Notes under the pieces: generated by a model
Databases searched by the model: none
What the model saw: the letters and a program-made list of their open reading frames with translations, nothing else
Told to the model about the DNA's origin: nothing
Shown here: positions 1 to 64,000 of the stretch, piece after piece
Position numbering within the stretch: the stretch's first letter is position 1
Layout of the letters: each line of letters begins with the position of its first letter
Program-made: the position numbers and the translations under genes
NCBI GenBank assembly: GCA_003599755.1
Contig: QZJO01000007.1
Location: 41,221 to 105,220, forward strand
Direction of reading: 5' to 3'
Length of the DNA stretch: 64,000 nucleotides
DNA from: Candidatus Parcubacteria bacterium
GTDB taxonomy: Bacteria; Patescibacteriota; Minisyncoccia; Sungbacterales; SURF-37

Positions 1-381
1 GGCTATCCGCCGCTTGCGACCTACGCGGTCGAAAACGGCAAACTGGTCCGCCATCCGGTCCAGCAGCCGGAAATTCCGCCGTATCCGCGCACGACCGCAG
101 AGCCGGAACTCTGGCGCTATAACGCACGGGACGACGCAAGCAGAAAAATTTCATTCGAAGAGACGCAACTATTGCAGCTCGATCCTTCCACGCGCTCGCC
201 CGACGGCTTCGCCCTCGAGCGGGGAAGCGGGGCCGAAAATATTTTCGAGGCGCTCTTCGGCGGCAGTCGGTATAACGAATGGTATCTGACGAAAAACGGT
301 TCCGCGCGGCGCATATCAATTAGTCCATCAACGCCATATTACGATTATAATCCGCAATTTTTAGGCTGGATTATTCCCTAA
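1..381 (+). CDS. 3' end of a hypothetical protein gene entering from upstream (partial)
   Basis: Frame 1 is open from nt 1 to TAA at 379-381 (..ELWRYNARDDASRKISFEETQLLQLDPSTRSPDGFALERGSGAENIFEALFGGSRYNEWYL..); balanced composition unlike the Arg-rich shadow frames; no family recognised. Confidence 0.3.
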   Translation, partial: GYPPLATYAVENGKLVRHPVQQPEIPPYPRTTAEPELWRYNARDDASRKISFEETQLLQLDPSTRSPDGFALERGSGAENIFEALFGGSRYNEWYLTKNGSARRISISPSTPYYDYNPQFLGWIIP

Positions 382-397
382 TATTGCAGAGGACCTT

Positions 398-1390
398 ATG
401 AACAGAGAACAAGCGCTTGCCGAAATTCGCTCGTGGATCAGCCAAGGCATTATCAGCGAGGCCGATCTTTCGCGCACCATCGCCGCGGCCCCCGCTCCGG
501 AACGGGCCGGATGGATTCGGCATCGGTTCACCATTGCCGAGGTCCTCTACGCGCTCGGCGGTGTGCTCGTGCTGTCGGGCATCGGCGTACTCATCGCCCA
601 GCAGTGGCAAAACCTCCCGACGATCGCCCGGATTCTCGTGACGTTCGGCTCAGCCGTCGCCGCGTACGGTGTGGGCATCGCGCTGCTTTCGCACCCGGCG
701 CTCGGTAAGCTTGGGCAGGTATTCGCCGCGCTCTCGGGCATACTCATGCCGATTGGCGTCGCCACGATTCTATACGAAATGGATCTCGATATCGGCGCGC
801 TCAATACGCAAGTGCTCCTCGCGTCCGTATGTCTTCTTATCTTCGGCGTCTCGTCGGTCGTATTCCGCCGCACGGTATTCTATGTCTTCACGCTCCTGTT
901 CGGTACCTGGTTTTACTTTGCCACCGCACTCTGGCTCGTCGAAGGGAACCCCATGTTCCAGACCGGCCGCTTCATCCAATACCTTATTCTTATCGCCGGC
1001 GCAGCATATCTCGCGCTTGGGTATTACTTCGATCTGCGCAGTATGGAGTATGCGGCGCGGCGGTTGTATGCGATCGGTACGCTCGGATTCCTCGGCGCGG
1101 CATTCGCGCTCGGCGGATGGTTCCCGGATCAAAACGCATTTTGGGAATTCATTTTCCCGTTCCTCGCCGTCGGATTCATCTTCCTTTCCGTCCCGACCCG
1201 CTCGGGCGCGTTTCTGACGCTCGGCTCGCTCTTCCTCATGGGCTATATCGGAAAAATCACGGCCGAATACTTCGCCGACACGTTCGGCTGGGAGCTCTCG
1301 CTCGTAGTTGCGGGGCTTTTGGTAATGGCCACCGGATACGTAAGCTTGCGCCTGCGGAGGAAATATCTACGACCGGGCGAAGCGGCATAG
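398..1390 (+). CDS. hypothetical polytopic membrane protein
   Basis: 330-aa ORF with ~8 hydrophobic helices after a soluble N-terminus; no recognisable catalytic motif; followed by a strong terminator. Confidence 0.6.
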   Translation: MNREQALAEIRSWISQGIISEADLSRTIAAAPAPERAGWIRHRFTIAEVLYALGGVLVLSGIGVLIAQQWQNLPTIARILVTFGSAVAAYGVGIALLSHPALGKLGQVFAALSGILMPIGVATILYEMDLDIGALNTQVLLASVCLLIFGVSSVVFRRTVFYVFTLLFGTWFYFATALWLVEGNPMFQTGRFIQYLILIAGAAYLALGYYFDLRSMEYAARRLYAIGTLGFLGAAFALGGWFPDQNAFWEFIFPFLAVGFIFLSVPTRSGAFLTLGSLFLMGYIGKITAEYFADTFGWELSLVVAGLLVMATGYVSLRLRRKYLRPGEAA

Positions 1391-1405
1391 AACCCGAAAA
1401 CTGCA

Positions 1406-1439
1406 CCAAAAATCCCCCTCTGCAGAGGGGGATTTTTGG
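1406..1439. terminator. bidirectional rho-independent terminator between convergent genes
   Basis: caaaaatccccctc-tgca-gagggggatttttgg: 7-bp GC stem, A-run and T-run on either side. Confidence 0.6.
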
Positions 1440-1459
1440 TGCTTCGACCGTTGGCGGCT

Positions 1460-2683
1460 CTAATTTTTCTTTATCAGCGCGATGCCTTCGGCATTGGTTT
1501 TGACCGGCACCTGATTGTCGACAAGGTAGTCCACGATCTCCTGCAGCGCGACCGATGAGGTATCGAACCCGCTCGAGTCCGACTCGTCGATGCGATGGAA
1601 TACGAGGATCAGCCATGTCTTGTCCCGGTCGGCTTGATCGATCCATTGCTTGATGGTTTCAACTGCGGTATCGCTCCGCAGCGAGAAGCTGTTCAGTACG
1701 TAGATATTTTGGATCTTTTCGTTGAATATCCCGCCGCTGCCGCGCGCGCCTTTGAATTCATTCTTCACGATGCGCAGCGACGTGGTATCCCATTCCCCGA
1801 ACGGATAGGAGAAGGTCATCACATCCGCCACGCCCAGTCCCTGCAGCGCTCGTTTGGAGCCGACGATTTCTTCGCGCATCTGGTCTTTGGTCAAAAGCGG
1901 CAGATGCGGATGCGTGCGCGTATGCGCGCCAATCTCATGGCCGCTTTGATACAGTCCCAGCACCTGGTCGGCGGTCATGAAATTGGTCTGGCCCAGTCGC
2001 TCGGTCGTGATATAGAACGTCGCCTTCAAGCCCGCGGCGGCGAGAATAGGCGCTGCTTCCTCGTACTGCGACAGCCATCCGTCATCGAAGTTAAGCGATA
2101 CGAATCCTTCCTCGAAGATCGGCTGCTTTTTGAGCTCGGCTAGCGAATATTCATCCGTTACGATGAATCCCGGCTCTTTGATGAGATGGAATATGGTCAT
2201 CGAGACCACGCCGGACGGTACGCGGAATACGGTTTCGAACTTTTCCCATTTACCCGCGGCTTCCGGCATGCCGATATCCATGTACCGAAGCGTCCCGTCC
2301 GCGAAACGGTACTGCACGGTCACGAAATTCGGAACGTTCGATTGGTAAAAATCCCGAAATTCGTAATAATTGCCCGCCGTGACTGGCACTTCAGCGAAAT
2401 ATACCTTCGCGTCGCCCGACGCATAGCGCGTGATCTCGACCTTCGCGCCCGGTCCGGATTTCCCCGACACCGGATAGGTATACGTCGCGTCGTTGTCGCC
2501 GTATCCGCCGCGGAACCAGCCGGCGGGCAGGCCGCCCACACCTGCGTCGGTCATGGACGGATTTTGAATGAGATTCGGCAGCGATGCGGCTTCTGCAGCG
2601 CCAATACCCGAACCCGCGAACACAAAACCTGCCGCGAGCAGGGCGAAGCCGTACCCTGCCGCTCGGATTACAATAAATTGCAT
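1460..2683 (-). CDS. secreted polysaccharide deacetylase (NodB homology domain) with an N-terminal beta-rich domain
   Basis: NFDDGW / HEIGAHTRTHPHL / FSYPFGEW motifs typical of NodB-type deacetylases; start moved to the internal ATG (MQFIVIRAAGYGFALLAAGFVFAG signal peptide) because the upstream part of the ORF overlaps the next gene. Confidence 0.75.
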   Translation of the reverse strand: MQFIVIRAAGYGFALLAAGFVFAGSGIGAAEAASLPNLIQNPSMTDAGVGGLPAGWFRGGYGDNDATYTYPVSGKSGPGAKVEITRYASGDAKVYFAEVPVTAGNYYEFRDFYQSNVPNFVTVQYRFADGTLRYMDIGMPEAAGKWEKFETVFRVPSGVVSMTIFHLIKEPGFIVTDEYSLAELKKQPIFEEGFVSLNFDDGWLSQYEEAAPILAAAGLKATFYITTERLGQTNFMTADQVLGLYQSGHEIGAHTRTHPHLPLLTKDQMREEIVGSKRALQGLGVADVMTFSYPFGEWDTTSLRIVKNEFKGARGSGGIFNEKIQNIYVLNSFSLRSDTAVETIKQWIDQADRDKTWLILVFHRIDESDSSGFDTSSVALQEIVDYLVDNQVPVKTNAEGIALIKKN

Positions 2684-2833
2684 ATGAAAAGGGGACGGTT
2701 CGTTCCCGAGCTCCTTACCATTTTTTACTCCAATATTCCGGATAGTTCCGCGCGGCTGTACAAATTTTTCTTGTTGTGCTTTCGTAGTTACACCTATCGC
2801 TCCCGGCAATACATCCACACGGAGGAGATACAT

Positions 2834-3145
2834 ATGAATAAGACGGCGGGCCCTCTTCCGTACGACGACGCCGTGCGCACGGCTCTGATCGCAGCACTCG
2901 ATGGTATCGAGTCGGACCGGCGGCAGCAGCACATCATGCTGGAGAAGTTGGACCTCATTGCGAAGATGCAGATCCCGTCCGAGTCCTTTCCCGCGGTGCT
3001 GAAGGCCTGCGCCGAAGTACGGCGCGGACTCGATGCCGCGATGCAAGCACTGGCTCATGCCAGCGACCTGGACTGGTCATTCATGCATCATCTGCGCAAG
3101 GTCGCCGCAGGCGTCGTGGAGGACCTCGAGCACCGGCCGCAGTAA
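2834..3145 (+). CDS. hypothetical protein (103 aa)
   Basis: ATG preceded by GGAGGAG 7 nt upstream; followed by a hairpin and T-run (3159-3195); no family recognised. Confidence 0.5.
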   Translation: MNKTAGPLPYDDAVRTALIAALDGIESDRRQQHIMLEKLDLIAKMQIPSESFPAVLKACAEVRRGLDAAMQALAHASDLDWSFMHHLRKVAAGVVEDLEHRPQ

Positions 3146-3240
3146 AGCCGCGGCGCAATCATGACGAACCGCCCCATGCCAGATGGCACGGGGCGGGAAT
3201 ATTTTGGGAACTATACAAAGTTCAAAATTCTGAAATAGCG

Positions 3241-3269
3241 ATTCAGCCAACCACGCGGGTTGGCTAAAT
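3241..3269. repeat. hairpin repeat, copy 1 (attcagccaacc-N5-ggttggctaaat), left edge of the AT-rich island
   Basis: 25/29 identical to copy 2 at 5322-5350; forms an 8-bp stem followed by a T-rich tract. Confidence 0.5.
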
Positions 3270-3303
3270 TTATTTATGCAGTATTCTCAAAATAGTTCGA
3301 ACG

Positions 3304-3370
3304 GTTTTCGCCGCCGCTTTCGGCGCCGAAATGGAAAGCCCCCGCCCGCGCGCGGCTCCGCCGCGCCGAT
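3304..3370. repeat. left 67-bp terminal inverted repeat (GC-rich)
   Basis: Exact reverse complement of 4445-4511 (67/67 by manual alignment); contains the internal palindrome tttcggcgccgaaa. Confidence 0.7.
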
Positions 3371-3469
3371 GACAATTTCAAGTTTTTAATCGAGTTAATC
3401 ATAACTCGATTTATCAAATTTTTCAAATAAGGGATGGTTGAAAAATTTGATGCTTTGGCGGCAAATTCT

Positions 3470-3520
3470 TTTACAAAAAATCAGGCCCACCGTTCGCATT
3501 GCGCTACTAGGTGGGCCCAG
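3470..3520 (-). terminator. rho-independent terminator of the cassette gene
   Basis: Minus-strand hairpin aggcccacc/ggtgggccc followed by a T-run (plus-strand aaaaaa at 3475-3480) just 3' of the stop at 3545. Confidence 0.5.
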
Positions 3521-3544
3521 AACTGCTTCAGTCGCGGCGTGTCA

Positions 3545-4147
3545 CTAGGCTTCGGCGGCCTTGAGCACCGTCGTGGTGTCCCGCTTTCGCAACCGCCGGA
3601 TGACGGCCAGCGTGCGGGTCGCGATCGCGCCGAGGGCACCCGGCCCGCTCGACGCATCCATGGTCAGATGCCGACCGAACGCGACACCGAACGCGGCGGC
3701 GAGAGCGGACGTGATAACGTGACCGATCATCGCCTGTTGGGTCATGGTGACCTTGAAGATGAGGAATGTGAGCGCATCGCCCAGCGTCTTGTGCAGGTAG
3801 TCGTCGGGGCCGTAGTGGCCGAGCGCGAGGGTGTGCACGGCGCTGAAAAACAGAGGAACGATCACAGCGCCGAGACCGCCAGCGATGACGAATGAGCTGA
3901 ACACGCCGACTCCCCATCGGTGTCGGAGCGTGACGGCGAGCGTCACCACTGCCCCGATGCCGATGGCATGGATGAGCCACTCGAGAGCGGTGACCGGCAC
4001 CCTCAGATCGTAGAAGCGGATGATCCAGTTGGCGCCGAAGCTCTCGTTCGGCAGACGGGTGGCGAATGAGGCGTAGAGCGTCGCACCGATCTGCGCGAGC
4101 GCCAAGCACACCAGTGCCGTGATGGCGAACGCGATCTTCTTCTGCAT
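3545..4147 (-). CDS. hypothetical integral membrane protein (200 aa, ~5 TM helices)
   Basis: Strong SD AAAGGAGG 6 nt upstream of the ATG (rare in this window); hydrophobic throughout; own terminator; no family recognised. Confidence 0.55.
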   Translation of the reverse strand: MQKKIAFAITALVCLALAQIGATLYASFATRLPNESFGANWIIRFYDLRVPVTALEWLIHAIGIGAVVTLAVTLRHRWGVGVFSSFVIAGGLGAVIVPLFFSAVHTLALGHYGPDDYLHKTLGDALTFLIFKVTMTQQAMIGHVITSALAAAFGVAFGRHLTMDASSGPGALGAIATRTLAVIRRLRKRDTTTVLKAAEA

Positions 4148-4444
4148 GTGAGCCTCCTTTTGTTCCTGCCTGCCTTTTGGTCAGGGCTTACGGAACGTAT
4201 GTGCCGCACCAGAATCTACGGCAACAAAGAAGAAACTAACCACTTAACACTCTCTTTGTTACCGTAGAATATAGCTTATTTAAAGTGCTAGTTTACTGCT
4301 TAAATAATAGCATATCTATATGAAAAAGTCAAATAGCAGCAAGCACCGCTACTTTGAAAGAAGCTCAATGATTAAAAATTCTTTTTTCGCAAAACCAAAT
4401 ATGGTTCGAGCCGATGTTTTTCTTCCGGTTCTTTGGCAGTTTTT

Positions 4445-4511
4445 ATCGGCGCGGCGGAGCCGCGCGCGGGCGGGGGCTTTCCATTTCGGCGCCGAAAGCG
4501 GCGGCGAAAAC
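4445..4511. repeat. right 67-bp terminal inverted repeat
   Basis: Reverse complement of 3304-3370. Confidence 0.7.
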
Positions 4512-5213
4512 GGGAATATCCACGAGTATGTCTATTACCACTGCACCAAGAAGTCAAAATTGAAATGTCCCGAACCTTGTATTCGCCAAGAAGAATTGGA
4601 TCGCCAGTTATCATCCCTTATTCAAAAATTTTCTTTGAGACCGGATTGGGCGGAAGAAATGCGGGGAATGTTGGAAAAAGAAAAATCGGAATCCGCCCAA
4701 TCCGCAACCGCTTTTGTTCAGGAAGCCGAAACCAAAATCCGCGCCATACAAACGAAGCTCCAGCGACTTCTTGATGGATATTTGGAGCAAGATATTGAGC
4801 GCGAAATTTACCGAACCGAGAAAGCAAAACTACTTTCCGAAAAGAAGTCGCTGGAAGAGCAAATGGCGCGGATTGAACAAAAGCGGACTGGCTGGCTCGA
4901 ACCGATGATGGAATGGATAAAAGAGGCAGAAAATCTGCCTGAAATCGCGCGGGAGAGCAACCTTTTTGCCAAAAAGGTTACCGTCAAAGAAATCTTTGGC
5001 TCGAACCTCGTCTTGGCCAACCGCGAGGCGCGCCTCACCGCGCCGAGCGGAGAGGATTTGTCGGGGGAATCCGTTTGGGCCGCGCTCCGCGCGGCCACCG
5101 AAATGGTCGGTCAAATTGCAAAAAGTCAGATTTTGGTGCGGTCAGCGGGAATCCAGCGCTGCGCGCCTAGAACCCGTCGCGGCACGCGTCTCCGCCTGCG
5201 GCGGATCCGCTAG
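4512..5213 (+). pseudogene. C-terminal fragment (~230 aa) of a large serine recombinase; catalytic, recombinase and most zinc-ribbon domains are missing
   Basis: ..YVYYHCTKKSKLKCPEPCIRQEELDRQL.. (end of recombinase zinc beta-ribbon), then the characteristic coiled-coil LQRLLDGYLEQDIEREIYRTEKAKLLSEKKSLEEQMARIEQ; homology begins exactly at the TIR boundary; the ORF-track N-terminus (MKKSNSS..GAESGGENGN) is read-through of AT-rich spacer and TIR; two stacked terminator hairpins follow (5223-5242, 5254-5275). Confidence 0.55.
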
Positions 5214-5284
5214 CACCGCTCTTTGAAACCTTGCGGTTTCAATTCTTCCACCACGGGGAAACTTTCGTTTCCCCGACCCCTTTC

Positions 5285-5311
5285 CCAGGTTCGATTCCCG
5301 GAACTGACGCA
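5285..5311 (+). repeat. inverted partial duplicate of the tRNA-Gly 3' end (T-arm and acceptor)
   Basis: ccaggttcgattcccggaactgacgca shares ggttcgattcccg and ctgac.gca with the 3' half of tRNA-Gly (5356-5385) but in opposite orientation; lies between the recombinase fragment and the tRNA. Confidence 0.45.
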
Positions 5312-5321
5312 CACAAAATGC

Positions 5322-5350
5322 ATTCAGCCAACCACAAGGGTTGACTGAAT
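5322..5350. repeat. hairpin repeat, copy 2 (attcagccaacc-N5-ggttgactgaat), right edge of the island
   Basis: 25/29 identical to 3241-3269. Confidence 0.5.
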
Positions 5351-5355
5351 GTATG

Positions 5356-5426
5356 TATGCGGTCAGCGGGAATCGAACCCGCGTCTCGTCCTTGGCAAGG
5401 ACGCGTTCTACCACTAAACAATGACC
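5356..5426 (-). tRNA. tRNA-Gly (GCC)
   Basis: Cloverleaf GCGGTCA..TTGCCAA..GGTTCGATTCC..TGACCGC-A; anticodon loop uuGCCaa. Confidence 0.85.
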
Positions 5427-5455
5427 GCTTTAAATCTTCTGCCGGAAACCCGGCC

Positions 5456-5527
5456 GATGCCTGGGGTCAGAATCGAACTGACGACGCCAGCCTCTTCAGG
5501 GCTGCGCTCTACCACTGAGCTACCCAG
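5456..5527 (-). tRNA. tRNA-Phe (GAA)
   Basis: GCCTGGG-TA-GCTCAGTGGTAGAGC..cuGAAga..GTTCGATTC..CCCAGGC-A. Confidence 0.85.
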
Positions 5528-5602
5528 GCAAAAAGCTACTGCGTATGCGCAAGCACTGTAGCAGAATATTTTCCGGTTTTCAACCGTTAATACGCCACTA
5601 TA

Positions 5603-5788
5603 TCAGATACGCCGGACTACTAGTGCCCTATCCACGAGAAGCCCGGCGATGCCGATGGCGACGATCAGCCACAGCGCCCAGCGAGGGAGCGGCTGGTGCG
5701 TACGCAAAGACCAGGCAGCACTGGCCAGGAGAAACGAAAATACTGCAAGGCCGAATATATCGAAAAATTCAGGTCGCAGGATCGGCAT
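5603..5788 (-). CDS. possible small membrane protein (61 aa, 2 TM) between tRNA genes
   Basis: ORF only; hydrophobic helices; no SD; could be spurious. Confidence 0.2.
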   Translation of the reverse strand: MPILRPEFFDIFGLAVFSFLLASAAWSLRTHQPLPRWALWLIVAIGIAGLLVDRALVVRRI

Positions 5789-5809
5789 GGCAATCTATTC
5801 TATTGCATA

Positions 5810-5880
5810 TGGACCTAGCGAGAATCGAACTCGCGTCTCAGCAATGCGAATGCCGTGTACTACCACTGTACTATAGGCCC
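5810..5880 (-). tRNA. tRNA-Ala (CGC)
   Basis: GGGCCTA..uuCGCau..GTTCGATTCTCGC..TAGGTCC-A with the G3:U70 Ala identity pair. Confidence 0.8.
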
Positions 5881-5888
5881 GTAATCCC

Positions 5889-7079
5889 TTATGCGGCCGG
5901 CGTCGCTTCGCCCGTTTTGGGCGCGTCATCGGTCACGACACGGTCCGGCTCGCCTCGCTGAAGCTCCGGCGAAGCGGGCATGCCGAGCGCCATGCGGTGC
6001 TCCTTCGCGTCGATCGTGATGATCCGGAATTCCTGCTGGCTGCCGAGGGTGAGAAGCTCTTTCATGCGCGCCTCGGTGCCGAATTCGGAAATATGGGCAA
6101 GGCCCTGGATGTCTTCGTCGAGCTTTACGAATGCCCCGAACGGATTGAATTTCACCACGGTGCCGGTTACCAGATCGCCTTTATGATAGCGCTCTTCCAC
6201 CCGGCTCCACGGATCTTCTTTGAGGGCTTTCAACGAAAGGGAGACGCGCTCGCCTTCGACTGCGATGATTTTTGCCTTCACTTTTTGGCCGATGGAAAGC
6301 ACGTCGGCCGGATTCGTGATAAGCTGCCAATCAATTTCGGAAATGTGCACGAGTCCTTCGAGGCCTTCGCCGAAGCGGACAAACGCCCCGAACGACACGA
6401 GCCCCGCTACGTCGCCTTCGATCACGTCACCGACCTGGTAGGCGGACAATTTCTGACGCACGAGTTCCGTTTCGCGCGTTTTCTCGGAAAAAATGAGCTT
6501 TTCCTCGTTCGGATCGATGTCCAGAATCGTCACGGTCATGTCCTGGCCCACGAGTTTCTTAAGCTCCTCAAAGATTTTTTCCTTATCGCCGCCTTCAACC
6601 CGCGGATAATGCTCCTGGGAAAGCTGGGAAGCGGGGAGGAACCCGCGCATGCGCTGGAATTCAAGAATCAGGCCGCCGCGGTTGGCATCGAGCACTTTCA
6701 GAGTCAGCGGTTCGCGCGTTTCCATCAATTGGCGCAGGTCCTGCCAGCTCTTCTCGCGGCCCGCTTCCTTTAGCGAGAGCTCCACGTATCCCTCATCGTT
6801 GTCTACCTCGACGACTTTGGCGGTTACCGCGTCGCCGACGGCGAGGCCACGTACGATTTCGGTCGCCGCATAGTATTCGCGGCCGTAGACAATGCCGGTG
6901 CCACGGGCGCCTAAATCCACGAAAATGCGGCTGCCGCGCTTTTCAATGACTGTCCCGTCTACGATATCGCCGATTTTAAGAAATGTTCCGGGCTCGCTTT
7001 TCTGTTTTAAGAGCACCTCCATGGGGTGGCGGGCGCGGGCCAGAGCAGCGGTTTGGTTCTTTGCGATATTCCGTTCCAT
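5889..7079 (-). CDS. rpsA: 30S ribosomal protein S1 (four S1 domains)
   Basis: Repeated S1 motifs (GDVIEGDVAGLVSFGAFVRF..GLVHISE; GTVVKFNPFGAFVKLDEDIQGLAHISE); start set at the internal ATG (MERNIAKN..) because upstream ORF residues overlap the divergent hydrolase gene; 7022 is an alternative start. Confidence 0.8.
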   Translation of the reverse strand: MERNIAKNQTAALARARHPMEVLLKQKSEPGTFLKIGDIVDGTVIEKRGSRIFVDLGARGTGIVYGREYYAATEIVRGLAVGDAVTAKVVEVDNDEGYVELSLKEAGREKSWQDLRQLMETREPLTLKVLDANRGGLILEFQRMRGFLPASQLSQEHYPRVEGGDKEKIFEELKKLVGQDMTVTILDIDPNEEKLIFSEKTRETELVRQKLSAYQVGDVIEGDVAGLVSFGAFVRFGEGLEGLVHISEIDWQLITNPADVLSIGQKVKAKIIAVEGERVSLSLKALKEDPWSRVEERYHKGDLVTGTVVKFNPFGAFVKLDEDIQGLAHISEFGTEARMKELLTLGSQQEFRIITIDAKEHRMALGMPASPELQRGEPDRVVTDDAPKTGEATPAA

Positions 7080-7187
7080 ACGTACCCGAACACTATAGCC
7101 GGATGCCCGCTGATTGGCAAGATGCCGCATAATTGAGGCCTTTTCGGCCCGGGCCGAATATGCTACCCTTGAGTGGCCCCCAACCCT

Positions 7188-7844
7188 ATGACGATCATGT
7201 GGTACGGCCACGCCTGCTTCAAAATCGAGACGCGCGAGGCCACCCTCGCCATTGATCCGTTTTCCAAAAATATCGGCATCGCCGCGCCGCGGTTCCAGGC
7301 CGACGTGATACTCATGTCGCATGAACATCCCGCGCATGCCAACGCCGAATCGATTGGCGGCACGCCGCGCGTGATCACGGGGCCGGGGGAATACGAGGTC
7401 AAAGGGGTCGCGATCACCGGCATCCCGTCGTTCCACGACGCGGCAAAAGGCCAAGAACGCGGCCTCAATACGATTTGGCGCATCACGGCTGACGGCATGA
7501 CGATCGCGCACCTCGGCGATTTCGGCGAAAAGGATCTACGCGCGGAGACCCTCGAGGCGCTCGGCGCAGTCGATATCCTCCTGATTCCCGTGGGTGGCGC
7601 GCCGCATACCATTGCCGGCGAAACCGCAGCTGCGATCGCAAACCGCATCGAGCCTAAAATCGTGATCCCGATGCACTACGCGATCCCAGGCCTCTCGGTG
7701 GACATAGCTTCGCCCGACGCGTTCTTGAAGGCGTTCGGCGCAAGCGCTCCCGAACGATTGCCCAAGTTCGCCATCCGCTCCAAAGAATTGCCCGCAGAAG
7801 AAGAAACCCGTTTGGTGTTGCTCGCCGCGGGCGGCGAACGATAG
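7188..7844 (+). CDS. MBL-fold metal-dependent hydrolase (UPF0173/YtkL-like)
   Basis: MTIMWYGHACFKIE.. and the SHEHPAH (HxHxxH) motif; the ORF-track start at 7173 is a GTG 5 codons upstream. Confidence 0.7.
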   Translation: MTIMWYGHACFKIETREATLAIDPFSKNIGIAAPRFQADVILMSHEHPAHANAESIGGTPRVITGPGEYEVKGVAITGIPSFHDAAKGQERGLNTIWRITADGMTIAHLGDFGEKDLRAETLEALGAVDILLIPVGGAPHTIAGETAAAIANRIEPKIVIPMHYAIPGLSVDIASPDAFLKAFGASAPERLPKFAIRSKELPAEEETRLVLLAAGGER

Positions 7845-7853
7845 CGTCCTCGT

Positions 7854-8381
7854 ATGGCATCGGAATTCCTCGGCAGATTGCGCAACCGGCCGGAACGGGA
7901 GCGCAAGATTCTCGGCATATCGGTCTACGTAGCAATCGCCGCGATCTCGATCGCGCTTTGGGTCGGATCTGTCCGCCACGCGATCGTCGGGATCGGCGCG
8001 CCCGAAACGGATACCCGGGAATTGCCCGGACCGCTCGAGAGTATTGGCAGGGAAATTTCGCAGTTCACCAACGCGGCAGGGGACCTCGTTTCTAAAACCG
8101 CTTCGCTCGGCGCCCAGCTTGGCGCAATCCGGCCCGGCAATCCGGACGTACCGGTGCTCGTGACGACTTCAACGCCCCCGGCGACAGACGCCGGGCAGGC
8201 GTCCGTCGCATCGGCCTCGAGTACAAAAACCGCTCCATCCGCACCCAGAGCTCCGGCCGACGCGCCAGCGCCGCAAACCGCGGCCGAACCCGCCGCGGCA
8301 ACCAATGAGCGAAGCGCCTGGGCCTCATTCAGCGCATGGATCACGAACTGGTTCGGATCAGATGAATCGTATAATCGATAG
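7854..8381 (+). CDS. hypothetical membrane-anchored Ala/Pro-rich protein
   Basis: One N-terminal TM helix then low-complexity region; no family recognised. Confidence 0.4.
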
Positions 8382-8389
8382 AAGGCGCA

Positions 8390-10849
8390 ATGGCTGATAT
8401 CGGAAAAATTACGCCGCGCGAGATTACCGACGAGATGCGCGAGTCGTACCTCGACTACGCGATGTCGGTGATCGTTGCGCGGGCATTGCCCGACGTCCGG
8501 GACGGCCTCAAGCCCGTGCACCGGCGGATTTTGTACACCATGGATTCCATGGGATTGACCGCGGGCGCAAAATTCCGCAAATCCGCGGCCGTCGTGGGCG
8601 CGTGCCTCGGCCAATACCATCCGCACGGCGACATGGCAGTGTATGACGCGCTCGTACGCCTTGCCCAAGAGTTCGCGTTGCGCTATCCGCTCGTAGACGG
8701 GCAGGGCAACTTCGGATCCGTGGATGGCGATCCGCCCGCGGCCCAGCGCTACACCGAAGTCCGCCTGACCAAAATCGCATCCGAACTGTTGCGCGATATC
8801 GACAAGGAAACCGTCGCCTTTATTCCCAACTATGACGCGACGCGCGAAGAGCCCACGGTACTGCCGGCGGCCATCCCGAACCTGCTTTTGAACGGCGCGC
8901 TCGGCATCGCGGTCGGCATGGCGACCAATATTCCGCCGCATAATTTGAATGAGATCGTGGATGCGCTCGAGCACCTCATCGCGCATCCGAACGCTACGCA
9001 CGACGACCTTATGGAGATCCTCAAGGGCCCGGATTTCCCGACCGGCGGCCTGATTTTTGACGAAAAAAACATCCGCCAGACCTATGCCACGGGCCGCGGC
9101 GCGATTCTCATGCGCGGCGTTGCCGAGATCGCGGAGCGCGAAAAAGCCAAAGGATCGAGCCGCGAAGGAACGCAGATCATCATCACCGAAATTCCGTACC
9201 AGGTGAACAAGGCCGAGCTCATCACGCATATCGCGGAGCTGGTAACCGACAAAAAGCTCGAAGGCATCCGCGACATCCGCGACGAATCGGACAAGGAAGG
9301 ATTGCGCATCGCGATCGACCTCAAAACCGACGCCTATCCGCAAAAGGTACTGAACTTTTTGTACAAATACACCGACCTCGAAAAAAATTTCAACGTGAAC
9401 ATGTTAGCGCTCGTGGACGGCATCCAGCCGCAGGTTTTGTCCTTGAAGCAGATGCTCGAGGAATACCTCAAGCACCGCAAGGACGTGGTCACGCGCCGGA
9501 CGCAGTTCGATCTGGCGCGCACCAAAGAACGCATCCACATTCTTGAAGGACTTTCCAAGGCGCTTGATCATATCGATGCGGTGATCGACACGATCAAAAA
9601 ATCCGCTGACCGCGAAGCGGCGCATGCGAATTTGAAAAAGAAATTCAGTTTTTCCGACATCCAGGCCAACGCCATTCTCGACATGCGCTTGGCGACGCTC
9701 GCGAACCTCGAGCGCCAGAAGATCGACGACGAACTCAAGGAAAAGCAAAAGCTCGCGCGCGAGCTCGAAGCGCTGTTGAAAGATCCGAAAAAGATCTCGG
9801 ACGTCATTGCCAAGGAACTCAACGGCCTCAAAGCCAACTACGGCGACGAGCGGCGGACCAAAGTCATGAAGCACGCGGCGCGCGAGATCGCGACCGAAGA
9901 TATCATCCCCGAAGAAGAAATGATCATCGTGCTCACGCGCGGCGGCTATATCAAGCGTATCCGCCCCGAAGCGTATCGGGTGCAAAAGCGCGGCGGCAAA
10001 GGCATCCAGGGCATCGAAACGAAGGAGGAGGACGTGGTCGAGCATTTCGTGACCGTCAATACGCACGATGATCTTTTGTTTTTCACCTCGTCGGGCAAAG
10101 TATTCCAAACCAAGGCCTACGAGATACCTGAAGGGTCGCGCACCTCCAAGGGTAAAGCCATCGTCAATTTCCTCTCGGTCAAGGCGGACGAGCAGATCAT
10201 GTCGGTCGTGCCGGTGCCCAAACGCACCGCGCCCCGCCCCAGCGGATTTCTCGTACTGGTGACCGAGCGTGGTATGATAAAGAAGGTCACTTCCGACGCG
10301 TTCGCCAATGTGCGCAAAAGCGGCATTGTCGCGATCAATCTCGACAGCGGGGATGCGCTACGCGGCGTTTCACTGACCAGCGGCAAAGATGAGATCCTCC
10401 TGGTAACCGCCGGCGGCCAGGCGATCCGATTCAAGGAAACCGATATCCGGCCTATGGGCCGCGGCGCGCGCGGCGTCAAAGCCATGCGCCTCAGGAAGGA
10501 TGATCTCGTCCGCGGCATGAACGTCATCACTGCGGTCGGCGGCGAAGAACGCGCTGAAATCCTCGTGGTCTTCGATCAGGGATTCACGAAAAAAACGCCG
10601 GTGCGCGAATACAAGCGCCAGAAGCGCGGCGGTTCGGGCATCAAGACCGCAAAGATCACGGCCAAAAACGGCAAAATCGTCAACACGCGCATCATCAAAG
10701 AGGAGATAGAAGTCGTCGCTATTTCGCAAAAAGGCCAAGTCATCCGCACGCCGCTTGCCGACATCCCGACACTGGGCCGCGCGACGCAAGGCGTGCGCAT
10801 CATGCGCCTCAACGAGGGAGATCACATCGCGTCTTTCACGACACTCTAA
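8390..10849 (+). CDS. gyrA: DNA gyrase subunit A
   Basis: ..[30 protein letters not shown].. N-terminal signature; 819 aa with C-terminal beta-pinwheel repeats. Confidence 0.95.
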
Positions 10850-10855
10850 GCACCC

Positions 10856-11467
10856 ATGCCAGAATCGAGCGAACGGACCACAGCCGCAACCGTTCCGACT
10901 CGCGCCGAGCCGCCTCCGCCTCCCGGCAGCGGCGGATTTTTGCATCCCGATAAAACCATCGCGGCATTCGATCTGCGGCCGGGCATGATCGTGGCCGATT
11001 TCGGCTGCGGCGGCGGGTACTTCTCGATTCCTGCGGCGCGCGCGGTCGGCGAGAACGGCAAAGTATACGCCCTGGATGTCCAAAAAAACGCGCTTGCCGC
11101 GCTCAAGGCGAAAGTCGCGGCTGAGCACCTGCCGCAACTGGAACCGGTGTGGGCGGATCTGGAACGACCTGACGGCTCGCATCTTCCCCAAAGCGCGGTG
11201 GATTTCGTCATCATCGCGAATATTCTGTTCCAAGCCGAGAAACGGGATGCCGTCGTCGCGGAAGCGCGCCGCGTACTCCGCTCCGGCGGGATGCTCGCAA
11301 TCGTGGAATGGGATGATACGCCGTTTCCCGCCGGCCCGCCGATGATTCTGCGCGTCCCGCGGGCCGAAGCGAAGCAGCTTGCCGCGAAAACAGGGTTCGA
11401 ACTCGTCCGGGAATTCGATGCCGGCAGCCATCATTACGGCATGCTCTTTACCAAACCCCGCACCTAA
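10856..11467 (+). CDS. class I SAM-dependent methyltransferase
   Basis: Motif I VADFGCGGGYF, motif post-I YALDV, and the VLRSGGMLAIVEW region. Confidence 0.7.
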   Translation: MPESSERTTAATVPTRAEPPPPPGSGGFLHPDKTIAAFDLRPGMIVADFGCGGGYFSIPAARAVGENGKVYALDVQKNALAALKAKVAAEHLPQLEPVWADLERPDGSHLPQSAVDFVIIANILFQAEKRDAVVAEARRVLRSGGMLAIVEWDDTPFPAGPPMILRVPRAEAKQLAAKTGFELVREFDAGSHHYGMLFTKPRT

Positions 11468-11610
11468 CCCATGACCCTTCGACGCGACTCAGGGCGAGCA
11501 ACGAATATACCAAGACATATGCGCTATACTTTTCTCTCAACTACTCGTGGTGAGCCTGTGCTTCGACGTGCTCAGCATCTGCATCATGAGCGTAGTCGAA
11601 TGATCGAACC

Positions 11611-12906
11611 ATGAACAAGTTCCAGCTCGTATTCAGCATCGCGCTCGTCGTCATCATCGCGCTTGCCGTCATATTGTTGCTCCGAGGGTTCGGGGACGAT
11701 GGCACGAAAGCGCCGGAGTTCGAAATTACCGTGTGGGGGACTGACCCCGATGAAACGCGCTGGCGATCGCTGATCAATACCTATACCAAAGAACAGTCGC
11801 CCAACGCGAAAATCGAATACGTACCCAAAGATCCGCGTACGTACGAGGCCGAACTTTTGAACGCGCTCGCTTCCGGCGCGGGCCCGGACGCGTTTTTCTT
11901 GTCCAATACGCTCTTGGCCAAGCACCGCGACAAAGTCCAGCCGCTCCAGGAGCAATCGCTCGGCTATACCAAGCAATCGCTCAAGGCGGCGTTTCCGGAT
12001 GCCGTGGTGGATGCCGTCACGGGCCCCGACAATGAGCTCCTCGGCACGCCGTTGTATTTCGACACGCTCGCGCTCTTTTATAACCGCGATTATCTGAACA
12101 CGGCCAACATTCCGTTGCCGCCCGCGACCTGGGACGAACTCGTCAATCAAAGCCGGGCGCTGACGCGCTATGCCGAGACCGGAGCCATTCGCCGCTCGGG
12201 CGTCGCGATGGGCTCGTCGGGAAATGTCGCGCATGCGCACGAAATCATGGCGCTCTTGATCTATCAAAGCGGCGGCGACATCGTGAATTCCGCCAATCGG
12301 GCGAGCGCCCTCAACAGCCCCGAAACCGAAACCGCGCTCGGCTTTTATACCGCCTTCGTGGACCCGACGAAACGGAGCTTCAGCTGGAATGCGCTGTTCC
12401 CTCCGTCGATCGACGCGTTTTCCACGGGCGATGCCGCGTTCGTTCTGGGCTATGCCGCCGATGCCGAGCGCATCACGGCGCTGAATCCGCAGCTCAACTT
12501 TGACGTCGCGCCCGTGCCCCAGCCGACCGGTGCGAACATACGGATCAACATGGGCCGATTTGATATCATCGCGCTCTCGCGCCTGACCAAGGAAGCGAAC
12601 AATGCCTGGCATTTTCTGCTCTGGCTGCAAGAACGGGACGTACAGAAGCGCTACGCGGACGCGCGCGCCTTGCCGCCCGCGCGGCGCGACCTCATCGCGT
12701 CGCAGCCGCCGCGCGAATACCTTGCCGCGTTTTACGGACAAATCCTCTCGGCGCGCACGCTGCCGGTCGAGGCCGGCGACTCGCTCGCGCGCATCCTCGG
12801 TGATATGATTGATAGTGCGGCAACACGCCAGACGGAACTCGCGCAAGCCGTCCAACGCGCGCACCGGCAGCTTGCCGAAGCGCTCCGGCCGCCGGACAAC
12901 CCATAG
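11611..12906 (+). CDS. membrane-anchored extracellular solute-binding protein (family 1-like), orphan
   Basis: N-terminal TM anchor then periplasmic-binding-protein-like sequence; no adjacent permease or ATPase genes; stop is 9 nt before the first pilin gene. Confidence 0.5.
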   Translation: MNKFQLVFSIALVVIIALAVILLLRGFGDDGTKAPEFEITVWGTDPDETRWRSLINTYTKEQSPNAKIEYVPKDPRTYEAELLNALASGAGPDAFFLSNTLLAKHRDKVQPLQEQSLGYTKQSLKAAFPDAVVDAVTGPDNELLGTPLYFDTLALFYNRDYLNTANIPLPPATWDELVNQSRALTRYAETGAIRRSGVAMGSSGNVAHAHEIMALLIYQSGGDIVNSANRASALNSPETETALGFYTAFVDPTKRSFSWNALFPPSIDAFSTGDAAFVLGYAADAERITALNPQLNFDVAPVPQPTGANIRINMGRFDIIALSRLTKEANNAWHFLLWLQERDVQKRYADARALPPARRDLIASQPPREYLAAFYGQILSARTLPVEAGDSLARILGDMIDSAATRQTELAQAVQRAHRQLAEALRPPDNP

Positions 12907-12915
12907 ATTTCCGCC

Positions 12916-13359
12916 ATGCCCCGTATCTTCCGTATTGCGTTGTTCCTCACCGTGCTTGCGGTCTTTGTTCCCGTTTCGGCCGGCGCCCAAAGCGGCCTCG
13001 TACCCTGCACAATTACCCAGTGCCACATCTGCGATCTTGCGGAACTACTCAAGCGCGTCACGGACTTTTTCATCTTGCGCGTCGCGCTGCCCGGTTCCGC
13101 GCTCTTGTTCGCACTCGGCGGGATCATGCTCTTGATATCGGGCACGTCGGAACAGCGCCGCACGCAGGGCAAAACGATTATTTGGCGCACGGTCATCGGC
13201 ATCGTCATCATTCTGCTTTCATGGACATTCATCGATACGCTCATTAAAGTACTGACTGGAACCACCGCTGCTTCGGGGTCGGATACGTTCTATCCGGGTA
13301 AACTCGGTCCGTGGAACGAATTCAATCTAGAAAAATGCAAAGAAGGTTTCGCACCATGA
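12916..13359 (+). CDS. TrbC/VirB2-like pilin paralog 1
   Basis: Signal peptide (..FVPVSAGAQ), Cys pair (CTITQCHIC), then two TM helices separated by GTSEQRRTQGKTIIW; stop overlaps the next start (ATGA). Confidence 0.55.
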   Translation: MPRIFRIALFLTVLAVFVPVSAGAQSGLVPCTITQCHICDLAELLKRVTDFFILRVALPGSALLFALGGIMLLISGTSEQRRTQGKTIIWRTVIGIVIILLSWTFIDTLIKVLTGTTAASGSDTFYPGKLGPWNEFNLEKCKEGFAP

Positions 13360-13691
13360 TGGTCCGCACTGCGACACTCCTTACCTCCGTTCTCGCGTTC
13401 GCATCGCCCGTGCATGCGCAGACGGTTACTATTATCAATCCGCTCTGCCCTGGATCGACTTGTACGTTTGACGTTATTTTCGACCGCCTCACCAACTATG
13501 CGCTACTCGTGCTCGGGCCGATCGCCGTTATCATCATTCTTTGGGTCGGCTTTACGTATATGACAAGCGGCGGGAGCCCCGAGCGGATAAAGCAAGCCCA
13601 TCGGGCGCTTCTCTGGGCCATCGTCGGCATTGCCATCGTTCTTTTGGCCAAAGGCATATACGCGATTATCAAGACCGTCCTCGGCCCTTAG
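13356..13691 (+). CDS. TrbC/VirB2-like pilin paralog 2
   Basis: MMVRTATLLTSVLAFASPVHAQ signal peptide; CPGSTC; TM-SGGSPERIKQAHRALLW-TM. Confidence 0.6.
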   Translation: MMVRTATLLTSVLAFASPVHAQTVTIINPLCPGSTCTFDVIFDRLTNYALLVLGPIAVIIILWVGFTYMTSGGSPERIKQAHRALLWAIVGIAIVLLAKGIYAIIKTVLGP

Positions 13692-13692
13692 T

Positions 13693-14031
13693 ATGTCATC
13701 ATCAAAGCTCGCCCTTTTCGCGCTCTGCATCGGCATCATCGCCGCGCCGTTTTTCGCTGACGCCGCCATCACCTCCGCGTGCGATATCGTGACGCTCCTG
13801 AACCGCATCAAGGAATGGTTCGGCATCCTGGTCGGCATCATCGCGACGATTGCAATCCTCTACGCCGGCCTGTTGTTCATGACCGCGGCCGGCAGCGATG
13901 AGCAGATCACCAAAGCGAAATCCACGCTGCTCTGGGCATTGGTCGGCATCGCCGTCGCGCTGCTCGCCTCGGGAGTCGTGGCATTCGTGCAAACCATCGT
14001 CGGCGGCACCCTTCCCGCCAATTGCCCGTAA
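13693..14031 (+). CDS. TrbC/VirB2-like pilin paralog 3
   Basis: MSSSKLALFALCIGIIAAPFFADAA; TM-AAGSDEQITKAKSTLLW-TM; start is 2 nt after the previous stop. Confidence 0.6.
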   Translation: MSSSKLALFALCIGIIAAPFFADAAITSACDIVTLLNRIKEWFGILVGIIATIAILYAGLLFMTAAGSDEQITKAKSTLLWALVGIAVALLASGVVAFVQTIVGGTLPANCP

Positions 14032-14065
14032 CGCAGCCGACGCACCCATAAGTGAATTGCGCCCT

Positions 14066-14094
14066 TTGACGAACTTGGCAACTCTTTCTATGCT
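14066..14094 (+). promoter_or_regulatory. sigma70-like promoter for pilin paralog 4
   Basis: TTGACG (14066-14071), 17-nt spacer, TATGCT (14089-14094). Confidence 0.4.
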
Positions 14095-14186
14095 AGGAAT
14101 ACGGATTTTTGTTCATTCCGCAGGGTAGCCCTGCCTAAAGGTCGGCCCGATAGCGCATAATGTCAGTACTCATCATTCTCTCCACC

Positions 14187-14531
14187 ATGCAAAAAACCGT
14201 TCGCGCTTCACTCTTCGCCCTTGCTCTCCTTGCCGCTCCGTTCATGGCATCGGCCCAGATCGAGGACATCTGTGATGTTCTCACTCTCGTGGAACTCGTC
14301 CTGACCTGGTTCGGGATCCTGGTCTTCATCGTCGCGGTTATCTTCATTCTCTACGCCGGCTTCCTGTTTATTACGAGCGGCGGCAATGAAGAAACGCGGA
14401 AAAAAGCGAGCTCAACACTGCTCTGGGGCCTGATTGGCATCGCCGTCGCACTGCTTGCGACCAATGCCATTCCATTCGTCCAGGCAACCGTTGGCGGGCA
14501 AACATTCGACAACTGCGTCCCCAGCGTCTAA
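14187..14531 (+). CDS. TrbC/VirB2-like pilin paralog 4
   Basis: MQKTVRASLFALALLAAPFMASA signal peptide; TM-SGGNEETRKKASSTLLW-TM; followed by a perfect terminator. Confidence 0.6.
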   Translation: MQKTVRASLFALALLAAPFMASAQIEDICDVLTLVELVLTWFGILVFIVAVIFILYAGFLFITSGGNEETRKKASSTLLWGLIGIAVALLATNAIPFVQATVGGQTFDNCVPSV

Positions 14532-14552
14532 CCGCGCCCGGAAACGATACGA

Positions 14553-14588
14553 AAAGCAAAACGGCCCCTAGGGGCCGTTTTGCTTTTT
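14553..14588. terminator. rho-independent terminator after the pilin array
   Basis: aaaagcaaaacggcccc-ta-ggggccgttttgcttttt: 13-bp stem and T-run. Confidence 0.7.
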
Positions 14589-14608
14589 CCGAGCAATATC
14601 GCTATAGT
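14580..14608 (+). promoter_or_regulatory. candidate promoter for tRNA-Leu
   Basis: TTGCTT, 17-nt spacer, TATAGT, ending ~25 nt before the tRNA 5' end. Confidence 0.35.
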
Positions 14609-14632
14609 TCAGTGCGCGCCCGTCCCTTCGCT

Positions 14633-14714
14633 GCCGAGGTGGCGGAACTGGCATACGCGCAGGACTTAGAATCCTGTCCCGCAAGGGTTGTGGGTTCGAC
14701 TCCCACCCTCGGCA
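14633..14714 (+). tRNA. tRNA-Leu (TAG), long variable arm
   Basis: GCCGAGG..cuUAGaa..long extra arm..GGTTCGACTCC..CCTCGGC-A. Confidence 0.85.
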
Positions 14715-14817
14715 TGGATCGTTTATCGATAGAAGAGTAGCTATCGCGTTGGCCATTCTCACGTTTTGCCCGCGTCACGTATTTTACTCACGAAACGACT
14801 CGCATCCATTGCGACAA

Positions 14818-14853
14818 TGTACTACTATTACGCTATAGCGTAATAGTAGTACA
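14818..14853. promoter_or_regulatory. 36-bp perfect palindrome, putative operator, abutting the PaaX-like start codon
   Basis: tgtactactattacgcTATAGCgtaatagtagtaca; perfect dyad symmetry; last nt is the A of the ATG. Confidence 0.5.
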
Positions 14854-15416
14854 TGCAACGAAAAACGTGGTATTTTATTGGGAAAACTGTTCTTTCGATC
14901 ATCGGCACGGGTGCTCTTGTTTTGAGTGCCGCGGCTGTTCCAAACGCTGCACAGATGCTCGCTCCGTTAGTCGCCAAACGCCGCGGAAAAACGAATAGGC
15001 GTGCGCTTGAGCGTACAATCCATGCGCTGCAACGCCAGCGACTCATTGAATTCGTGCCTCATCACGGAAAAATTGTCATGCGGATTACCGAAGGTGGCAA
15101 GAAAAAATTGCGTGAATTTGACTTCGATACGATGTCGCTCGCGGTGCCGCAACACTGGAATAAACAATGGACCGTAATACTGTTTGATATTCCTGAAGAA
15201 AAGAAGTCTGCGCGGGACGCACTCAGAAGAAAACTACGGGATCTGCAATGCTATGCGCTCCATCGCAGCGTCTTCGTGCATCCAGCGGACGGACGCGATG
15301 AAATTGATTTCGTTATCCAGACATTCGGGATTCAAAACTACGTGATTCATTTTCGAACGCCATCCCTGGGCTATGGCGAGGGCAGGGCTCGCGCTCATTT
15401 CAAATTACTGCCATAG
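14853..15416 (+). CDS. PaaX-like transcriptional regulator with a predicted N-terminal TM segment
   Basis: Winged-helix-like ALERTIHALQRQRLIEF, then the PaaX C-terminal signature WNKQWTVILFDIPEEKKSARDALRRKLRDLQCYALHRSVFVHP. Confidence 0.5.
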   Translation: MQRKTWYFIGKTVLSIIGTGALVLSAAAVPNAAQMLAPLVAKRRGKTNRRALERTIHALQRQRLIEFVPHHGKIVMRITEGGKKKLREFDFDTMSLAVPQHWNKQWTVILFDIPEEKKSARDALRRKLRDLQCYALHRSVFVHPADGRDEIDFVIQTFGIQNYVIHFRTPSLGYGEGRARAHFKLLP

Positions 15417-15421
15417 CAGTC

Positions 15422-15457
15422 TGTACTGATATCGCGCTATAGCGCAGCATTAGTACA
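15422..15457. promoter_or_regulatory. degenerate second copy of the 36-bp palindrome, 3' of the PaaX-like gene
   Basis: tgtactgatatcgcgcTATAGCgcagcattagtaca; same TGTACT..CGCTATAGCG..AGTACA frame as the upstream site, 4 arm mismatches. Confidence 0.4.
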
Positions 15458-15547
15458 AAAACTCCGCCATTCATGCATGTCGCATGATATTGCGCAATCA
15501 TGGCTAGCGATATATTATGCATCAGGCATAAATAAATCAGCCGTAAT

Positions 15548-15819
15548 GCCGATGTAGCTCAGCGGCAGAGCAACTCCATGGTGGGATCGCTCTTGATCTC
15601 CCGCCCCCGCAACGGGAAACTGTTGCGGCGTACCCCGAATAACGGTTCACGGCCCGGCACGGGCATATAGACCGTGGCCCTGCCTCAGGGCCCGAACGAC
15701 TGACAAGGGGGATCCGGTCCAACGCGGATCAATATACAGTCTAGCCCTCTGATGGTGCCCCAGAAACAAGAGGTAGTACGCGAAGGAGTAGGTCGTGGGT
15801 TCAATTCCCACCATCGGCT
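15548..15819 (+). tRNA. intron-containing tRNA, best reading tRNA-Thr (GGU), split in the anticodon loop
   Basis: 5' exon GCCGATG-TA-GCTCAGCGGCAGAGC-A-ACTCC-auGGU and 3' exon aa-GGAGT-AGGTC-GTGGG-TTCAATT-CCCAC-CATCGGC-T give a perfect 7-bp acceptor, D arm, 5-bp anticodon stem and T arm only when ~200 nt are removed; the only junction obeying group I rules gives loop AUGGUAA. Confidence 0.55.
15583..15782 (+). ncRNA. ~200-nt intervening sequence in the tRNA anticodon loop, probably a small group I intron
   Basis: Bounded by an exon-terminal U and an intron-terminal G; GNRA-capped hairpin gcaacgg-GAAA-ctgttgc; GACTG..CAGTC candidate P7 pairing; size comparable to the smallest known tRNA group I introns. 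Confidence 0.45.
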
Positions 15820-15850
15820 CGAGCATATATCCGCATAACCCGCCACTCGC

Positions 15851-16012
15851 ATGCCGCAAGCAAATCTGATCAGATTCCAATGCTCCGCCTGCAAGCGCTA
15901 TACCTATTGGTCGCGCAAGAATGTGCGCAAAAGCGAAGGCAAACTTGCGCTGAAAAAGTTCTGCCGCTGGTGCCACAAGCAGACGCAGCACAAGGAAGCG
16001 AAAAAAACCTAA
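15851..16012 (+). CDS. rpmG: 50S ribosomal protein L33
   Basis: MPQANLIRFQCSACKRYTYWSRKNVRKSEGKLALKKFCRWCHKQTQHKEAKKT (53 aa, four-Cys zinc ribbon and LKKxC typical of L33); absent from the ORF track because it is shorter than 60 aa. Confidence 0.75.
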   Translation: MPQANLIRFQCSACKRYTYWSRKNVRKSEGKLALKKFCRWCHKQTQHKEAKKT

Positions 16013-16065
16013 CGAAATCGAACGCGTATGGCGTATTATAATGCGCTAACGCGCTCATCCGTGCT

Positions 16066-16140
16066 GGGGGTGTAAGCTCAACGGCAAACTGTCGCTCTCC
16101 AAAAGCGAACTTCCAGGTTCGAATCCTGGCACCCCCGCCA
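16066..16140 (+). tRNA. tRNA-Trp (CCA), 3' CCA encoded
   Basis: GGGGGTG..cuCCAaa..GGTTCGAATCC..CACCCCC-G-CCA. Confidence 0.85.
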
Positions 16141-16250
16141 TCCAATTGGCACGTCGGCTGCAACTATACGATTACCCGGGGCTACCGTGATCTGTCTGAA
16201 TGCCGAACTGAAAAAGCGTCTCCATGCGCTTGCGTCAACACTGGTGCGCC

Positions 16251-18014
16251 ATGGATGAACTTATCCGCGAACTGAAGCGCCAAGGAGTGCTCCGCTCGCC
16301 GCTTGTCGCGGAGGCCTTTGGCCGCGTGGATCGCAAGGACTTCGTGCGTCCCGAGGATGCGGCCGAGGCGTACGCAAACTGGCCGCTGGCCATCGGCGCT
16401 GGCCAGACCATTTCGCAACCCCAGACCGTCGCCTTCATGCTCGATCTTCTCGACCCGCGGCCGGGCGAGCGTATTTTGGATGTGGGCGCCGGATCCGGCT
16501 GGCAATCCGCCCTCCTCGCGGCGATCGTCGGCAAGCAGTCGGGCGGCCCGCCTGCCCGCTTCGCCGAAGCTCCCGCTTCGCCCGCGAAGCGAGGCGAGTC
16601 AGCGAGGCGAGCCGGGCGGGCAGGCACGGTCGTCGCGATCGAGCGCATTCCGGAACTCTGCCGTTTCGCCCAAACAAATTTAAAAAAATACGAGGCCATT
16701 ACCGCGCCGACGGTTCAGTTCATCTGCGGCGACGCGACTACGGCGCTCGAGCGCGCCGAGCCGTTCGATAAGATCATCGCCGCAGCCGCCGCAAAAGGCG
16801 ATATTCCCGCTTCCTGGCGCGCGCTTCTGAAACCCGGCGGCGTCATCGTCGCGCCGGTGGACGACGCGATCATCCGCCTGACAAAAACCGCCGACGGCGC
16901 ATGGCGCACCGAACGATTCGAGGGATTCGCATTCGTTCCGCTCATCAGCGGCACGGACCAGCCGAAAGCCGGATTCGGAAGCCCCGCCACCATCGCGACC
17001 GGCGCGATCGCCCTGGCCGTCGGCGCAACGCTCTGTGCGCTGGCAATGGTCGTGCCCGTCATTCTTCCCGGTCCCGTGACGCTTGATGTGCCGCGGGGCG
17101 CGGGATCCCAGGCCATCGGCCGGCTGCTCGAATCCCAAGGCCTCGTCTGGTCGCGCCATTTGTTCGTCGCATATGCCGTGCTCACGAATACCGCCGGCAA
17201 CCTAAAACCCGGGGCGTATTCGTTCGACGGCGCGGTGACCATCCCGGAAATCATCGGCGAATTGGCGCGCGGCAGCGCGAACGAACGCGTTATCGTCATT
17301 CCCGAAGGATGGGACCAGCGCACCCTGGGGATATATCTGGAAGAGCGAAACATCATGCCCGCGGAGCGCTGGTGGGATACGAACGGCTGGCCGGCGACCG
17401 ATTATCGTATCGCGACGCACCGGCCCGCGCTCCGCGATTTTTCTCAGGAGTTCGCGTTTCTGGCCGACAAACCCGCATACGTGGGACTCGAAGGATATCT
17501 CTATCCCGATACCTACCGCATTTGGGCCGATGCTTCACCCGAAGATATCGCGCGGCGCATGCTGGAAAACTTCGATGAAAAACTGACGCCCGCGTTGCGC
17601 ACGGAAATCGCGCGCCAAGGCAAAACTATATTCGAAGTCGTGACGCTCGCCTCGCTCGTCGAGCGCGAAACCGGAGAGCCGAGCGAACGGCCCGTCATCG
17701 CCGGGATTCTTTGGAAACGGCTTTCGGCCGGCATGCCGCTGCAGGTGGACGCGACCGTCAGTTATGCCACGGGCCGATACGCGACGCCCAGCGGCCCTTT
17801 ACTCGAGATCGATTCGCCGTACAACACGTATCGCTATGCGGGATTGCCGATCGGCCCGATCGCGAATCCGAGCATCGAATCCATCACCGCCGCGCTGTAT
17901 CCCATCCGTTCCGCCTATTGGTATTACCTTCATACGCCCGACGGCGACGTGGTCTTCTCGAAAACCCTCGAGGAGCACGAGGCGGCCAAGGCGCGCCACC
18001 GCGCAGGGCGGTAG
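16251..18014 (+). CDS. in-frame fusion of protein-L-isoaspartate O-methyltransferase (Pcm) and MltG/YceG endolytic transglycosylase
   Basis: N-half has Pcm motifs (ISQPQTVAFMLDLL, ILDVGAGSGWQSALLA, FDKIIAAAAA); one TM helix; C-half has YceG/MltG signatures (DTYRIW, SLVERET, DATVSYATG); no stop between halves; start set at MDELIREL. Confidence 0.6.
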   Translation: MDELIRELKRQGVLRSPLVAEAFGRVDRKDFVRPEDAAEAYANWPLAIGAGQTISQPQTVAFMLDLLDPRPGERILDVGAGSGWQSALLAAIVGKQSGGPPARFAEAPASPAKRGESARRAGRAGTVVAIERIPELCRFAQTNLKKYEAITAPTVQFICGDATTALERAEPFDKIIAAAAAKGDIPASWRALLKPGGVIVAPVDDAIIRLTKTADGAWRTERFEGFAFVPLISGTDQPKAGFGSPATIATGAIALAVGATLCALAMVVPVILPGPVTLDVPRGAGSQAIGRLLESQGLVWSRHLFVAYAVLTNTAGNLKPGAYSFDGAVTIPEIIGELARGSANERVIVIPEGWDQRTLGIYLEERNIMPAERWWDTNGWPATDYRIATHRPALRDFSQEFAFLADKPAYVGLEGYLYPDTYRIWADASPEDIARRMLENFDEKLTPALRTEIARQGKTIFEVVTLASLVERETGEPSERPVIAGILWKRLSAGMPLQVDATVSYATGRYATPSGPLLEIDSPYNTYRYAGLPIGPIANPSIESITAALYPIRSAYWYYLHTPDGDVVFSKTLEEHEAAKARHRAGR

Positions 18015-18091
18015 CTTTGCGCCATTGCGTCAACGGCAGGAGTGTGGTACGGTTACCATATGATCGATTTCTCTAGAGATTATTCGTTTTC

Positions 18092-18358
18092 ATGTTGACT
18101 TCTCGCGAAAAACGAGCCGTAATCGACACCGTCAAGACGGGCGCCGAGGACACGGGTTCGAGCGAAGTACAGGTGGCGCTTTTGTCCGAAGAGATCGCCC
18201 GCCTTACCGCGCATCTCAAAAAGCATCCTAAGGATCACCACTCCCGGCGGGGGCTTTTGGCTATGGTCGTGCGACGGCGCAAGCTCCTCGAATACCTGCG
18301 CGGGTCCGCGCCGAAGCGCTACGCGACGGTGACGCGGAAACTCGGCCTGAAACGCTGA
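18092..18358 (+). CDS. rpsO: 30S ribosomal protein S15
   Basis: ..[48 protein letters not shown].. Confidence 0.9.
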
Positions 18359-18378
18359 CCGACCGCACATCGCAACCC

Positions 18379-18969
18379 ATGACCCTTCCGCAAATGCAGC
18401 ACTCGGAACAACGCGTAGCGGTGTTCATCGACGTGCAAAACATGTACTATTCCGCGCGGCATCTCTATAATGCGCGCGTGAATTTCAAGGCCGTCGTGGA
18501 CGCCGCGGTGGCGCACCGTAAATTGATCCGTTCGTTCGCCTACGTGGTGCGCACGAAGACCGGCGAGGAAAAACCGTTTTTCGATGCGCTCATCAAGGAG
18601 GGGATCGAAACACGCGTCAAAGACCTCCAAGAGTTCACCGGCGGCGTCAAAAAAGCGGACTGGGACGTGGGGTTGGCTATTGACGCGGTGCGCACCGCGG
18701 ATATGGTAGACACGATCGTCATCGTGTCGGGCGACGGCGATTTTATCCCGCTTATCCAGTACCTCAAAGGGAGAGGGCGGCGGGTGGAGGTCGTCGCGTT
18801 CGGCCGCAGCGCATCGGGCAAGGTTCGGGAAGAAGCCGATGACTTTCTCGATATCGAGGAGGATCCGCGCCGGTTTCTCATGCGCTCCAAGCGCCTGATC
18901 GGCGGCCGCCGGAGCGGACGCGCGACCGAGGACCAATCCGACGAGCCGCTGCCCAAGATCCATTCGTAA
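18379..18969 (+). CDS. NYN-domain (LabA-like) protein
   Basis: VAVFIDVQNMYYSARHLY..IVIVSGDGDFIPLIQYLKGRGRRVEVVAF pattern of NYN nuclease-like domains. Confidence 0.6.
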   Translation: MTLPQMQHSEQRVAVFIDVQNMYYSARHLYNARVNFKAVVDAAVAHRKLIRSFAYVVRTKTGEEKPFFDALIKEGIETRVKDLQEFTGGVKKADWDVGLAIDAVRTADMVDTIVIVSGDGDFIPLIQYLKGRGRRVEVVAFGRSASGKVREEADDFLDIEEDPRRFLMRSKRLIGGRRSGRATEDQSDEPLPKIHS

Positions 18970-19095
18970 CCGCCCGCACCCGTCGCATTCATTATTCATC
19001 AGCTGATTCGTGTCCGTTCAGTTGTCTCCAGACGACGAGACGCCAGAGACGTCTTCCGCCTGGAGAGAACGCGTCGGACGCCACTCGCTTCTCAT

Positions 19096-21294
19096 ATGGA
19101 GACACAATCCTATTCGCTGCCGCTCGGCAACGCGGCCCTCACGGTCCAACTCACGCCGTTGGCACCCCACGCCAACGGCCGCGTGCTCGTCCGTCATGGC
19201 GACACCATGGTGCTCGTCACGGCGGTCATGGCCAAACGCCCGCGCGAAGGCGGAGATTTTTTCCCGCTGACCGTGGATTACGAAGAGCGCTTTTACGCCG
19301 CCGGCAAAATTCTCGGCTCGCGATTCGTAAAGCGCGAAACGCGGCCGTCGGAAGAAGCGATCCTCGGCGCGCGGCTCATCGATCGCACGATTCGCCCGCG
19401 CTTCGATTTGCGCATGCGCAATGAAGTGCAGGTTATCGCGACCGTATTGTCGTTCGACGGCGAACACGATCCGGATGTACCCGCTCTCTTGGGCGCGTCG
19501 CTCGCACTTGCCATTTCGGATATCCCGTGGGACGGACCGGTGGCCGGCGTGCGCATCGGCCGGGTTGACGACCGCTTTGTCGTCGGCCCCACCATTGCCG
19601 AGCGCGAATCGGGAACGCTGGATATGATCGCGTCGGGCACCGCGGAAAAACTCAATATGATTGAGACGGGCGCGGCCGAACTGACCGAGGCACAAATCGT
19701 CGAGGCGCTTGAGCTGGCACACGCCGAAATTAAAAAACTTGTCGCGCTCGAACAAGAGGTTATCCGCGCCGCGGGCCCGGTACGCAAAGCCGAAGTACCG
19801 CTCGTCGCGACGACCGGGCCCTTGCGCGACGCGCTCATCAAAAACTTTTCCGAACGCATCGGCGAGGCCATGTGGACCGCGGACAAACAGGAGCGGCTCG
19901 AAAAAACCGCTGCGCTGCGCAGCGAATGGGCCGCATTCGCGAAAGCGGAATTCCCGGACGCCACGCCGGCCGAAATCACATATCTGTGGGACGACGAGAT
20001 CGACGCCATCGTCCACAAAAAGATCCTGCATGACGGCAAACGGCCCGATGGCCGCGCGACCGACGAGCTCCGGGCGCTCACGGCCGAAGCGGGCATCATT
20101 CCGCGCGTGCATGGCTCGGGCATATTCTGCCGGGGCGAAACCCAAGCCCTCTCACTCCTCACGCTCGGCTCGCCCGGCGACCAATTGATCATCGAAGGCA
20201 TGGAAGTGCGCACGAAGCGCCGCTACATGCACCAATACAATTTCCCGCCCTATGCCACGGGCGAAACCAAGCCCTTGCGCGGTCCCGGCCGGCGCGAAAT
20301 CGGCCACGGCGTGCTGGCGCAAAAGGCAATTCTGCCGCTGTTGCCGACCGTGGACGAATTCCCCTACACGATCCGAATCGTATCCGAGATCATCTCTTCG
20401 AACGGCTCGTCGTCCATGGCTTCGGTCTGCGGCTCGACCTTGGCGCTGTTCGACGGCGGCGTGCCGCTCAAAAAACCGGCGGCCGGCATCGCCATGGGCC
20501 TGATGATGGAAAGTGAATCCCAATACCGCGTACTCACCGACATCCAAGGGCCCGAAGACCATTACGGCGACATGGATTTCAAGGCCGCGGGCACCCGCGA
20601 CGGCGTGACCGCGATCCAAATGGACGTCAAAATCGACGGCGTAACCATTCCGATGCTCGCCGAGACCCTCGCGCAAGCCAAGGAGGCGCGCCTCCAGATT
20701 CTGGACACGATTGAGGCCGCCTTGCCCGCGCCGCGGCCGGAACTCTCGCCGTATGCTCCGCGCATCGTGACGTTGAAAATCGATCCGCAAAAGATCGGCG
20801 CGCTCATCGGTCCGGGCGGCAAAATGATCAACAGTATCACCGATGCCACGGGCGTGGACATTGCCATCGAAGACGACGGCACCGTGTTCGTGACTTCGGA
20901 AAGCGCCGAAGGCATGACGCGAGCGCTCGAATTGATCAAGCAGGTGACGCGCGAATATAAGCCGGGCGAACTCCTAGAAGGAACGGTGACGCGCATCTTC
21001 GACTTCGGCGCCATGGTGGAAGTAGCGCCCAAAACCGAGGGCCTCGTGCACATCTCGGAACTCGCGCCCTGGCGCGTGGGCTCGGTTGAAGATATCGTAC
21101 ATGTGGGAGACCGTATTCCCGTCATGGTGCGCAATATCGACGACCAGGGGCGACTCAACTTTTCCCTCAAAAGCGTCCCTGGCCGGTATTCCGAAGACGA
21201 TATCGCCAAAGGACGCGCGAGCGAAGCGACGTATAGCCCGCCGCCGCGCGAGCGCCATGACGAACGCGGCCCGCGTCGCCATCACCGCCGCTGA
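19096..21294 (+). CDS. pnp: polynucleotide phosphorylase
   Basis: 732 aa; two RNase PH-like repeats, KH (GPGGKMINSI) and C-terminal S1 domain; downstream of rpsO. Confidence 0.9.
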   Translation: METQSYSLPLGNAALTVQLTPLAPHANGRVLVRHGDTMVLVTAVMAKRPREGGDFFPLTVDYEERFYAAGKILGSRFVKRETRPSEEAILGARLIDRTIRPRFDLRMRNEVQVIATVLSFDGEHDPDVPALLGASLALAISDIPWDGPVAGVRIGRVDDRFVVGPTIAERESGTLDMIASGTAEKLNMIETGAAELTEAQIVEALELAHAEIKKLVALEQEVIRAAGPVRKAEVPLVATTGPLRDALIKNFSERIGEAMWTADKQERLEKTAALRSEWAAFAKAEFPDATPAEITYLWDDEIDAIVHKKILHDGKRPDGRATDELRALTAEAGIIPRVHGSGIFCRGETQALSLLTLGSPGDQLIIEGMEVRTKRRYMHQYNFPPYATGETKPLRGPGRREIGHGVLAQKAILPLLPTVDEFPYTIRIVSEIISSNGSSSMASVCGSTLALFDGGVPLKKPAAGIAMGLMMESESQYRVLTDIQGPEDHYGDMDFKAAGTRDGVTAIQMDVKIDGVTIPMLAETLAQAKEARLQILDTIEAALPAPRPELSPYAPRIVTLKIDPQKIGALIGPGGKMINSITDATGVDIAIEDDGTVFVTSESAEGMTRALELIKQVTREYKPGELLEGTVTRIFDFGAMVEVAPKTEGLVHISELAPWRVGSVEDIVHVGDRIPVMVRNIDDQGRLNFSLKSVPGRYSEDDIAKGRASEATYSPPPRERHDERGPRRHHRR

Positions 21295-21335
21295 TCCCAT
21301 TCATCCGGCGAAGCGACGCTCCCTCGATCGTTTGC

Positions 21336-22301
21336 ATGCCGGATCATCCTACCGAATCTCAATCGGAACGCCGAGCATCAGAACCCGCCCGCACCATGGC
21401 GGGGGATATGCAGCGCGTCCTCACCGAGAAAAAACCAACGCTCCTTGCACGCCCGCCACGACCGCGAGAGCGCCTGGGCGCGACGGCTTCCGACCGTTGG
21501 ACTGAACAGAAATTCAAGGTCACCGCGATGGCCCTTCTTGGCGTCATCGCGCTTTTGATCACCGCGTGGTTCTGGCGATCCGAGCTGCCCGCGCTCGTCG
21601 AAAACCTGCCGCAGCCCGTGCCGCCCCCTGGCTCTGCATTTTTCTTCAACGCGACCGAGACGCTCTTGTTAAGTTCAAGCTCGCCGCCGCTTCCCGCGCT
21701 TCTGGCCGGACGGATCGCCATTCCCCGCGCGCCCGGCTCGTTCACGCGACTCCTGATCGAAGTAGAGCGGCTGCGCGCCGATCCGGCTGCCCTTTCGGCC
21801 CGCGGATTTTTCGATGCCATCGGCATCGAGCCGCCGCCGCAATTCCTCGATGCGATTGAGCCGCTGCCGCAGTGGTTCATCTATGGCGGGGCCGACGGCC
21901 GAGACGCCGGCATAATTTTTGTGGTAAAAAACGGGCCGGCCGCAGCCGAAGCGCTCGCGGCCTGGGAGCCGACCATCCGCAGCGATTTCGCATTCATGAT
22001 CCCCACCGCGCCGCCGCCACCGCCGCTTATCGCGACTACAACGCCGGATGCCGCGACCGGTACTACATCGGACGAACGCGCGCTCTTGCCTCCCGCCGCG
22101 CCATCCGCGGATCCCGTGCCGCCGCGATTCAAATCCCAGAGTTATCGCAACATCGAGTTCCGATTCCGCGAATTGATTTCGGGCCACGATCAGGGTTGGG
22201 GCTACTTGTACTTCCCGGCGCGGCGCCGTATCATCATGGGTACTTCGACCGCGGCGCTGCGCGCCGCCATCGACCGCTTGTTCGAATCGCCGAATCCCTA
22301 A
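21336..22301 (+). CDS. hypothetical membrane-anchored protein
   Basis: One TM helix after a charged N-terminus; Pro/Ala-rich; true start may be internal. Confidence 0.35.
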   Translation: MPDHPTESQSERRASEPARTMAGDMQRVLTEKKPTLLARPPRPRERLGATASDRWTEQKFKVTAMALLGVIALLITAWFWRSELPALVENLPQPVPPPGSAFFFNATETLLLSSSSPPLPALLAGRIAIPRAPGSFTRLLIEVERLRADPAALSARGFFDAIGIEPPPQFLDAIEPLPQWFIYGGADGRDAGIIFVVKNGPAAAEALAAWEPTIRSDFAFMIPTAPPPPPLIATTTPDAATGTTSDERALLPPAAPSADPVPPRFKSQSYRNIEFRFRELISGHDQGWGYLYFPARRRIIMGTSTAALRAAIDRLFESPNP

Positions 22302-22331
22302 TCGCAGCAATGCGCTGCGCGATTCCAATCC

Positions 22332-22721
22332 ATGAACCCTAATCTCGCCCGGGAATTGCAACCGCTGCTTGAACAAGAGCGCCACCGCTTGGAAGCGGAG
22401 CTTGGCGGCATCGCGACCAAAGACCCGCGCATGGTCGGCGACTGGGACGCGCGCATGCCCGATACCGCAAGCCGGGACACCAATGATCAGTCGGACATCG
22501 AGGAGCAAGCCGACGTACGGGAAGAATACGAGACGCGAATCGCCCAGGAACAAGCCCTCGAAGAACGGCTCGCCGAAGTGCGCAAAGCGTTGGAACGCAT
22601 CGCAGCCGGCTCGTATGGCGCTTGCCTTGCCTGCGGCAAGCCGATTCCCGAAGAACGCCTTCGCGCGAATCCCGCAGCCGCATATCACATCGAGCACGAG
22701 CCCGAATCCGCATCTGCCTAA
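22332..22721 (+). CDS. TraR/DksA-family zinc-finger protein (two-Cys variant)
   Basis: Coiled-coil N-half, then GSYGACLACGKPIPEERLRANPAAAYHIEHE. Confidence 0.5.
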   Translation: MNPNLARELQPLLEQERHRLEAELGGIATKDPRMVGDWDARMPDTASRDTNDQSDIEEQADVREEYETRIAQEQALEERLAEVRKALERIAAGSYGACLACGKPIPEERLRANPAAAYHIEHEPESASA

Positions 22722-22766
22722 TCATCTGCCGCGCCTTGAGCCGTCGAGGCGGCATTCGCGCACTCC

Positions 22767-24287
22767 ATGATCGCGCTCTTCTCGGCGCAGGTTACCGGCC
22801 TCGATGCGACGCTCATCAATGTCGAGGTCGATTTGTCTCCGGGCCTGCACGTGTTTTCGATCGTCGGGCTTGCCGACAAGGAAGTCCAAGAATCGCGCGA
22901 ACGCATCGGCGTGGCCATCCGCGCCATCGGCGCCCGGCCGCCGCATAAAAAAAGCGAACGCCTCATCGTCAATCTCGCGCCAGCCGACATCCGCAAGGAA
23001 GGCCCGGCGTTTGATTTGCCCATTGCGCTCGGATATCTACTCGCGTCCGGACAAGCCCGGTTTGATCCGGCCGGAAAACTATTCATCGGCGAACTCGGCC
23101 TCGACGGTTCGCTCAAGCCCGTAGTCGGCGTTTTGCCCATGGCAATTGCCGCGCGTCTCGCGGGCGCTACGGCCTGCTACGTGCCGCCCGGCAACGGCGC
23201 TGAAGCCGCGCTCATCGAGGGGCTCACGGTCAAAGAAGCGCCCAACATCCCCGCATTGCTCGATGACGTGGAAGGCCGTCGCGCACTGCCGCCGATATCA
23301 CGGCCGGAGCCCCCGCACGGCGCGGCCGACGTTTTCGACATCTCGCTGATCCACGGTCAAGAACACGCCAAACGCGCGCTCGTGATCGCCGCGGCCGGCG
23401 GGCATAACATCCTATTTCAAGGACCGCCGGGAACCGGAAAAACCATTCTCGCGCGAGCGTTGGCCGGCCTGCTGCCTCCGCCCACCGAGGATGAAATGAT
23501 CGAGATCACGAAGATCGCGAGCGTGGCCGGAATTCTCCGCGACCGGGGCGCGCTCGTGGCCACGCGGCCGTTCCGGAGCCCGCACCATTCGGCATCCGCG
23601 GTCGCGGTTACCGGCGGCGGCTCGCCCCCGCGGCCCGGCGAAGTCACGCTCGCGCACCGCGGAGTTCTTTTCCTTGATGAGCTACCCGAATTTCCGACAC
23701 ACGTGCTCGAATCGCTGCGCCAGCCGCTAGAAGACCGCATGATCACCGTCGCCCGCGCGGCCGGCACCATTTCCTTTCCCGCGGATTTTACGCTCATCGC
23801 ATCCATGAATCCCTGCCCCTGCGGCAATCTTTCGAATCCGCGGGGCAATTGCATCTGCGCGCCCGGCGCGATCGCGCGCTACCGCCGCCGCGTATCGGGG
23901 CCGTTGTTGGACCGGATTGATTTGCATATCGAAGTCGGCCCGGTCGCGTCCGAAAAGTTGGCGGCCGACGCCGCGGATCCCAGCCAGGGCATCGCAATCC
24001 GCGCCCAAATCGCGGCGGCGCGCGATCATGCGCTCAAGCGCTTCGCGCGTTCAAACTGCCGCACGAACGCGGCGATGTCGCTGGTCGAACTCAAAACATT
24101 CTGCCCGCTCGACGCCGAAAGCCGCCATATTCTCCAAGAGGCCTACGACCGTCTCGGCATGTCGGTGCGCACGTATTACCGCACGATCAAAGTCGCGCGC
24201 ACGATCGCCGATCTTGCGGCCTCGCCCGGCATCAGGTCCGAGCACGTGCTCGAAGCGCTCCAATACCGCCCGATGGGGGAACGATAG
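22767..24287 (+). CDS. YifB/ComM-family Mg-chelatase-like AAA+ ATPase
   Basis: MIALFSAQVTGLDATLINVEVD.. N-terminal Lon-like domain; Walker A ILFQGPPGTGKT; typical C-terminus. Confidence 0.85.
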   Translation: MIALFSAQVTGLDATLINVEVDLSPGLHVFSIVGLADKEVQESRERIGVAIRAIGARPPHKKSERLIVNLAPADIRKEGPAFDLPIALGYLLASGQARFDPAGKLFIGELGLDGSLKPVVGVLPMAIAARLAGATACYVPPGNGAEAALIEGLTVKEAPNIPALLDDVEGRRALPPISRPEPPHGAADVFDISLIHGQEHAKRALVIAAAGGHNILFQGPPGTGKTILARALAGLLPPPTEDEMIEITKIASVAGILRDRGALVATRPFRSPHHSASAVAVTGGGSPPRPGEVTLAHRGVLFLDELPEFPTHVLESLRQPLEDRMITVARAAGTISFPADFTLIASMNPCPCGNLSNPRGNCICAPGAIARYRRRVSGPLLDRIDLHIEVGPVASEKLAADAADPSQGIAIRAQIAAARDHALKRFARSNCRTNAAMSLVELKTFCPLDAESRHILQEAYDRLGMSVRTYYRTIKVARTIADLAASPGIRSEHVLEALQYRPMGER

Positions 24288-24311
24288 CGCGCGAATACCG
24301 CCATCGGTCTG

Positions 24312-24422
24312 GTATACCCGGTAGTACAACGCGCGAAGATCGTTGCGGTTAAAAAATTAACCGATATGCCACGCCCGTGCGCGCCGGATTTATTGGATGG
24401 AAGGTTGTACTACCGGGTATAC
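24312..24422. repeat. ~110-bp element with 19-bp terminal inverted repeats (family copy A)
   Basis: gtatacccggtagtacaac (24312-24330) / gttgtactaccgggtatac (24404-24422) around a 73-nt variable core; right arm ends 10 nt before the ATG of the next gene. Confidence 0.55.
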
Positions 24423-24432
24423 TGAAAGGACT

Positions 24433-24846
24433 ATGCCAGAACGCGCCCCGGGCCATTTAGCCAACGAAATCGCGGAACTGGAATCATTACTCGCTCAAAA
24501 GCGCGCATCGCTGGAACGCGCGGGCGAGGCCGGCGAAGAAAAGGAAGCGTTCGGCGAGACATTTCGCGAGCGCTACGGCGAAGCGTTCGCCCCGCCGCCT
24601 GCGGCAAGCCCCGGACAGACCACTCCGCCGCCCGCGCCGCCCCATGATCAGGTTGCCGCGGTCCAGACCGCGCCCGAAGACCAGCAGGTCGCCGCGCTTG
24701 TCGAAATCGCGCTTACCAAAGGCGTGCGCGCGGCCGCCGAGGTCGCGCGCCATGCGACGCCATGGCTTTTGGATGAACTCCATGACCGTCTCCAAGACCG
24801 CTACTACGACGAGCTCGTCCGCGCGCGCAAATTGAACGAGCGCTAG
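24433..24846 (+). CDS. hypothetical protein
   Basis: ATG with AAAGGA upstream; Pro/Ala-rich middle, helical ends; no family recognised. Confidence 0.4.
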   Translation: MPERAPGHLANEIAELESLLAQKRASLERAGEAGEEKEAFGETFRERYGEAFAPPPAASPGQTTPPPAPPHDQVAAVQTAPEDQQVAALVEIALTKGVRAAAEVARHATPWLLDELHDRLQDRYYDELVRARKLNER

Positions 24847-24854
24847 CACTTCCC

Positions 24855-27284
24855 ATGAGTTCTCTTGCCATCTTGGGCTACGGAACCGTACTCGCGGTTG
24901 CGGTCGCGAGCGGCGCGGCATGGTGGGCCGTGCGCCGCGTCCGCTCCCAAGACGAGCTCGCGCGATCGCTCAATCTCGCGCTCCTGCACGTGTCGCTGCC
25001 GCGACCGGATCCGAATGTCCAGCGGTCGGCCGAAGAGTTACGCCAAGATATCGGCCTCATGGAGACGGTATTCTCGGGCCTGAGCAACATCCGCGACTCG
25101 TGGTGGAGCACGCTCTGGCACGGCGCCCCGAATTTCGCGCTCGAGTTGACCGTGCCGCATGTCGGCGAGGAACTGTGGTTTTACGCCGCGGTGCCGCGCC
25201 GATTTGCCGCCGCGGTCGAGAAAATAATCCACGGCGTATATCCGGACGCGCGCATCGAAAAAACGAACGACTATAACATCTTCCATCCGACGGGCGAGAG
25301 CGCCGTGGCGCTCGTCACGCTGGCGCGCTCCACCATCCTGCCGATCCGCACGTACCGCCGCGCCGAGGGCGATCCGTTGCGCGAGGTCGCCAACGCATTC
25401 TCAAAACTCGCGTCCACCGGCGAAGGAGCGGCACTCCAGATTGTTGCGCGCCCCGCGCCGAGCTTCTGGACCGAACGGATCTTGTCGCACGCGAAGCTCG
25501 CATTCGCCGGCAAAGCGCCCATTATCCCGAAATCAGCCCTCGCGGGGGAACTTGCTGCGTTGGCTGGAGCAACGACTCAGAAAAAAGACGGCCAACCCGA
25601 AAAAGAACATCGCCTTTCGCCGCAGGAAGAAGAGGCGATCCGGCTTATCGAGACCAAGGGATCGCGGCCGCTGTTTCTCGCAAACATTCGCATCGTCGCC
25701 GCCGCGCCTACCCAGGAGCGGGCCGACGCCATTGCATCGGACATCAGTGCCGCGTTTCGCCAGTACGCCGAACCCGCGCTCAACGAATTCAGCATCCGAC
25801 CGCAAACCGGATCAAACCGAGCAAAGGCCCTGTATCACTACTCGTTCCGGCTATTCCACCCGCGCTCGGCAATCGTGCTTTCGGCCGAGGAACTTTCGAG
25901 CATCTACCATTTCCCCAATGCGGTGCTCGGTACGCCCAAAGTACGCGCAGTCAGGGCGCGCGAGGCCGCGTTGCCGATGAATCTAGGAACCGCGGGCGTC
26001 ATGCTCGGCACGAATATCTTCCGCGGCGAGACGCGCGATGTCCGCATGGATCCGGACGACCGGCGACGGCATTTGTATATCATCGGCCAGACCGGAACCG
26101 GCAAAACGTCGCTCATGACCGAAATGATCCGCCAGGATGTTCTCGCAGGCCATGGCGTCTGCTTCATCGATCCGCACGGCGAAAGCGTGGAGCGCGTGCT
26201 CGGCTATATACCGCCCGCGCGCCTCGGCGACGTAATCTATTTCAATCCCGCGGACGTCGAGCGGCCGTTCGGCCTGAACCTCCTCGAATATGATCCGCGC
26301 TTCCCCGAGCAAAAAACGTTCGTGGTCAATGAGCTCTTTTCGATTTTTCAGAAACTCTACGGCGCGGTGCCCGAGGCCATGGGCCCGATGTTCGAGCAGT
26401 ATTTCCGGAATGCCACGCTCCTCGTGCTCGACGATCCGGAATCCGGCAATACGCTTTTGGAAGTGGAGCGCGTATTCGTGGATAAAGCATTTCGCGCGCT
26501 GAAGCTCGAGCGTTCGCACAACGTCGTGGTTCAGACCTTCTGGCGCGAAATGGCTGAAAAAGCCGGCGGCGATGCGGCGCTCGCCAACATGGCGCCCTAT
26601 ATCACCTCGAAGTTCGATACGTTCCTCGCCAACGAAATCATGCGGCCGATCATCGCCCAACAGCATTCGGCGTTCGACTTTCGCGCCGTCATGGATAAAA
26701 AACAAATCCTACTCGTAAACCTTTCCAAGGGCCGCCTCGGCGAACTCAATTCTTCACTGATCGGCTTGATCCTCGTCGGCAAGCTTCTCATGGCCGCACT
26801 CGCGCGTACCGACGCGCCCGAATCCGAGCGGCCGGATTTCTATTGCTACCTGGACGAATTCCAAAACGTCACCACGCCCTCGATCGCGACGATTCTTTCC
26901 GAAGCGCGCAAATACCGGCTTAATCTTATCCTGGCGCACCAATTTCTCGGGCAGCTCGATGAAAAGATCAAAACCGCCGTGTTCGGCAACGTGGGGTCGC
27001 TGGCCGCGTTCCGCGTCGGCGCCGAGGACGGCGAATTTCTCGCCACCCAATTCCAGCCGGTGTTTTCGGCGCACGATCTCATCAACACCGATAACCATCA
27101 CGCCTGCGTGAAGTTGTTGGCGCACGGCCAAACCGCCCTTGCCTTCAGCATGCACACCAGTCCGCCGGCCGCGCCGGACCCGGCGCAGGCGGAGGCTGCC
27201 AAGAATTTTTCGCGCGCGACCTATGGCCGACCGAAAGCGGATGTCGAGCAGGAGATACGTGCCCGCTACAATTCCGTGAACTAA
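24855..27284 (+). CDS. VirD4/TraG-family type IV secretion coupling-protein-like ATPase (membrane-anchored)
   Basis: N-terminal TM helix, ~400-aa unique domain, Walker A IIGQTGTGKTSLM, Walker B FYCYLDEFQNV, 809 aa. Confidence 0.5.
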   Translation: MSSLAILGYGTVLAVAVASGAAWWAVRRVRSQDELARSLNLALLHVSLPRPDPNVQRSAEELRQDIGLMETVFSGLSNIRDSWWSTLWHGAPNFALELTVPHVGEELWFYAAVPRRFAAAVEKIIHGVYPDARIEKTNDYNIFHPTGESAVALVTLARSTILPIRTYRRAEGDPLREVANAFSKLASTGEGAALQIVARPAPSFWTERILSHAKLAFAGKAPIIPKSALAGELAALAGATTQKKDGQPEKEHRLSPQEEEAIRLIETKGSRPLFLANIRIVAAAPTQERADAIASDISAAFRQYAEPALNEFSIRPQTGSNRAKALYHYSFRLFHPRSAIVLSAEELSSIYHFPNAVLGTPKVRAVRAREAALPMNLGTAGVMLGTNIFRGETRDVRMDPDDRRRHLYIIGQTGTGKTSLMTEMIRQDVLAGHGVCFIDPHGESVERVLGYIPPARLGDVIYFNPADVERPFGLNLLEYDPRFPEQKTFVVNELFSIFQKLYGAVPEAMGPMFEQYFRNATLLVLDDPESGNTLLEVERVFVDKAFRALKLERSHNVVVQTFWREMAEKAGGDAALANMAPYITSKFDTFLANEIMRPIIAQQHSAFDFRAVMDKKQILLVNLSKGRLGELNSSLIGLILVGKLLMAALARTDAPESERPDFYCYLDEFQNVTTPSIATILSEARKYRLNLILAHQFLGQLDEKIKTAVFGNVGSLAAFRVGAEDGEFLATQFQPVFSAHDLINTDNHHACVKLLAHGQTALAFSMHTSPPAAPDPAQAEAAKNFSRATYGRPKADVEQEIRARYNSVN

Positions 27285-27303
27285 TTCTTATCTCCGCGAA
27301 TCG

Positions 27304-27339
27304 AAAACCGAGCGCGTACCACGCGCTCGGTTTTGTTTT
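27304..27339. terminator. bidirectional rho-independent terminator
   Basis: aaaaccgagcgcg-tacca-cgcgctcggttttgtttt. Confidence 0.65.
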
Positions 27340-27353
27340 ATGCACACACTCTC

Positions 27354-28454
27354 CTAAAACGGATTTCTTGCGCCGCGGATTTCGAAATGCACATGGCAGC
27401 CGGTGGAATTGCCCGTGGTACCGATCGTGCCGATCTGTTGCCCCTGTTCCACGCCCGCACCCGCGGTCACAAGTACGTCGGTAAGGTGCGCGTACAGGGT
27501 TTGGGTGCCATTGGAATGTTTCAGCACGATGTAGCGGCCGTATCCGCCGTTCCAACCGGAACTGCGCGCGAGCACCACGCTGCCGCCGGCCGATGCAACC
27601 ACCGGCAGGCCGCAGGCATTGGCCAGATCAACGCCGTTGTAGCCGTGCACGCCGCGCGTGCGCCGACCGCCGGCAATCGGCCGGATGTAGTAGCCCTGGT
27701 ATGCGGGCAGTCCCGATGCCACCGCACTGCCGCTGGACGCCACCGGGGCGGGCAATTCGCCGTCTGGAACAATAATGATGCCGCCGAGCGCCAGCGCGGC
27801 GTCCGCATCCAAACCGTTGAAATTCTGAATATCGTCCTGATCGGCCTTATACTGTTTTGCGATGCTGGCAAGCGTGTCACCTTTCTTTACTTCGTGGCGG
27901 ATGCCGGTCACCGGCAGGATGACGATCTCGGATCCGACCTTCAGGGACCGGGCATTGGCAAGATTATTTGCCCACAGAATGGTATTGACCGATACGCCGA
28001 AACTCTCGGCGATCGTGCTGATCGTATCGCCGGGTCGCACGGTGTAGACGAAAATCAGCCCGCCGCCGCCCGTACCCTCGGCAATCCACCCTTGGGGATT
28101 CAGCGGCGCGGCAAGCGCGTCGTTCGCCTGAATAAGCGCCAGCCCGGTCGAAGCGCCCAGCTGAGCCGCCGGTTCGGCTTGTAGAACGGGTACGCCCGCG
28201 GCCTGGGTACGCGGCACGGCCACCGGCATTTTTTCCTCGATTTCAGCATTACCAACACCCGCAAAAAGCCGGAAAATCAGATCCAAAATACCCGCCTGAG
28301 CCTGGGCGGGTTGCGCGACGAGAAGAAGGAAAATGCCGGAAACAAGAACTATTTTGATGGTTTGGCCATCAAAAACGAAACGCTTCTTCGAAAAAAGAAG
28401 CGAACTCGGGAATTGCGGTTTTATTATTTCACCACGCGATTGGAAATACGGCAA
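27354..28454 (-). CDS. LysM-domain M23 family peptidoglycan endopeptidase
   Basis: Two LysM repeats (GDTLASIAKQY.., GDTISTIAESFGVSVNTILWANNL) and M23 HxH region (GCHVHFEIR); signal peptide; exact start uncertain. Confidence 0.75.
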   Translation of the reverse strand: MPYFQSRGEIIKPQFPSSLLFSKKRFVFDGQTIKIVLVSGIFLLLVAQPAQAQAGILDLIFRLFAGVGNAEIEEKMPVAVPRTQAAGVPVLQAEPAAQLGASTGLALIQANDALAAPLNPQGWIAEGTGGGGLIFVYTVRPGDTISTIAESFGVSVNTILWANNLANARSLKVGSEIVILPVTGIRHEVKKGDTLASIAKQYKADQDDIQNFNGLDADAALALGGIIIVPDGELPAPVASSGSAVASGLPAYQGYYIRPIAGGRRTRGVHGYNGVDLANACGLPVVASAGGSVVLARSSGWNGGYGRYIVLKHSNGTQTLYAHLTDVLVTAGAGVEQGQQIGTIGTTGNSTGCHVHFEIRGARNPF

Positions 28455-28699
28455 TATCGCGCGGCCGAAATTGAAGATTGTACGAATAGAAGAATCTCCT
28501 TGAAGATTGCTGCCGTACGGGAAAAAACCAGGAAATACGGGGTTTTCTTATACGGACCGTGGGCTTCTCGGACAGCCGCTAGTATAGCGCCCGAGAAGCC
28601 GGGGAACCAGGCCGGCTATCCACGACCCGTCCCCATGACCCGCGGCCCATCCGCGTATCGGGGCCGCCCGGTTTTTGCTACGATACTGCTGCCACTCCC

Positions 28700-30655
28700 A
28701 TGCCCACCGCCTCCGAAACCATTCTTGCGGGATTAAACGACCGGCAGCGAGAAGCCGTCCTCACCACCGAGGGGCCGGTACTCGTCATCGCTGGGCCGGG
28801 CTCCGGCAAAACCCGCGCCCTGACCCATCGCATCGCGTACCTCATCGCCGCGGGCCGCCATCCGGCCGGCATTCTTGCCGTAACCTTTACCAACCGCGCG
28901 GCAGGCGAAATGCGCGAGCGCGTACGCGAGCTCGTCGACGGGAATGGCGCTGGGGGGCGGCGAGGCGGTACGGATGCAATGCCATGGATCGGAACATTTC
29001 ATGCCTTTGCCGCGCATCTCTTACGCCAGGAAGCCGCACGCGTCGGCTTTAAGCCGAACTTCACGATATATGACGAGAGTGATTCGGCCGCGCTGCTTCG
29101 CGAAGTCATGAAGGAAGAGGCGATCAACACCGAGCGCTATCCGCCGCCCATGATCGCGGGCGCCATTTCACGATTGAAAGGGGACCTGGTCGCGCCGGCC
29201 GAGTACGAAGGGCGCGACAGCGGCGAACCGTTCGAGCGCACGCTTGCGAAAATGTACGACGCGTACCAACAGCGCCTCAGGTTCGCGAATGCCATGGATT
29301 TCGATGACCTCGTATTCCATACCGTGCGCTTGCTCAGAAGCGACGCGGCCGCGCGCCAGCGCTGGCAGCGGCGGTTCCAATACGTCCATATCGATGAATA
29401 CCAGGACACCTCACCGAGCCAATATGAACTCATCCGGCTGCTCGCGGCCGAACATCGCAATGTTTTTGCCATCGGCGACGATGCGCAGTCCATCTACAGC
29501 TGGCGCCAGGCCGATTTCCGAAACATCTTGAATTTCGAACGCGATTGGCCCGAGGCGACGGTCGTGCTGCTTGAAGAAAACTACCGCTCCACGCCCGAGA
29601 TCCTGACCGCGGCCAATCATCTGATCAAAGAAAACGTCGAGCAGCGGCCGAAAACCCTCTGGACCAACAACCCGTCCGGTTCGGTGCCGCTCGTACACGC
29701 CGAGGCGCACGAACGGGCAGAGGCCGCGTTCGTCGGCGACGAAATTCTCTCGAGCCGCGCCGAAGGAAGACACTGGAGCGATGTCGCAGTGCTGTACCGT
29801 ACCAATGCCCAATCCCGCGCGCTCGAAGAGGCGCTACTCGAGCGCGACATACCGTATGTCATCATCGGCGGCGTGCGCTTTTTCGAGCGGCGCGAAGTCA
29901 AAGACCTTGCCGCCTGGCTCCGGTTTCTTTCGAATCCCGATGACTCCATCGCCCTCAAACGCATCATCAACGTGCCCGCGCGCGGCATCGGTCCCAAAAC
30001 CCTGCTCGCGTACCTCTCGGGTGACGCCGCGTCGCTCGGTGAGCGGGAACGCGCGCGCATTACCGCGTTCGAGCGGACAGTCGCGAAGCTCCGCGATGCG
30101 CTCGCGTCCCAAACGCTTGCCGAATTTTTGCGCTTCTTGATCAAGGAGACGAATTACGAAGCGTATCTCGAAGAAGTATCGCGCGACGCCGAGGCGCGTA
30201 TTGAAAACGTTCGCGAATTCGTGACGCTCGCGCGCCGCTACGATGCGTTGCCGATCACCGAGGCCGTCACGAAACTCACCGAAGAGATCGCGCTCGCCTC
30301 GGAACAAGACGAGCTCCGCACGGGCGAAGAGCGCGTGCGCCTCATGACCGTGCACGCGGCCAAGGGCTTGGAATTTCCCGTGGTGTTCCTAACCGGCCTC
30401 GAAGAAGGAATTCTGCCGCATGCCCGATCGCTGACCGGCGGACGGGCGGAGCTGGAGGAAGAACGGCGACTCGCGTATGTGGGCATGACGCGCGCGAAAG
30501 AGCGGCTCTATTTGACTTGGGCGGTCGAACGGATGCTCTTTGGCGAGCGGCAAGCGAATTTGCCGTCGCGGTTTTTACGCGAACTGCCACCCGAAGTCAC
30601 AGCGCGCGCCGTATTGCGCGACGAAGAATTGGAAGAAATTTACCTCGATGAATAG
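28700..30655 (+). CDS. uvrD: UvrD/PcrA-type ATP-dependent DNA helicase
   Basis: LNDRQREAVL..VIAGPGSGKTRALTHRIAYLI (motifs Q, I); later helicase motifs; 651 aa. Confidence 0.9.
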   Translation: MPTASETILAGLNDRQREAVLTTEGPVLVIAGPGSGKTRALTHRIAYLIAAGRHPAGILAVTFTNRAAGEMRERVRELVDGNGAGGRRGGTDAMPWIGTFHAFAAHLLRQEAARVGFKPNFTIYDESDSAALLREVMKEEAINTERYPPPMIAGAISRLKGDLVAPAEYEGRDSGEPFERTLAKMYDAYQQRLRFANAMDFDDLVFHTVRLLRSDAAARQRWQRRFQYVHIDEYQDTSPSQYELIRLLAAEHRNVFAIGDDAQSIYSWRQADFRNILNFERDWPEATVVLLEENYRSTPEILTAANHLIKENVEQRPKTLWTNNPSGSVPLVHAEAHERAEAAFVGDEILSSRAEGRHWSDVAVLYRTNAQSRALEEALLERDIPYVIIGGVRFFERREVKDLAAWLRFLSNPDDSIALKRIINVPARGIGPKTLLAYLSGDAASLGERERARITAFERTVAKLRDALASQTLAEFLRFLIKETNYEAYLEEVSRDAEARIENVREFVTLARRYDALPITEAVTKLTEEIALASEQDELRTGEERVRLMTVHAAKGLEFPVVFLTGLEEGILPHARSLTGGRAELEEERRLAYVGMTRAKERLYLTWAVERMLFGERQANLPSRFLRELPPEVTARAVLRDEELEEIYLDE

Positions 30656-31472
30656 ATCCCGCCTCCCACGCCACTCTGCCGCGCCCCGCACGCCCCGCCT
30701 TGGCCAGCATTTTTTGGCCTCGCCCGCGGCGCTGGCGATGATTCTCAAAGCTGCGGGCCGCGACTCGCAAGGAACGGTGTTGGAAATCGGACCGGGCCGC
30801 GGCGTATTGACGCTGCCATTGGCCGAGCGCTTCGGCGCGGTGATTGCCGTAGAAAAAGACGAACGGCTCGCCGCGACCCTCGATGCAATACTCAAAGAAC
30901 GAAAGATCGCCAATGTCCGTTTGCATGCCGGCGACATCCTTGATCTTTTTCCCAAGCAACTTAACCTTCCGGATCACTATGCGGTAGTCGCGAACATCCC
31001 GTACTATCTGACCGGACGGTTACTGCGCGTGCTCCTCGAATCGCCTGCGCGCCCCAAGCGCATGGTGCTTTTGGTGCAGCGCGAAGTCGCCGAACGCATG
31101 GTCGCCAAACCGCCGCACATGAATCTTCTGGCATTATCCGTGCAGGCCTACGGCAGTCCACATATCGTGGCAGAAATACCCTCGACCGCATTTTCTCCGC
31201 CGCCGAGTGTAGCATCGGCAATTATCGAAGTACGGGAAATCTCGAACGACTTTTTTACGCATCAGGCCGTCCCGCCAGAGAAGTTTTTCTCGCTTCTCCG
31301 AGCGGCTTTTTCCGGCAAGCGAAAAATGCTCATCAACTCGCTTGCAAAACCTCTCGGCGGTAAAGATCGCGCGCGGGCGCTCCTCGGGGAATCGAAGCTC
31401 GCCGCAAACAAGCGCCCGGAAGAACTCTCGCTAAACGACTGGATCACGCTCGCAAGAATCGCATCCCATTGA
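30648..31472 (+). CDS. rsmA: 16S rRNA (adenine1518/1519-N6)-dimethyltransferase
   Basis: ..LGQHFLASPAALAMILKAAG..VLEIGPGRGVLT..ANIPYYLTG; ATG overlaps the last codons of uvrD. Confidence 0.85.
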   Translation: MNRSRLPRHSAAPRTPRLGQHFLASPAALAMILKAAGRDSQGTVLEIGPGRGVLTLPLAERFGAVIAVEKDERLAATLDAILKERKIANVRLHAGDILDLFPKQLNLPDHYAVVANIPYYLTGRLLRVLLESPARPKRMVLLVQREVAERMVAKPPHMNLLALSVQAYGSPHIVAEIPSTAFSPPPSVASAIIEVREISNDFFTHQAVPPEKFFSLLRAAFSGKRKMLINSLAKPLGGKDRARALLGESKLAANKRPEELSLNDWITLARIASH

Positions 31473-32696
31473 CTACCCGCAGCCGCAGATGCCGACGGGA
31501 TCCCAAATCAACGGCCGCGAACCTTCTCCGCAGAGCTCGAAGCAGCCAATAGGGACGCCGCAGATGCGGCCAAAACAACACGGTGTAGGAAAATTGGCAC
31601 CTACTGGGCCGCCGGCGCCCTCGACAAAACAAATCGCCGGCCTAATACAGTATGTCGGACCGCACGCCGCGTTTGCCACGCCGACCATAAAAAAATCCCC
31701 GATCAATCTGAATCCAGCGATCAAATGCCGTGAAAGTACGAGGCGGTTATCGGACGGCGCTTGCGAACTCGATTGGCCGCGGAGGATTGCATCAAGATCA
31801 TACCCTTGCAGCCGCAAGACCTCTCTGAATTCATCGAGGGCCTCTTCGGGCGTGACCGCATGATGGGAATCATTGGAGAATACACCCTCCTGAATGGCCT
31901 TGATGGTCTGCGCTTCGCGAAGCTTGAACTCGTACGAAGCAGAAAATACCTGGTCGGCAGCCTCCCGGGAAATTTCATACGCCTGGGTATCAACGGCACC
32001 CTGATCGCGCAGATATCGGAGCAGCGTATCGCTCGCTGTCTTGACCTCCGCTTCCGTGTGAAGGGGCAAGACATCATTTGGCGCGATGACGCCCTCGCTT
32101 ACCAAGGAACCCTGCGCCGCGCGGAGCGCGTCCAAGTACACAACCGGATAAAGGAGCTCGAAAATTTCTCGATCGGTCAGCGGCGCAGACCCGTCGGCTG
32201 GCCCCGGCGCCAAGAGTATGCCATCCGTATTGCGCGGACCGGTGAACACCGGGGTTTCGGGTATCGACACGCCGAGCGCAAGCGCGCGCTGTTGGACTGA
32301 AAAGAAATCGAACTGCCCGATAATCGGCTGCTGCGAAAGCGGGGAAGTGACCGATCCCTGCGATGAGGGCGGCGCGGCAATCGGCACGGGAATAACGGGC
32401 AAATCGGGCAAAACCGGGGAATCTTCGAGCGAAATTGATCCGGCCGCGAGGGGCGCAAGCTCTCCGGGTAGCCGGGGAGCTTGGATATTTGGGTCATTCA
32501 TGCCCCGCAGCCGGGACTCTGAGACTGCTTGCAGAGGCAATGCGCCGGTTGCGGCCGGCGGAGTGGGACTCTCGTCAGACCTTCCGGAAAAATATACGAC
32601 AAAAAACCCGATGATGGCGCCCGCCAACAGGATGATAGCTACCGCGATGAGCGTTCCCGGACCAATGCGTGACCTCACATCGGTATGGTTGCACAC
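31473..32696 (-). CDS. membrane-anchored secreted protein with a C-terminal 12-Cys domain
   Basis: N-terminal TM helix; Pro-rich linker; C-terminal ~60 aa CGPTYCIRPAICFVEGAGGPVGANFPTPCCFGRICGVPIGCFELCGEGSRPLIWDPVGICGCG. Confidence 0.45.
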   Translation of the reverse strand: MCNHTDVRSRIGPGTLIAVAIILLAGAIIGFFVVYFSGRSDESPTPPAATGALPLQAVSESRLRGMNDPNIQAPRLPGELAPLAAGSISLEDSPVLPDLPVIPVPIAAPPSSQGSVTSPLSQQPIIGQFDFFSVQQRALALGVSIPETPVFTGPRNTDGILLAPGPADGSAPLTDREIFELLYPVVYLDALRAAQGSLVSEGVIAPNDVLPLHTEAEVKTASDTLLRYLRDQGAVDTQAYEISREAADQVFSASYEFKLREAQTIKAIQEGVFSNDSHHAVTPEEALDEFREVLRLQGYDLDAILRGQSSSQAPSDNRLVLSRHLIAGFRLIGDFFMVGVANAACGPTYCIRPAICFVEGAGGPVGANFPTPCCFGRICGVPIGCFELCGEGSRPLIWDPVGICGCG

Positions 32697-32768
32697 TCCG
32701 CACGCCAGCGGACCGCTCGGTTATCCACAGTACGCTCGGAAAAATGCGCAAAATGCTATAATTCGTCT

Positions 32769-33791
32769 ATGGAAATTCCGACGCACCGACGCCGGAAAAC
32801 GTCTGCATGGCGACAGGCGACATTATTCGTGATCGTGCCGCTTCTGGCGGCCGCATCGTTCTTCGGCGTTCGCGCGGCGTTCGGCACGGACGACGAACGC
32901 TATGGATCCAGCCCGCAATCGCTGGCATCGGCGCTCTCCGCAGCAACTCGAAATCCTGCAGCGAATCAGGACAGCGATCAAGACGGCCTTCTGGACTGGC
33001 AAGAAACCGTATATCGGACTGATCCGCAGAATCCCGATACTGATGGCGACGGAACTCTTGACGGCGCGGAAATAAAGGAAGGCCGTGATCCGCTAAAGCC
33101 AGGACCGGATGATCCATTGGAATTCGCGGCAATAAACGCTTCCGGCGGCGCGCCGCCCGACGGAGCAGGCCCGAATCTCACTACGGCATTTTTGTCGCAA
33201 ATAGTTGGCGGTTTTTCAGGAGAGATCGACTCGAACGGTGTGCTTAACGCCGAACAATCGGAGGTCTTGCTATCGGCAGCCGAGACGCTGGATTCGAAGA
33301 GCGCCCTCGGCATCCCGCAAGCGAGCCGCGGCGAACTGACCCTGACCACCACCGGCGACCCCACGGTTGTTAAGCAATACTTCAACGGCATCGGGACCAT
33401 CTACGCGACCACGTTCCCGTCGTTTTCGCGCAATACCATCGGTATGCTCGAACCGTCGCCCAAAACCGCGTCCGGCGCCGATGCTACGAGTCCGGAAGGC
33501 GTCATCCAAATACTCGACGAGGCAATCCGCGCTGTCAGAGCGCTGCCCGCGCCACAGGCGTTCGGCGATTTTGCAGTTTCGGAACTGAACTATCTTCTCG
33601 CGCTCAAGCGTATTTCCGAAATATTGAAAGACGCCAAAAACGATCCGCTTGCCGGCATTGTCGCGGTAGGAGAATTGCAGGCCCAGACCCAACGGATCGA
33701 AACCGCACGCCGAGAAATGCTAGCCAAACTCCAATCCCAGTCCATTACTTTTGGGGTTGATGAACCTGCCCATGCGTTTTTGAATCCATGA
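32769..33791 (+). CDS. secreted protein with thrombospondin-type-3-like Ca-binding repeats
   Basis: Signal anchor, then DSDQDGLLDWQE / DPQNPDTDGDGTLDGAE DxDxDG repeats; start set at MEIPTHRRRK. Confidence 0.45.
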   Translation: MEIPTHRRRKTSAWRQATLFVIVPLLAAASFFGVRAAFGTDDERYGSSPQSLASALSAATRNPAANQDSDQDGLLDWQETVYRTDPQNPDTDGDGTLDGAEIKEGRDPLKPGPDDPLEFAAINASGGAPPDGAGPNLTTAFLSQIVGGFSGEIDSNGVLNAEQSEVLLSAAETLDSKSALGIPQASRGELTLTTTGDPTVVKQYFNGIGTIYATTFPSFSRNTIGMLEPSPKTASGADATSPEGVIQILDEAIRAVRALPAPQAFGDFAVSELNYLLALKRISEILKDAKNDPLAGIVAVGELQAQTQRIETARREMLAKLQSQSITFGVDEPAHAFLNP

Positions 33792-34678
33792 GCGCCATAC
33801 CTTGGACGAAAATCCAATCAAGCGTCGCGATTCTCCTCATTATCGTGGTGGTCGGTGGAATGATCGTCGTGCCGCCCAAAAAGGCGGAGGCCGTCGTCCC
33901 GACCAACGTTGATTTCAGCCCCAAGGCGATTGCCGAATGGATCCTACAGACCGCCACGGCGATAAAAAACCTCGCCGAAAACGTTCTCCAAACTGGTTTC
34001 CTGAATAGCCTGGTTGTGAAAGAGTACGCGCTGGATCCCGCTGCGTGGCTTATGAAGCTCGTGATCCAGCAGCTGCGCGACATGGCGATTCAATGGATTT
34101 TGACGGGTAACTTCGGCGGCCCGACGTTTTCTCAAGGTATTTTAATCGATCTTCGCAACGCCGTTACTGAGGCGTCCAAAATTTTTGTTTCCAATTTAAC
34201 CGGTATCAACTTCTGTGACGGCTATCCCCCAATTCCCCCCAACGCTTTCTTCAGCTTGGATCTCTCACTGCGCCTTCAATGCTCATTCACCGGAGGGGGC
34301 GCACTTGCGGACTTCAGGAATGGAACTGCGTTCAGTTGGGAAATGGTCGCCAGCGCCCAGGAATCGGCCAATGATCCGTTCAATGCATACGTCGATGCGC
34401 TTTCGGAGAAAATGCGAATGGAAGCCGAAGTGCTTGGCGCGGTTACGCAAGAGCACCTTGCGGGTGGCGGGTTTTACGGCATCCGCGGCGAAGACGGAAA
34501 AATCAAAACCCCGGGCCGCCACATCGCCGATTTTCTCCAAGAAGACATCAACTCAATGTTCCGAGAATTCGACAATGCCGACGAGCTCTCCGAAGTGTTT
34601 GCGGGGGCGATCACATCGATCGTGGATACGTTCGCCTGGAAAATCATCAATGACGGCCTTACTGCCGCGAGCAACTAG
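33788..34678 (+). CDS. hypothetical secreted or membrane-anchored protein
   Basis: ATGA overlap with the previous gene; N-terminal TM helix; no family recognised. Confidence 0.4.
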   Translation: MSAIPWTKIQSSVAILLIIVVVGGMIVVPPKKAEAVVPTNVDFSPKAIAEWILQTATAIKNLAENVLQTGFLNSLVVKEYALDPAAWLMKLVIQQLRDMAIQWILTGNFGGPTFSQGILIDLRNAVTEASKIFVSNLTGINFCDGYPPIPPNAFFSLDLSLRLQCSFTGGGALADFRNGTAFSWEMVASAQESANDPFNAYVDALSEKMRMEAEVLGAVTQEHLAGGGFYGIRGEDGKIKTPGRHIADFLQEDINSMFREFDNADELSEVFAGAITSIVDTFAWKIINDGLTAASN

Positions 34679-34709
34679 CAATTCCATCTACTAATGGACG
34701 TCATCTAGC

Positions 34710-36977
34710 ATGACTCTGTCTAACTCTAGAAAACGAAGGCAGATTGAAATACTCCTTGTCGTATTGATACTTGTTGTGCTTATTGCAGGAATTTACGCGC
34801 CGCCTGCATTCGCGCAAACAACAAAACAGCTTGGACAAATGGGTATACAGGTGCCCGGCGGCGGATCATCGGCGCCACCGCCCGACGTCTTCAGCTGCTC
34901 CTGGTGGTCACACGGCTTCGCGTGCGGCGCGTATCGAATACTGGACTCGCTGAGCGACTTTGTTACTTCATACTTCGTTCGGCTCGCGGCATATATATTT
35001 GATACGTTCCTCCGCTTCGCACTTTTGGACATCAGCCAGACCACGATCGTCAAGGTGGGAAGCTCGATTGCAGTAGCCACGGCAAATTTATTCTTCATCC
35101 TCATTCTCCTTTGGATCGCCATTGCCACGATCTTCGATTGGGCGGATTATTCGGCACGCCAACTTTTGCCGAAACTCATCATCATCGCACTCCTCATCAA
35201 CTTCAGCGTGGCTATCGGCGCGACTATCATCAATCTTTCCAACGGCATCGCGCGCACGTTTTACTGCGTCATCGCGGGAACTTCCACGCTTTGCCCAGCT
35301 AACCCGGGCGGTGACAGCAAATCCATAAGCGAAAACTTTGCCGATATTTCAAAATTCAGATCAGTCGCCGTCATAACGCGGGAGGACTTACCGCCCCCCC
35401 AAGGTACTCCAACGAGCAGCGAAAACGAATTAAAAGGCGCATTCATAGCTATTTTTGCTAAGATGCTACTCGCTCCCGTGCTCATTTTCACACTCCTGGC
35501 CGGTGCGTTTTTCATCCTCGCTCGGCAAATCGCGCTTATGTTCGTGCTCATCCTGAGCCCGCTCGCGTTTTTCTTTTATATATTGCCAGGCACGCGCGGC
35601 ATGAATAGCAGATGGTGGTCCGCGCTCTTCAAATGGAGTTTTTTCCTGCCGGCGTACCTCTTTTTCATCATGCTCACCATTAAGACGGGCGGGGCCATGT
35701 TGACGGCCATCCAAGCAAATCCGAATGATCCCGCATCGGGCACGTTCACTTTATGGATGCAATATCTCGTGCTTATCGGATTGATGATCGGCTCGCTCAT
35801 TGTATCCAATCAGCTTTCCATCTATGGCGCCGGCGCGGTGACGAACCTTGGAAAACGCTGGAGCAAGGGCGCTGGGAAACGCGTAGGATGGAAAGTGGGC
35901 AGCCTTGCTGCGCGCGGAGCTCTCCGCACGCCGGGCGTACGTCAAGCAGTAGGAAGAACTCCGGGACTTAAATATGCCGCGGCACTTGCCATTCAAAAAG
36001 ACGCCGCATATGCCAAGAAAAGGGCGGACTTCTACGCCAAACTGCCTGATGCACAACTTGCTCGCATGCTGCACACGATGAATCCAGGCATTCGACAGCA
36101 AGTATGGAACTCCCTCAAAGAAAGCCGCAGACAAACATTGCGCGGCATCGCACCGGATCTTGATCAATATGTTACCTCGCCAACATTCGGCCAGCGGATC
36201 CGTTCGAGTATCCTCGGACAGCCGGCAACGCCAGCGCAACAAGCCGCGCAGCGAGCTCTCCAGGAGCGTAATAACCGAATTGTCGCTGCGGCCATCACGC
36301 ATTTGCCGCAGAACATCCGAACGGCTGTTGAAGCAGGCATGCGCGAAGCCATGCAAAGCCTTCCGGAGAATGTAACCGTCGCTCAGGCCGTGGGCGCTGC
36401 GGAAGCATCGGCTCTTGAGGCAGCTCGCCGCGCATTTCCCGATTCTCCGGAAGTGGAAGAACGCATTCGTGAAGAATTCCGACGCCAGCAGGATGCTATC
36501 CGCGCCAGCGTAGAAACAGCCATGCATCCCGAGCGTCCGGCACGCAACGAGGCCATCTATACGCAGGTTGCGCCGCTCATCATGCAGCACCCGGCTATCC
36601 AAAATCTGCCAAACGACGTCCGCATTTCCGTTTCGCTCGCCGTGGAACGTTCTATCCGCGCCCTTCCCGCCAATGCAACACCGGAGATGGCAGCAGCCGC
36701 GATCGAGCAGGCGGTTCAGAGCGCCGTAGCCGCGCAGCCGCCTGCGCTCCGGCAAGCCGGAGAAGACGCGGTTCGCGCAACGCGCGAACAGATGGATCGA
36801 ATCCGTCAGGCAATCAACACCGCGCTGCGGACATTCCAAGAAAGCCAGCGCGCACGCTCCACAACCCCGCGTCCTAGACAGGCGCCCGCTGACTACGTTG
36901 CGGCTTACGAAGAACGTATTGAGGATCTCGAAAGCCGACTCGGCGGCCTCGAGGAGCGACAAGAAGGCGCTTCATGA
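34710..36977 (+). CDS. VirB6/TrbL-like polytopic membrane protein with a long hydrophilic C-terminal extension
   Basis: Signal peptide, ~8 TM helices in the first 400 aa, then a ~350-aa Ala/Arg/Gln-rich helical tail; size and topology resemble Gram-positive VirB6 analogues. Confidence 0.45.
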   Translation: MTLSNSRKRRQIEILLVVLILVVLIAGIYAPPAFAQTTKQLGQMGIQVPGGGSSAPPPDVFSCSWWSHGFACGAYRILDSLSDFVTSYFVRLAAYIFDTFLRFALLDISQTTIVKVGSSIAVATANLFFILILLWIAIATIFDWADYSARQLLPKLIIIALLINFSVAIGATIINLSNGIARTFYCVIAGTSTLCPANPGGDSKSISENFADISKFRSVAVITREDLPPPQGTPTSSENELKGAFIAIFAKMLLAPVLIFTLLAGAFFILARQIALMFVLILSPLAFFFYILPGTRGMNSRWWSALFKWSFFLPAYLFFIMLTIKTGGAMLTAIQANPNDPASGTFTLWMQYLVLIGLMIGSLIVSNQLSIYGAGAVTNLGKRWSKGAGKRVGWKVGSLAARGALRTPGVRQAVGRTPGLKYAAALAIQKDAAYAKKRADFYAKLPDAQLARMLHTMNPGIRQQVWNSLKESRRQTLRGIAPDLDQYVTSPTFGQRIRSSILGQPATPAQQAAQRALQERNNRIVAAAITHLPQNIRTAVEAGMREAMQSLPENVTVAQAVGAAEASALEAARRAFPDSPEVEERIREEFRRQQDAIRASVETAMHPERPARNEAIYTQVAPLIMQHPAIQNLPNDVRISVSLAVERSIRALPANATPEMAAAAIEQAVQSAVAAQPPALRQAGEDAVRATREQMDRIRQAINTALRTFQESQRARSTTPRPRQAPADYVAAYEERIEDLESRLGGLEERQEGAS

Positions 36978-38509
36978 GCATACATATCGGAGAACAACTT
37001 TCTCTGTGGGAGCGGACATTACCGGATGAAATCCGGGATATTGTTTCCTCCATGCCCCTTGAAGCCGCAATTACTACGATTAGCCAGCGCTATCAATTCT
37101 CGCCCGAAATGACATCGGCCTTAGTAACGGAGATCGGCGGTTTCGTGACCGGCACGACATCGGCCCGCGAATTTCTCTCTCACCTGATTGAGCTTAACCA
37201 TGGAGACACGCACGCGACCACTGCATTCACCCGCCTGCTCCTCGCAGAAATTTTGATTCCCCTGCGCACTGCAATGCGTCAACGCCTTGTGCGCCAAGGC
37301 CCCAAGCCCTGGGGGGCGAAGTCACTTACAAAAGCGCCCCCACCCCACGTGGCGCCGCCAGCTGTTGCCCCGCCGAAGCCCGCAACCCCTCCGTCGCCAG
37401 CTCGAATTCCTCCGCCCCCGCCACCCCCACTGGCGCCGCAGCCCGCCGCCCCCGCGCCGCGGCCGATTATCATGCCGCCGGTCGGCGCCGCGCCCCATGC
37501 AGCGGCCGACCCCACCGAGGAAACCATCACCAAATATTATCGCGACCTGCCGCCCGTGGTGCGCGATGCCATGCGTGGCATTCCGATCACCCGGATCCTG
37601 TACGACATCGGCCGCGAGCACCAGTTGACCGTTGAACAAACCGGCAAGATGGCCGACGCGGTCATGCAGTTTGTCGCCGGCAAAGCGAATCAAGACGCAT
37701 TCTTGGACACACTCCTTGATATCTTCGGCGGCTTCCGCCAGAAATCCGCGGCCGCATCACAGGAAATCAATACCAAGATTTTTTCACCGATCCGCAAAGC
37801 GCTCAAAACCACGACGCTCGAATCGCTGCATGCCGAACCGCCGACAAAGTCCGCGCCGGCAGCTGCCAAGCCCGGAGAACCGTCCGTACCGACGGCGTCT
37901 CCCGCGCCTCATCCCAAACCGTCTCCTTCGACGGATTCGACCCCTTCGACGGGCTCAGGGCAAACACGCTCACCAGAAGCAAGCTTCCCTCGGCCCGAGC
38001 TCGGGACGAAGGCAGGGCAAGCGCCGCCGGTCGTGCCCGCCCGCCCGGCGGTACCACCGATTCCACCGCCGCCTGCGGTGAGTCGCGTCGAACCACCGAC
38101 CGCGCCGTCGCCAGCGCCAAAACTCCAAACCCCGCCTCCCGCAACACCCAAGCCGTCTGCCCCGAGCCGAGTCGAGGGGCCGCGCGAGCCCGAGCCGTGG
38201 ATCATCTATCCTTTGCGTACGCCGACGCCGCGGCCGGTTTCTCCGTCTGATACAGAAACTCCTGCCGCGCCCGCCCCGCAGCCGGCCGCATCCCCGCAAC
38301 CGCCGACGCCGCCTTCGCCCCCGGCGTCTCCGAGCCCGGTGCCGCCTTCGACGGGCTCAGGGCAAACACGCTCACCAGAAGCAAGCTTCCCTCGGCCTGA
38401 GCTCGGGACGAAAGCAGGGCAAGCGCCGCCGAATTTGCCGACCGCGCCCGGTCGCGCGCCCATGCCGCATCGGGACAATGATCCGTATCGGGAAAAACCC
38501 GGCGCCTAA
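36974..38509 (+). CDS. proline-rich repeat protein
   Basis: ATGA overlap with the upstream gene; PxP-rich; contains two near-identical 29-aa repeats PSTGSGQTRSPEASFPRPELGTKAGQAPP. Confidence 0.45.
   Translation: MSIHIGEQLSLWERTLPDEIRDIVSSMPLEAAITTISQRYQFSPEMTSALVTEIGGFVTGTTSAREFLSHLIELNHGDTHATTAFTRLLLAEILIPLRTAMRQRLVRQGPKPWGAKSLTKAPPPHVAPPAVAPPKPATPPSPARIPPPPPPPLAPQPAAPAPRPIIMPPVGAAPHAAADPTEETITKYYRDLPPVVRDAMRGIPITRILYDIGREHQLTVEQTGKMADAVMQFVAGKANQDAFLDTLLDIFGGFRQKSAAASQEINTKIFSPIRKALKTTTLESLHAEPPTKSAPAAAKPGEPSVPTASPAPHPKPSPSTDSTPSTGSGQTRSPEASFPRPELGTKAGQAPPVVPARPAVPPIPPPPAVSRVEPPTAPSPAPKLQTPPPATPKPSAPSRVEGPREPEPWIIYPLRTPTPRPVSPSDTETPAAPAPQPAASPQPPTPPSPPASPSPVPPSTGSGQTRSPEASFPRPELGTKAGQAPPNLPTAPGRAPMPHRDNDPYREKPGA
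37943..38029 (+). repeat. 87-bp direct repeat, copy 1 (within the proline-rich gene)
   Basis: 85/87 identical to 38345-38431. Confidence 0.6.
38345..38431 (+). repeat. 87-bp direct repeat, copy 2
   Basis: 85/87 identical to 37943-38029; both in frame. Confidence 0.6.
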
Positions 38510-38521
38510 TCACGGACATCC

Positions 38522-39082
38522 ATGGCGGCGGCAACCATTCCAGACATCATGAAGGAATTCCAAGTGCCCCAATTCATCACCGTCGAAGACCGCATTGTCG
38601 GCCCGTTTACGCTGCGCCAATTTTTCTTCCTGCTCGGCGGCGCGTCCATTCTGCTCGTGGGCTGGTTTCTTTTGCCCCTGATCGTGTTTTTCCTGCTGGC
38701 GCTGCCCGCCGCAGCCGGCGTCGGCGCGCTTCCGTTTGCGAAAGTGCAGGGCTTGCCGCTTACCACCGTGCTTTCGAGCGCCATGAACTATTACACCCGC
38801 CCGCGCTTGTACGTATGGCGCGCCCTGCCGCCGAAAGGCACGGAACCCAAAGAATCCGCCGCGGCGGCGAAGGAACTCGAACAAGAGAACCAATTGCGCC
38901 GAATGGCCGGGCAGCAGCTGGCCGCGGCGCCGAAACCCGGAAGTACCGACACGACGCTTACCGAAAAGCGCCTCCAGGACCTTGCCTGGAGCTTGGACAT
39001 CAAGGAAACCGTTGAACGCCCGCTTCGCCAAGGCACCGCCTCGCCGACAGGCGGGTCCGGCGAGGCGAGCCGTCCCTCATAA
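38522..39082 (+). CDS. PrgI-like (VirB3 analogue) small membrane protein
   Basis: ATIPDIMKEFQVPQFITVEDRIVGPFTLRQFFFLLGGASILLVGWFLLPLIVFF pattern typical of PrgI/VirB3 proteins encoded just upstream of VirB4. Confidence 0.45.
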   Translation: MAAATIPDIMKEFQVPQFITVEDRIVGPFTLRQFFFLLGGASILLVGWFLLPLIVFFLLALPAAAGVGALPFAKVQGLPLTTVLSSAMNYYTRPRLYVWRALPPKGTEPKESAAAAKELEQENQLRRMAGQQLAAAPKPGSTDTTLTEKRLQDLAWSLDIKETVERPLRQGTASPTGGSGEASRPS

Positions 39083-39084
39083 CC

Positions 39085-39741
39085 ATGGCAACTCCTGCGC
39101 GCAAATCAGCCGTTACCCAGGACTTCGTCCTGATCGAATCCATTCGGGACGGCATTGTCCTTTTGAAAGACGGCGGCCTACGCGCCGTGCTTATGGCATC
39201 GTCCTTAAATTTTGCCTTGAAATCGGAAGAGGAGCAGGACGCGATCGTTTTCCAATACGAAAATTTCCTGAACTCGCTCGACTTTACCGTGCAATTCGTC
39301 GTCCATTCGCGGCGGCTCAATATCCAGCCGTACCTGGATACGCTTGCCGCGCGGCAGAACGAGGAGACGCAGGAACTCTTGCGCGTGCAAATCGCCGAAT
39401 ACATCGAATTCGTTCGTTCGTTCGTGGAACTTTCCGAAGTCGTATCCAAGACGTTTTACATTGTCGTGCCGTTCCAGCCCTCGATCGTCGAACAGCGCGC
39501 GGGACTCTTCACGAAATTCTTCGGCAGCGGAGCTAAAACCGCGGCAAGCGGCGCCGAAGATGATTTCGGCCATTACAAAAATCAGCTCTTGCAGCGCGTG
39601 GAGTCGGTCAGCTTGGGGCTCCGGCGGCTGGGACTGCGCGTCGTCGAACTCAACACCGAAGAGCTGATTGAGCTGTATTACAACATCTTCAATCCGGCCG
39701 AATCGCAGCGCGCGCAGATACCCGCGCAATCGCGCGAATAA
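39085..39741 (+). CDS. VirB4-family ATPase, N-terminal domain (separate reading frame)
   Basis: DGIVLLKDGGLRAVLMASSLNFALKSEEEQDAIVFQYENFLNSLDFTVQFVVHSRRL resembles the N-terminal domain of Gram-positive VirB4 (TraE/PrgJ) proteins; stops 2 nt before the ATPase ORF in a different frame. Confidence 0.45.
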   Translation: MATPARKSAVTQDFVLIESIRDGIVLLKDGGLRAVLMASSLNFALKSEEEQDAIVFQYENFLNSLDFTVQFVVHSRRLNIQPYLDTLAARQNEETQELLRVQIAEYIEFVRSFVELSEVVSKTFYIVVPFQPSIVEQRAGLFTKFFGSGAKTAASGAEDDFGHYKNQLLQRVESVSLGLRRLGLRVVELNTEELIELYYNIFNPAESQRAQIPAQSRE

Positions 39742-39743
39742 CC

Positions 39744-41558
39744 ATGGAATTCCCATCCCTCTTCGGAAAGAAAACCCAACCGGTCGAGGATCTGGCGCCC
39801 GTAGCGCCGGAGCAGATTTACCGCACCGGCGCGGCCACATTGCGCGACGTTATCGCTCCCGCGGCCCTCGAGGTCAATCCGAGCTTTATCCGCCTGGGCG
39901 AGAAATTCGTCCGGACCCTTTTCGTATTCTCGTATCCGCGGTATCTGGCGACCAACTGGTTCTCGCCGATCATCAATCTCGACAAGGTATTCGACATCAC
40001 GTTTTTCATCCATCCGGTGGATACGGCCATCGTTATGCGGCAACTCCGCAAACAGGTGGCGCGCGTGCAATCTCAGATCGCGATGCGCGAAGAAAAAGGG
40101 CAGGTGCGCGATCCACTCCTGGAAACCGCATATCAAGACCTCGAAGATCTGCGCGACCGCCTGCAGCAAGCGCGGGAACGCCTCTTCAATTTCGGCCTTT
40201 ATATTTCGCTCTACGCTTCCAAGGTAGAGGAGCTCGACCGATTGGAGAACGAAATGCGCGCGCTCTTAGAGGCCCGATTGGTCTACGTCAAACCTGCGCT
40301 GTTCCAGCAGGCCGAGGCCTTCCGATCATGCGTGCCGCTCGATACCGACGAGCTGCAGATCAGCACCTACCTCAATTCAGGGCCGGTATCGAGCACGTTT
40401 CCGTTCGTATCGTTCGACCTTACGTCCAACAAGGGGATTCTCTACGGCGTCAACCGCCACAACAACTCGCTCATCCTCTTCGATCGTTGGTCATTACCCA
40501 ATGCCAATTCCGTAACGTTCGCGACGTCCGGTGCGGGCAAAAGCTACGCGATGAAACTCGAGGTTTTACGCTCGCTGATGTTCGGCGTGCACGTCATCAT
40601 CATCGACCCCGAACGCGAATACCAGTATCTGGCCGAAGTGGTCGGCGGAGCGTACTTCAACATCTCGCTGACTTCGCCGAACCACATCAATCCGTTCGAT
40701 CTGCCCGTGCCCCGCGAAGACGAATCGCCGGCCGACGTGCTTCGTTCCAATATCATCAATTTGGTCGGATTTTTCCGGATTCTGCTCGGCGGCCTGACCC
40801 CCGAAGAAGACGCGCTTTTGGACCGCGCCATCACCGAAACATACGCCGCGCGCGACATCACGGCCGAATCCGACTTCGGCGCGATCACGCCGCCCACGCT
40901 TTCGGACCTCGCGCTCGTGGTCGCGAGCACCCAAGGAGGCGAACAGATCGCGACGCGCATCAAGAAATATACCGAGGGCACTTGGTCCGGGTTCTTGAAC
41001 CAGCAGACGAATCTCGATATCCAAAACCGCCTCGTGGTCTTTTCCGTGCGGGATATGGAAGAGGAATTGCGGCCGGTCGCGATGTATATCGTACTCCACT
41101 ACATCTGGAACATCGTGCGCACCGATCTCAAGAAGCGGCTCCTGGTCGTGGACGAGGCCTGGTGGCTCATGCGCACCGAGGACGGCGCATCATTCCTCTA
41201 CGGCATCGCCAAGCGCGCCCGCAAATACTTCCTCGGCCTCGCGACGATCACGCAGGACGTCGCCGATTTCATGGATTCGCCCTACGGCAAGCCGATCGTG
41301 ACGAACTCCTCGCTGCAGCTATTGCTTAAGCAATCACCGGCCACGATCCAGAAAGTCGTCGAGACGTTCAACCTGACCGAAGAAGAAAAATTCCTGCTGT
41401 TGGAATCCGAGGTAGGGGAAGGGATCTTTTTCGCCGGCCTCAAGCACGTAGCGATTAAAATTATCGCGTCCTACAGCGAAGACCAGGTCATCACGTCCGA
41501 CCCGCAGCAATTGATGCTCATCAAAAAGGCGCGCGAAGAATTCGATCAGAAACAATAA
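39744..41558 (+). CDS. VirB4/TrbE/CagE-family conjugal-transfer ATPase (C-terminal 604 aa)
   Basis: RTLFVFSYPRYLATNWFSPII.., Walker A FATSGAGKSYAMKLEV, Walker B LLVVDEAWWLM. Confidence 0.7.
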   Translation: MEFPSLFGKKTQPVEDLAPVAPEQIYRTGAATLRDVIAPAALEVNPSFIRLGEKFVRTLFVFSYPRYLATNWFSPIINLDKVFDITFFIHPVDTAIVMRQLRKQVARVQSQIAMREEKGQVRDPLLETAYQDLEDLRDRLQQARERLFNFGLYISLYASKVEELDRLENEMRALLEARLVYVKPALFQQAEAFRSCVPLDTDELQISTYLNSGPVSSTFPFVSFDLTSNKGILYGVNRHNNSLILFDRWSLPNANSVTFATSGAGKSYAMKLEVLRSLMFGVHVIIIDPEREYQYLAEVVGGAYFNISLTSPNHINPFDLPVPREDESPADVLRSNIINLVGFFRILLGGLTPEEDALLDRAITETYAARDITAESDFGAITPPTLSDLALVVASTQGGEQIATRIKKYTEGTWSGFLNQQTNLDIQNRLVVFSVRDMEEELRPVAMYIVLHYIWNIVRTDLKKRLLVVDEAWWLMRTEDGASFLYGIAKRARKYFLGLATITQDVADFMDSPYGKPIVTNSSLQLLLKQSPATIQKVVETFNLTEEEKFLLLESEVGEGIFFAGLKHVAIKIIASYSEDQVITSDPQQLMLIKKAREEFDQKQ

Positions 41559-41566
41559 ATCTAACC

Positions 41567-42085
41567 ATGGCATCACGCGGGGAAGAAGCACAACGACGAA
41601 TGGCCCTATACGCGGCCCGATATGAAGACCGACAGATCGTCGAGTCAATAAATACGTTCGTCATGAAGGAGGCGAAACGGATCGCCGACAAGTTGAATGA
41701 ACAGATCGAGCGTGGCAACGACGGAGCTGCTTTCACTATCGCCCTTATGCTGGGGTTGCTTAAAGACGGCGTGCTTGATTGGATCCTCGACTTCCTACTC
41801 ATCGGCGAGATCCCTGTAATTGGGCAGATCCCCGGTCTCCTCGTTTCCGGTATAATCATGTACTTCCTTTGGGGCAAAGGCTGGTTCCTTAAATCAAAGA
41901 TACGAGTGATGTATTGGATACTCGGTCTTTTCTTCGACAATCTGCCGCTTTTCAATAATCTGCCGCTCACCACGCTCGTTATCCTCTACGCTTGGCACAA
42001 CGTGCGGAAAGACATGCGTGAAGCCGAAGAAAAAAGGGAGGAATTAGAAACGCAAGTCGGCCGTACACTCCAGGAAGCAGCATGA
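41567..42085 (+). CDS. small membrane protein (3 TM), lower GC
   Basis: Hydrophobic core IALMLGLL..IIMYFLW..LGLFFDNLP; no family recognised. Confidence 0.4.
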   Translation: MASRGEEAQRRMALYAARYEDRQIVESINTFVMKEAKRIADKLNEQIERGNDGAAFTIALMLGLLKDGVLDWILDFLLIGEIPVIGQIPGLLVSGIIMYFLWGKGWFLKSKIRVMYWILGLFFDNLPLFNNLPLTTLVILYAWHNVRKDMREAEEKREELETQVGRTLQEAA

Positions 42086-43398
42086 GGTATACTTATTGCA
42101 CAGGTATGAACCCCGCTCCAGCCATTCGCTCTGTCGCGATCCTCGCAACCGGTTTGCTTGTTGTGGCGGCCTGGTCGCTCGTTGGTGCTCAAACGACCCA
42201 GACGATTCCGCTTTTCACACTCGACATTTCGCCGCTGCCGGTGTTTGCCGGCGACCAAGCGGTCATTACCGTGCTGCCGCAGAACTTCAACACCGCGAGC
42301 ACGACGTTTCAATGGAAATATAATGGCGCGGCGGTGCCGAGCGCGTCGGGAATCGGAAAGAGCCAATACGCGATCGGCACTGCGGCCCAGGGTCCGGAAA
42401 TCATCACGATATCGGTGCTCGTGGACCCCGGCCCCGGATTTCAGCCGCGCGAACTCTCCCAGATCGTTGTCACGGTGCAGCGGCCCGAAGACCCCACCGA
42501 TCTTTTAGGCGCGCTGCAATCGGATTTTTCGCTCGAGCTATCGCCCGAAAGTCCGAACCCCGGCCAAGAAGTGCGCGTCTCGGTCACGAGCTTGGCGTTT
42601 GATCGCGAGCGCGCGAGCTTCCAATGGTCGGTCAACGGCGCGGCGCAGGCCGGCGCAGGTGGCCGCGGCCGCTGGTTTCTTACGCTGCCGCCCGGTCGCG
42701 AGGGAGAATCACGAACCGTGCGCGTGACCGTCACCACGCCGGCCGGCCTGACGCGGACGCAGAGCATCACCGTACAGAGCATTTCCATGCCGCTCTATTG
42801 GTGGACGAATACCGAGGTACCGTATTGGTACAAGGGCAAAGCCCTGCCGACGGCGGCTTCTGAACTATCGGTAGCTGCATTCCCCAACGTTGCCAACGCG
42901 CGGGATCTCGCATACCGCTGGGAACTCAATGACACCATAGCGCCCGCCGCGTCGGGTATCGGCCGCGCCGCGTTTTCCCTGCCGCTTACGCTGCCGATTG
43001 CCGAAAAAATTACGGTCACGGCACAAAACGCGAGCGGTTCATTCCGCAAAACCGGGAGCATCGCATTCGCGCCGCTGCCGCCGCTCGTGCGGGTTTATCC
43101 AAACGATGCGCCGGGCCTGCCTCCGGGAGAAGCCATTGCAACATACGAGGCATCGGCCGGTTCGCCCTATGCGTTTGTCGCGGTTCCGTTCTTTTTCTCG
43201 CGCGCCGCCGGGGGAACGGTGCAATATGCCTGGACGCTCAACGGCCGGCGCATCACCGGCGAATTCGACGAACCGTGGCTCTTTACGCTGCTCTCCGGCC
43301 CCCGCGAACCAAGCACCAACCGACTGTCGGTCGAAATCCGCGATCCGCGCCGCAGCGGCGCGGCAAGCAGTCGCGATCTCACGATCAATCTCCGCTAA
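42082..43398 (+). CDS. secreted protein with four tandem ~100-aa Ig-like repeats
   Basis: Signal peptide; recurring FQW(K/S)xNGAA, YRWELND, YAWTLNG motifs; likely start at the internal MNPAPAIRS. Confidence 0.45.
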   Translation: MRYTYCTGMNPAPAIRSVAILATGLLVVAAWSLVGAQTTQTIPLFTLDISPLPVFAGDQAVITVLPQNFNTASTTFQWKYNGAAVPSASGIGKSQYAIGTAAQGPEIITISVLVDPGPGFQPRELSQIVVTVQRPEDPTDLLGALQSDFSLELSPESPNPGQEVRVSVTSLAFDRERASFQWSVNGAAQAGAGGRGRWFLTLPPGREGESRTVRVTVTTPAGLTRTQSITVQSISMPLYWWTNTEVPYWYKGKALPTAASELSVAAFPNVANARDLAYRWELNDTIAPAASGIGRAAFSLPLTLPIAEKITVTAQNASGSFRKTGSIAFAPLPPLVRVYPNDAPGLPPGEAIATYEASAGSPYAFVAVPFFFSRAAGGTVQYAWTLNGRRITGEFDEPWLFTLLSGPREPSTNRLSVEIRDPRRSGAASSRDLTINLR

Positions 43399-43401
43399 TA
43401 T

Positions 43402-43788
43402 ATGCGAGCGATACTCTTTATAGGCCTTGCGCTGCTCCTCGCTTTTGGGCCGCTTGCTGCGCTTGCCGCCGGGCCTGTCGGCAACCCCGCCCTCACGGGT
43501 CCGCAAGACGTTCAGATCAATACGACCAAGTACCTCGGCAATCTCTACCTCTGGATGCTTGGATTCGTCGGCATTGCCGCGTTTTTCGCGATCGTGTACG
43601 GTGGTGTGCTCTACATGTTCTCCGGCCCAAACATCACGAAAGTTGACCAGGCCAAGACCTGGATCCAAAACGCCATTTTCGGCATTCTGCTTGCCGCCGC
43701 AAGCTACGTGATCCTCAATACCATTAATCCGGCTCTGGTAAATCATAACTTTGATCTCGAAACAATGATCAAGGATGCGCTTAAATAG
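43402..43788 (+). CDS. TrbC/VirB2-like pilin paralog 5
   Basis: Signal peptide MRAILFIGLALLLAFGPLAALAAGP, two TM helices separated by SGPNITKVDQAKTWIQN. Confidence 0.5.
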   Translation: MRAILFIGLALLLAFGPLAALAAGPVGNPALTGPQDVQINTTKYLGNLYLWMLGFVGIAAFFAIVYGGVLYMFSGPNITKVDQAKTWIQNAIFGILLAAASYVILNTINPALVNHNFDLETMIKDALK

Positions 43789-43790
43789 AT

Positions 43791-45029
43791 ATGCTGACGA
43801 ATCGCTGGTTCATTCTCGTTGTCGCGCTCCTCGCCGTTGCCCTCGTCGGCGCCGCGGTATTTTTCATGCTCGGCCGCGGCGACGGAGAAACAGTGAGCGG
43901 CGATGGATTCTTCGGTAATCTGCCGTTTCTCGGCGGCGATAGCGGCACCCCGCCGCCTCCGCCGCCCGTATCCGGTAATGGCAACGGATTCTTCGAGAAC
44001 GGCGATCCGAACGCCAACCTCCGTCCGTTGATCCAGATTATTGACCGGCCCGTGCTCGGCCCCGTGCTCGCCAAGGGAGCCGATGGACTTTTGTATATTG
44101 ATCCGCAAAACGGCCACGTGCTCACCACGGATCTTCTGGGCGATAACGAGCAGAGTATCGTCAGCATCACGGTGCCCGAGCCGTTCGACGCGCGCTGGGC
44201 GCCCGACCGCAGCCGCGTCGTAATTTTTTCGCACGATGCGGGCATCGTGAAAAAATTCCTCGCTGGCGTCGCCACCGGCACGCTCTCGAAATTCCTACCG
44301 CCCGAAATCACGGCAATCGACTGGGCGCCGGATTCGAAACAGATCGCGTACCTCACCCGCCGCGCATCCGACTCGGCGCTCACCGTCGCTGACGCGGCAA
44401 ACCAAAAGCCGGCGGTCGTCTGGACCACGCCGATACCCGATCTCACGGTCGCATGGCTTTCCCGGAATACGATTCTTCTGCCGTCGCGGCCGTCAGGCCT
44501 GGCGCCGAGCGTCGTATTCAGCTTCAATCCCGCCACCAAAGCCGTCGCCCAGCTCGTCCAGGGCGTCAACGGCGCGGTGCTGCAGCCGCTCGCCGGCGGC
44601 ACGGCGTTTCTTTTGTCAGCCGCGGACCAGCGGGGGAATGCCACGCCGGTGACCCGCTATACGCTCGCCGGCGGCACGGCCGCGGCCCTTGGCGTTACCA
44701 CGATCGCGGAAAAATGCGCCTCGAGCGCGGATCAGAAAAAAATCTGGTGCGGCGTGCCGCGCGACGCCATCCCCGCACCCAGTCCCGATACCTGGTACCA
44801 GCGCGCTGCCGGCATTCATGACCGTATCGTCGAAATCGATGTCGCATCCGGCCGCGTGACCACGCTCTTGGACGGCAATCCCGATCTCGATGTCGCGGCA
44901 TTGTTCGCCACGCCCGATAGCCGGTATTTGTTCATCCACGATTGGCGGAGCGGCACCGTATGGCGGCTTGATCTTCTCCCGGCAACGCAATCGGATGAAC
45001 CTGCGGCGACGACCACGCCTGCCTCGTGA
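43791..45029 (+). CDS. membrane-anchored beta-propeller-like (TolB/PD40-like) protein
   Basis: TM anchor, Gly/Pro linker, repeated WAPD..(I/V)A(Y/W) segments. Confidence 0.4.
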   Translation: MLTNRWFILVVALLAVALVGAAVFFMLGRGDGETVSGDGFFGNLPFLGGDSGTPPPPPPVSGNGNGFFENGDPNANLRPLIQIIDRPVLGPVLAKGADGLLYIDPQNGHVLTTDLLGDNEQSIVSITVPEPFDARWAPDRSRVVIFSHDAGIVKKFLAGVATGTLSKFLPPEITAIDWAPDSKQIAYLTRRASDSALTVADAANQKPAVVWTTPIPDLTVAWLSRNTILLPSRPSGLAPSVVFSFNPATKAVAQLVQGVNGAVLQPLAGGTAFLLSAADQRGNATPVTRYTLAGGTAAALGVTTIAEKCASSADQKKIWCGVPRDAIPAPSPDTWYQRAAGIHDRIVEIDVASGRVTTLLDGNPDLDVAALFATPDSRYLFIHDWRSGTVWRLDLLPATQSDEPAATTTPAS

Positions 45030-45043
45030 GAAACGCATGAGAG

Positions 45044-45082
45044 CAAAAACCGCCGCCCCGATGATCGGGGCGGCGGTTTGTT
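45044..45082. terminator. rho-independent terminator after the T4SS-like operon
   Basis: caaaaaccgccgccccg-atgat-cggggcggcggtttgtt. Confidence 0.7.
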
Positions 45083-45092
45083 CGGTACGCAT

Positions 45093-45548
45093 TTAAGGAT
45101 ACGGCTTGATCACGACGCGGCGCGACTCGCCTTCGCCCACGGATTGCGTCGTGATATCGGGATATTCGGCCAACGCCATATGCACGATACGCCGTTCGAA
45201 CGGCGACATGGGCTTGAGCATGATCCCGTTCCGATACAGCCGCACTTTTTTGGCAACGTTTTTCACTTCCGTTTTTAATTCCTCCAGCTGATGGTAACGA
45301 TAGCCGTTTACGTCGAGAAAAAAATTTGGCCGATCGCCGCCGACCTGCCGTTCCGCGAGGCGGCGCAGTAGGTATTCAAGCGCGTAGAGCGTGCGCGCGC
45401 GCGAGCCAATAAGAAAACGCGCCTCGTCGGTGAGGAGGTTTACGTACGGCATGGAAAGATCCGGCAAGGATCGCTCCTCAATGTCCGCGCGGATTCCCAT
45501 CGTGTTGAGAATCCGCTCCAGATGCTCGCGAACTGCGGTTGCGCTCAT
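45093..45548 (-). CDS. khpB: Jag/KhpB RNA-binding protein (KH-like and R3H domains)
   Basis: R3H motif ERRIVHMALAEYPDITTQSVGEGESRRVVIKP; downstream of yidC. Confidence 0.8.
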   Translation of the reverse strand: MSATAVREHLERILNTMGIRADIEERSLPDLSMPYVNLLTDEARFLIGSRARTLYALEYLLRRLAERQVGGDRPNFFLDVNGYRYHQLEELKTEVKNVAKKVRLYRNGIMLKPMSPFERRIVHMALAEYPDITTQSVGEGESRRVVIKPYP

Positions 45549-46257
45549 ACGAAAATCGTCGGTGAATCCACGTCTGCTGTACTATAGCAGCCAGGTTAAA
45601 CGCTGTCCAGGAAAACGCGATCGCCGAGGGCAAGCCGAACGCGATGACGGTAAATACGATCGGGATCACATACATGCCCTGCCAGCGCATCATGCGGCCG
45701 AAATCATCGGTTTTGGTGCCCGGCATCTCGGGCGGCCGCGGCGCAAGATACGTTTGCAAAAATTGGGAAATGCCGGCCGCCAGCGCCATAACCACGTTCG
45801 GTTCGGTAAAATTGATAAGCCCGAATGCGATCGGATTGAACGCGTCGATGGCCGGCAAAAACGAATAGATCAGCGAGGGATCATTGACCGCGATGCCTTT
45901 GGAAAATACCTGGTAGATGCCAATGAATACCGGAATCTGGACCAAAAGCGGCGTCAGGAACGAAAACGGATGCATGCCGTACGACCGGTACAGCGCCATG
46001 GTGGCTTTGGCCTGCTCTTCGCGCTTATCTTTATATTTCGCTTGGATCTCCTTGAGCTTGGCCTGCAATTCCGGCATTACATACTGCGCCCGCGTGCTTT
46101 GCACGATGCTGCGATGCAGCAGCAGCCGCACGGCCACGACGAGCACGAGCGCGGCAAGTCCGATATCGTGATATGGAATTACGCTGTAAAAAAACGCGAG
46201 GCCGTTCAAGAGCGGCCGATAGATAATTTCCGTATACAGCGTGCTGAGGATGCTCAT
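45478..46257 (-). CDS. yidC: membrane protein insertase YidC (short form)
   Basis: MSILSTLYTEIIYRPLLNGLAFFY.. and conserved TM core; start at the ATG that overlaps the rnpA stop (ATGA). Confidence 0.85.
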   Translation of the reverse strand: MSILSTLYTEIIYRPLLNGLAFFYSVIPYHDIGLAALVLVVAVRLLLHRSIVQSTRAQYVMPELQAKLKEIQAKYKDKREEQAKATMALYRSYGMHPFSFLTPLLVQIPVFIGIYQVFSKGIAVNDPSLIYSFLPAIDAFNPIAFGLINFTEPNVVMALAAGISQFLQTYLAPRPPEMPGTKTDDFGRMMRWQGMYVIPIVFTVIAFGLPSAIAFSWTAFNLAAIVQQTWIHRRFSYERNRSSRASGADSQHDGNPRGH

Positions 46258-46628
46258 CGAGAAGGAGAGAATGCAATGCGAGAACGCGCTCGCGCCAGGT
46301 GCGCCGCGGCATCTGCGGCCGCAACGCGGAATGCGGCGCGCGACATCGTCGCTACCGGCGGCGCGGCCAGGATGACGATGCTGCGCGCCATGCGCGATGC
46401 GAGCGCCTCGTGGCGCGCCCATGCGGCAATGCGCCGCTTCGCCCGGTTCCGCACGGTGCTTTTTTTCGAAACCGTTTTACCGGCTACGACGAGCGCGCGC
46501 GGATGCCGGCCGAGATTTTCCGGGCCCACGATGATCCGGCCGAGCGGCGTGCTGACAGAACGGCCCTCCCGGAGGATGCGGCGCACGAGTATCCGATTCG
46601 GCAGATCCCGCCCCAACGGCGCGGGCAT
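46254..46628 (-). CDS. rnpA: ribonuclease P protein component
   Basis: ..LVVAGKTVSKKSTVRNRAKRRI.. RNR.KR motif; position between rpmH and yidC. Confidence 0.8.
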   Translation of the reverse strand: MPAPLGRDLPNRILVRRILREGRSVSTPLGRIIVGPENLGRHPRALVVAGKTVSKKSTVRNRAKRRIAAWARHEALASRMARSIVILAAPPVATMSRAAFRVAAADAAAHLARARSRIAFSPSR

Positions 46629-46631
46629 GCG

Positions 46632-46766
46632 CTACGGCGCAAGGCGCGCACGGCCTTTACGCCGGCGCCGCTGCAGCAGGCGGCGGCCGGCTGGCCGGCT
46701 CCGACGCGTTCGAAAGCCATGCACGCGCTTGCGATGAATTTTTTTCGGCTGATACGTTCGCTTCAT
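46632..46766 (-). CDS. rpmH: 50S ribosomal protein L34
   Basis: Manual translation [44 protein letters not shown] (44 aa); absent from the ORF track (shorter than 60 aa). Confidence 0.8.
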
Positions 46767-47085
46767 GGGTTATGGATGGTTGATGCCGCCAGGCGACGTT
46801 CCTAGTATAGCGGGAATTCTCCGATGGATGCGAGTCCGAAGGAAGTGAACGCTATGCGATCCGTCTTCCACACACGATGCACAAGTTATAAACATTTTCT
46901 CGATTCTTTTCAAGTTCCCCGAAACAAAAGCTCTGGTATATAGTAGTGAGCAGACATTACGCATCCGACCGTATCCCATGCGCCGGGTCGAACCGGCCTT
47001 CGATTCGCCTTCGCCGTCCTTATCCATCCTCGTTTCGAAACCCGCTTCCGACGCGCGGTAGTGCGTTTGAGGCCATTCGTTCACC
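46767..47085. other. candidate oriC segment I (rpmH-dnaA intergenic)
   Basis: Lower-GC 319-bp spacer between divergent rpmH and dnaA; DnaA-box-like TTATCCATC at 47010-47018 and weaker TTATAAACA. Confidence 0.3.
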
Positions 47086-48471
47086 ATGAATCGAGAGGAT
47101 ATCTGGAAAAGCGTTCTCGCGGAACTCGAGCTCACCATCTCGCGCGCGAGCTTTATTACATGGTTCCGGGAGACGTCGATCGCCGACATGAACGACGGCG
47201 TGGTTACTGTGTCGGTCCCGAACGGATTCGCCAAAAGCTGGCTGCAGGACAAATACCATAAATCCATCGTCCGGGCGCTCCGCGGACTCGCCACTGACAT
47301 ACGGGAGGTGCAATACGTCGTTGGCGCGATCGATCGCCCAATGCCCGTCCTGCGGCCGAAACCCGTGCGGTTTTTCCCGCGCCCCGACGTATCGGATATC
47401 CCTCAGGATCGCCTGGAACTGCGGGATACCGTGGTAGATCCCGAAAGCGGCCTCAACCCGCGCTATACGTTCGAACATTTCATCGTCGGCTCGTTCAATG
47501 AGCTGGCGCATGCCGCCGCGCAAGCGGTGGTACAGAATCCGGGAGGCGCGGGCTACAATCCGCTCTTTATCTATGGAGGCGTAGGACTTGGCAAAACGCA
47601 CCTCATTCAGGCCATCGGCAATGAATTTCTCAAACAGAACCCCGGCCGCCGGGTCCGCTACATGCCGTCTGAGCGCTACATGGGCGAGGTGGTGGAAGCG
47701 CTGACGTCCAAGACCATGAATGACCTCAAAGAGCGCTACCGCGCCGTGGATGTCCTCATCATCGATGACATCCAATTCATCGCGCGTACGGAAAAAATGC
47801 AGGAAGAATTCTTCCATTTATTCAACTCCCTGTACGAGCGCAACAAACAGATCATCATTTCTTCCGATAAGCCGCCAGCCGCCATTCCGACGCTCGAAAA
47901 CCGCTTGCGTTCGCGTTTTGAGGGCGGACAGCTGGCTGATGTCGGATCCCCGGATATCGAAACGCGCCTCGCGATTCTGCAAACCAAGCTCAAAACGCGC
48001 AATGTAGCGTTCTCAGAAGACGTCATACGGTGCATCGCCGAGACCATCTCGACCAATATCCGTGATCTTGAAGGAGCGCTGAACCGTATTATTCTGCGTT
48101 CGTCGATGTCGAATGCGCCGATTGATGCCGAAGAAGCCAAGCGCATTCTCAACCAAGTGGTCTCGGCTCCGCGGCGATTTACATCGTATAAAAAGATCAT
48201 CCGCGCGGTCGCGGAATTCTATGACGTATCAGAAAAAGACCTTATCAATCGCAGTCGGAGAAAAGAGATCGTAAAACCCCGCCAAATCGCCATGTACCTC
48301 ATGCGGGATGAACTAAAATGTTCGTTTCCGTTCATTGGGGAGAAGCTCGGGAAAAAAGATCATACCACCGCCATCCACGCGTTTAAAAAAATCATGAACG
48401 ACCTTACCGTCGACCCCACGCTTGAGGTAGAGCTGAAATCAGTGCGAGAAAAAATTTATACTAACCCTTGA
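47086..48471 (+). CDS. dnaA: chromosomal replication initiator DnaA
   Basis: Walker A GGVGLGKTHLIQAIGNEF, sensor and box VII regions, C-terminal HTH (..HTTAIHAFKKI); 461 aa. Confidence 0.95.
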   Translation: MNREDIWKSVLAELELTISRASFITWFRETSIADMNDGVVTVSVPNGFAKSWLQDKYHKSIVRALRGLATDIREVQYVVGAIDRPMPVLRPKPVRFFPRPDVSDIPQDRLELRDTVVDPESGLNPRYTFEHFIVGSFNELAHAAAQAVVQNPGGAGYNPLFIYGGVGLGKTHLIQAIGNEFLKQNPGRRVRYMPSERYMGEVVEALTSKTMNDLKERYRAVDVLIIDDIQFIARTEKMQEEFFHLFNSLYERNKQIIISSDKPPAAIPTLENRLRSRFEGGQLADVGSPDIETRLAILQTKLKTRNVAFSEDVIRCIAETISTNIRDLEGALNRIILRSSMSNAPIDAEEAKRILNQVVSAPRRFTSYKKIIRAVAEFYDVSEKDLINRSRRKEIVKPRQIAMYLMRDELKCSFPFIGEKLGKKDHTTAIHAFKKIMNDLTVDPTLEVELKSVREKIYTNP

Positions 48472-48676
48472 GTTACTTGGGGAAAACACGGTGACGGTTG
48501 ATGATATAAATTCTTACAGAAAAATTCTTCTCCTCTCTATCCCCGCAGCCGTCCACACCCTATACCATAGCTGCAACGCTTTAAAACCCGCGCGCCATCT
48601 ATCCAATCCATCGCTATCCCGATATTATTCATCCCTAACAACCACAACAATAAAATTATATACGTACGGTATTGTT
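48472..48676. other. candidate oriC segment II (dnaA-dnaN intergenic)
   Basis: 205-bp AT-rich spacer with several degenerate DnaA boxes (cTATCCAAt, cTATCCCGa, gTCCACA) and an AT-rich tract aacaataaaattatatacgta. Confidence 0.35.
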
Positions 48677-49771
48677 ATGAAATTTACTTCTACGCTTGAA
48701 CACCTCAAAAACGCCGTACAAACCGTTGAGCGATTCAGTGGGCGCCATATCACGTTGCCAATTCTTGCGCATATTCTTATCGTGGTAAAAGAGCGGGGCA
48801 TCGCATTACGCGCGACGAATCTTGAAATGGGGATTGAATATACTATTCCGGGAAAAACACTAAAGGTCGGCGCTACTACCGTGCCCGCCCGATCGTTTTC
48901 ACAAATTCTTCAGTCCTTGCGTGATGATACGGTCACGCTGGAAGCGGAAAAGCAACACCTCGCCATTACTACGCAAAATACGAATGCGACGCTATTCGGC
49001 TTAAATGCCGATGAATTTCCCGTTTTGCCGGCGATTAAAGAGGAAACGAAATTTTCACTCGATACGATATTATTTACCGGCGCTCTGGAACGCATTATTC
49101 CCGCCGCGGCAACGTCTGATCTTAAACCCCAGCTCAACGGCGTATACCTGGCGGTTAAGCCGGGCACAATTACCCTTGCGGCAACCGACTCATTCCGGCT
49201 TGCGGAGCAGACGCTTGCCGTACCTGAGATCAAAGATACGAGCGTGGAATGTATCTTGCCGCTCCGCACCGCGCAGGAACTTTTGCATACGTTGCCCGCG
49301 GAAGGAACGCTCGCGATCGGCATCGGTGAACACCAGATTGTGTTTCGCGCGGGGAACGTAGAAATCGTTTCGCGTCTTATTGATGGCGCGTATCCGCCGT
49401 ATCGCGCTATTATCCCGAAAACCTATGAAACGAATACCGTCATCAAGCGCGACGACCTGATCCAGCGCATCCGGCTTGCCGCTATTTTTTCGAGCCGGCT
49501 GAATGAAGTGAGTTTAGAAGTAGGGCCCCAAGAGATCGCGGTCGCGACCTCGAACAGCGAAACGGGTTCGTCCACCACGCGGCTTGCCGCCAAAGGAAAG
49601 GGGAAGACCGGGTCGGTCCTGTTCAATCATCGGTATCTCGTCGACGGCTTAGCAGCGGCCGGCGGCGAGCACGTCACGCTGAACCTCAACGGTTCGGGCG
49701 GCGCGGCGCTGATCCAAAATCCGAATGACTCATCATTTCTCTATCTCTTGATGCCGATCCGCTCCGCCTAG
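48677..49771 (+). CDS. dnaN: DNA polymerase III beta sliding clamp
   Basis: MKFTSTLEHLKNAVQTVERF.. three-domain clamp, 365 aa from the internal ATG; ORF-track upstream extension is AT-rich spacer. Confidence 0.9.
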   Translation: MKFTSTLEHLKNAVQTVERFSGRHITLPILAHILIVVKERGIALRATNLEMGIEYTIPGKTLKVGATTVPARSFSQILQSLRDDTVTLEAEKQHLAITTQNTNATLFGLNADEFPVLPAIKEETKFSLDTILFTGALERIIPAAATSDLKPQLNGVYLAVKPGTITLAATDSFRLAEQTLAVPEIKDTSVECILPLRTAQELLHTLPAEGTLAIGIGEHQIVFRAGNVEIVSRLIDGAYPPYRAIIPKTYETNTVIKRDDLIQRIRLAAIFSSRLNEVSLEVGPQEIAVATSNSETGSSTTRLAAKGKGKTGSVLFNHRYLVDGLAAAGGEHVTLNLNGSGGAALIQNPNDSSFLYLLMPIRSA

Positions 49772-49778
49772 CATTCAT

Positions 49779-49810
49779 CAAACCGCCCGGGAATCACCCG
49801 GGCGGTTTGA
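49779..49810. terminator. bidirectional terminator between dnaN and the convergent PBP gene
   Basis: caaaccgcccggg-aatca-cccgggcggtttga. Confidence 0.65.
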
Positions 49811-49811
49811 T

Positions 49812-52358
49812 TTAGGGAATCGCGACGCTTGCGCGTCCCATGTTCCCGTACGGATCATAGGCCCGCACTTCAAGTATGCTGGATGCCGAGGGAAGTTCGG
49901 CTTGCGATATGCGAAATTCGATTTGCGGGGGCGGCGATTGGCGAGACAAGAGAATCCGTTCGCCGGCAACCACAAGCACTTCGCGCACGCCGTGGGGCGC
50001 GGTCATTCCGACGCGCAGTACGACGCCTGAGTCATCCGGCGGGGAAATCTTTTCGACGCTCACCTGCGGCTGTTTTTCGGGCGTATGGATATCGTCGCTT
50101 TCGCGCGGTATCTCGGCGACGGGGCGGACCGTAAATCCGCTCGCGCCGAGCCATCCCCGGAACGCGGCCTCCCAATTTTCGTATTGCGGATCGCGGGTCG
50201 GATCATCCGGTGCGGGGCCGCTCGGGTCGCGCCGATCGATCCAGTACAGGGGATCGTGCGGCTCGCCGTACGCGACTTCGCGGCGGAGTTCGGGCGGCGT
50301 GAAGGGCGTGGCCAGCTTCTGGGAAACGCTATCAATGGTGATGATCTGGCCGCCCTGCCAGATACCGCGGAGGATTGGCTTGTCCGTTTCTTGGGACTCG
50401 GGCGGAGTGAATTCGGCCGGCTGTATGTGATTGAGCGCGAATGCCATGAAGTCGTGCCATGCGGGCGCTGCGGCCATAACACCCGATCCTTCTTGCTGGA
50501 TCGGGTCGTTGTTGCTGTTGCCCACCCAGACGCCGATGGCGACGCGCGGGGTATAGCCGACGGTCCATGCATCGCGATAGTCCTGCGTGGTGCCGGTTTT
50601 TGCCGCGACTTTGACATCGGGGAAATAGAGCGATGAGCGCGGCTGGAACGTCGGTATGCGGGCGTCATTGTCGGAGAGCACGTCATTGACGATGCGCGCG
50701 ACGTTTTGGTCTATCACGAGGTGGCCATCAATTTTCTTTTCTTCCAGAATTTCCCCGCTCGCACTTTTGACCGAAAGGATCGCGGACGGCGCATGGCGCA
50801 CGCCGTCGTTCGCGAATACGCCATACGCGCTGACCATATCCAGTAATCGCACTTCGGCGCCGCCGAGCACGAGCGATAGGCCGTATCGGCGCGCATCGCC
50901 GAGCGTCGTGATGCCGAGAGCCGATGCAGTGCGCATGGCATCGTCAACGCCGGTCAAATACAAAAGTTTTACTGAAGGAACGTTCAGGGACTGCGCGATG
51001 GATTGGCGCAGGGTCACCGGCCCGCGGAACGTGTTGTCGTAGTTCCGGGGATGATAGCAATCTTCGGGATTGGCCCCGCTCTGGGGTCGGGGCAGGCCAT
51101 CAGGACCGCATCGGGTGTTGAATTCCGTAAAGACGTCGAACAGGACCGTATCGGGCGTGAACCCTTTTTCGAATGCCGCGGCGTATACGAACGGCTTGAA
51201 CGCCGAGCCCGGCTGGCGGAGGCGCAACGCGGCATTTACTTGCGGATCGAGGAGGCAGGAGACGCCGGGCGCGCAACCCTTGGGCTCGGGATCGGAGAAA
51301 TATTTTTCGGCCGCCGAGCCGACCATGGCCAAAATATCGCCCGTCGTGGGATCGACCGCCACGAGCGCCATATTATGGGCTTTGATCAAGGTTTCGTTCC
51401 GCTCGCCGTATTCTCGGACGACGCGCTCGGCTTCTTCCTGCCATTCCCAATCAAGCGTCGTGGTCACGATAAGCCCGCCGCGCTCCAATTCCTCTTGGCC
51501 GTACCGTTCGGCAAGATACTCGCGCACGTGCATGACAAAATGCGGCGCACGCATGTCGTCGGTTGGTTCGAGAAATTTGAGTTCTTCGGCCTTGGCCGCG
51601 GCCGCTTCCGCGTCGGTAATGAAATCGAGCGCGGCCATGCGGTCGATGACGTAGTTTTTGCGGGCGAAGAGATCCTCTTGGTGCTGCCCGTACGGCGAGT
51701 AATACGAAGGCGCTTGGGGCAGCGACGCCAAGAGCGCCGCTTGAGCAGTCGTGAGGTCCTTCGCATCCTTGCCGAAGAAGGTTTCTGCCGCGGCCTCGAT
51801 GCCGTAGGCGTTGGAACCGTAGGGGATTTGGTTCAGATAGGCGGCGAAAATTTGGTCCTTGGGAAACCGCGCATCCAAGGCGATCGCGAGGATCGCTTCT
51901 TTGAATTTCCGGGTCCAGCTTTGCTCGTCGGTCAAAAACGATTTCTTGATGAGCTGCTGGGTGATGGTCGATCCGCCTTCTTCGATGCTGCCGGCGCGCA
52001 GGTTCGTGATCGCGGCGCGCAGAATTCCGCGCAGCGACAGGCCGCTATGACTGTAGAAATTGGCATCCTCGATCGCGATGGTGGCCTCTTTGACGTGCTC
52101 CGAGACCTCGGAAAACGGCACGACGGTTCGGCGCTCTTCGCCGTGAACTTCGTAGAGTAATACTTTACCGGTGCGATCGTAGATCTTGGTGGACTGGACG
52201 ACGCGGCGCGCGAATAATTCTTCGGGTTGCGGGAGATTCCGCCAGATGACGGCCACGGCGATACCGCCCGCGGCAACGGATGCGAGTATGCCGATCAAGC
52301 CGATCCAGATGATCGTGCGGAGCCAGTGCCGCATATGCAATTTTCTCAGTCGAACCAT
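49812..52358 (-). CDS. class A penicillin-binding protein (transglycosylase/transpeptidase, PBP1A type)
   Basis: GT51 motifs EDANFYSHSGL and GGSTITQQL; transpeptidase SxxK/SxN/KTG motifs downstream; N-terminal TM anchor. Confidence 0.9.
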   Translation of the reverse strand: MVRLRKLHMRHWLRTIIWIGLIGILASVAAGGIAVAVIWRNLPQPEELFARRVVQSTKIYDRTGKVLLYEVHGEERRTVVPFSEVSEHVKEATIAIEDANFYSHSGLSLRGILRAAITNLRAGSIEEGGSTITQQLIKKSFLTDEQSWTRKFKEAILAIALDARFPKDQIFAAYLNQIPYGSNAYGIEAAAETFFGKDAKDLTTAQAALLASLPQAPSYYSPYGQHQEDLFARKNYVIDRMAALDFITDAEAAAAKAEELKFLEPTDDMRAPHFVMHVREYLAERYGQEELERGGLIVTTTLDWEWQEEAERVVREYGERNETLIKAHNMALVAVDPTTGDILAMVGSAAEKYFSDPEPKGCAPGVSCLLDPQVNAALRLRQPGSAFKPFVYAAAFEKGFTPDTVLFDVFTEFNTRCGPDGLPRPQSGANPEDCYHPRNYDNTFRGPVTLRQSIAQSLNVPSVKLLYLTGVDDAMRTASALGITTLGDARRYGLSLVLGGAEVRLLDMVSAYGVFANDGVRHAPSAILSVKSASGEILEEKKIDGHLVIDQNVARIVNDVLSDNDARIPTFQPRSSLYFPDVKVAAKTGTTQDYRDAWTVGYTPRVAIGVWVGNSNNDPIQQEGSGVMAAAPAWHDFMAFALNHIQPAEFTPPESQETDKPILRGIWQGGQIITIDSVSQKLATPFTPPELRREVAYGEPHDPLYWIDRRDPSGPAPDDPTRDPQYENWEAAFRGWLGASGFTVRPVAEIPRESDDIHTPEKQPQVSVEKISPPDDSGVVLRVGMTAPHGVREVLVVAGERILLSRQSPPPQIEFRISQAELPSASSILEVRAYDPYGNMGRASVAIP

Positions 52359-52556
52359 TGCGCAACGAGTATATCATGCCTGACGCCTGAATCCCAGCGT
52401 TCTTTCGCCCGCCTATCTTCCCGGCTGTGATATAAATCCAGGCGAAACCATGGGAGAAAAAGCTCATGAGGATGAGGAAAACAGCGTCTCCGGGGACGAT
52501 GGGCGGCCCGCGCCTCGCTGGCGGCTCCTCCGCCGCCATGGTACGCTCGATGGCGT

Positions 52557-53756
52557 ATGGCTGTCTCCCGCGCCGCCCGGCCAGATGAATTGATCGCGAT
52601 CCTGCGCGCTCGGGCGGGCGAAACCATCGACGCCGCCCGCTTGGAACAAAAGCTCCGTTCGAGCCGGAAACTCCGCGTCAAACTCGGCATTGATCCGACG
52701 TCGCCGCATCTGCACATCGGGCACATGCTGCCGCTGTGGTTTTTGCGCGCGTTCCAGGACGCAGGCCATCGCGCGGTCCTGATTATCGGCGATTTCACCG
52801 CGCGCATCGGCGATCCGTCCGGCCGGTCGGCCGCGCGGACGGCATTGAGCACGGCGCAGGTGAAAAAGAACGAACGCACGTATCTTGCCCAGATCGGCCG
52901 CGTGCTGGATCTCAAACGCGCCGAGGTGCGACACAACAGCGAATGGCTCGGTACGATGCGCCTGGAGCAATTCTTAGGATTATTGGCGCGGTTTCCCTTG
53001 AAAAGCGCGTGGGAACGGGAGGATTTCCAAAAACGGCTGGCTGCCGGCAAGCCAGTGCAACTTTCCGAAGCGATGTATCCGGTGCTGCAGGCATATGATT
53101 CCGTTGCGGTCAAAGCCGATGTGGAACTCGGCGGCATGGACCAGCGGCTGAACGTGCTTGCCGGGCGTGAATTACAAGCCGCGTTTGGGAAGGAGCCGCA
53201 AGACGTGGTGCTGCTGCCGTATTTGGTCGGACTGGATGGCAGCCAGAAAATGTCCAAATCTCTCGGCAATACGATTGATCTTCTCGATGCCGCGGACGTC
53301 ATGTTCGGCAAAGTCATGCGCATACCCGACGCGTTGATTCCGTCATACGCGGCGCTTGCGGCATGGCTTCCCGCGGCGGATGTAGATCGCATCGTGGCCG
53401 GATTGCAGCGCGGCGAAAATCCCCGCGATGCGAAACTCGAGGTCGCCGAGGGCCTCGTGCGCCGATTTTACGGTGACGCGGCGGCGCGCGCCGCGCGGGC
53501 GGCATTTGTGCGATTATTCTCGGCGCGCGATCAGAGCGGCGAATTCCCGGAATCTGCGCTCGGGCCCGGCCGCTACGCGGCGCTGGATATCATCGCGCGC
53601 CTGGGCGGTACGTCCAAATCCGAAGCGCGCCGATTACTCGCCGGAAAGGCGCTGGAGATCAATCAGCGGCCAGTGCTCGGAGCGGACACTACCGTGGAAT
53701 TGGAATCCGGTGATGTTATCCGCATCGGCAAAAAGAAGTTTTTCCGCGTCCCCTAG
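52557..53756 (+). CDS. tyrS: tyrosine--tRNA ligase
   Basis: HIGH-type HLHIGH, KMSKS, C-terminal S4-like domain. Confidence 0.9.
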   Translation: MAVSRAARPDELIAILRARAGETIDAARLEQKLRSSRKLRVKLGIDPTSPHLHIGHMLPLWFLRAFQDAGHRAVLIIGDFTARIGDPSGRSAARTALSTAQVKKNERTYLAQIGRVLDLKRAEVRHNSEWLGTMRLEQFLGLLARFPLKSAWEREDFQKRLAAGKPVQLSEAMYPVLQAYDSVAVKADVELGGMDQRLNVLAGRELQAAFGKEPQDVVLLPYLVGLDGSQKMSKSLGNTIDLLDAADVMFGKVMRIPDALIPSYAALAAWLPAADVDRIVAGLQRGENPRDAKLEVAEGLVRRFYGDAAARAARAAFVRLFSARDQSGEFPESALGPGRYAALDIIARLGGTSKSEARRLLAGKALEINQRPVLGADTTVELESGDVIRIGKKKFFRVP

Positions 53757-53766
53757 ATCCCATCGG

Positions 53767-53801
53767 AAAACCCCGCCCAGCGATCGCTGGGCGGGGTTTT
53801 T
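53767..53801. terminator. bidirectional rho-independent terminator
   Basis: aaaaccccgcccagc-gatc-gctgggcggggttttt. Confidence 0.7.
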
Positions 53802-53802
53802 A

Positions 53803-53955
53803 TTACGCGGCTTCGGTGCCGTCTGCGTCCTCTTCGTCGTCGTCGAGTTCCGCTTCGTCGTCTGCGAGTTCGTCGTCGCCATCGGCGCCGCCGTCCGTGT
53901 CGGGATCGTCGTCTTCGGCGAGGATGGGTTCTGCGAAATCGTCAAGATACGTCAT
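53803..53955 (-). CDS. possible 50-aa highly acidic protein
   Basis: Manual translation MTYLDDFAEPILAEDDDPDTDGGADGDDELADDEAELDDDEEDADGTEAA; sits between ruvC and the terminator; no SD; could be spurious. Confidence 0.25.
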   Translation of the reverse strand: MTYLDDFAEPILAEDDDPDTDGGADGDDELADDEAELDDDEEDADGTEAA

Positions 53956-53996
53956 AACCGAAACAATTTAGAGATTGCGGGTACGACCTTTGCGTA

Positions 53997-54521
53997 TCAG
54001 GAAGGAAATGATGCGGGATGGGGCTTTGGTCCGGCTGCATCGCCGTGCGGGGATGCGCCGCGAGCCAAGGCAGTCAGCGCGATGGCGATCGCGTCGATCG
54101 CGTCGTCGCCGCGCGGCAGCGCATGGGCGCCGAACGTGAGCGCGAGCATTTTTTTCACGTCCGCTTTTGCGGCATTGCCCGAACCGGTGACCGCAAGTTT
54201 TACTTCCAGCGGCGTGTACTCCCAGATGCTAGAGACGGCGCGCGCGGCTGTCAAGAGAATGATGCCGCGCGTTTCGGCGACCGGTAACGCGGTGTTGACG
54301 TTTTTTGCGAAGAACAGCCGCTCCACAGCAATACCGACCGGTTGGTCGCGCTCAAACCGTTCGGCAAGCGCTGCGGCGACGAGTGGCAGGCGCTTGAACG
54401 CGGCAAGGCCCGGCGCGAATTCAATCGTCTCGGCGCGCACGAGCGCGGGCTTGTGGCGGTCGCCGTTAATAACGGCGTAGCCGATACGGTGGCTCCCCGG
54501 ATCAATGCCGACGATCGTCAT
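53997..54521 (-). CDS. ruvC: Holliday junction resolvase RuvC
   Basis: MTIVGIDPGSHRIGYAV..(catalytic Asp)..DAIDAIAIALTA. Confidence 0.85.
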   Translation of the reverse strand: MTIVGIDPGSHRIGYAVINGDRHKPALVRAETIEFAPGLAAFKRLPLVAAALAERFERDQPVGIAVERLFFAKNVNTALPVAETRGIILLTAARAVSSIWEYTPLEVKLAVTGSGNAAKADVKKMLALTFGAHALPRGDDAIDAIAIALTALARGASPHGDAAGPKPHPASFPS

Positions 54522-54631
54522 AGCCGATGTTTTGCGCTACCGTTCTGTTCGCTCGCATACGCAATTTTGCCGATTCCGGTTCTCGCTCGTCAATGCAGGG
54601 TTATGTGGATAACTTTCTGATCTCATGCGCA

Positions 54632-54690
54632 GCATGCCAAGCATGCCCGGGAAGGGTAGCTAACGCTTGCCTACGGCGGAGAGTGCCAGA
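54632..54690. repeat. conserved ~60-nt intergenic motif, copy 1 (leader of ruvC)
   Basis: agcatgcccgggaaggg..gagagtgccagaagggaaat matches 57062-57124 at both ends. Confidence 0.45.
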
Positions 54691-54724
54691 AGGGAAATCC
54701 CGTCAAAGGGCTTTCCGTCTTTTA

Positions 54725-55447
54725 CTAATCGGCAATATTCGTCCATACATCGGTAACATCCGCATGGTCTTCGAGCTCCGCGGCCAGGGTCGCTGCCGCG
54801 GTTTTATCGGCAGGAGAGAGTGTCATCGGGTTTTTGGAGATCGCCGTAAGCGCGGTGCTCAAAGGCGCGGCACCGCGCGTCGTCAGGTGTGCGATGAACG
54901 CGGCCGAACGATCCGGCGCAATGAGTACGTGGAGCGCATCGTCATCCTCTTCGATCGCCTCGGCGCCGCCGTCGATGAGAAAGAGTTCGAATTCGTCGCG
55001 CGCTGTGGCTGGAGGCGGCGGCAGGGCGATCGCTATTTTGCGCTCAAACATCCAGGCCACGCTGCCGGTCTCGGCAAGCCGTCCGCCGTGGTCATCGAGA
55101 AGGCGCTTTACCTCGTTGGTCGTGCGATTCGGGCTGTCGGTCAGGGCGGCGATGAGAAATGCCGCGCCGCCCGGCCCATATGCTTCGTATTCCATGGCGC
55201 GCAAGTTCGCGGCATCCGCGCTCCCCGCCGCGCGCTGGATTGCGCGCTCGATATTGTCTTTGGGTACGCCCGCCGCGCGCGCTTGATCGACAGCTTGGCG
55301 GAGTTTCGGATTCATTGCGGGATCCGGGCCGCCGTCCCGGGCCGCGATGGTGATGATGCGGCCCAATTTCGAAAACAGAACGCCGCGCTTCGCGTCCGTG
55401 CCGGATTTCTGGTGCTTGATTTGAGCCCAGCGGGAATGGCCTGCCAT
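54725..55447 (-). CDS. YebC/PmpR-family DNA-binding regulator
   Basis: MAGHSKWAQIKHQKSGTDAKRG.. Confidence 0.85.
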   Translation of the reverse strand: MAGHSRWAQIKHQKSGTDAKRGVLFSKLGRIITIAARDGGPDPAMNPKLRQAVDQARAAGVPKDNIERAIQRAAGSADAANLRAMEYEAYGPGGAAFLIAALTDSPNRTTNEVKRLLDDHGGRLAETGSVAWMFERKIAIALPPPPATARDEFELFLIDGGAEAIEEDDDALHVLIAPDRSAAFIAHLTTRGAAPLSTALTAISKNPMTLSPADKTAAATLAAELEDHADVTDVWTNIAD

Positions 55448-55533
55448 GTACGTAAGAATTGCGAATCATGAATCAAGAATCAAGGGACGACGGAATCCCA
55501 ATGCCATCCGTAATTCTTGATTCATACTCTCCG

Positions 55534-56142
55534 TTATCCACCCATGATTTGGGCATTCGGTTCGTGCGGGACATCGGTACGCGGGGTGCGTGAATGTTTC
55601 AATATCAAATCCTTTGCCCGATAGCAATCGGGTACGTGGCGGATCGTGTACCGGCTTTCGCTCGCGGTCTGTACCGTGATCGTACCGAACCCGAGGAATG
55701 TCGCGAGGAGGCCCGGGACCACGATAGTTACGTCTTGCACTCGCTCCATGGCGATCTCGGTGATGGACCGATGGAACAGGCCATGCTGCTCGATCGCGAT
55801 GATGCGCTGGTCGGTGATGATCCAGGCGTCGAGATAGTATTTCACCCAGAATTCGAGCATCGCGAAGAGTACGGCCAATAGGTAGCATGCGTAGAAAAAG
55901 CGCCAGAACGGCGCAAACTCAGCCACAACGCCGAGCGCGGGAATAACGGCGCTCGCAATGAGCAGCGCTGCGGGCGCAACGAGCGCGATCACGAATCCGA
56001 TCATCGGCGCCACGAATACGATCCAATGGCGGCGGATAACGAGGAGGACGATTTCGGTCGGGTAGAGCTTGATCATCGAGCCGGTGGCAAAAATTGGCGG
56101 AGATCGAATGAGGTGCCGAAATCCGCGAACGGGATATTCCAA
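55534..56142 (-). CDS. bacterial PH-domain (bPH_2/YdbT-like) membrane protein
   Basis: Two TM helices then ITDQRIIAIEQHGLFHRSITEIAMERVQDVTI; true start may be the internal MIKLYPTE. Confidence 0.55.
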   Translation of the reverse strand: MEYPVRGFRHLIRSPPIFATGSMIKLYPTEIVLLVIRRHWIVFVAPMIGFVIALVAPAALLIASAVIPALGVVAEFAPFWRFFYACYLLAVLFAMLEFWVKYYLDAWIITDQRIIAIEQHGLFHRSITEIAMERVQDVTIVVPGLLATFLGFGTITVQTASESRYTIRHVPDCYRAKDLILKHSRTPRTDVPHEPNAQIMGG

Positions 56143-56321
56143 AGCTCATACAGCGCCAACAGGGCGAAGAGCGTGGCAAGCGCGAGGTATATCGGGACGA
56201 TGAGGCGCGCCGCTTGCCAATCCGGCATGGTGTATTGCCGGAGATGGTAGAGTGCCGCCGCGGACAGCGCGGCATCGATTGCGAGATATATAAGGAATGC
56301 GGCGAGAAAAGCGATGAACAT
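56073..56321 (-). CDS. small membrane protein (82 aa, 2-3 TM)
   Basis: ORF with hydrophobic helices; reading frame continues from the neighbouring genes. Confidence 0.35.
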   Translation of the reverse strand: MFIAFLAAFLIYLAIDAALSAAALYHLRQYTMPDWQAARLIVPIYLALATLFALLALYELWNIPFADFGTSFDLRQFLPPAR

Positions 56322-56323
56322 GA

Positions 56324-57022
56324 CTATGCGCGGGGCAGATGAAGCGCGGGCGCGCCCGGCCGCGTCTGAACGAGAAATGATTCTTCTTCCGGAAATTGCC
56401 GCGCGCGAGTGAGGATCCGCTCAATGTCGTGGCGCTGGGACCGATGGGCGAGCATGGCCTTGAGCTTCACGTCCCCCATGCCGGCAGTCGGTACGGTCAA
56501 ACCCATTGTACCGCGTTCGTATCCGGGCGGCACCCAGATGAAATATCCTTTGCGCATGGCGTTGGCGCGCGGGGTTGATACGCAGTAGGCGAGTAATCGC
56601 TTGATGCGGGGTTGGCGTTCGTACACGAAGCGCGCCGCGAGGGCCACGGCAATGTGGTCCAGATGCCCGGATACGCCAAGTGGCTCGTAGGTGAGGAGCG
56701 TATGCGGCTTGAGGCGTCGCACCAGTCCTTCGATGCGTCGGGCGAGCGCATGGTACGTAGCATTGGAAAGCTCGCCGTCGCGAAAATCGAAAAAGACGAC
56801 TCCTCGGGCGCCGAGGATCTTGGCCGCGGCGCGGAGTTCCCGCGGCCGCGCGGCGGCGAGCGATCCGGTTTTTTGCGCGCGGCTGTCTTTGCCCGCGTTG
56901 CCCCGGGTTGCGCTGGCGATCCAGACGTCGTGGTGGCGCGCCAGAAGCGCGATCGTGCCGCCGGGTCCGAACGTCTCATCGTCGGGATGGGCGAATACGC
57001 AAAGGATCGTGTTTTTCCTCAT
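56324..57022 (-). CDS. PIG-L/LmbE-family N-acetylglucosaminyl deacetylase
   Basis: ILCVFAHPDDETFGPGGTIA.. metal-binding signature. Confidence 0.75.
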   Translation of the reverse strand: MRKNTILCVFAHPDDETFGPGGTIALLARHHDVWIASATRGNAGKDSRAQKTGSLAAARPRELRAAAKILGARGVVFFDFRDGELSNATYHALARRIEGLVRRLKPHTLLTYEPLGVSGHLDHIAVALAARFVYERQPRIKRLLAYCVSTPRANAMRKGYFIWVPPGYERGTMGLTVPTAGMGDVKLKAMLAHRSQRHDIERILTRARQFPEEESFLVQTRPGAPALHLPRA

Positions 57023-57061
57023 ATCAGGGAAACGATGTGCGGCGGTTTTCTATCGTGTGCC

Positions 57062-57124
57062 GAGCATGCCAGGGAAGGGGAAGCCGGCGATCCGCCGCAG
57101 GCAAAGAGTGTCAGAAGGGGAAAT
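57062..57124. repeat. conserved ~60-nt intergenic motif, copy 2 (leader of the PIG-L deacetylase gene)
   Basis: agcatgccagggaagggg..aagagtgtcagaaggggaaat; also ccagggaag/cttccctgg inverted repeat with 57140-57148. Confidence 0.45.
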
Positions 57125-57150
57125 TTTTTCTCGGGTTTTCTTCCCTGGGT

Positions 57151-58185
57151 CTAAGATTCCATGAGCCGCGGTTGCTCGGGCATGGGAATGCCCAAATGCT
57201 GCCAGGCGACCGCGGTCGCCATGCGTCCCCGCGCGGTGCGTTCGAGAAACCCGATGCGCATGAGATACGGCTCGTACACCTCTTCGATCGTGTCTTCTTC
57301 TTCGGCGGTCGCCGCGGCAAGCGCGGCCAAGCCGACCGGGCCGCCGCGGAATTTCGTGACTACGGTTTCCAAAATGCGGCGGTCCGTGGGCTCAAGTCCG
57401 AGCTCGTCGATTTCGAGCAGGTGGAGCGCGGTGCGCGCCGCGTCGGTCGTGAGCCGGCCGCTGCCGTGTACGGCTGCGTAATCACGCGCACGCTTCAGGA
57501 GGCGGTTGGCGACGCGCGGGGTCATGCGCGACGCGCCCGCGATGATGCCGAGGGCCTCGGCATCGGCCGCGATATCCAACAGTGCGGCCGAGCGCGCGAG
57601 GATTTTGCCGATATCGTCGGTAGTATAGAAATCGAGCCGGAACGTGACCCCGAAGCGGGAGCGTAAGGGGCCGGAGAGCATCCCAAGGCGCGTGGTCGCG
57701 GCGATGAGCGTAAAGGGCGGCAGCTCGAGCTGGATCGTGCGCGCCGACGGCCCTTTGCCGATGATGATGTCGAGCGATCGGGACTCCATCGCCGGATAGA
57801 GCACTTCCTCGATGAGTTTGTTCATCCGGTGCGCTTCGTCGATGAACAAAATATCGCCGGGCAAGAGATTCGTGAGAATGGAGGCAAGGTCGCCGACGCG
57901 CTCGATCGCCGGACCCGAGGTAATACGGATATTCGCGTTGATTTCGCGCGCGATCAGATGCGCGAGCGACGTTTTGCCAAGGCCCGGCGGCCCGTAGAGA
58001 AGCACGTGCTCGATGGGCTCGTTGCGCTGCTTCGCGGCCGCGATCAAAATGCGCAGATTTTCCTTCAGCGCGGCCTGACCGATGAATTCGTCCCAGGATT
58101 TGGGGCGTAAGGCCTGATCCAGGGCCGCGTCATCGGGTCGGGCGGCGGGGGAGGCAGGGGCGGGCGGGTTATTGACAGTTGACAT
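57151..58185 (-). CDS. ruvB: Holliday junction branch-migration ATPase RuvB
   Basis: Walker [19 protein letters not shown], Walker [11 protein letters not shown]-terminal winged helix; start at the internal ATG (MSTVNNPP); ORF-track upstream residues are spacer. Confidence 0.9.
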
Positions 58186-58276
58186 TTTTATTGCTATACT
58201 GTATTTAGCGCATTGAAGATCTTCGATTGCAAAAGGGCTACCAGGCCCTTTTCGCGTATTCGATGCTGTTCGCCCG

Positions 58277-58437
58277 CTCAGGCTGTGGGCAATTGCAGTT
58301 ACTGACCCGTTTCTGCAATGGGGGTTTTCTTTAGTCCGGCGTCTTGGTTCCCGCCTCGCTGCGGATCCTACTGGGGCGTGCGACGGGGGAATCCTGACCT
58401 CCGCGTTCCCGAACCGGAGCATTGCCCACAGCCTGAG
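58277..58437. promoter_or_regulatory. ~160-nt structured element closed by a 17-bp long-range stem (candidate cis-regulatory leader or small RNA)
   Basis: ctcaggctgtgggcaat (58277-58293) pairs with attgcccacagcctgag (58421-58437); interior has several local hairpins, one (attgcag/ctgcaat) competing with the closing stem, and G5/G4/G5 runs; lies in the 300-bp spacer upstream of the 58488 gene. Confidence 0.35.
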
Positions 58438-58487
58438 AGGGTGATTAGATGTTCGTTGTGCAGTAAACTAACCGATCGAGGGAGGAT

Positions 58488-58688
58488 ATGATGCGAATGG
58501 CGATCGCGATGTCAGGACTCGTGAGCATGCTCATCGCGTTTCTCCTCGCGGCGGCGAATGGCTATGCGAGGCGCGAGCCAGCGATGGCCGTATCCGTGCA
58601 GAGGACAGTGTATCGCGCCGCGTCCATGATCATTCTCTGCATCGTTGGTGCCACGACAGTCCTCACTCAGGTACTTCTTCTCCGGTAG
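58488..58688 (+). CDS. small membrane protein (66 aa, 2 TM)
   Basis: GGGAGG immediately upstream of tandem ATGs; two hydrophobic helices. Confidence 0.4.
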   Translation: MMRMAIAMSGLVSMLIAFLLAAANGYARREPAMAVSVQRTVYRAASMIILCIVGATTVLTQVLLLR

Positions 58689-58747
58689 TTCCCCTCCGTT
58701 CGTCATCGCCTCGCGCTCCGCTGCGCGGGGCGCTCTATTTAACACGA

Positions 58748-60430
58748 TTACGTTTCGCCGACTACTCGCTCGACCTCGGCGAGATCGGTGATACCGGCCA
58801 ATACTTTCAGGATGCCGTCCTGGCGCATGGTGATCTGGCCCTGCGCGTGGGCGGCTTTTTTCATGTCTACTTCGGAGGGCTTATGGAACACGAGCTGCTC
58901 GACGGTGTCGTCTACCAGGATGATTTCAAATACGCCGATGCGGCCTTTGTAGCCGGTGCCATGGCAGTGCTCGCAGCCGACGGGCCGGACAAGCATGAGT
59001 TTTTCGGGGAGGTCGGGGCGCTTGACGCTTTTGGGCAGGCCGTCGAGTTCCTTTTTAATGGCAGCCACCATGGCAGCATCGGCCGGCGCTTCCTTGCGGC
59101 ATTTGGGACAGAGGCGGCGCACGAGGCGCTGGGCGATCGAGACGTTCAGGGCAGGCGCGATAATGGCCGGATCTACGCCAAGATCGATCAAGCGGGGGAT
59201 GGTACCGGCGGCATTGTTGGTATGGAGCGTGGAAAATACCAGATGCCCGGTCAGCGCGGCGTTCATGGCCGTATGCGCGGTTTCCAGATCGCGCATTTCG
59301 CCGACGAGAATCACATCCGGATCCTGGCGGAGAATCGAGCGCAGGCCCCCGGCGAAGTCATAGCCGCGTTCGGTATTGATTTGAGTCTGTTCGATGCCGA
59401 CCAGGTGGTATTCGATCGGGTCTTCGAGCGTGATGATTTTTACGTCGGACGTATGTACTTCGCGGAGGAACGCATAGAGCGTTGTGGTCTTGCCCGAACC
59501 GGTCGGCCCGGTGGTCACGATCATGCCGTTGGGTTTTTTGAGCTCGCGGGCGAGCGCATCAAGAATCCAGGGTTGCATGCCAAGTTCGCCGAATCCGACG
59601 GCAATGGACTTGGGGTTCAGGATGCGGAGCACTATGTTCTCGCCGTACGGCCCCGGCAGCGTAGAGGCGCGCACTTCGATCTCGACCTCACCCGTATGAA
59701 TGGTGAAGCGGCCGTCCTGTCCTTTCTCTTGGATGTTCAGCTTCAGACCGGAGACGAGTTTAATGCGCGAGAGCAAAAACTTGTAGGCCGTCGGCGGCAG
59801 CATCGCAATGTCGTTCAATACGCCGTCCAGGCGGTAGCGCAAACGCGCTTGGTCGGCTTGCGGTTCGAGATGGATATCGGACGAATCGGTCTCCAGCGCT
59901 CCGGCAATGATGATTTCCAATACCTCGGTAATGCGCTGGCGGTCCACCGCGGCCAAGAGCTTCCCGATATCGGCGATGGATTTTACTTTGGCGCGAAATT
60001 CCGTGAGACGCGCGTCCGAGACGCTGACTTCGCCAGCGATCCGAGCGCTTTTGCGCGCGACGCTGGCATAGCCGGCCCAGGCCTTTTCCAGGCTCGTGCG
60101 CGATACCAAAAAAAGATTGTACGTGTAGCGGTTCGCGGAAAGCCGTTCGAGGGTTTTTTTGGCCGCTGGCGCGTTGAGGTCCCGCACCGCGATGTCGAGT
60201 TTGCGGCCCGTGCCCTGGATGACCGCCAGGCCGGCTCTCTTCGCTTCGGCTTCGGGTACCAGCCCGAGCACGTCCACGTTGACGGGGATGGCCGAAAGAT
60301 CCGCATACGGAATATGCGCCCGCTCCGCGAGGAGTTTGGTCACTTCCTCTTCCTCCTCATGGCGGAGTTTTGCGAGCCGTTCGACTTGTTTTTGTTCTTC
60401 GAAGATCGGCACGGGTCTGGAGCGCGGCAC
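58748..60430 (-). CDS. pilB: type II/IV secretion (type IV pilus assembly) ATPase, GspE/PilB family
   Basis: Walker A VTTGPTGSGKTTTL, Asp box, Walker B ILVGEMRD, His box, tetra-Cys CPKC..CEHC. Confidence 0.85.
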   Translation of the reverse strand: MPRSRPVPIFEEQKQVERLAKLRHEEEEEVTKLLAERAHIPYADLSAIPVNVDVLGLVPEAEAKRAGLAVIQGTGRKLDIAVRDLNAPAAKKTLERLSANRYTYNLFLVSRTSLEKAWAGYASVARKSARIAGEVSVSDARLTEFRAKVKSIADIGKLLAAVDRQRITEVLEIIIAGALETDSSDIHLEPQADQARLRYRLDGVLNDIAMLPPTAYKFLLSRIKLVSGLKLNIQEKGQDGRFTIHTGEVEIEVRASTLPGPYGENIVLRILNPKSIAVGFGELGMQPWILDALARELKKPNGMIVTTGPTGSGKTTTLYAFLREVHTSDVKIITLEDPIEYHLVGIEQTQINTERGYDFAGGLRSILRQDPDVILVGEMRDLETAHTAMNAALTGHLVFSTLHTNNAAGTIPRLIDLGVDPAIIAPALNVSIAQRLVRRLCPKCRKEAPADAAMVAAIKKELDGLPKSVKRPDLPEKLMLVRPVGCEHCHGTGYKGRIGVFEIILVDDTVEQLVFHKPSEVDMKKAAHAQGQITMRQDGILKVLAGITDLAEVERVVGET

Positions 60431-60469
60431 CTGCCTGTCGGAGGGCCGAGTCGCGCGTATTAGCTCTTC

Positions 60470-61564
60470 TTATTGTATCCCATCGTTCCGACCGAGCAAT
60501 CCGACGATCGCCGCTTCGGCTTCGGCAAATGACGCATAGGTCTCGGCGGGAAGGACGGCGCGTCCAGCGGCCTGCTCCAGGGGCGCGCCTGCCAGGAGCA
60601 GATCGGCGTGCACGCGGCGGCTTTGAGGATCCTGCCACAGAAGAATAATACGGCCGGCGTAGGGCAGCATGCGTTGCAGTTCGGGGCGCATGGTATCGAG
60701 GCCCCGGGGCTCGCCGCCGGTGGCTTGGAAATCGTCGGGCGTGAGCACGGACCAGGTAATATCGCGCGCCGGATCGAATCGCGAGCGGGCAAGCGCGCGC
60801 GCCGCCAGCTGCGCAGCGCGCAAGCGCTCGGGACCCGGCGCGAGTTCGGGCAGGACTTGGGCGCCGCGATCTAAAAGATCGGCCGCAATGCGCAGCGCCT
60901 CTGCCGGCGTGCCCGGCATGCGCAGATGGCCGGTCGCTTCGATCAATGCGGCAAGCAGGGGTGAGGCGTCGGCCGATCCCTGCGGGAGAGCGTTGAGCAC
61001 GGAAAGCAAGCGCCAGGCGACGATCGGCAGGTATTCGCCGCGGCTCGCGTCGGCAATGAGATTCCATTCGCCGAATCGCTGCGCTTGAGAGTCGGCGCCG
61101 AGATTCACGACCGGTTTTTCCATAAATAATTCCGGCGCGCGGCGGAGCGCCGATTGCGCCGCTTCGGGAGAAGCCACGCCGACCGCGATCGCCAGGTCAT
61201 AGCGCAGGGAACCGGTGCGGAATTCCACGTCGTCCCGGCTGATGCGGCCGTCGGAGGGCGCCAAGATCACGTTGAGCCGGTTTTGATCGCGTTCGTAGCG
61301 CAGTTCCCGGACCGGCGAGTGCGCGGTATCGAACGACACGATGAACTCGCGCAGCGGTTCGGTATCGATGCGCATGCCGAACGGCAAGCCCATGGGCCCG
61401 AATACGTGTACGGTTTTATCCGGCGCTGCAAGCGCGCGCGCAAGCGTCGCGGCAGTGCCGGCCGCGATCAGTTCAGCCGCATCCGGCAATACGATCGCGA
61501 CAGCGCCTGCCGCGCGGATCTTTTCCGCCGCCTCAGTAAGCGGCATGCGGTGTTGGGGTGGCAT
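60470..61564 (-). CDS. hypothetical protein, possibly a degenerate DHH/DHHA1-like phosphoesterase
   Basis: Length and Gly/Asp spacing loosely NrnA-like, but DHH and GGGH catalytic motifs are absent. Confidence 0.25.
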   Translation of the reverse strand: MPPQHRMPLTEAAEKIRAAGAVAIVLPDAAELIAAGTAATLARALAAPDKTVHVFGPMGLPFGMRIDTEPLREFIVSFDTAHSPVRELRYERDQNRLNVILAPSDGRISRDDVEFRTGSLRYDLAIAVGVASPEAAQSALRRAPELFMEKPVVNLGADSQAQRFGEWNLIADASRGEYLPIVAWRLLSVLNALPQGSADASPLLAALIEATGHLRMPGTPAEALRIAADLLDRGAQVLPELAPGPERLRAAQLAARALARSRFDPARDITWSVLTPDDFQATGGEPRGLDTMRPELQRMLPYAGRIILLWQDPQSRRVHADLLLAGAPLEQAAGRAVLPAETYASFAEAEAAIVGLLGRNDGIQ

Positions 61565-61746
61565 AGGAAAGCGGATTGCCCCATTGGTAGCGCCTTGCCC
61601 GGGGAAGTCAAAGCGAGAATCTGTGCATAACGGAAAGGCAGAATCTATACTTGACTAACTTCATAAAATATGCTACTTTATCGTAAGAAATGGCTTGATT
61701 CCTTGCTGTTTTCCAACAGGCATCTGACCCTCACTGGGAGGAAGAG

Positions 61747-62328
61747 ATGAAGACCAAAACGCTGTCCCCGATCGTACTGGTCGTGGTTCTGGGGCTTGCC
61801 CTGCAGGGCTGTGCGGCATTAGGCGCGGGCTCCGGCTACGCGGTCGGCGGCCCGAAGGGCGCGATCGTCGGCGGGCTTATCGGTGCTGGTCTCGATGCGC
61901 TCGCGATCACGAGCGCGTTTCGATCCGCGAAGGAGCGCGAGCGCGCCGAGGCCGCTGCCCGCGCCGAGGCCGAGGCCTTGGCCAAGGGCATTACGCCCTG
62001 CCATACCGGCACACGCAAACGCTGGGCGCAGGGTGCGCTAGTGGTGAACGATCGGTTCGAGAACTGTGACAGCTTCACGAACCGCGTCCACTACCTGGGC
62101 GACGAAACTTATGTGTCGCCCCCGCCCGGCGTAGTCTACAAGCCAGGTGCGGTGGAGATGGATCCATACTCCCAGGAAGGGTTGCGGCCGCCAGCGATTC
62201 CGAAGGTACCGGTGCCCGTGCCGCCACCAGCCGTGAATTCGGCGCCGCCCGGCGACGAAGGCCCGGACGACGAGCGGCCCAAACGGAAGCAGAAGTATCA
62301 ACCGCGGCTGTTCAGGTACAGCCGCTAG
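61747..62328 (+). CDS. lipoprotein with a Gly-zipper segment and Pro-rich tail
   Basis: Lipobox LALQGC; GxxxG-rich YAVGGPKGAIVGGLIGAGL. Confidence 0.55.
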   Translation: MKTKTLSPIVLVVVLGLALQGCAALGAGSGYAVGGPKGAIVGGLIGAGLDALAITSAFRSAKERERAEAAARAEAEALAKGITPCHTGTRKRWAQGALVVNDRFENCDSFTNRVHYLGDETYVSPPPGVVYKPGAVEMDPYSQEGLRPPAIPKVPVPVPPPAVNSAPPGDEGPDDERPKRKQKYQPRLFRYSR

Positions 62329-62332
62329 CAAG

Positions 62333-62360
62333 AAGGCGAGGACCAGCCGGTCCTCGCCTT
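62333..62360. terminator. rho-independent terminator
   Basis: aaggcgaggacc-agcc-ggtcctcgcctt followed by cattcgttt. Confidence 0.6.
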
Positions 62361-62444
62361 CATTCGTTTAAATATTTAAGGAAGCGGAAGCGCCGGGCCG
62401 CAGCATTCCCGATACAAAGGAAAATCTGCTAGGGTGAGGTTGCT

Positions 62445-62551
62445 TATACCCGGTACTTACAACGGTAAACGTAGTATTGATCGGGCGGAGGCGGATCATC
62501 TCAAAAGTCGTATGCGGGCATACCAATCTTTTGCGTTGTAGTACCGGGTAT
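62445..62551. repeat. ~107-bp element with terminal inverted repeats (family copy B)
   Basis: tatacccggtacttacaacg / cgttgtagtaccgggtat; arms homologous to copy A (24312-24422); right arm overlaps the tsaE ATG. Confidence 0.55.
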
Positions 62552-63032
62552 GGAACGGCGAACGAAAACCGTCCGCGAGACCCAGGACTTTGCGCGTACG
62601 CTCATGGGAGCGTTGCGGCGGCAGAGCCCCCGGAAGGGTGCGCTCGTGCTCGCGCTCGAAGGCGAGCTGGGCAGCGGCAAGACCGCGTTTACCCAAGGTA
62701 TTGCCAAGGCGCTGGGTATCCGCGAAGCGGTGCAGAGCCCGACGTTCGTACTCATGCGCGTGTATGCACTGCGGCGTCCGATCGCCGGATTCCGCCGCTT
62801 CGCGCATATCGATGCGTATCGACTCGGCGCGGCGGATGCTCGGCGGCATCTGGGATTGCCGGCCCTGCTCGCCGATCGAGAAACGATTGTCGCCGTCGAG
62901 TGGGCAAGCCGCATCAGAGCGCTTTTGCCGCCGGATGCGGTATGGATTTCGTTCGCACATGAGCAGCGGCGCGGCCTGCCCGTCCGACAGGCGGGCCGCG
63001 CCATCCGCGTGCGCATACCGACGCATTCTTGA
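62550..63032 (+). CDS. tsaE: tRNA threonylcarbamoyladenosine biosynthesis protein TsaE
   Basis: P-loop LEGELGSGKTAFTQGIAKALG and SPTFVLMRVY. Confidence 0.8.
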   Translation: MERRTKTVRETQDFARTLMGALRRQSPRKGALVLALEGELGSGKTAFTQGIAKALGIREAVQSPTFVLMRVYALRRPIAGFRRFAHIDAYRLGAADARRHLGLPALLADRETIVAVEWASRIRALLPPDAVWISFAHEQRRGLPVRQAGRAIRVRIPTHS

Positions 63033-63034
63033 CC

Positions 63035-64000
63035 ATGAAATTGAAACGACTCGTGCTTATCGATTCGCACGCGATCATTCATCGGGCGTTCCACGCGCTG
63101 CCGCCGCTTTCGGCACCGGACGGAACGCCGACGAACGCCGCCTACGGCTTCACGACCATCCTTTTGAAGATGCTCCGCGAGCTCAAGCCGGATTACGCGA
63201 TCGCGGCCTTCGATGCGGCCGGCCCGACGTTCCGCCATGTCGCGTTCGAGCGCTACAAGGCCACGCGGGCCAAAGCTCCCGATGCGCTGTACCAGCAGAT
63301 TCCGGTCGTGAAGGAAATCACCGCGGCATTCGGCATCCCGGTCATCGAAAAGGCCGGATTCGAAGCCGATGACATTATCGGCACGATCGCGGCTGCCATG
63401 GCGAAAAAACATCCCAACATCGAAACGATCATCGTCACGGGCGATTTGGATACGCTGCAGCTGGTCGGGCCGCGCACCAAAGTATTTACCATGAAGAAAG
63501 GCATATCGGACACGGTGCTCTATGATGCGGCGGCCGTGCGCGAACGCTTCGGCCTCGATCCTGCCGCGCTCGTGGATTATAAGGCGCTGCGCGGGGACCC
63601 GTCGGACAATATTCCCGGCGTGCGCGGCATCGGCGAAAAAACTGCCGCCGCTCTGATCGCGCGCCACGGCTCGGTTGAAGAGCTCTATCGGGCGCTTAAA
63701 AAATCCAAGGAACCGATCGCCAAACCCGGCATCGTTGCCGCGCTGAAGACCCATGAGGCAGACGCATTATTTTCCAAGACACTCGCGACCATTAACGCCA
63801 AAGTTCCCATTAAATTCACGCTCGCCGCGGCAAAGATGCGTGCCGCGGATGAGGGCGGTATGCGCGCGTTGTTTTCGCGGCTCGGATTCGAAAGCTTGCT
63901 GCGGCGCCTGAACGGCGGAAACGCAAGCGCCAAGACCTCGGTTGCCGCTCCGACTCCGGGCGTGGATTTGGTCATCCGTGAAGCCGCGCGCATCGCCGAT
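63035..64000 (+). CDS. polA: DNA polymerase I, 5'-3' exonuclease domain (partial; runs past the window end)
   Basis: MKLKRLVLIDSHAIIHRAFHALPPL..GEKTAAALI (5'-nuclease/FEN motifs and H3TH); absent from the ORF track because no stop occurs in the window. Confidence 0.8.
   Translation, partial: MKLKRLVLIDSHAIIHRAFHALPPLSAPDGTPTNAAYGFTTILLKMLRELKPDYAIAAFDAAGPTFRHVAFERYKATRAKAPDALYQQIPVVKEITAAFGIPVIEKAGFEADDIIGTIAAAMAKKHPNIETIIVTGDLDTLQLVGPRTKVFTMKKGISDTVLYDAAAVRERFGLDPAALVDYKALRGDPSDNIPGVRGIGEKTAAALIARHGSVEELYRALKKSKEPIAKPGIVAALKTHEADALFSKTLATINAKVPIKFTLAAAKMRAADEGGMRALFSRLGFESLLRRLNGGNASAKTSVAAPTPGVDLVIREAARIAD

Follow-up and report, generated by a model that had tools for sequence, protein, structure and literature searches.

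What occupies the 3′ side of the tRNA-Gly gene in this contig of Candidatus Parcubacteria (CPR), and did it get there as one mobile element or several? The window analyzed (the whole stretch of 64,000 nucleotides) carries an intact tRNA-Gly(GCC) at 5358-5428 on the minus strand, found by both ARAGORN and Rfam (71.2 bits); the gene has no encoded CCA and is the integration target. Rfam identified nothing in the window besides three tRNAs. A preliminary description, made from the letters alone, had rightly placed this tRNA at the edge of an island (3241-5350), which it took to be much more AT-rich than the rest of the window and to derive from a phage or ICE/IME that was subsequently eroded and invaded. 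The region is not AT-rich throughout: GC content is 0.537 overall versus 0.593 for the window (20th lowest among 310 windows of the same size), and the region is a mosaic in which pieces of 0.39-0.45 alternate with pieces of 0.65-0.72. Our reading, to which we assign a probability of roughly 0.7, is that two dead integrative elements lie in tandem within 3277-5357, stacked at the tRNA-Gly(GCC) 3′ end: an older CPR large serine recombinase (LSR) cassette that underwent one deletion of about 1.15 kb, and a later second element of 204 nt.

Positions 4512-5141 (plus strand) correspond to the 3′ third of an LSR gene, covering residues ~301-510 (second half of the Zn ribbon, coiled coil and C-terminal region). 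In tblastn, the fragment is 88% identical over 217 amino acids to residues 301-517 of the full-length LSR from a related locus, L007. The translation of ~4506-5156 has 628 database homologues, many with PF07508 and PF13408, from many CPR classes. The fragment also matches the PHROG 95 integrase family (E=1.7e-11) and, as judged from this match and the L007 alignment, its coiled-coil and C-terminal region is homologous to that of bona fide LSRs. The Pfam match is partial: the Zn ribbon PF13408 aligns with the window ORF at E=0.0042 over profile positions 19-54 of 58, scoring 17.9 bits, below the cutoff of 25.3, and the first cysteine pair of the ribbon is upstream of the break. The resolvase catalytic domain with its nucleophilic serine (PF00239) is absent from the ORF and the Recombinase domain (PF07508), present in relatives, is absent from the fragment; LSR residues 1-300 have no match anywhere in the 64 kb. 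The early proposal of a recombinase C-terminal fragment lacking the catalytic N-terminal part was thus confirmed by protein and profile comparison of 4512-5213, but the recombinase extends only through 4512-5141, the ORF tail at 5157-5213 being read-through. The fragment has a foreign GC content, 0.45 versus 0.59 for the window. When the region was compared by blastn with 80 related loci, similarity began at ~4510, ended at ~5153 and was confined to that stretch. The last 137 nt of the fragment (5005-5141) are the right inverted-repeat arm of the family, and the family junction profile matches 5094-5140 (E=1e-7).

The architecture of this family was defined here from the relatives (L-numbered loci are those fetched). 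Full-length LSR relatives occur in hundreds of CPR genomes, and a single scan of species-representative genomes gave more than 539 confirmed loci. The L007 protein has Resolvase (PF00239, residues 10-154, E=4.9e-22), Recombinase and Zn_ribbon domains, and the solved structures closest to it are the A118 and SPbeta integrases; full-length relatives match PHROG 95 “integrase” with E=1.6e-78. Of the 62 related LSR genes that have room, 57 stop where a convergent tRNA or tmRNA has its 3′ end (ten RNA species), and the C-termini of the homologues read ..LVxxxG(I/F/V)EP.., which is antisense tRNA sequence. tRNAs for Gly, Val, Arg and Lys all serve as sites for closely related LSRs; one clade is confined to tRNAs for Gly, Cys and Thr, at which the junction core is TGGAG. 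Long inverted repeats are present in 62/80 loci. Those flanking the LSR are near-perfect and 114-172 nt long, their arms showing a median identity of 99.3% within a locus versus 57% between loci. A second inverted-repeat-bounded module abuts the first in 17 loci, with cargo that includes the HaeII restriction enzyme, guaA, ArsP and pyrF; the relatives' cargo in general comprises restriction enzyme, metabolic and membrane protein genes. The left element boundary falls in host sequence that is unique, for instance at 7-12 nt from the following tRNA in a cluster. An inverted isomer is seen in L046.

In intact members, the layout on the plus strand begins with the host flank, a 5-nt tRNA-like core (TGGTG or TGGAG) and a cargo module in long GC-rich inverted repeats, and continues with an inverted core, the LSR module in its 114-172-nt inverted repeats, another core and the convergent tRNA, the right LSR arm coinciding with the last ~45 codons of the LSR gene. 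The LSR accepts many tRNA species and would place the element precisely where the tRNA gene ends on its 3′ side, the element end supplying or overlapping the tRNA CCA. Element copies from distant CPR classes differ by a dS of ~0.3 and the host S1 proteins by 30-50%; judging from these divergences, the family spreads between distant CPR classes. The phage or ICE origin originally suggested finds no support here: intact relatives are cassettes of 3.4-7 kb without transfer or virion genes, identity between family members and phage or plasmid LSRs does not exceed 29%, and no relative turned up among the 2.9 million viral contigs of IMG/VR, scanned with a protein profile and with the repeat arm. 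A literature search found no published description of the LSR cassettes. The remnant itself is ordinary; its family looks undescribed.

At the left edge of the fragment, the break at 4511/4512 (GGCGAAAAC|GGGAATATC) shares AAAAC(GG) with the sequence ..AAAAAACGGCAATATC.. of the intact gene. The left LSR arm, 114-172 nt long in the family, could not be found in the window by junction profile or self-comparison, and its absence fits the proposed deletion. The element had been called eroded, which overstates its decay. A single deletion junction is present, marked by AAAAC microhomology, and point-mutational decay is absent: dN/dS of the fragment is 0.19-0.24 versus 0.26 between two intact copies, and dS is only ~0.3 between the fragment and element copies in other CPR classes. 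A split integrase of the SSV type was considered and rejected, as the break lies away from the att site and integrated copies with full-length genes exist. Homologues of 235 amino acids, which might have marked a recurrent truncation, were likewise dismissed, one such entry (P0002) lying inside a 567-aa ORF.

Abutting the break is a unit delimited by a 72-nt inverted repeat (3304-3375 and 4440-4511, 97% complementary), which had gone unnoticed. The arm has only two copies in 64 kb versus 0 expected; the left arm has a GC content of 0.72 and the outer edge of the right arm is the deletion junction with the recombinase gene. The interior (3376-4439, minus strand) contains a gene for a multi-pass membrane protein of 200 amino acids (3545-4147, minus strand), a promoter-like site of its own (4332-4304, minus strand, from a promoter-like site scan) and AT-rich flanks. 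The protein matches no Pfam or PHROG family; its only 4 homologues (52-64% identity) are all on contigs of 1-2 kb. One contig, L161, aligns with 3377-4341 at 70-90% and places the cargo unit ~80 nt from a family-type junction site (E=3e-5). The 72-nt inverted repeat and the L161 junction suggest that the unit is the second, inverted-repeat-bounded cargo module usual in the family, more likely than the invading element of the preliminary description. The arms, however, do not resemble in sequence the cargo arms of the 80 relatives, and the match to the terminal motif lacks significance; in addition, 98 nt (4342-4439) that the model does not account for separate the conserved interior from the right arm. 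These points count against our reading. A profile built from 40-odd junctions detected neither the family left arm nor the tRNA-mimic motif in the window, the right arm being the sole match. Short motif matches at 3286-3303, 4204-4217 and 4396-4420 (including 4403-4420) were at chance level and are not relied on as family remnants.

At the other edge, the fragment ends in ..CAGATTTTGG|TGCGGTCAGCGGGAATC, where the LSR reading frame runs into 17 nt of tRNA-Gly. The tRNA sequence joined to the LSR end is a fragment only; the intact tRNA-Gly is 221 nt away. The fragment (5137-5153, minus strand) extends from T-loop position 57 to the discriminator and is a perfect direct repeat of 5358-5374, so that the two copies bound a segment of 204 nt, a feature missing from the preliminary description. 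An element-supplied CCA adjoins the 17-nt copy on the 3′ side of the tRNA strand. Between the tRNA-core copies lie 168 nt of filler (5154-5321; fold z = -3.6) made of a GC-rich stem (5155-5220), two hairpins and a degenerate tRNA-Gly T-arm and acceptor in inverted orientation (5285-5311, plus strand). This inverted copy, noticed early on, was verified by alignment (13-nt exact match plus CTGAC..GCA). The two hairpins (5223-5242 and 5254-5275), initially described as stacked terminators, are stable upon folding but were not called by the terminator scan. No similarity was found between 5154-5321 and the 161 fetched loci. A search of 5154-5357 for a tyrosine integrase revealed none, nor any credible ORF or homology to fetched loci. 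As the 204-nt piece has no integrase, the 17-nt core is the one feature that points to an element remnant; on this basis 5154-5321 is probably what is left of a later, second integration.

The island is bracketed by a hairpin repeat, as initially reported, although the repeat is longer than the 29 nt given: it measures 42 nt with 83% identity (3241-3282 and 5322-5363; 2 matches versus 0 expected by chance). Both copies lie on the minus strand. Hairpin A with its spacer (3241-3276) folds with -16.9 kcal/mol (z = -4.05); hairpin B with its spacer (5322-5357) has, on the minus strand, a 13-bp stem with CATTTTGTGT after it and folds with -19.4 kcal/mol (z = -5.1). Hairpin B is terminator-like, terminates the intact tRNA-Gly and now serves the tRNA-Ala/Phe/Gly cluster; positions 5312-5320, considered as a remnant of a family motif, are better read as its T-tail. 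Hairpin A is the older copy of the terminator-like hairpin 3′ of tRNA-Gly and probably represents the original downstream flank of the tRNA. The terminator scan and folding thus do not sustain the idea that the hairpins are att-site remnants: each is a copy of the terminator of the tRNA operon with its spacer, lies outside the tRNA and is not a crossover core. Other repeats are att-like, namely the 17-nt tRNA core and, at the left end, a short TG(C)NGT. This left end is placed at 3277-3303 (minus strand) by alignment to the 3′ end of the tRNA and by how far the direct repeat reaches; there, TGCAGT (compare TGCGGT in tRNA-Gly) precedes ..GTTCGAAC... The stretch might be a decayed tRNA-Gly 3′ end or a tRNA-mimicking terminal motif of the element family; the family junction profile has no match there.

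Comparison with related genomes was of partial help. The order S1-tRNA-Ala-tRNA-Phe-tRNA-Gly is conserved in relative L085, which lacks the LSR, but L085 is too distant to define the boundaries of the island. A search for an empty tRNA-Gly site, anchored on ribosomal protein S1, found none in a close relative, the best relatives being 74% identical in S1. Exact-protein look-ups with the window proteins returned no strain variants.

Could the locus instead be a single decayed phage, ICE or IME, with the 29-nt hairpins as its att remnants and the membrane protein gene brought in later by an unrelated element? An LSR remnant beside a tRNA, a direct repeat bracketing the island and pieces of foreign GC are what one would expect in that case; yet the LSR is without relatives in IMG/VR, intact relatives carry no phage or conjugation genes, the hairpins are terminator copies outside the tRNA and the true tRNA-core repeat, the 17-mer, splits the island in two. 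Inverted-repeat-bounded cargo modules, moreover, are regular in the LSR family, and we consider this scenario quite unlikely. It is also unlikely that 3304-4511 arose independently, as a small transposable or non-autonomous element which inserted in the LSR gene, with a flanking deletion then removing the upstream part. Perfect terminal inverted repeats (97% complementary arms), an interior that recurs in L161 with different flanks and homologues confined to contigs of 1-2 kb, a length that assembly-breaking repeats would produce, would all suit such an element. Against it, there is no transposase and no visible target-site duplication, and L161 has the cargo beside a junction site of the same LSR family; furthermore, because the left flank of the unit is not LSR sequence, an extra deletion would be needed anyway.

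The truncated ORF (4320-5213) might conceivably be a retained, expressed protein made of half a Zn ribbon and a coiled coil, acting for example as a decoy that blocks integration at tRNA genes. The ORF is intact, a promoter-like site is present at 4279-4308, dN/dS shows no relaxation and many database entries are of ~235 amino acids. Nonetheless, at least one 235-aa entry (P0002) is a gene called too short within an ORF of full length (L006, 5503-7206), the Zn ribbon lacks its first cysteine pair, translation of a repeat arm gives the N-terminal 64 residues, and a recent truncation explains the unchanged dN/dS equally well, all of which makes a retained protein very improbable. Least of all do we believe that misassembly of this metagenome-derived contig produced the nested repeats: the repeat family does break assemblies, and many related contigs end ~k-5 nt beyond the left arm, but the region is found 3-5 kb inside a contig of 117 kb and equivalent architectures occur mid-contig in assemblies from different assemblers.

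Returning to the tandem pile of two dead elements, we infer the order of events, the position of the crossover and the nature of the 204-nt piece from the observed homology, repeats, junctions and family architecture. The older, larger element would be 3277-5153, a compact LSR cassette of the CPR-wide family. One illegitimate deletion event, at the AAAAC microhomology, would have removed ~1.15 kb, taking LSR codons 1-300 together with the left LSR arm and the outer part of the arm of the cargo module, and left the membrane-protein cargo module fused to the last third of the recombinase. Later, a second element would have integrated at the classical T-loop position of tRNA-Gly, duplicating 17 nt of the tRNA and bringing its own terminator copy; having since shrunk to 204 nt, it would now displace the older remnant from the tRNA. 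Nothing at the locus is able to move by itself. The former integrative element originally postulated at the tRNA-Gly 3′ end is thereby retained as LSR-driven and no longer autonomous, but not as a phage or ICE with hairpin att sites.

Full-length relatives resemble the phage-type large serine integrases (A118/LI, SPbeta SprA, phiC31, Bxb1) in combining Resolvase, Recombinase, Zn-ribbon and coiled-coil parts. They differ in targeting the 3′ ends of many tRNAs instead of one attB, and in that the last 137 nt of the LSR gene form an inverted-repeat arm and the ORF enters the tRNA. The 17-nt repeat from T-loop to discriminator, flanking a short segment devoid of integrase and with the older element displaced outward, recalls classical tRNA islands and CIMEs, except that only 204 nt are left here and no tyrosine recombinase is present. 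Under the sublocation rule that Williams is said to have formulated in 2002, islands integrated in tRNA genes have an identity block running from the T-loop to the tRNA 3′ end. The yeast 2-micron plasmid with FLP and other flip-flop systems also have a recombinase gene in long, concertedly evolving inverted repeats with recombination sites; there, the recombinase is a tyrosine enzyme, on a plasmid, whereas the CPR family is of the serine type, integrated and not known to have an amplification role, so that the resemblance is in layout only.

An analogue only are the tycheposons of Prochlorococcus, small cargo-carrying integrative elements at tRNA genes of streamlined genomes, which reportedly pile up in tandem and form islands. 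By their description they are set apart: they mostly use tyrosine recombinases and replication modules, and long inverted-repeat-bounded modules are not reported for them. LSRs occur in 27/937 tycheposons (bioRxiv 10.1101/2020.12.28.424599). SCC/Ccr cassettes (SCCmec, Enterococcus cassette chromosome) likewise consist of cargo moved by LSRs, without transfer genes; a conserved gene receives them at its 3′ end, where they build composite or tandem arrays (PMC6222049). CcrB is the best NCBIfam match, with 119 bits versus a cutoff of 900. The CPR elements differ from SCC in having a tRNA target in place of rlmH, a single LSR and two modules in long inverted repeats.

The window's copy is a dead relic of little importance alone; it exposes a very abundant element family. 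We put forward, tentatively and with the odds somewhat against it, that the family represents undescribed, CPR-wide LSR “tRNA-tail cassettes” which recognize the generic tRNA 3′ end (T-arm, acceptor, CCA) rather than one attB, and which combine two modules in concertedly evolving inverted repeats with an internal inverted attachment copy. If so, the recombinase could invert modules, swap them and pile up cargo beside tRNAs. The family would then be a cassette-shuffling platform for organisms that have few other ways to exchange genes, and might yield integrases whose landing sites are near-universal. Serine integrases acting at generic tRNA ends would be of interest to builders of integration tools. 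The family carries restriction, resistance and metabolic genes, spreads between distant CPR classes and uses the tails of many different tRNAs; it bears on gene exchange in genome-reduced episymbiotic bacteria. It also explains many fragmentary “hypothetical protein” and “zinc-ribbon” annotations, as well as contig breaks, in CPR assemblies.

The tRNA-Gly(GCC) gene (5358-5428, minus strand) is grouped with tRNA-Phe (5456-5530, minus) and tRNA-Ala (5810-5880, minus), and the gene for ribosomal protein S1 lies upstream; the S1-Ala-Phe-Gly order is kept in one relative. The features that the preliminary description had pointed out beside tRNA-Gly proved largely real. Read on the plus strand, the region left of tRNA-Gly comprises a hairpin with its spacer (hairpin A, 3241-3276), a short tRNA-like stretch (3277-3303), a GC-rich 72-nt repeat arm (3304-3375), a 1064-nt interior with a minus-strand gene for a 200-aa membrane protein (3376-4439), the inverted copy of the arm (4440-4511), a large serine recombinase fragment (4512-5141), 17 nt that exactly duplicate the 3′ end of tRNA-Gly (5137-5153), a hairpin-rich stretch of 168 nt that includes an inverted, degenerate tRNA-Gly 3′ end at 5285-5311 (5154-5321) and a second hairpin with spacer (hairpin B, 5322-5357). 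Within the 64 kb, both the hairpin repeat and the 72-nt repeat have exactly two copies, where chance predicts none. The window is part of a Candidatus Parcubacteria (CPR) contig, and the annotated proteins C4552_01555 and C4552_01550 are exact matches to it. Two further features lie at 3484-3520 and 3413-3451: a GC-rich hairpin (caggcccacc..ggtgggcc) just downstream of the membrane gene and, in the AT-rich flank, a perfect 14-nt palindrome pair, ATCAAATTTTTCAA/TTGAAAAATTTGAT.

Of the recombinase Zn ribbon, Pfam recognizes just the second half in the fragment, with a score under the family threshold. Many of the fragment's 628 database relatives carry PF07508 and PF13408, and it aligns at 88% identity with residues 301-517 of a full-length protein encoded at related locus L007. 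That protein has Resolvase, Recombinase and Zn-ribbon domains, and among solved structures it matches the A118 and SPbeta integrases best. Homology to serine recombinases is unambiguous. Residues 1-300 have left no trace anywhere in the 64-kb window; hence, the window copy is catalytically dead. No mutational decay was seen in dN/dS comparisons with intact copies (0.19-0.24, versus 0.26 between two intact copies), and dS is only about 0.3 against copies from other CPR classes. The unchanged dN/dS and the dS value indicate that horizontal spread and truncation were both recent. Recurrent truncation, suggested by many database entries of about 235 aa, was rejected: P0002, annotated publicly as a “hypothetical protein” of 235 aa, proved to be a gene called too short. 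Its start is a Met within the Zn ribbon of a 567-aa ORF that runs without interruption (locus L006, 5503-7206). Many family entries of 230-280 aa may be short calls rather than real fragments, P0002 being the one checked.

A scan of species-representative genomes confirmed at least 539 relatives among the 600 pattern matches listed; the best 80 loci were kept. The C-termini of all homologues read ..LVxxxG(I/V/F)EP.., corresponding to an antisense tRNA T-arm. Of the 62 recombinase genes with enough flank among these 80 loci, 57 stop where a convergently oriented tRNA or tmRNA gene has its 3′ end, and ten RNA species are used as targets within this set. Closely related recombinases target Gly, Val, Arg and Lys tRNAs, and one clade uses Gly, Cys and Thr tRNAs only, with TGGAG rather than TGGTG as junction core. 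Phage and plasmid recombinases are at most 29% identical to the family; CcrB, the best curated match, scores far under the family cutoff. No relatives were found in IMG/VR, and no description in the literature searched. While the remnant itself is ordinary, the family it exposed appears to be a novel form of serine-recombinase cassette and merits dedicated study. Some genomes harbor two or more copies, each at its own tRNA gene, such as Arg(GCG) and Val(CAC); multi-copy cases are L007 with L016 (same MAG), L023 with L052 (same contig), L050 with L077, and L014 with L047.

Long inverted repeats are present in 62 of the 80 loci. In most of these the recombinase gene is flanked by arms of 114-172 nt (most often 137 nt), the right arm constituting the final 45 or so codons of the gene. 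Arm identity has a median of 99.3% within a locus (22 of 47 pairs perfect) and is 57% between loci; the arms therefore evolve in concert. A conserved motif (..AAATAGGTTCGAGC..GTAAATATA) always lies left of the left arm, and its last 5-7 nt are those of the tRNA terminus. A second module adjoins this point in 17 loci whose left flank is long enough, bordered by GC-rich inverted repeats of 86-360 nt and carrying varied cargo, such as a HaeII-type restriction enzyme adjoining a probable cytosine methyltransferase, guaA, ArsP, pyrF, or DUF2207 with a LemA-like neighbour. On their outer left side the insertions border unique host DNA (in L006 and L016, 7-12 nt from the next tRNA in the cluster), which sizes them at 3.4-7 kb. 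In L046 (4921-7352) the recombinase segment is reversed relative to its target, a tmRNA gene, suggesting that the inverted-repeat-bounded segment can flip; there the conserved flank motif is on the far side, and this is the only inverted isomer among about 45 loci. From the layout, this single isomer and the concerted arm evolution, we infer that the long repeats may serve module inversion or exchange; the putative crossover position has the same basis. Contigs often end about 50 or 136 nt past the left arm, as in L019, L020, L023, L025, L050, L055, L064, L070 and others, and several of the ~136-nt stops bear MEGAHIT k141 names. We take the distance to be about 5 nt less than the assembly k-mer, which a multi-copy or variable neighbouring module would be expected to produce, and the DNA beyond the stop point appears to be so in those samples. 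The family is thus a systematic cause of CPR assembly breaks.

Similarity between the window and the 80 relatives is confined to 4510-5153; therefore, the right arm and tRNA junction are present and the left arm and first 300 codons are missing. The break (4511/4512) falls at the 72-nt arm's outer edge and shares AAAAC(GG) with the intact gene at that codon, a microhomology characteristic of one illegitimate deletion event. The membrane-gene unit, bounded by inverted repeats, sits where family members have their cargo module. The interior of this unit (3377-4341, leaving out the 98 nt at 4342-4439) recurs with 70-90% identity in an unrelated metagenome contig, L161. In that contig some 80 nt separate it from a family junction site (E=3e-5), and it adjoins a GC-rich module that shares 85-95% identity with the modules of L048, L050 and L052. 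Given the cargo-module position, the L161 junction and the deletion-type break, 3277-5153 is best read as one two-module element that lost about 1.15 kb internally. The family's tRNA-mimic motif has no statistical support at the window's left end, the window arms showed no relationship to those of the fetched relatives, and the search for relatives found no empty tRNA-Gly site from a close relative. The AT-rich flank of the membrane gene, taken whole, is about 72% identical to L161, whose positions 1-14 (CGCTCTTCCGATCT) are an Illumina adapter remnant.

Just 17 nt of tRNA-Gly adjoin the recombinase, and ahead of them stands a CCA not encoded in the intact gene; the intact tRNA has the identical 17 nt at a distance of 221 nt. 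The repeat spans T-loop position 57 to the discriminator, which is reportedly (Williams 2002) the identity block classically seen in tyrosine-integrase islands. Most simply, a second and more recent integration would have pushed the older element outward, and its insert would since have shrunk to 204 nt, a piece with no surviving integrase. Hairpin B, within this piece, was called as the tRNA-operon terminator by a terminator scan, and hairpin A is 83% identical to it, spacer included; on this account A would be the original terminator, now marking the island's far end. The hairpin repeats are duplicated terminator sequence bracketing the island, not crossover sites. The preliminary description, a decayed phage- or ICE/IME-type element with the hairpins as possible att-site remnants, thus holds in outline as a decayed serine-recombinase element at tRNA-Gly; it was wrong or incomplete as to what the element is, what the hairpins do and how many events took place. 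In L026 (1830-1885), no more than about 25 nt of a Leu/Ser-like tRNA 3′ end adjoin the recombinase, and unrelated AT-rich DNA comes next; this resembles the window join, so displaced or truncated target fragments recur. In L085, a relative with the same S1-linked tRNA cluster, a LAGLIDADG-like ORF (9537-10244; motifs ..LIASDGN.. and ..LFDGDGTF..) lies between tRNA-Ala and tRNA-Phe.

The island had also been described as AT-rich. Its GC content is indeed lower than that of the window (0.537 for 3241-5350, versus 0.593), ranking 20th lowest among 310 windows of equal size, but it is a mosaic of pieces at 0.39-0.45 and 0.65-0.72 rather than uniform. The other strongly low-GC patch (about 0.44 at 48100-49100) falls in the dnaA-dnaN region (47086-49771; dnaA 47086-48471, dnaN 48491-49771) and is probably the chromosomal replication origin, not a mobile element.

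Follow-up and report, generated by a model that had tools for sequence, protein, structure and literature searches.

A repeat-bounded, transposase-less gene cassette beside a truncated large serine recombinase at a tRNA-Gly gene of a Parcubacteria genome: a possible cargo compartment of a decayed island

What is a 1.2-kb cassette with perfect inverted repeats at both ends, one membrane-protein gene and no transposase doing directly in front of a recombinase gene that lacks its catalytic half, and what put it there? The locus lies in a 64-kb stretch of a Candidatus Parcubacteria contig (here 'the window', meaning the whole stretch that was analysed), and a first-pass annotation of it had proposed either a non-autonomous terminal inverted repeat (TIR) element mobilising a cargo gene or a remnant insertion sequence (IS) whose transposase was lost.

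Structure and boundaries of the cassette

Direct alignment showed that positions 3304–3370 are the exact reverse complement of 4445–4511 (67/67), as had been described at first pass, and a repeat finder lengthened the pair to 72 nt at 97%. The pair is the sole long inverted repeat within the 64-kb window, where the 67-mer has two copies at ≤3 mismatches and 0 are expected in shuffles. The elements of the cassette, in the order of the window, are:

3304–3370, + strand: left arm of the perfect 67-bp inverted repeat, GC-rich
3389–3451, no strand assigned: AT-rich tail with two small hairpins (3389–3410; 3413–3426/3438–3451)
3468–3517, − strand: intrinsic terminator of the membrane-protein gene (8-bp GC stem, 18-nt loop, T-run)
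3545–4147, − strand: gene for a 200-aa integral membrane protein with 4–5 predicted helices and an LRHRW motif
4148–4214, − strand: 5' leader, including the Shine-Dalgarno sequence AAAGGAGG (4153–4160)
4215–4268, − strand: dyad with a 20-bp stem at the start of the transcript
4304–4332, − strand: sigma-70-type promoter, TTGACT-17-TATTAT with an extended −10, conserved in L001 and L004
4403–4440, no strand assigned: motif M, T-arm-like GGTTCGAGCC followed by ..GGTTCTTTGGCAG, just inside the right arm
4445–4511, − strand: right arm of the perfect 67-bp inverted repeat, its outer end fused straight to recombinase codon ~302

The left arm contains two internal hairpins, the palindrome TTTCGGCGCCGAAA and GCGCGGC-TCC-GCCGCGC. 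L001 also has the second hairpin of the AT-rich tail (3413–3426/3438–3451) and, like L003 and L004, conserves AAAAACTTGAAAT, with which the tail ends. Motif M is in the same place in L004 (E = 1) and downstream of the gene in L001 and L168, while its corrected pattern had no match in viral contigs; as an extra T-arm-like motif inside the right arm, it is not explained by the island model discussed below.

The annotation was also right that the cassette has no transposase, none being found inside it or among the 23 window ORFs of 290–604 aa that were scanned. As a repeat-bounded, transposase-less and self-sufficient single-gene unit, the cassette is real.

The cargo gene as an expression unit

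The 200-aa membrane protein has no Pfam or NCBIfam family match and no known fold. Its gene is self-contained, as first described, with a promoter (the putative promoter region resolves into TTGACT-17-TATTAT with an extended −10, read at 4332–4304 on the − strand), a leader, a ribosome-binding site and a rho-independent terminator of its own. The loop of the terminator (18 nt) exceeds the length limit of the scan tool, and the structure was read from the sequence as the stem GGCCCACC/GGTGGGCC (3484–3517) followed by a T-run; it is conserved in all five related loci. The dyad reported in the AT-rich upstream region folds much better than shuffled sequence (z = −5.9) and was found in L002, L003, L004 and L168 and was missing from L001. 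Less can be made of the earlier statement that the gene has the strongest Shine-Dalgarno sequence in the window: AAAGGAGG is indeed the only such octamer there, but one occurrence is about what chance predicts.

The leader is nearly invariant in five aligned sequences (the window and L001–L004), the coding sequence being ~70% identical, and the leader of L168 is near-identical to that of the window as judged by eye. This variation is too small to reveal covariation. A comparison with Rfam covariance models gave nothing at E ≤ 10 but noise, and identity with a known riboswitch was rejected since no Rfam match was obtained; the invariant leader is a candidate new regulatory RNA. Judging by these signals, the cargo appears to be a complete expression unit that can still be expressed.

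Conservation of the module in other assemblies

A second copy of the module, in L004 (an independent sample and assembly), is ~72% identical to that of the window (~28% diverged). Because this copy, too, has inverted arms at its ends, with boundaries matching those in the window, the cassette is best read as an inherited unit and not as a local accident. The contigs L002 and L003 also end within a few nucleotides of the module boundaries, and the interior of the cassette is conserved right up to the arm boundaries. The arm ends differ strongly between the window and L004 copies, and the cargo gene of L001 and L169, found in other contexts, has no such arms.

Recombinase remnant and integration site

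The sequences on either side of the cassette contain the following elements:

3241–3265, + strand: terminator-like hairpin (stem-loop 3245–3265)
3266–3303, no strand assigned: tRNA-T-arm-like block (..CAAAATAGTTCGAACG), just outside the left arm
4512–5153, + strand: C-terminal about 215–220 residues of a large serine recombinase (LSR)
5001–5140, − strand: right-hand LSR-flanking repeat (IR1-R; nhmmer E = 1.6e-35), which ends in TTTTGGTG (tRNA CCA end)
5137–5153, − strand: 17-nt copy of the tRNA-Gly 3' end, 100% identical to 5358–5374
5154–5321, no strand assigned: GC-rich hairpins, then a '+' tRNA-like 3' half (5285–5312) and CACACAAAAT
5358–5428, − strand: intact tRNA-Gly(GCC)

The annotated ORF 4320–5213 runs through the right arm into the LSR fragment. 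Recombinase homology begins at 4512 (± 3 nt), directly after the right repeat as had been reported, and at most the last 3 nt of the repeat (AAC) could also be recombinase-derived. The fragment retains the coiled coil, the tail and, of the zinc ribbon, the second half, and has neither the catalytic nor the recombinase domain; the ORF matches only positions 19–54 of the Zn_ribbon_recom profile and has a weak NCBIfam match to CcrC. Its ~215 aa match 662 proteins at 60–90% amino acid identity, and the matching genome loci number 134; almost all are from Patescibacteria. The truncation looks recent because the surviving part has no stops or frameshifts, in agreement with the still-perfect arms.

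According to the first-pass annotation, the cassette or its ancestor had apparently replaced the 5' region of the recombinase and so truncated it. The gene is truncated exactly at the right arm; however, the left flank of the cassette is not recombinase sequence, so insertion into the recombinase finds no support.

The intact tRNA-Gly(GCC) gene is the chromosomal integration hot spot, and the 17-nt piece of it at 5137–5153 is probably an attachment-site remnant beside the recombinase. No left partner of IR1-R is present in the window. The segment 5154–5321 aligns to L053/L048 and has a hairpin similar, by eye, to one in L033; it looks like the remnant of another island arm and core. A 42-nt direct repeat (83% identity) has its left copy at 3241–3282 and its right copy at 5322–5363, the latter being the terminator just downstream of tRNA-Gly, and both copies are terminator-like.

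Serine recombinase islands of Patescibacteria

The island family to which the fragment was compared was defined from 80 LSR loci (L005–L084). An intact LSR, that of L006, combines Resolvase, Recombinase and Zn-ribbon domains (PF00239, PF07508 and PF13408), and in every locus examined the 3' end of the LSR gene overlaps a tRNA. An inverted repeat of 114–139 bp, mostly 93–100% identical, flanks the LSR in 46 of the 80 loci; its right copy sits inside the last ~45 codons of the LSR gene, the stop codon of which lies inside the tRNA. Directly upstream of this LSR module, a cargo segment bounded by a second pair of long, near-perfect inverted repeats was present in 13 of the 21 intact relatives with at least 2.4 kb of upstream sequence; its length in intact relatives is 1.2–5.6 kb. 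The cargo repeats measure 150–315 nt by BLAST and are 81–100% identical (shortest exact core 119 nt), they abut the LSR's left repeat or overlap it by 3–19 nt, and many contigs break within them. The arms are highly divergent even among bona fide islands.

An intact island begins, at its left end, with a pseudo-tRNA block and GC hairpins (the left cargo repeat), followed by the cargo, the inverted cargo repeat, a core (CACCA), the 114–139-bp repeat, the LSR, the inverted copy of that repeat, the core again and the tRNA. The pseudo-tRNA block was located just outside the LSR repeat in 32 of 33 inspected loci (the exception being L044), and a short direct repeat of 3–19 nt, ending in TGGTG, is found at both island ends. 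Orientation is fixed, with the LSR facing the tRNA or a tRNA remnant where the flank is readable (nearly all of the 33), and an XRE gene adjoins the cargo repeat, on the same strand in 5/5 loci. The cargo of the relatives is diverse and often membrane- or transport-related, including Vut_1, ArsP, methyltransferases, GMP synthase and restriction-modification genes.

No description of LSR islands in CPR/Patescibacteria was found in the searchable literature. We put forward tentatively, as a possibility that may well prove wrong, that Patescibacteria harbour LSR islands of an undescribed and very widespread family, whose free form would be a two-arc circle with swappable cargo arcs. The free island would consist of a recombinase arc and an exchangeable cargo arc, split by two long identical inverted repeats, each with the recombination core; on integration, for which the CCA end of nearly every tRNA would serve, one repeat would open and the other would stay inside as an inverted attP copy, and repeat-bounded single-gene cassettes would be cargo arcs swapped or captured by the LSR. 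If this is true, the cassette system would be run by a serine recombinase and not by an integron integrase or a transposase.

By itself, the cassette in the window is a dead remnant and of local interest only. More notable is the occurrence of one LSR lineage, 60–90% identical across many Patescibacteria classes, at many different tRNA genes, together with an unusual family architecture of nested, near-perfect inverted repeats (114–315 bp) and a cargo segment that holds transporters, methyltransferases, restriction-modification and metabolic genes. If the islands are active, they would constitute a major gene-exchange route in tiny-genome organisms with few known mobile elements, would account for many assemblies breaking beside tRNA genes, and would provide natural LSRs with attachment sites readable from genomes, which are useful for genome engineering.

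Origin of the cassette

On balance, we consider that positions ~3266–5153 of the window are probably a decayed copy of a tRNA-targeting LSR island and that the cassette is its cargo compartment. The cassette is in the cargo position, directly upstream of the LSR, on the correct side and at a tRNA 3' end. As in the relatives, it is bounded by a long near-perfect inverted repeat, but this is the shortest seen, its arms measuring 67 bp (~100 bp if the outer block is counted), compared with 150–315 bp in the relatives. The 67-bp arms would represent the inner, hairpin-rich part of the cargo repeats, and a single deletion of ~1.1 kb would have taken away the left LSR repeat, LSR codons 1–~301 and, from the right arm, its pseudo-tRNA outer end. 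Such a deletion would explain why the LSR has no head and breaks off mid-domain, why there is no target duplication and why the left flank is not LSR sequence; the junction in the window has a 3-nt AAC microhomology, and no T-arm block, core or LSR left repeat was detected at the outer end of the right arm. The LSR would have been the mobilising enzyme of the island, which would no longer be mobile because the recombinase is without its catalytic half and one attachment site is lost. That cargo segments or islands have moved at all is something we infer from comparing these loci.

The left flank and the arms were compared with the islands in several ways. The left T-arm-like block is similar to the pseudo-tRNA block that ends the island repeats on the outside (against L068, z = 5.4, 0/500 shuffles) and aligns colinearly with it, and 3255–3303 gave a weak nhmmer match to the island block (E = 1.3 for 64 kb). 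The block aligns in both orientations, and the '+' orientation expected just before the LSR module fits slightly better on average. The order T-arm, CCGAAAT, GC hairpin is colinear between the left side of the window cassette and the island arms, and the L004 arm has ATCCGAAA in the same place as the window. None of the loci fetched matched the left flank, either as an empty site or as a close relative. Homology of the 67-bp repeat itself to the island cargo repeats is weakly indicated. The 7-bp-stem hairpin of the window arms is also present in the arms of L006 and L043. Shuffle z-scores of the arms against the cargo repeats were 4–5, but reversed and complement controls scored almost as high, and after these controls the similarity was treated as compositional. 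HMM and nhmmer profiles of the cargo repeats did not retrieve the arms of the window, and the cargo gene, leader, arms, motif M and tail motif of the window were in none of the 80 LSR loci. Descent of the arms from a diverged LSR-flanking repeat was rejected, as scores were no better than those of shuffles.

On a rival reading, a non-autonomous TIR element of the mobile insertion cassette (MIC) type, moved in trans by an unseen transposase, would have landed in or next to the LSR, and an adjacent deletion or replacement would have cost the island its pseudo-tRNA tail and core as well as the left repeat of the recombinase and LSR codons 1–301. MICs are an established class of MITE-like non-autonomous transposons in which terminal inverted repeats bracket one or more passenger genes and no transposase is present (PMC3913671, PMC2600179, PMC4337579), and the window cassette, with perfect 67-bp terminal repeats around a cargo gene, resembles them in each of these respects. 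The L004 copy with its inverted ends at the same boundaries, the contigs L002 and L003 that stop within a few nucleotides of them, and the armless occurrence of the cargo gene in L001 and L169 fit such an element as well, and the slightly better fit of the left T-arm block in the '+' orientation would favour replacement, the cassette then standing exactly in place of the LSR 5' region. However, MIC ends match a resident IS or Tn3-family element and are accompanied by target-site duplications, and neither was found here. Nucleotide searches for further copies of the repeat outside the window used exact 20–25-mers: 24–25-mers had no match in viral contigs, and the outer 20-mer gave 83 matches in JGI metagenomes, all of them chance matches in unrelated GC-rich genes, while a search of 5.8 billion proteins with the translated arms returned the window's own contig only. 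The flanks of the cassette (TTCGAACG on the left and GGGAATAT on the right) form no convincing target-site duplication, the one candidate being a 3-nt GAA that requires the repeat to be lengthened with one mismatch allowed. The ends, perfect over 67 bp, differ strongly between the two known copies, in contrast to transposase-binding ends, and no transposase for them was found among the window ORFs scanned. Two events, an insertion and a deletion, are also required by this explanation, against a single deletion in the island model, and it disregards that repeat-bounded cargo beside this LSR is the rule in the relatives. We therefore regard it as rather unlikely: of the element proposed at first pass, the repeat-bounded and transposase-less cassette stands, and its further copies, target duplication and transposase do not, while a remnant IS that had lost its transposase receives no support. 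An integron cassette was dropped as there is no attC-like single site, IS200/IS605 elements and casposons as there is no HUH or Cas1 gene, and a hairpin telomere as the chromosomal flanks are continuous on both sides.

Two further explanations were considered. Were the cassette a gene-sized inverton, with its arms as the recombination sites of an invertase, flipping of the segment could alter expression, for example by fusing short cassette N-termini to the LSR C-terminal fragment; the inverted repeats do adjoin a serine-recombinase gene, ATG-started frames at both cassette ends read in frame through the arm into the LSR fragment (ORFs 4320–5213 and 3274–3426), and frequent flipping would keep the arms perfectly identical. 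We consider this very unlikely, given that the neighbouring recombinase is without a catalytic domain, that a cassette with its own promoter and terminator would not have its gene switched by flipping, that orientation in intact relatives is fixed (both LSR to tRNA and XRE strand), and that the read-through frames are short, AT-rich and not significant. A local palindromic rearrangement or an assembly artefact, leaving the cassette without biological unity, might be suspected from the origin of the sequence in a metagenome-assembled genome and from the finding of only two copies of the 67-mer anywhere searched. It is extremely improbable, being largely refuted by the same module with the same boundaries in L004 at ~72% identity in an independent sample and assembly; moreover, conservation of the interior reaches the arm boundaries, and long perfect inverted repeats are regular in the island family across dozens of independent assemblies.

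Comparison with known integrative elements

The decayed island, as we prefer to read the locus, invites comparison with the SCC and pseudo-SCC islands of staphylococci, in which Ccr LSRs act site-specifically and insert cassettes into one conserved gene, at its 3' end. At this hot spot, cassettes that carry a recombinase adjoin others that do not, the recombinase-less ones being cargo mobilised in trans. In contrast to SCC, which targets rlmH/orfX, the islands described here target the CCA end of many tRNA genes, and their modules are bounded by near-perfect inverted repeats of 114–315 bp, whereas SCC has short direct or inverted ISS repeats. They differ further in that the last ~45 codons of the LSR lie in one repeat with the stop codon in the tRNA, and in that the hosts are Patescibacteria.

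With tRNA-targeting islands and prophages, the family shares integration at a tRNA 3' end, an integrase gene at the island edge beside the tRNA, a short direct repeat at both ends (here 3–19 nt), variable cargo and decayed remnants at a hot spot. Classical tRNA islands, however, use tyrosine integrases and a copy of the tRNA 3' end, whereas the present family has an LSR and a conserved pseudo-tRNA block and, unlike them, retains within the island, as an inverted copy, the junction expected from circularisation.

In architecture, the circularised island would be analogous to the yeast 2-micron plasmid, both having two unique arcs split by two long inverted repeats with a recombination core; the two-arc circular form is itself inferred from the layout of the island loci. 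Differences from the 2-micron plasmid are that the recombinase is a serine and not a tyrosine enzyme, that the island is seen integrated, and that flip-flop isomers are absent, the orientation being fixed in all loci.

Architecture of the cassette and conservation of its gene

The two arms of the cassette (3304-3370 and 4445-4511) are exact reverse complements of each other (67/67), grow to 72 nt at 97% identity with the repeat tool and form by far the longest inverted repeat of the 64-kb window, in which no further copies were found at up to 3 mismatches (chance expectation, none). The arms enclose one expression unit, with every part on the minus strand:

4332-4304, minus strand: promoter TTGACT-17-TATTAT with extended -10 (sequence scan)
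4215-4268, minus strand: dyad with a 20-bp stem (folding z = -5.9 against shuffles)
4148-4214, minus strand: 67-nt leader with the 3' end AAAGGAGG, an octamer found once in the window
3545-4147, minus strand: ORF of 200 codons (ORF call)
3468-3517, minus strand: terminator with a GC stem (read from the sequence)
Beyond the terminator, inside the arms: AT-rich tail with two small hairpins (repeat tool)

The first-pass annotation had described a repeat-bounded cassette without a transposase, and both points were borne out, as neither a transposase nor any Pfam or NCBIfam family was found in the cassette. In the Candidatus Parcubacteria MAG that contains the window, the cargo protein is annotated, with an identical sequence, as hypothetical protein C4552_01550; it belongs to a tiny family, with 4 other clusters in 5.8 billion proteins and 25 relatives in 1.84 billion representatives. 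The whole module (promoter, leader, gene, terminator and tail) is kept at 70-76% nucleotide identity in four small contigs from other groundwater-type metagenomes (L001-L004), and a further contig, L168, is alike by eye; a more distant relative in L169 (43% identity) lies within an ordinary gene array and has no promoter of its own. The coding sequence is ~70% identical, and the leader is almost invariant in the five aligned sequences and, by eye, in L168 (window 4148-4214, minus strand; L001 1022-1098; L002 212-285; L003 61-134; L004 258-335; L168 ~76-145). It matched no Rfam family; in the fold predicted for it, UUCC is base-paired to the GGAG in the ribosome-binding site. We regard the leader as a candidate new cis-regulatory RNA. 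In L168 the membrane-protein gene is followed by a small two-gene pair (1035-1475), the second gene of which looks by eye like a RelE/ParE-type toxin.

L004, from an independent sample, aligns with the window from within one arm to within the other, and its ends are inverted copies of each other with the same boundaries as the window cassette; L002 begins 7 nt into the arm position and L003 ends 4 nt short of it. These boundaries argue for inheritance of a bounded module, and against both a local accident and an assembly artefact. The arms of L004 are strongly different from those of the window, sharing a GC hairpin with a 7-bp stem (window 3304-3370; L004 1-33 and 1078-1088), in which the stems are retained and the 3-nt loop is inverted relative to the gene (TCC versus GGA).

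Recombinase fragment beside the cassette

Profile matching of the ORF at 4320-5213 picks up just the second half of the recombinase zinc ribbon, starting at residue 64 (nt 4509). Alignment with homologues indicated that what the window retains is the C-terminal ~215 residues of a large serine recombinase (LSR), beginning at residue ~302 of the intact protein, with homology certain from 4512 and the last 3 nt of the arm (AAC) ambiguous; the proposed truncation of the recombinase at the right arm is real. The surviving part contains neither stops nor frameshifts, and the sequence that flanks the cassette on the left is non-recombinase. An intact homolog (L006, 524 aa) carries Resolvase, Recombinase and Zn-ribbon domains.

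The LSR belongs to a very large, closely conserved family: at E ≤ 1e-3 there are 662 proteins, with 60-90% identity for many of them, and GTDB species representatives hold 134 confirmed loci, almost all of them in Patescibacteria. LSRs of 52-91% identity also occur on contigs binned as Syntrophaceae, Elusimicrobia, Gammaproteobacteria, Bdellovibrionales, Rhizobiaceae, Staphylococcaceae, Pseudomonadales and one Woesearchaeote (L014, L016, L017, L020, L025, L032, L038, L045, L064, L077 and L083), which are either mis-binned CPR contigs or represent transfer beyond Patescibacteria. None of the 120 best matches had a precomputed Resolvase domain. One entry, P0007, is annotated as a 235-aa C-terminal ORF (start MMITGEY), whereas the DNA (L008 6963-8666) holds an intact LSR frame of 520-567 aa; many database entries of the family look truncated by such annotation or by contig ends in repeats.

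Nested-repeat islands in related genomes

In every LSR locus examined, the 3' end of the LSR gene overlaps that of a tRNA gene (Arg, Val, Lys, Gly or Ile), and the tRNA T-arm encodes '..G[IF]EP', the conserved end of the protein. In 46 of 80 loci (L005-L084), an inverted repeat of 114-139 bp, mostly 93-100% identical, flanks the LSR gene; the right copy of this repeat comprises the last ~45 codons and terminates in TTTTGGTG, the CCA end of the tRNA. A second inverted-repeat pair (150-315 bp, 81-100% identical) surrounds 1.2-5.6 kb of cargo in 13 of the 21 loci with at least 2.4 kb of upstream sequence, its right copy abutting the left LSR repeat or overlapping it by 3-19 nt. Many contigs start within the cargo repeat, so assembly evidently breaks there. 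The outer ends of the cargo repeats carry a conserved T-arm-like block (..GTTCGAGCC..TGTAAAGACA-CACCA), hereafter the pseudo-tRNA block, which lies just outside the left LSR repeat in 32 of 33 loci inspected (exception, L044). The island order is cargo repeat, cargo, cargo repeat, core CACCA, LSR repeat, LSR gene, LSR repeat and tRNA (for example L006 5338-8699, L008 1759-8699 and L039 2659-8699), and this nested-repeat island family is very widespread in Patescibacteria.

The cargo is diverse, including a Vut_1 transporter with a methyltransferase, ArsR with an ArsP permease, GMP synthase, restriction-modification genes and other membrane proteins, and the right cargo repeat often has an XRE regulator next to it. 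Where the flank is readable (33 loci), the LSR nearly always points at a real tRNA or the remnant of one, and the XRE gene has the same strand in 5/5 loci; this fixed orientation indicates that the repeats are not simply flip-flop switches. A short direct repeat that ends with TGGTG is common to both ends of the island, and we infer from this that the junction inside the island, made up of pseudo-tRNA block, core and left LSR repeat, would be an inverted copy of the whole-island circularisation junction. In L033, both modules of the island lie inside a third, diverged inverted-repeat pair (4413-4538 / 8644-8784; 144 nt, 72%), as though the island had inserted within the remnant of an older one.

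In the window (4403-4440) and L004 (39-89), a T-arm-like motif (GCCAAAGAACC..AAAAACATCGGCTCGAACC) is placed just inside the arm and upstream of the membrane-protein gene, and in L001 (1879-1960) and L168 (1505-1531, the contig end) it is placed downstream of that gene, so that the module appears circularly permuted between the two pairs. In L001 the island core TGGTG occurs within the 27 nt preceding this motif, and upstream of the membrane-gene promoter (782-862) a block of pseudo-tRNA type (nhmmer E = 3e-4) precedes CACTACAGAAC, which resembles the start of an LSR-flanking repeat; here the module is in the normal place of the LSR.

The cassette as a probable part of a decayed island

Read against this architecture, the window contains:

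3245-3265: host-type terminator hairpin, duplicated downstream of tRNA-Gly
3266-3303: T-arm-like block, followed by left arm, cargo and right arm
5001-5140: right LSR repeat (nhmmer E = 1.6e-35), within LSR residues ~302 to end
5137-5153: tRNA-Gly 3' fragment, 17 nt
5154-5321: GC hairpins, a plus-oriented tRNA-like 3' half (5285-5312) and CACACAAAAT, followed by intact tRNA-Gly

No copy of the left LSR repeat was found in the window. The layout would be that of an island lacking one piece of ~1.1 kb, which would have comprised the right cargo repeat's outer end, the core, the LSR repeat on the left and codons 1-301 of the LSR. The cassette/LSR junction, GAAAAC|GGGAAT against AAGAAC|GGCAAT in intact genes, shows AAC microhomology typical of a simple deletion, and one deletion would explain the absent target duplication, the non-recombinase left flank and the mid-domain truncation together. 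As the LSR remnant is free of stops and frameshifts, the event was probably recent, which fits the still perfect arms. The remnant at 5154-5321 resembles another island arm plus core, its hairpin resembling L033 8698-8744, a sign that island remnants may be nested or arrayed in tandem at this tRNA-Gly.

That the 67-bp arms are related to the island cargo repeats appears only moderately solid. In favour are the position and architecture of the cassette, the T-arm-like block outside the left arm (LSR locus L068, z = 5.4, 0/500 shuffles), the colinear order of T-arm, CCGAAAT and GC hairpins (ATCCGAAA at the same place in L004) and a GCGCGGC/GCCGCGC hairpin also present in the arms of L006 and L043. 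Against it, GC-rich similarity to the cargo repeats was no better than in reversed or complement controls, profile searches with these repeats failed to connect the window arms, the T-arm block is a dyad that can be read in both orientations (the opposite fitting slightly better on average), an additional T-arm-like motif lies inside the right arm, and the cassette's cargo occurred in 0/80 LSR loci. Even among genuine islands, the cargo repeats diverge too far from one another to align well, and weak arm similarity is thus expected, though this is no proof.

The first-pass annotation had favoured a transposon-like insertion; the bounded cassette with its cargo and the recombinase truncation that it described stand, and the insertion itself is not the best explanation. 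A non-autonomous element of the mobile insertion cassette (MIC) type, moved by an unseen transposase, is possible, but the signs to which that annotation looked were not found: the ends had no further copies in the window, in protein space or, by exact 20-25-mers, in viral contigs and JGI metagenomes, the cassette flanks showed no convincing target duplication, and 0/23 scanned window ORFs of 290-604 aa encoded a transposase. Moreover, the ends are unlike between the two known cassette copies, and insertion plus deletion would be needed. An invertible segment is unlikely because the adjoining recombinase is predicted to be catalytically dead, promoter and terminator both lie within the cassette, and orientation is fixed in related islands. 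L004 contradicts both an assembly artefact and a local palindromic rearrangement, as do the long repeats that recur across dozens of independent assemblies. The best explanation, to which we give a slightly better than even chance, is that the cassette is the cargo compartment of a decayed LSR island.

Relationship to known systems

In SCC and pseudo-SCC elements, Ccr large serine recombinases place recombinase-bearing and recombinase-less cassettes next to each other at a single site, and we consider these the closest functional analogue of the island family; the LSR fragment has a weak CcrC match. In form, the nearest counterpart of a passenger cassette bounded by repeats is the MIC (PMC3913671, PMC2600179, PMC4337579). 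Unlike both, the islands target the CCA end of many tRNAs, have very long, near-perfect nested inverted repeats and a recombinase gene terminating inside the tRNA, and carry an internal inverted copy of the putative attP. The family appears to be a new form of site-specific integrative island; full-text literature searching returned no account of such islands in CPR/Patescibacteria, an absence that is no proof of novelty. The cassette itself is of modest interest, and the island family it revealed merits a dedicated survey.

Other features of the window

An 87-nt direct repeat (37943-38029 / 38345-38431; 98% identical, 402 nt apart) lies inside a 511-aa ORF without a Pfam family (36974-38509). 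Within the intervals 39744-41558 and 47086-49771, a TraG/VirB4-like P-loop ATPase among several family-less ORFs suggests a type IV secretion or competence-like cluster, and dnaA and dnaN are adjacent, a neighbourhood that is probably a replication-origin region.

Follow-up and report, generated by a model that had tools for sequence, protein, structure and literature searches.

What do four divergent pilin-like genes in tandem on one strand of the MAG of an ultra-small Candidatus Parcubacteria bacterium (Patescibacteria/CPR) build, do their products replace one another or assemble together, and is the gene for a solute-binding protein (SBP) directly upstream a bystander or a partner? The window, that is, the whole 64,000-nucleotide stretch of DNA analysed, carries the four-gene array at positions 12916–14531 and a type IV secretion system (T4SS) operon with a fifth paralog (Table 1).

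Table 1. Features of the SBP–pilin region and of the T4SS region in the window.
Feature	Coordinates	Strand	Remarks
SBP_bac_1/MalE-like oligosaccharide-binding protein, predicted membrane-anchored	11611–12906	+	431 aa
Pilin paralog 1	12916–13359	+	147 aa; predicted signal peptide, C-x4-C-x2-C, hairpin, 35-aa C-terminal tail with a fourth Cys
Pilin paralog 2	13356–13691	+	111 aa; start overlaps paralog 1 stop (ATGA)
Pilin paralog 3	13693–14031	+	112 aa; 1 nt after paralog 2; Cys30, Cys111
Sigma-70-like motif TTGACG-17-TATGCT	14066–14094	+	9/12 match; in the gap before paralog 4
Pilin paralog 4	14160–14531	+	123 aa, or 114 aa from ATG 14187; Cys38, Cys119
Terminator palindrome	14552–14587		perfect 18+18 nt, A/U-rich flanks; bidirectional-type intrinsic terminator
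tRNA-Leu	14632–14715		directly beyond the terminator palindrome
T4SS core genes	38522–41558	+	PrgI/VirB3-like and VirB4-like ATPase
PrgI/VirB3-like	38522–39082	+	PrgI 39.4 bits
VirB4-like ATPase, two adjacent ORFs	39085–39741 and 39744–41558	+	domain matches
Pilin paralog 5	43402–43788	+	128 aa, no Cys; inside the T4SS operon
dnaA	47086–48471	+	Bac_DnaA 220.8 bits

All five proteins reach the gathering score of Pfam family PF18895 (T4SS_pilin, 26.6 bits), with 29.7, 46.8, 50.6, 40.5 and 26.6 bits for paralogs 1–5, the last sitting exactly on the cut-off. For the TrbC/VirB2 family itself (PF04956, cut-off 27.9 bits), paralog 2 alone passes, at 32.5 bits; paralogs 1, 3, 4 and 5 score below threshold (16.4, 21.7, 20.2 and 14.8 bits), with alignments that span nearly the whole model. 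A profile built from the five paralogs and run against a six-frame translation of the window recovered those five only, far beyond chance, the next match having E = 1; its match to paralog 5, at 1e-43, is that of a profile which included paralog 5. Searched against PDB sequences, the same profile gave a chance match alone (E = 0.49). Pairwise identity is 28–38%, rising to 54.5% for paralogs 3 and 4. Sequence similarity thus supports the array genes as VirB2/TrbC-superfamily pilin homologs, and the four genes together with the fifth as divergent paralogs. The four tandem pilin-like genes at the core of the preliminary description are, by the PF18895 scores and the window-wide profile search, real. 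Paralog 3 is identical to the NCBI hypothetical protein C4552_01620 of a Candidatus Parcubacteria bacterium. For paralog 4, alignment with homologs favours the start at ATG 14187, the first 9 residues of the longer form being without counterpart. Since it is the plus-strand genes that have homologs and domain matches, the long ORFs antisense to them, such as one of 480 aa at 11584–13026 on the minus strand, were taken to be artefacts of high GC.

The paralogs share the architecture of VirB2-type pilins. In each, an N-terminal hydrophobic stretch ends at a small-x-small motif, with cleavage predicted after A24, A21, A24, A32 and A22 in paralogs 1–5 (AGA↓Q, VHA↓Q, ADA↓A, ASA↓Q and ALA↓A), and hydropathy shows two further hydrophobic stretches with a short polar or charged loop between them, in line with the signal peptide and two helices noted earlier. 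The AlphaFold model of paralog 3 (pLDDT 73) has a signal helix (H3–21) followed by a hairpin (H29–64/H69–103). A loop motif proposed for the four array genes, S/T-G-G-x-(E/P)-E...K...LLW, fits paralogs 2–4 well in the alignment but paralogs 1 and 5 only loosely. Similarly, a Cys pair just past the cleavage site, reported for the same four, is present in paralog 2 (C31, C36) and partly in paralog 1 (C31, C36, C39 plus C141) but absent from paralogs 3–5. Paralogs 3 and 4 have instead a single Cys after the signal peptide and a single Cys near the C-terminus, and paralog 5 has zero. This N- plus C-terminal arrangement is kept in paralogs 3 and 4, in the related proteins P0002–P0004, and at the related loci L001, L015 (two genes) and L018; the 3+1 pattern of paralog 1 is kept in its orthologs from L001, L015, L017, L019 and L020. 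The terminal cysteines may brace paralogs 3 and 4 by a disulfide.

As the preliminary description had it, the SBP stop codon (12906) lies 9 nt from the paralog 1 start, paralogs 1 and 2 overlap by ATGA and 1 nt separates paralogs 2 and 3, all readable in the sequence. Such tight spacing is compatible with translational coupling of the array genes, and the SBP gene and paralogs 1–3, at spacings of 9, −4 and 1 nt, are probably coupled in translation as a single unit. Within the array, just one intergenic gap is of any size: its 128 nt precede paralog 4 and hold the sigma-70-like motif for which an internal promoter had been claimed. The motif is there, but a promoter scan of 3.7 kb found 2 such sites against 1.9 expected from shuffles, and therefore the motif alone is no evidence for a promoter. 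A similar motif (TTGACC-17-TATATT) occupies the equivalent gap in the Sungbacteria relative L015 but not in L001, and paralog 4 may have a promoter of its own. No structured RNA was predicted in the gap (z = 0.5), nothing comparable to the motif turned up ahead of the SBP gene in the promoter scan, and Rfam returned two tRNAs and nothing else. The perfect terminator said to close the array stands: the palindrome folds as RNA at −34.1 kcal/mol (z = −5.1). Downstream of the tRNA gene lies a PaaX-like gene.

Turning to the SBP, its product scores 84.6 bits to SBP_bac_1 and 78.3 bits to SBP_bac_8, and its AlphaFold model (pLDDT 94) includes an N-terminal helix (H3–27). Foldseek against the PDB returned maltodextrin-, cyclodextrin- and beta-glucan-oligosaccharide-binding SBPs (E 5e-26 to 1e-21, TM 0.7–0.84), so that Pfam and Foldseek agree on a MalE-like fold of the oligosaccharide class. 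The SBP alone, used as query, retrieved 18 related loci with SBP identities of 27–51% and GC contents of 33–50%. In 18/18, PF18895-like genes lie immediately 3' of the SBP gene on the same strand, and in 14 the SBP gene overlaps the pilin gene or is separated from it by a gap of ≤2 nt. Upstream, at least three contexts occur among the 18: gyrA–methyltransferase, HSP20–NTP_transferase and ClpB. A CUT1 importer would have the genes of its two permeases and/or its ATPase in one cluster with the SBP gene; neither kind of gene stands beside the SBP gene in the window or at any of the 18 loci, and none was found among ten mid-size window ORFs that were checked. Candidate ABC permeases beside the SBP gene in relatives were rejected, the 290-aa upstream genes being NTP_transferases and the 120–150-aa genes HSP20. 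By gene order, then, the SBP gene is a conserved upstream partner of pilin arrays, and the "orphan" neighbour of the preliminary description, correctly placed at 9 nt, is not incidental. The pilin homology, the divergence of the paralogs and the T4SS-operon copy that it described are also supported, whereas its internal promoter is not established. Spacing by itself says less: in L015, L018 and L019 the SBP gene shares an overlap with the methyltransferase gene upstream of it as well, and since gene overlap is common across these compact genomes, tight spacing is weak evidence of a functional link.

Relatives of the pilins show how the units may be combined. Among the 148 best-scoring representatives, 146 carry 2–13 pilin units per polypeptide, in a list that was ranked on summed score and is therefore biased to multi-unit proteins. 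Four fused pilins read in detail have one N-terminal signal peptide and a unit spacing of 89 aa, the length of a mature pilin. Such covalent fusions favour a heteropolymer or mixed assembly over subunit switching. Orthologs of paralog 1 in relatives, with P0070 as a close one, carry long C-terminal modules, such as the SLT lytic transglycosylase domain fused to the one in L018; a paralog 1-type subunit in L004 bears an fn3 module. Since its orthologs carry such extra modules, paralog 1 is probably a specialised minor subunit. The extension of the first pilin in L001 aligns weakly with that in L020; its assignment as an M15/LAS-type peptidase was unsupported, with no Pfam match beyond PF18895 and no PDB match. 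Gene order also recurs, with the paralog 1-type gene first and the paralog 3/4-type gene last in L001 and L015, and the paralog 1-type gene first in L019.

The fifth paralog lies, as described earlier, within a T4SS operon, alongside PrgI/VirB3-like and VirB4-like genes. The VirB4-like region matches P-loop_TraG at 97.1 bits, AAA_10 at 44.9 bits and, weakly, TraC_F_IV at 20.5 bits. The nearby dnaA gene places the operon, on sequence evidence, next to the replication origin, and in Patescibacteria the T4SS often lies near dnaA and without a relaxase (PMC12102498). The four-gene array lies about 21–27 kb away from the T4SS genes on the same contig; given this distance, we infer its coupling to the machine from homology and the Southlakia precedent only.

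Tandem VirB2-like arrays in Patescibacteria have been described previously (PMC12102498, PMC10633639, bioRxiv 10.1101/258137). The catalogue of Quinonero-Coronel et al. 2025 lists 441 Patescibacteria arrays of 2–11 genes at about 25% identity, and PF18895/VirB2 arrays are known from 383 Patescibacteria assemblies, with a mean identity of 25% and a maximum of 54% (PMC12102498). In Southlakia epibionticum, the PF18895 array SEML1_0014–0019 is essential to epibiotic growth (PMC10633639), and a role as pilus or conduit has been proposed (PMC12857230). By the published definition, an array comprises ≥2 pilin genes of low copy identity, in tandem or one gene apart, in a VirB4-bearing Patescibacteria genome. 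The present locus, with four tandem genes at 28–54.5% identity in a Parcubacteria genome with VirB4, is a further case of these already-known arrays. It shares with those of Southlakia, with the "array of small signal-peptide proteins" of Nanosynbacter lyticus TM7x and with the 441 catalogued arrays the Pfam family, the tandem same-strand genes of about 100–150 aa with a signal peptide each and low identity, and a chromosomal monoderm-type T4SS with PrgI/VirB3 and VirB4 near dnaA. Unlike the Southlakia array, which lies within the T4SS cluster behind a VirB6-like gene and has no SBP, the array here stands well apart from the T4SS genes and immediately follows the gene for a MalE-like SBP.

Compared with VirB2 (the Agrobacterium T-pilin), TrbC (RP4) and TraA (F), the paralogs are likewise small precursors with a signal peptide, two hydrophobic helices and a short charged loop. 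Those pilins belong to diderms, whereas the host here is a monoderm with an MPF-FATA-like machine, a type normally without a pilin (PMC12102498). There is also no sign here of cyclisation or acetylation systems (TraF, TraX), and the terminal cysteines of paralogs 3 and 4 could instead join the ends by a disulfide. Diderm T4SSs have one major pilin plus VirB5, in contrast to the several paralogs found here. Several divergent tandem VirB2 copies in a host-associated bacterium are also found in Bartonella and Anaplasma phagocytophilum (PMC12102498); these, however, are diderm animal pathogens in which variation is tied to immune evasion, whereas here there is no hint of alternation and relatives fuse the units. 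The SBP, for its part, has the fold and the SBP_bac_1/8 families of CUT1 oligosaccharide SBPs (MalE and the cyclodextrin-, beta-glucan- and cello-oligosaccharide-binding proteins) but differs from them in a predicted uncleaved N-terminal helix anchor, in having no adjacent permease or ATPase gene and in being tied to a T4SS pilin array. Extracytoplasmic SBPs functionally tied to a T4SS include ChvE, acting with VirA in Agrobacterium, and PrgZ of pCF10; ChvE signals through the kinase, and PrgZ feeds peptide to the Opp permease. Both are regulatory and belong to other SBP families, whereas the SBP here has no linked kinase or regulator except the PaaX-like gene past the tRNA.

We consider the best explanation, at a probability of roughly 70%, to be a chromosomal array of divergent VirB2-like pilins that co-assemble heteromerically through the T4SS, with the SBP as partner. 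One strong terminator would end the SBP–pilin unit. The pilin precursors would leave the cytoplasm through Sec, and signal peptidase I would cleave them behind the small-x-small site. The mature helical hairpin of ~90 residues would then sit in the membrane, its two termini facing outwards and its short charged loop facing inwards. A domesticated monoderm-type T4SS, comprising PrgI/VirB3, VirB4 and the fifth pilin, would extract and polymerise these hairpins into a surface filament or conduit for host-cell contact. The paralogs would most likely co-assemble into one heteromeric structure and not replace each other. The SBP would most likely act alongside the filament as a surface binder of glycans or oligosaccharides, in host recognition or substrate capture, and would not be part of an adjacent ABC importer.

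The paralogs could instead be alternative major pilins, expressed singly or in shifting proportions, with the internal promoter as one possible means, so as to suit different hosts or to escape recognition by host or phage; the same has been proposed for the Bartonella and Anaplasma VirB2 paralogs. Subunit switching has been raised for Patescibacteria (PMC12102498) and would accord with the strong divergence of the paralogs and with the promoter-like motif before paralog 4, similar in the same gap of L015. We regard it as improbable: the motif occurs at chance rate, the packing of the SBP gene and paralogs 1–3 is most simply read as co-expression, and the conserved orthologous positions in L001, L015 and L019 point to fixed, distinct roles. 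A repeat search of the array found no invertible element and no recombination repeats, long or otherwise, or machinery, just short codon-level similarities between paralogs and the terminator palindrome, and the many covalently fused units in relatives argue for co-assembly. Somewhat less remote, though still unlikely, is that no extracellular pilus is made and that the hairpins remain in the membrane, as an oligomeric ring or as part of a channel lining, within the T4SS or another envelope complex, "pilin" being a name by homology. T4SS pili have been observed neither in monoderms nor in Patescibacteria (PMC12857230). Proteins with up to 13–17 fused hairpins would be very large and polytopic, their extraction into a filament being hard to picture; structure-based annotation of the Southlakia pilins also matches F-ATPase subunit c-like hairpins, and fold searches of the array pilins were non-specific. 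This must be set against the significant VirB2/TrbC pilus-subunit homology of paralog 2 and the extracellular enzyme- and adhesion-type modules (SLT in L018, fn3 in L004), which fit surface display. In VirB2 and F-type pili, moreover, both pilin termini lie on one face, and head-to-tail fusion is therefore topologically compatible with a filament.

For the SBP, the adjacency could stem from inherited synteny, with the SBP serving a distant ABC transporter. It would then be an ordinary importer receptor, with permease and ATPase genes at other sites in the genome, and its place before the pilins would reflect a conserved order of abundant envelope proteins and no mechanistic link. We hold this to be a genuine but not the favoured possibility. 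The full-length, high-confidence MalE-like architecture has many invariant aromatics, as in working sugar SBPs; homologs are named "multiple sugar transport system substrate-binding protein" in the sources; the Southlakia array has no such SBP; and overlapping neighbours are general in these genomes. Yet the adjacency holds at every one of the 18 loci, down to 27% SBP identity and across the GC range and at least three upstream contexts, while other neighbours change, and a permease or ATPase is adjacent at none of them and absent from the ten window ORFs. Going further, the SBP could be a dedicated part of the Parcubacterial T4SS–pilin apparatus, forming one functional module with the array, a proposal we make only tentatively and think rather unlikely as it stands. 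The SBP would recognise host surface glycans or capture host-derived oligosaccharides, a heteromeric and possibly disulfide-braced VirB2-like filament or conduit would link to the host, and wall-cutting modules would be borne in relatives by the paralog 1-type subunit.

Patescibacteria account for a sizeable part of bacterial diversity and have a lifestyle attached to other cells; the chromosomal T4SS with its pilin array is among the few systems shown, in Southlakia, to be essential to it. That such arrays exist is nothing new from this locus; the SBP, the Cys pair and the fusions are testable leads. The part that looks new is the SBP–array adjacency in every related genome examined, and the searchable literature on such arrays yielded no mention of the SBP coupling, the N/C-terminal Cys pair or the module-carrying first pilin. 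The natural multi-unit pilin fusions bear on the question of one mixed filament, and the terminal Cys pair may be a candidate counterpart of the backbone cyclisation of classical T-pilins. An SBP tied genetically to arrays across Parcubacteria is a candidate ligand-recognition part for a system without known substrate or receptor. A functional link would make for an unusual combination, a solute receptor paired with a secretion machine; were the SBP a dedicated part, its partner would be a type IV secretion machine and not an ABC transporter, which would fit the uptake role speculated for the essential Patescibacterial T4SS.

Paralogs 1–4 are four consecutive plus-strand ORFs, and a fifth paralog is located in a separate operon. 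All five reach the curated cut-off (26.6 bits) of protein family PF18895 (T4SS_pilin), with scores of 29.7, 46.8, 50.6, 40.5, and 26.6 for paralogs 1–5, respectively, confirming the four-pilin array of the preliminary description and its interpretation as pilins. Paralog 2 additionally exceeds the cut-off of the classical TrbC/VirB2 model PF04956 (32.5 vs 27.9), which aligns end to end with paralogs 1, 3, 4, and 5 at scores under threshold. Searching the six-frame translation of the 64-kb window with a five-paralog profile returned exactly these five ORFs, the next match having E = 1. Each N-terminus starts out basic, turns hydrophobic, and closes with a small-x-small site (AGA/Q, VHA/Q, ADA/A, ASA/Q, and ALA/A for paralogs 1–5), in agreement with the claimed signal peptides, and is followed by two hydrophobic helices separated by a short polar loop. 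The shared linker described earlier is recognizable as an SGGS-PE..K loop in paralogs 2–4 and is looser in paralogs 1 and 5. An AlphaFold model of paralog 3 comprises a signal helix and a hairpin (H29-64/H69-103; pLDDT 73). Pairwise identity among the paralogs is 28–38%, the exception being paralogs 3 and 4 at 54.5%; at the DNA level these two share only about 60% identity, and their duplication is therefore not recent.

Coordinates of features in the window
Feature	Position	Strand	Remarks
SBP (MalE-like solute-binding protein) gene	11611-12906		431 aa
Paralog 1	12916-13359	+	147 aa
Paralog 2	13356-13691	+	111 aa
Paralog 3	13693-14031	+	112 aa
Promoter-like motif	14066-14094		TTGACG-17-TATGCT
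Paralog 4	14160-14531	+	123 aa
Terminator	14552-14587		18+18 nt palindrome
PaaX-like putative regulator	14853-15416		PaaX_M, 71.5 bits
T4SS operon	about 34.7-45 kb		
VirB4-like ORF, first	39085-39741		218 aa; weak TraC_F_IV N-terminal match
VirB4-like ORF, second	39744-41558		604 aa; P-loop domain
Paralog 5	43402-43788		
dnaA	47086-48471		downstream of T4SS operon
PilB/GspE-like ATPase	58748-60430	-	T2SSE, 391.6 bits

A cysteine pair just after the cleavage site had been ascribed to the paralogs generally; it is present in paralog 2 (C31, C36) and is not common to all five. Paralog 1 has C31, C36, and C39 plus C141 in its tail, and paralog 5 has no cysteine. Paralogs 3 and 4 each carry one cysteine just past the signal peptide (Cys30, window 13780; Cys38, window 14271) and one at or near the C-terminus (Cys111, 14023; Cys119, 14514), a pair that recurs in the homologs P0002–P0004 and in the related loci L001, L015 (two genes), and L018. 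Because the N- and C-termini of a VirB2-type hairpin share the external face of the membrane, this pair is a plausible candidate for a disulfide tying the hairpin ends, within or between subunits. T-pilin and TrbC undergo head-to-tail cyclization, of which such a disulfide, if formed, would be a functional analog.

The tight packing reported for the array is present in the sequence: paralogs 1 and 2 overlap by ATGA (13356-13359), 1 nt separates paralogs 2 and 3, and 9 nt separate the SBP stop codon from paralog 1. A 128-nt gap, in which no structured RNA was found, precedes paralog 4, for which ATG 14187 is the more likely start, since it would drop nine residues without counterpart in homologs. 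The perfect terminator closing the array is likewise real: its palindrome has A/U-rich flanks (-34.1 kcal/mol, z = -5.1) and immediately precedes tRNA-Leu. The internal promoter motif does occur ahead of paralog 4, but such sites number 2 in 3.7 kb versus 1.9 expected from shuffled sequence, and a similar motif (TTGACC-17-TATATT) occupies the corresponding gap in the Sungbacteria relative L015 and not in the relative L001; a promoter here is therefore possible but unproven. Antisense ORFs of up to 480 aa span the SBP and pilin genes (e.g., 11584-13026, minus strand), and a naive ORF-length rule prefers them to the real genes; no homology backs them, and they are typical of DNA with 59% GC, the value for the window.

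The array lies in a housekeeping neighborhood, not in a mobile element, its neighbors being gyrA, a methyltransferase, tRNA-Leu, the PaaX-like gene, tRNA-Trp, L33, and YceG. A 'Candidatus Parcubacteria bacterium' MAG (locus tag C4552_01620) encodes proteins that match paralog 3 and SBP exactly. The small PaaX-like gene just past tRNA-Leu has a counterpart at the same position in L001 (7894-8550; 33% identity). The L001 gyrA homolog (73-3255) encodes 1060 aa versus 819 aa in the window; the additional N-terminal portion finishes with an intein-like '...VHNS' junction, which points to a probable intein insertion in this homolog. The separate operon encodes a PrgI/VirB3-like protein, a VirB4-like ATPase, and paralog 5, with a KsgA gene upstream. 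This layout agrees with the chromosomal monoderm-type (MPF-FATA-like) T4SS published for Patescibacteria near the replication origin (PMC12102498). The VirB4-like ATPase is divided between two adjacent ORFs in different frames; the gene may be naturally split, frameshifted, or misassembled.

Pilin arrays of this kind are on record. The T4SS cluster of Southlakia epibionticum includes a series of predicted pilins essential in Tn-seq, and SEML1_0014-0019 match PF18895 in a supplementary table (PMC10633639). Among 3,035 genomes surveyed, 1,948 assemblies had VirB2-like pilins and 441 arrays of 2–11 genes were counted (mean identity 25%, maximum 54%), for which the authors suggested a role in adaptation to different hosts (PMC12102498). 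Monoderm T4SSs lack pilins as a rule; a recent review names patescibacterial pilins as the one exception and raises, as speculation, a pilus or conduit serving uptake from the host (PMC12857230). PF18895 is also reported to dominate structure clusters specific to freshwater, and our profile search returned 79,836 representative clusters at E <= 0.001. Given these precedents and counts, the window array is an ordinary member of a described, very large class, and its gene arrangement is already known for Patescibacteria.

The SBP gene upstream encodes a full-length SBP_bac_1/SBP_bac_8 protein. Its AlphaFold model, of very high confidence (pLDDT 94), is MalE-like with an uncleaved N-terminal helix, and the best structural matches are maltodextrin, cyclodextrin, sophoro- and cello-oligosaccharide receptors (E down to 5e-26, TM up to 0.84). 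With the SBP protein alone as query, 18 related loci (L001, L004–L020) were retrieved: one from species genomes (51% identity by global alignment; 50% in the best tblastn segment), eleven from metagenomes (27–30%; GC 33–49%), and six by exact look-up of SBP homologs (31–49%), including Sungbacteria and Yanofskybacteria. PF18895-like genes lie directly downstream of SBP on the same strand in 18/18 loci (SBP identity 27–51%, GC 33–50%), uncut arrays holding 3–6 each, and the junction is an overlap or a gap of <=2 nt in 14. An ordinary importer receptor in an inherited gene order could account for this arrangement and has a substantial, if minor, chance of being correct: in these compact genomes SBP is likewise overlapped by the preceding methyltransferase gene at several loci, so tight spacing says little by itself. 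The argument for partnership is instead that adjacency persists while the upstream context changes (gyrA and methyltransferase; HSP20 and NTP_transferase; ClpB), and no ABC permease or ATPase adjoins SBP in any locus or occurs among ten mid-size ORFs of the window. The arrays are often followed by a convergent gene for a PilB-like ATPase; in eight loci (L007–L014) a homolog of the window's PilB/GspE-like protein is close by, and type IV pilus and T4SS pilin genes are thus neighbors there. The Southlakia array, in contrast, lacks such an SBP and is preceded by a VirB6-like gene, which makes the SBP link a Parcubacteria-type variant, possibly an undescribed one; neither the key papers nor a full-text search mention it. 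HSP20 genes stand both beside the Southlakia array (SEML1_0020) and upstream of the SBP–pilin module in several Parcubacteria loci (among L007–L014).

Among closer relatives, the order of paralog types is kept. The arrays of L001, L015, L019, and L020 open with a paralog 1-type gene, marked by C-x4-8-C-x2-C and a cysteine in the tail; so does that of L017, where the cysteines are spaced more widely. In L001 and L015 the closing genes are of the paralog 3/4 type. Paralog 1 orthologs are often considerably extended at the C-terminus, by an SLT lytic transglycosylase domain in L018 (5355-6461) and by Cys-rich regions of about 170–200 aa in L001 (5234-6235), L017 (5305-6312), and L020 (5299-6195). 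More distant arrays have N-terminal additions on the first pilin, such as fn3 in L004 (6338-7759). The window paralog 1 is a short version, with only a 35-residue tail that keeps the conserved GPWN...C motif; it is probably a specialized minor subunit. Pilin units are also found fused: 146 of the 148 best-scoring representatives (P0005–P0152), a list biased by score that gives no frequency of fused pilins, contain 2–13 units in one polypeptide. Examples are P0005 (606 aa, 7 units), P0012 (455 aa, 5 units), and P0010 (1775 aa, 13-17 units). Each of the four examined closely has just one signal peptide, at its N-terminus, and the median unit spacing, 89 aa, equals the mature pilin length. These proteins appear to be natural 'poly-pilins', of which we found no description in the literature searched. 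The fusions demonstrate that distinct units are able to function next to one another within a single assembly, favoring the heteromeric structure over one-at-a-time subunit switching, the two alternatives offered in the preliminary description. Alternating expression of the paralogs is improbable, and a search of the array turned up neither an invertible element nor repeats for recombination. That the pilins form a membrane-resident ring or channel, not a pilus, is also unlikely, to a somewhat lesser degree; fold searches do not distinguish the two.

What the data show is homology, architecture, gene order, and conservation; beyond these, we infer every step of a mechanism in which pilin precursors would undergo Sec export and signal-peptidase cleavage and the hairpins would be stored in the membrane. 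The VirB4-containing machine, encoded 21–27 kb away, would then extract and polymerize them, several paralogs joining in a single filament or conduit where the cell meets its host. SBP and paralogs 1–3 would be co-translated, paralog 4 possibly also being transcribed from its own promoter, and SBP may serve as a glycan- or oligosaccharide-binding partner. Three features add modestly, and in a testable way, to this known class: conserved coupling to SBP, the pair of terminal cysteines, and a first pilin that carries extra modules.
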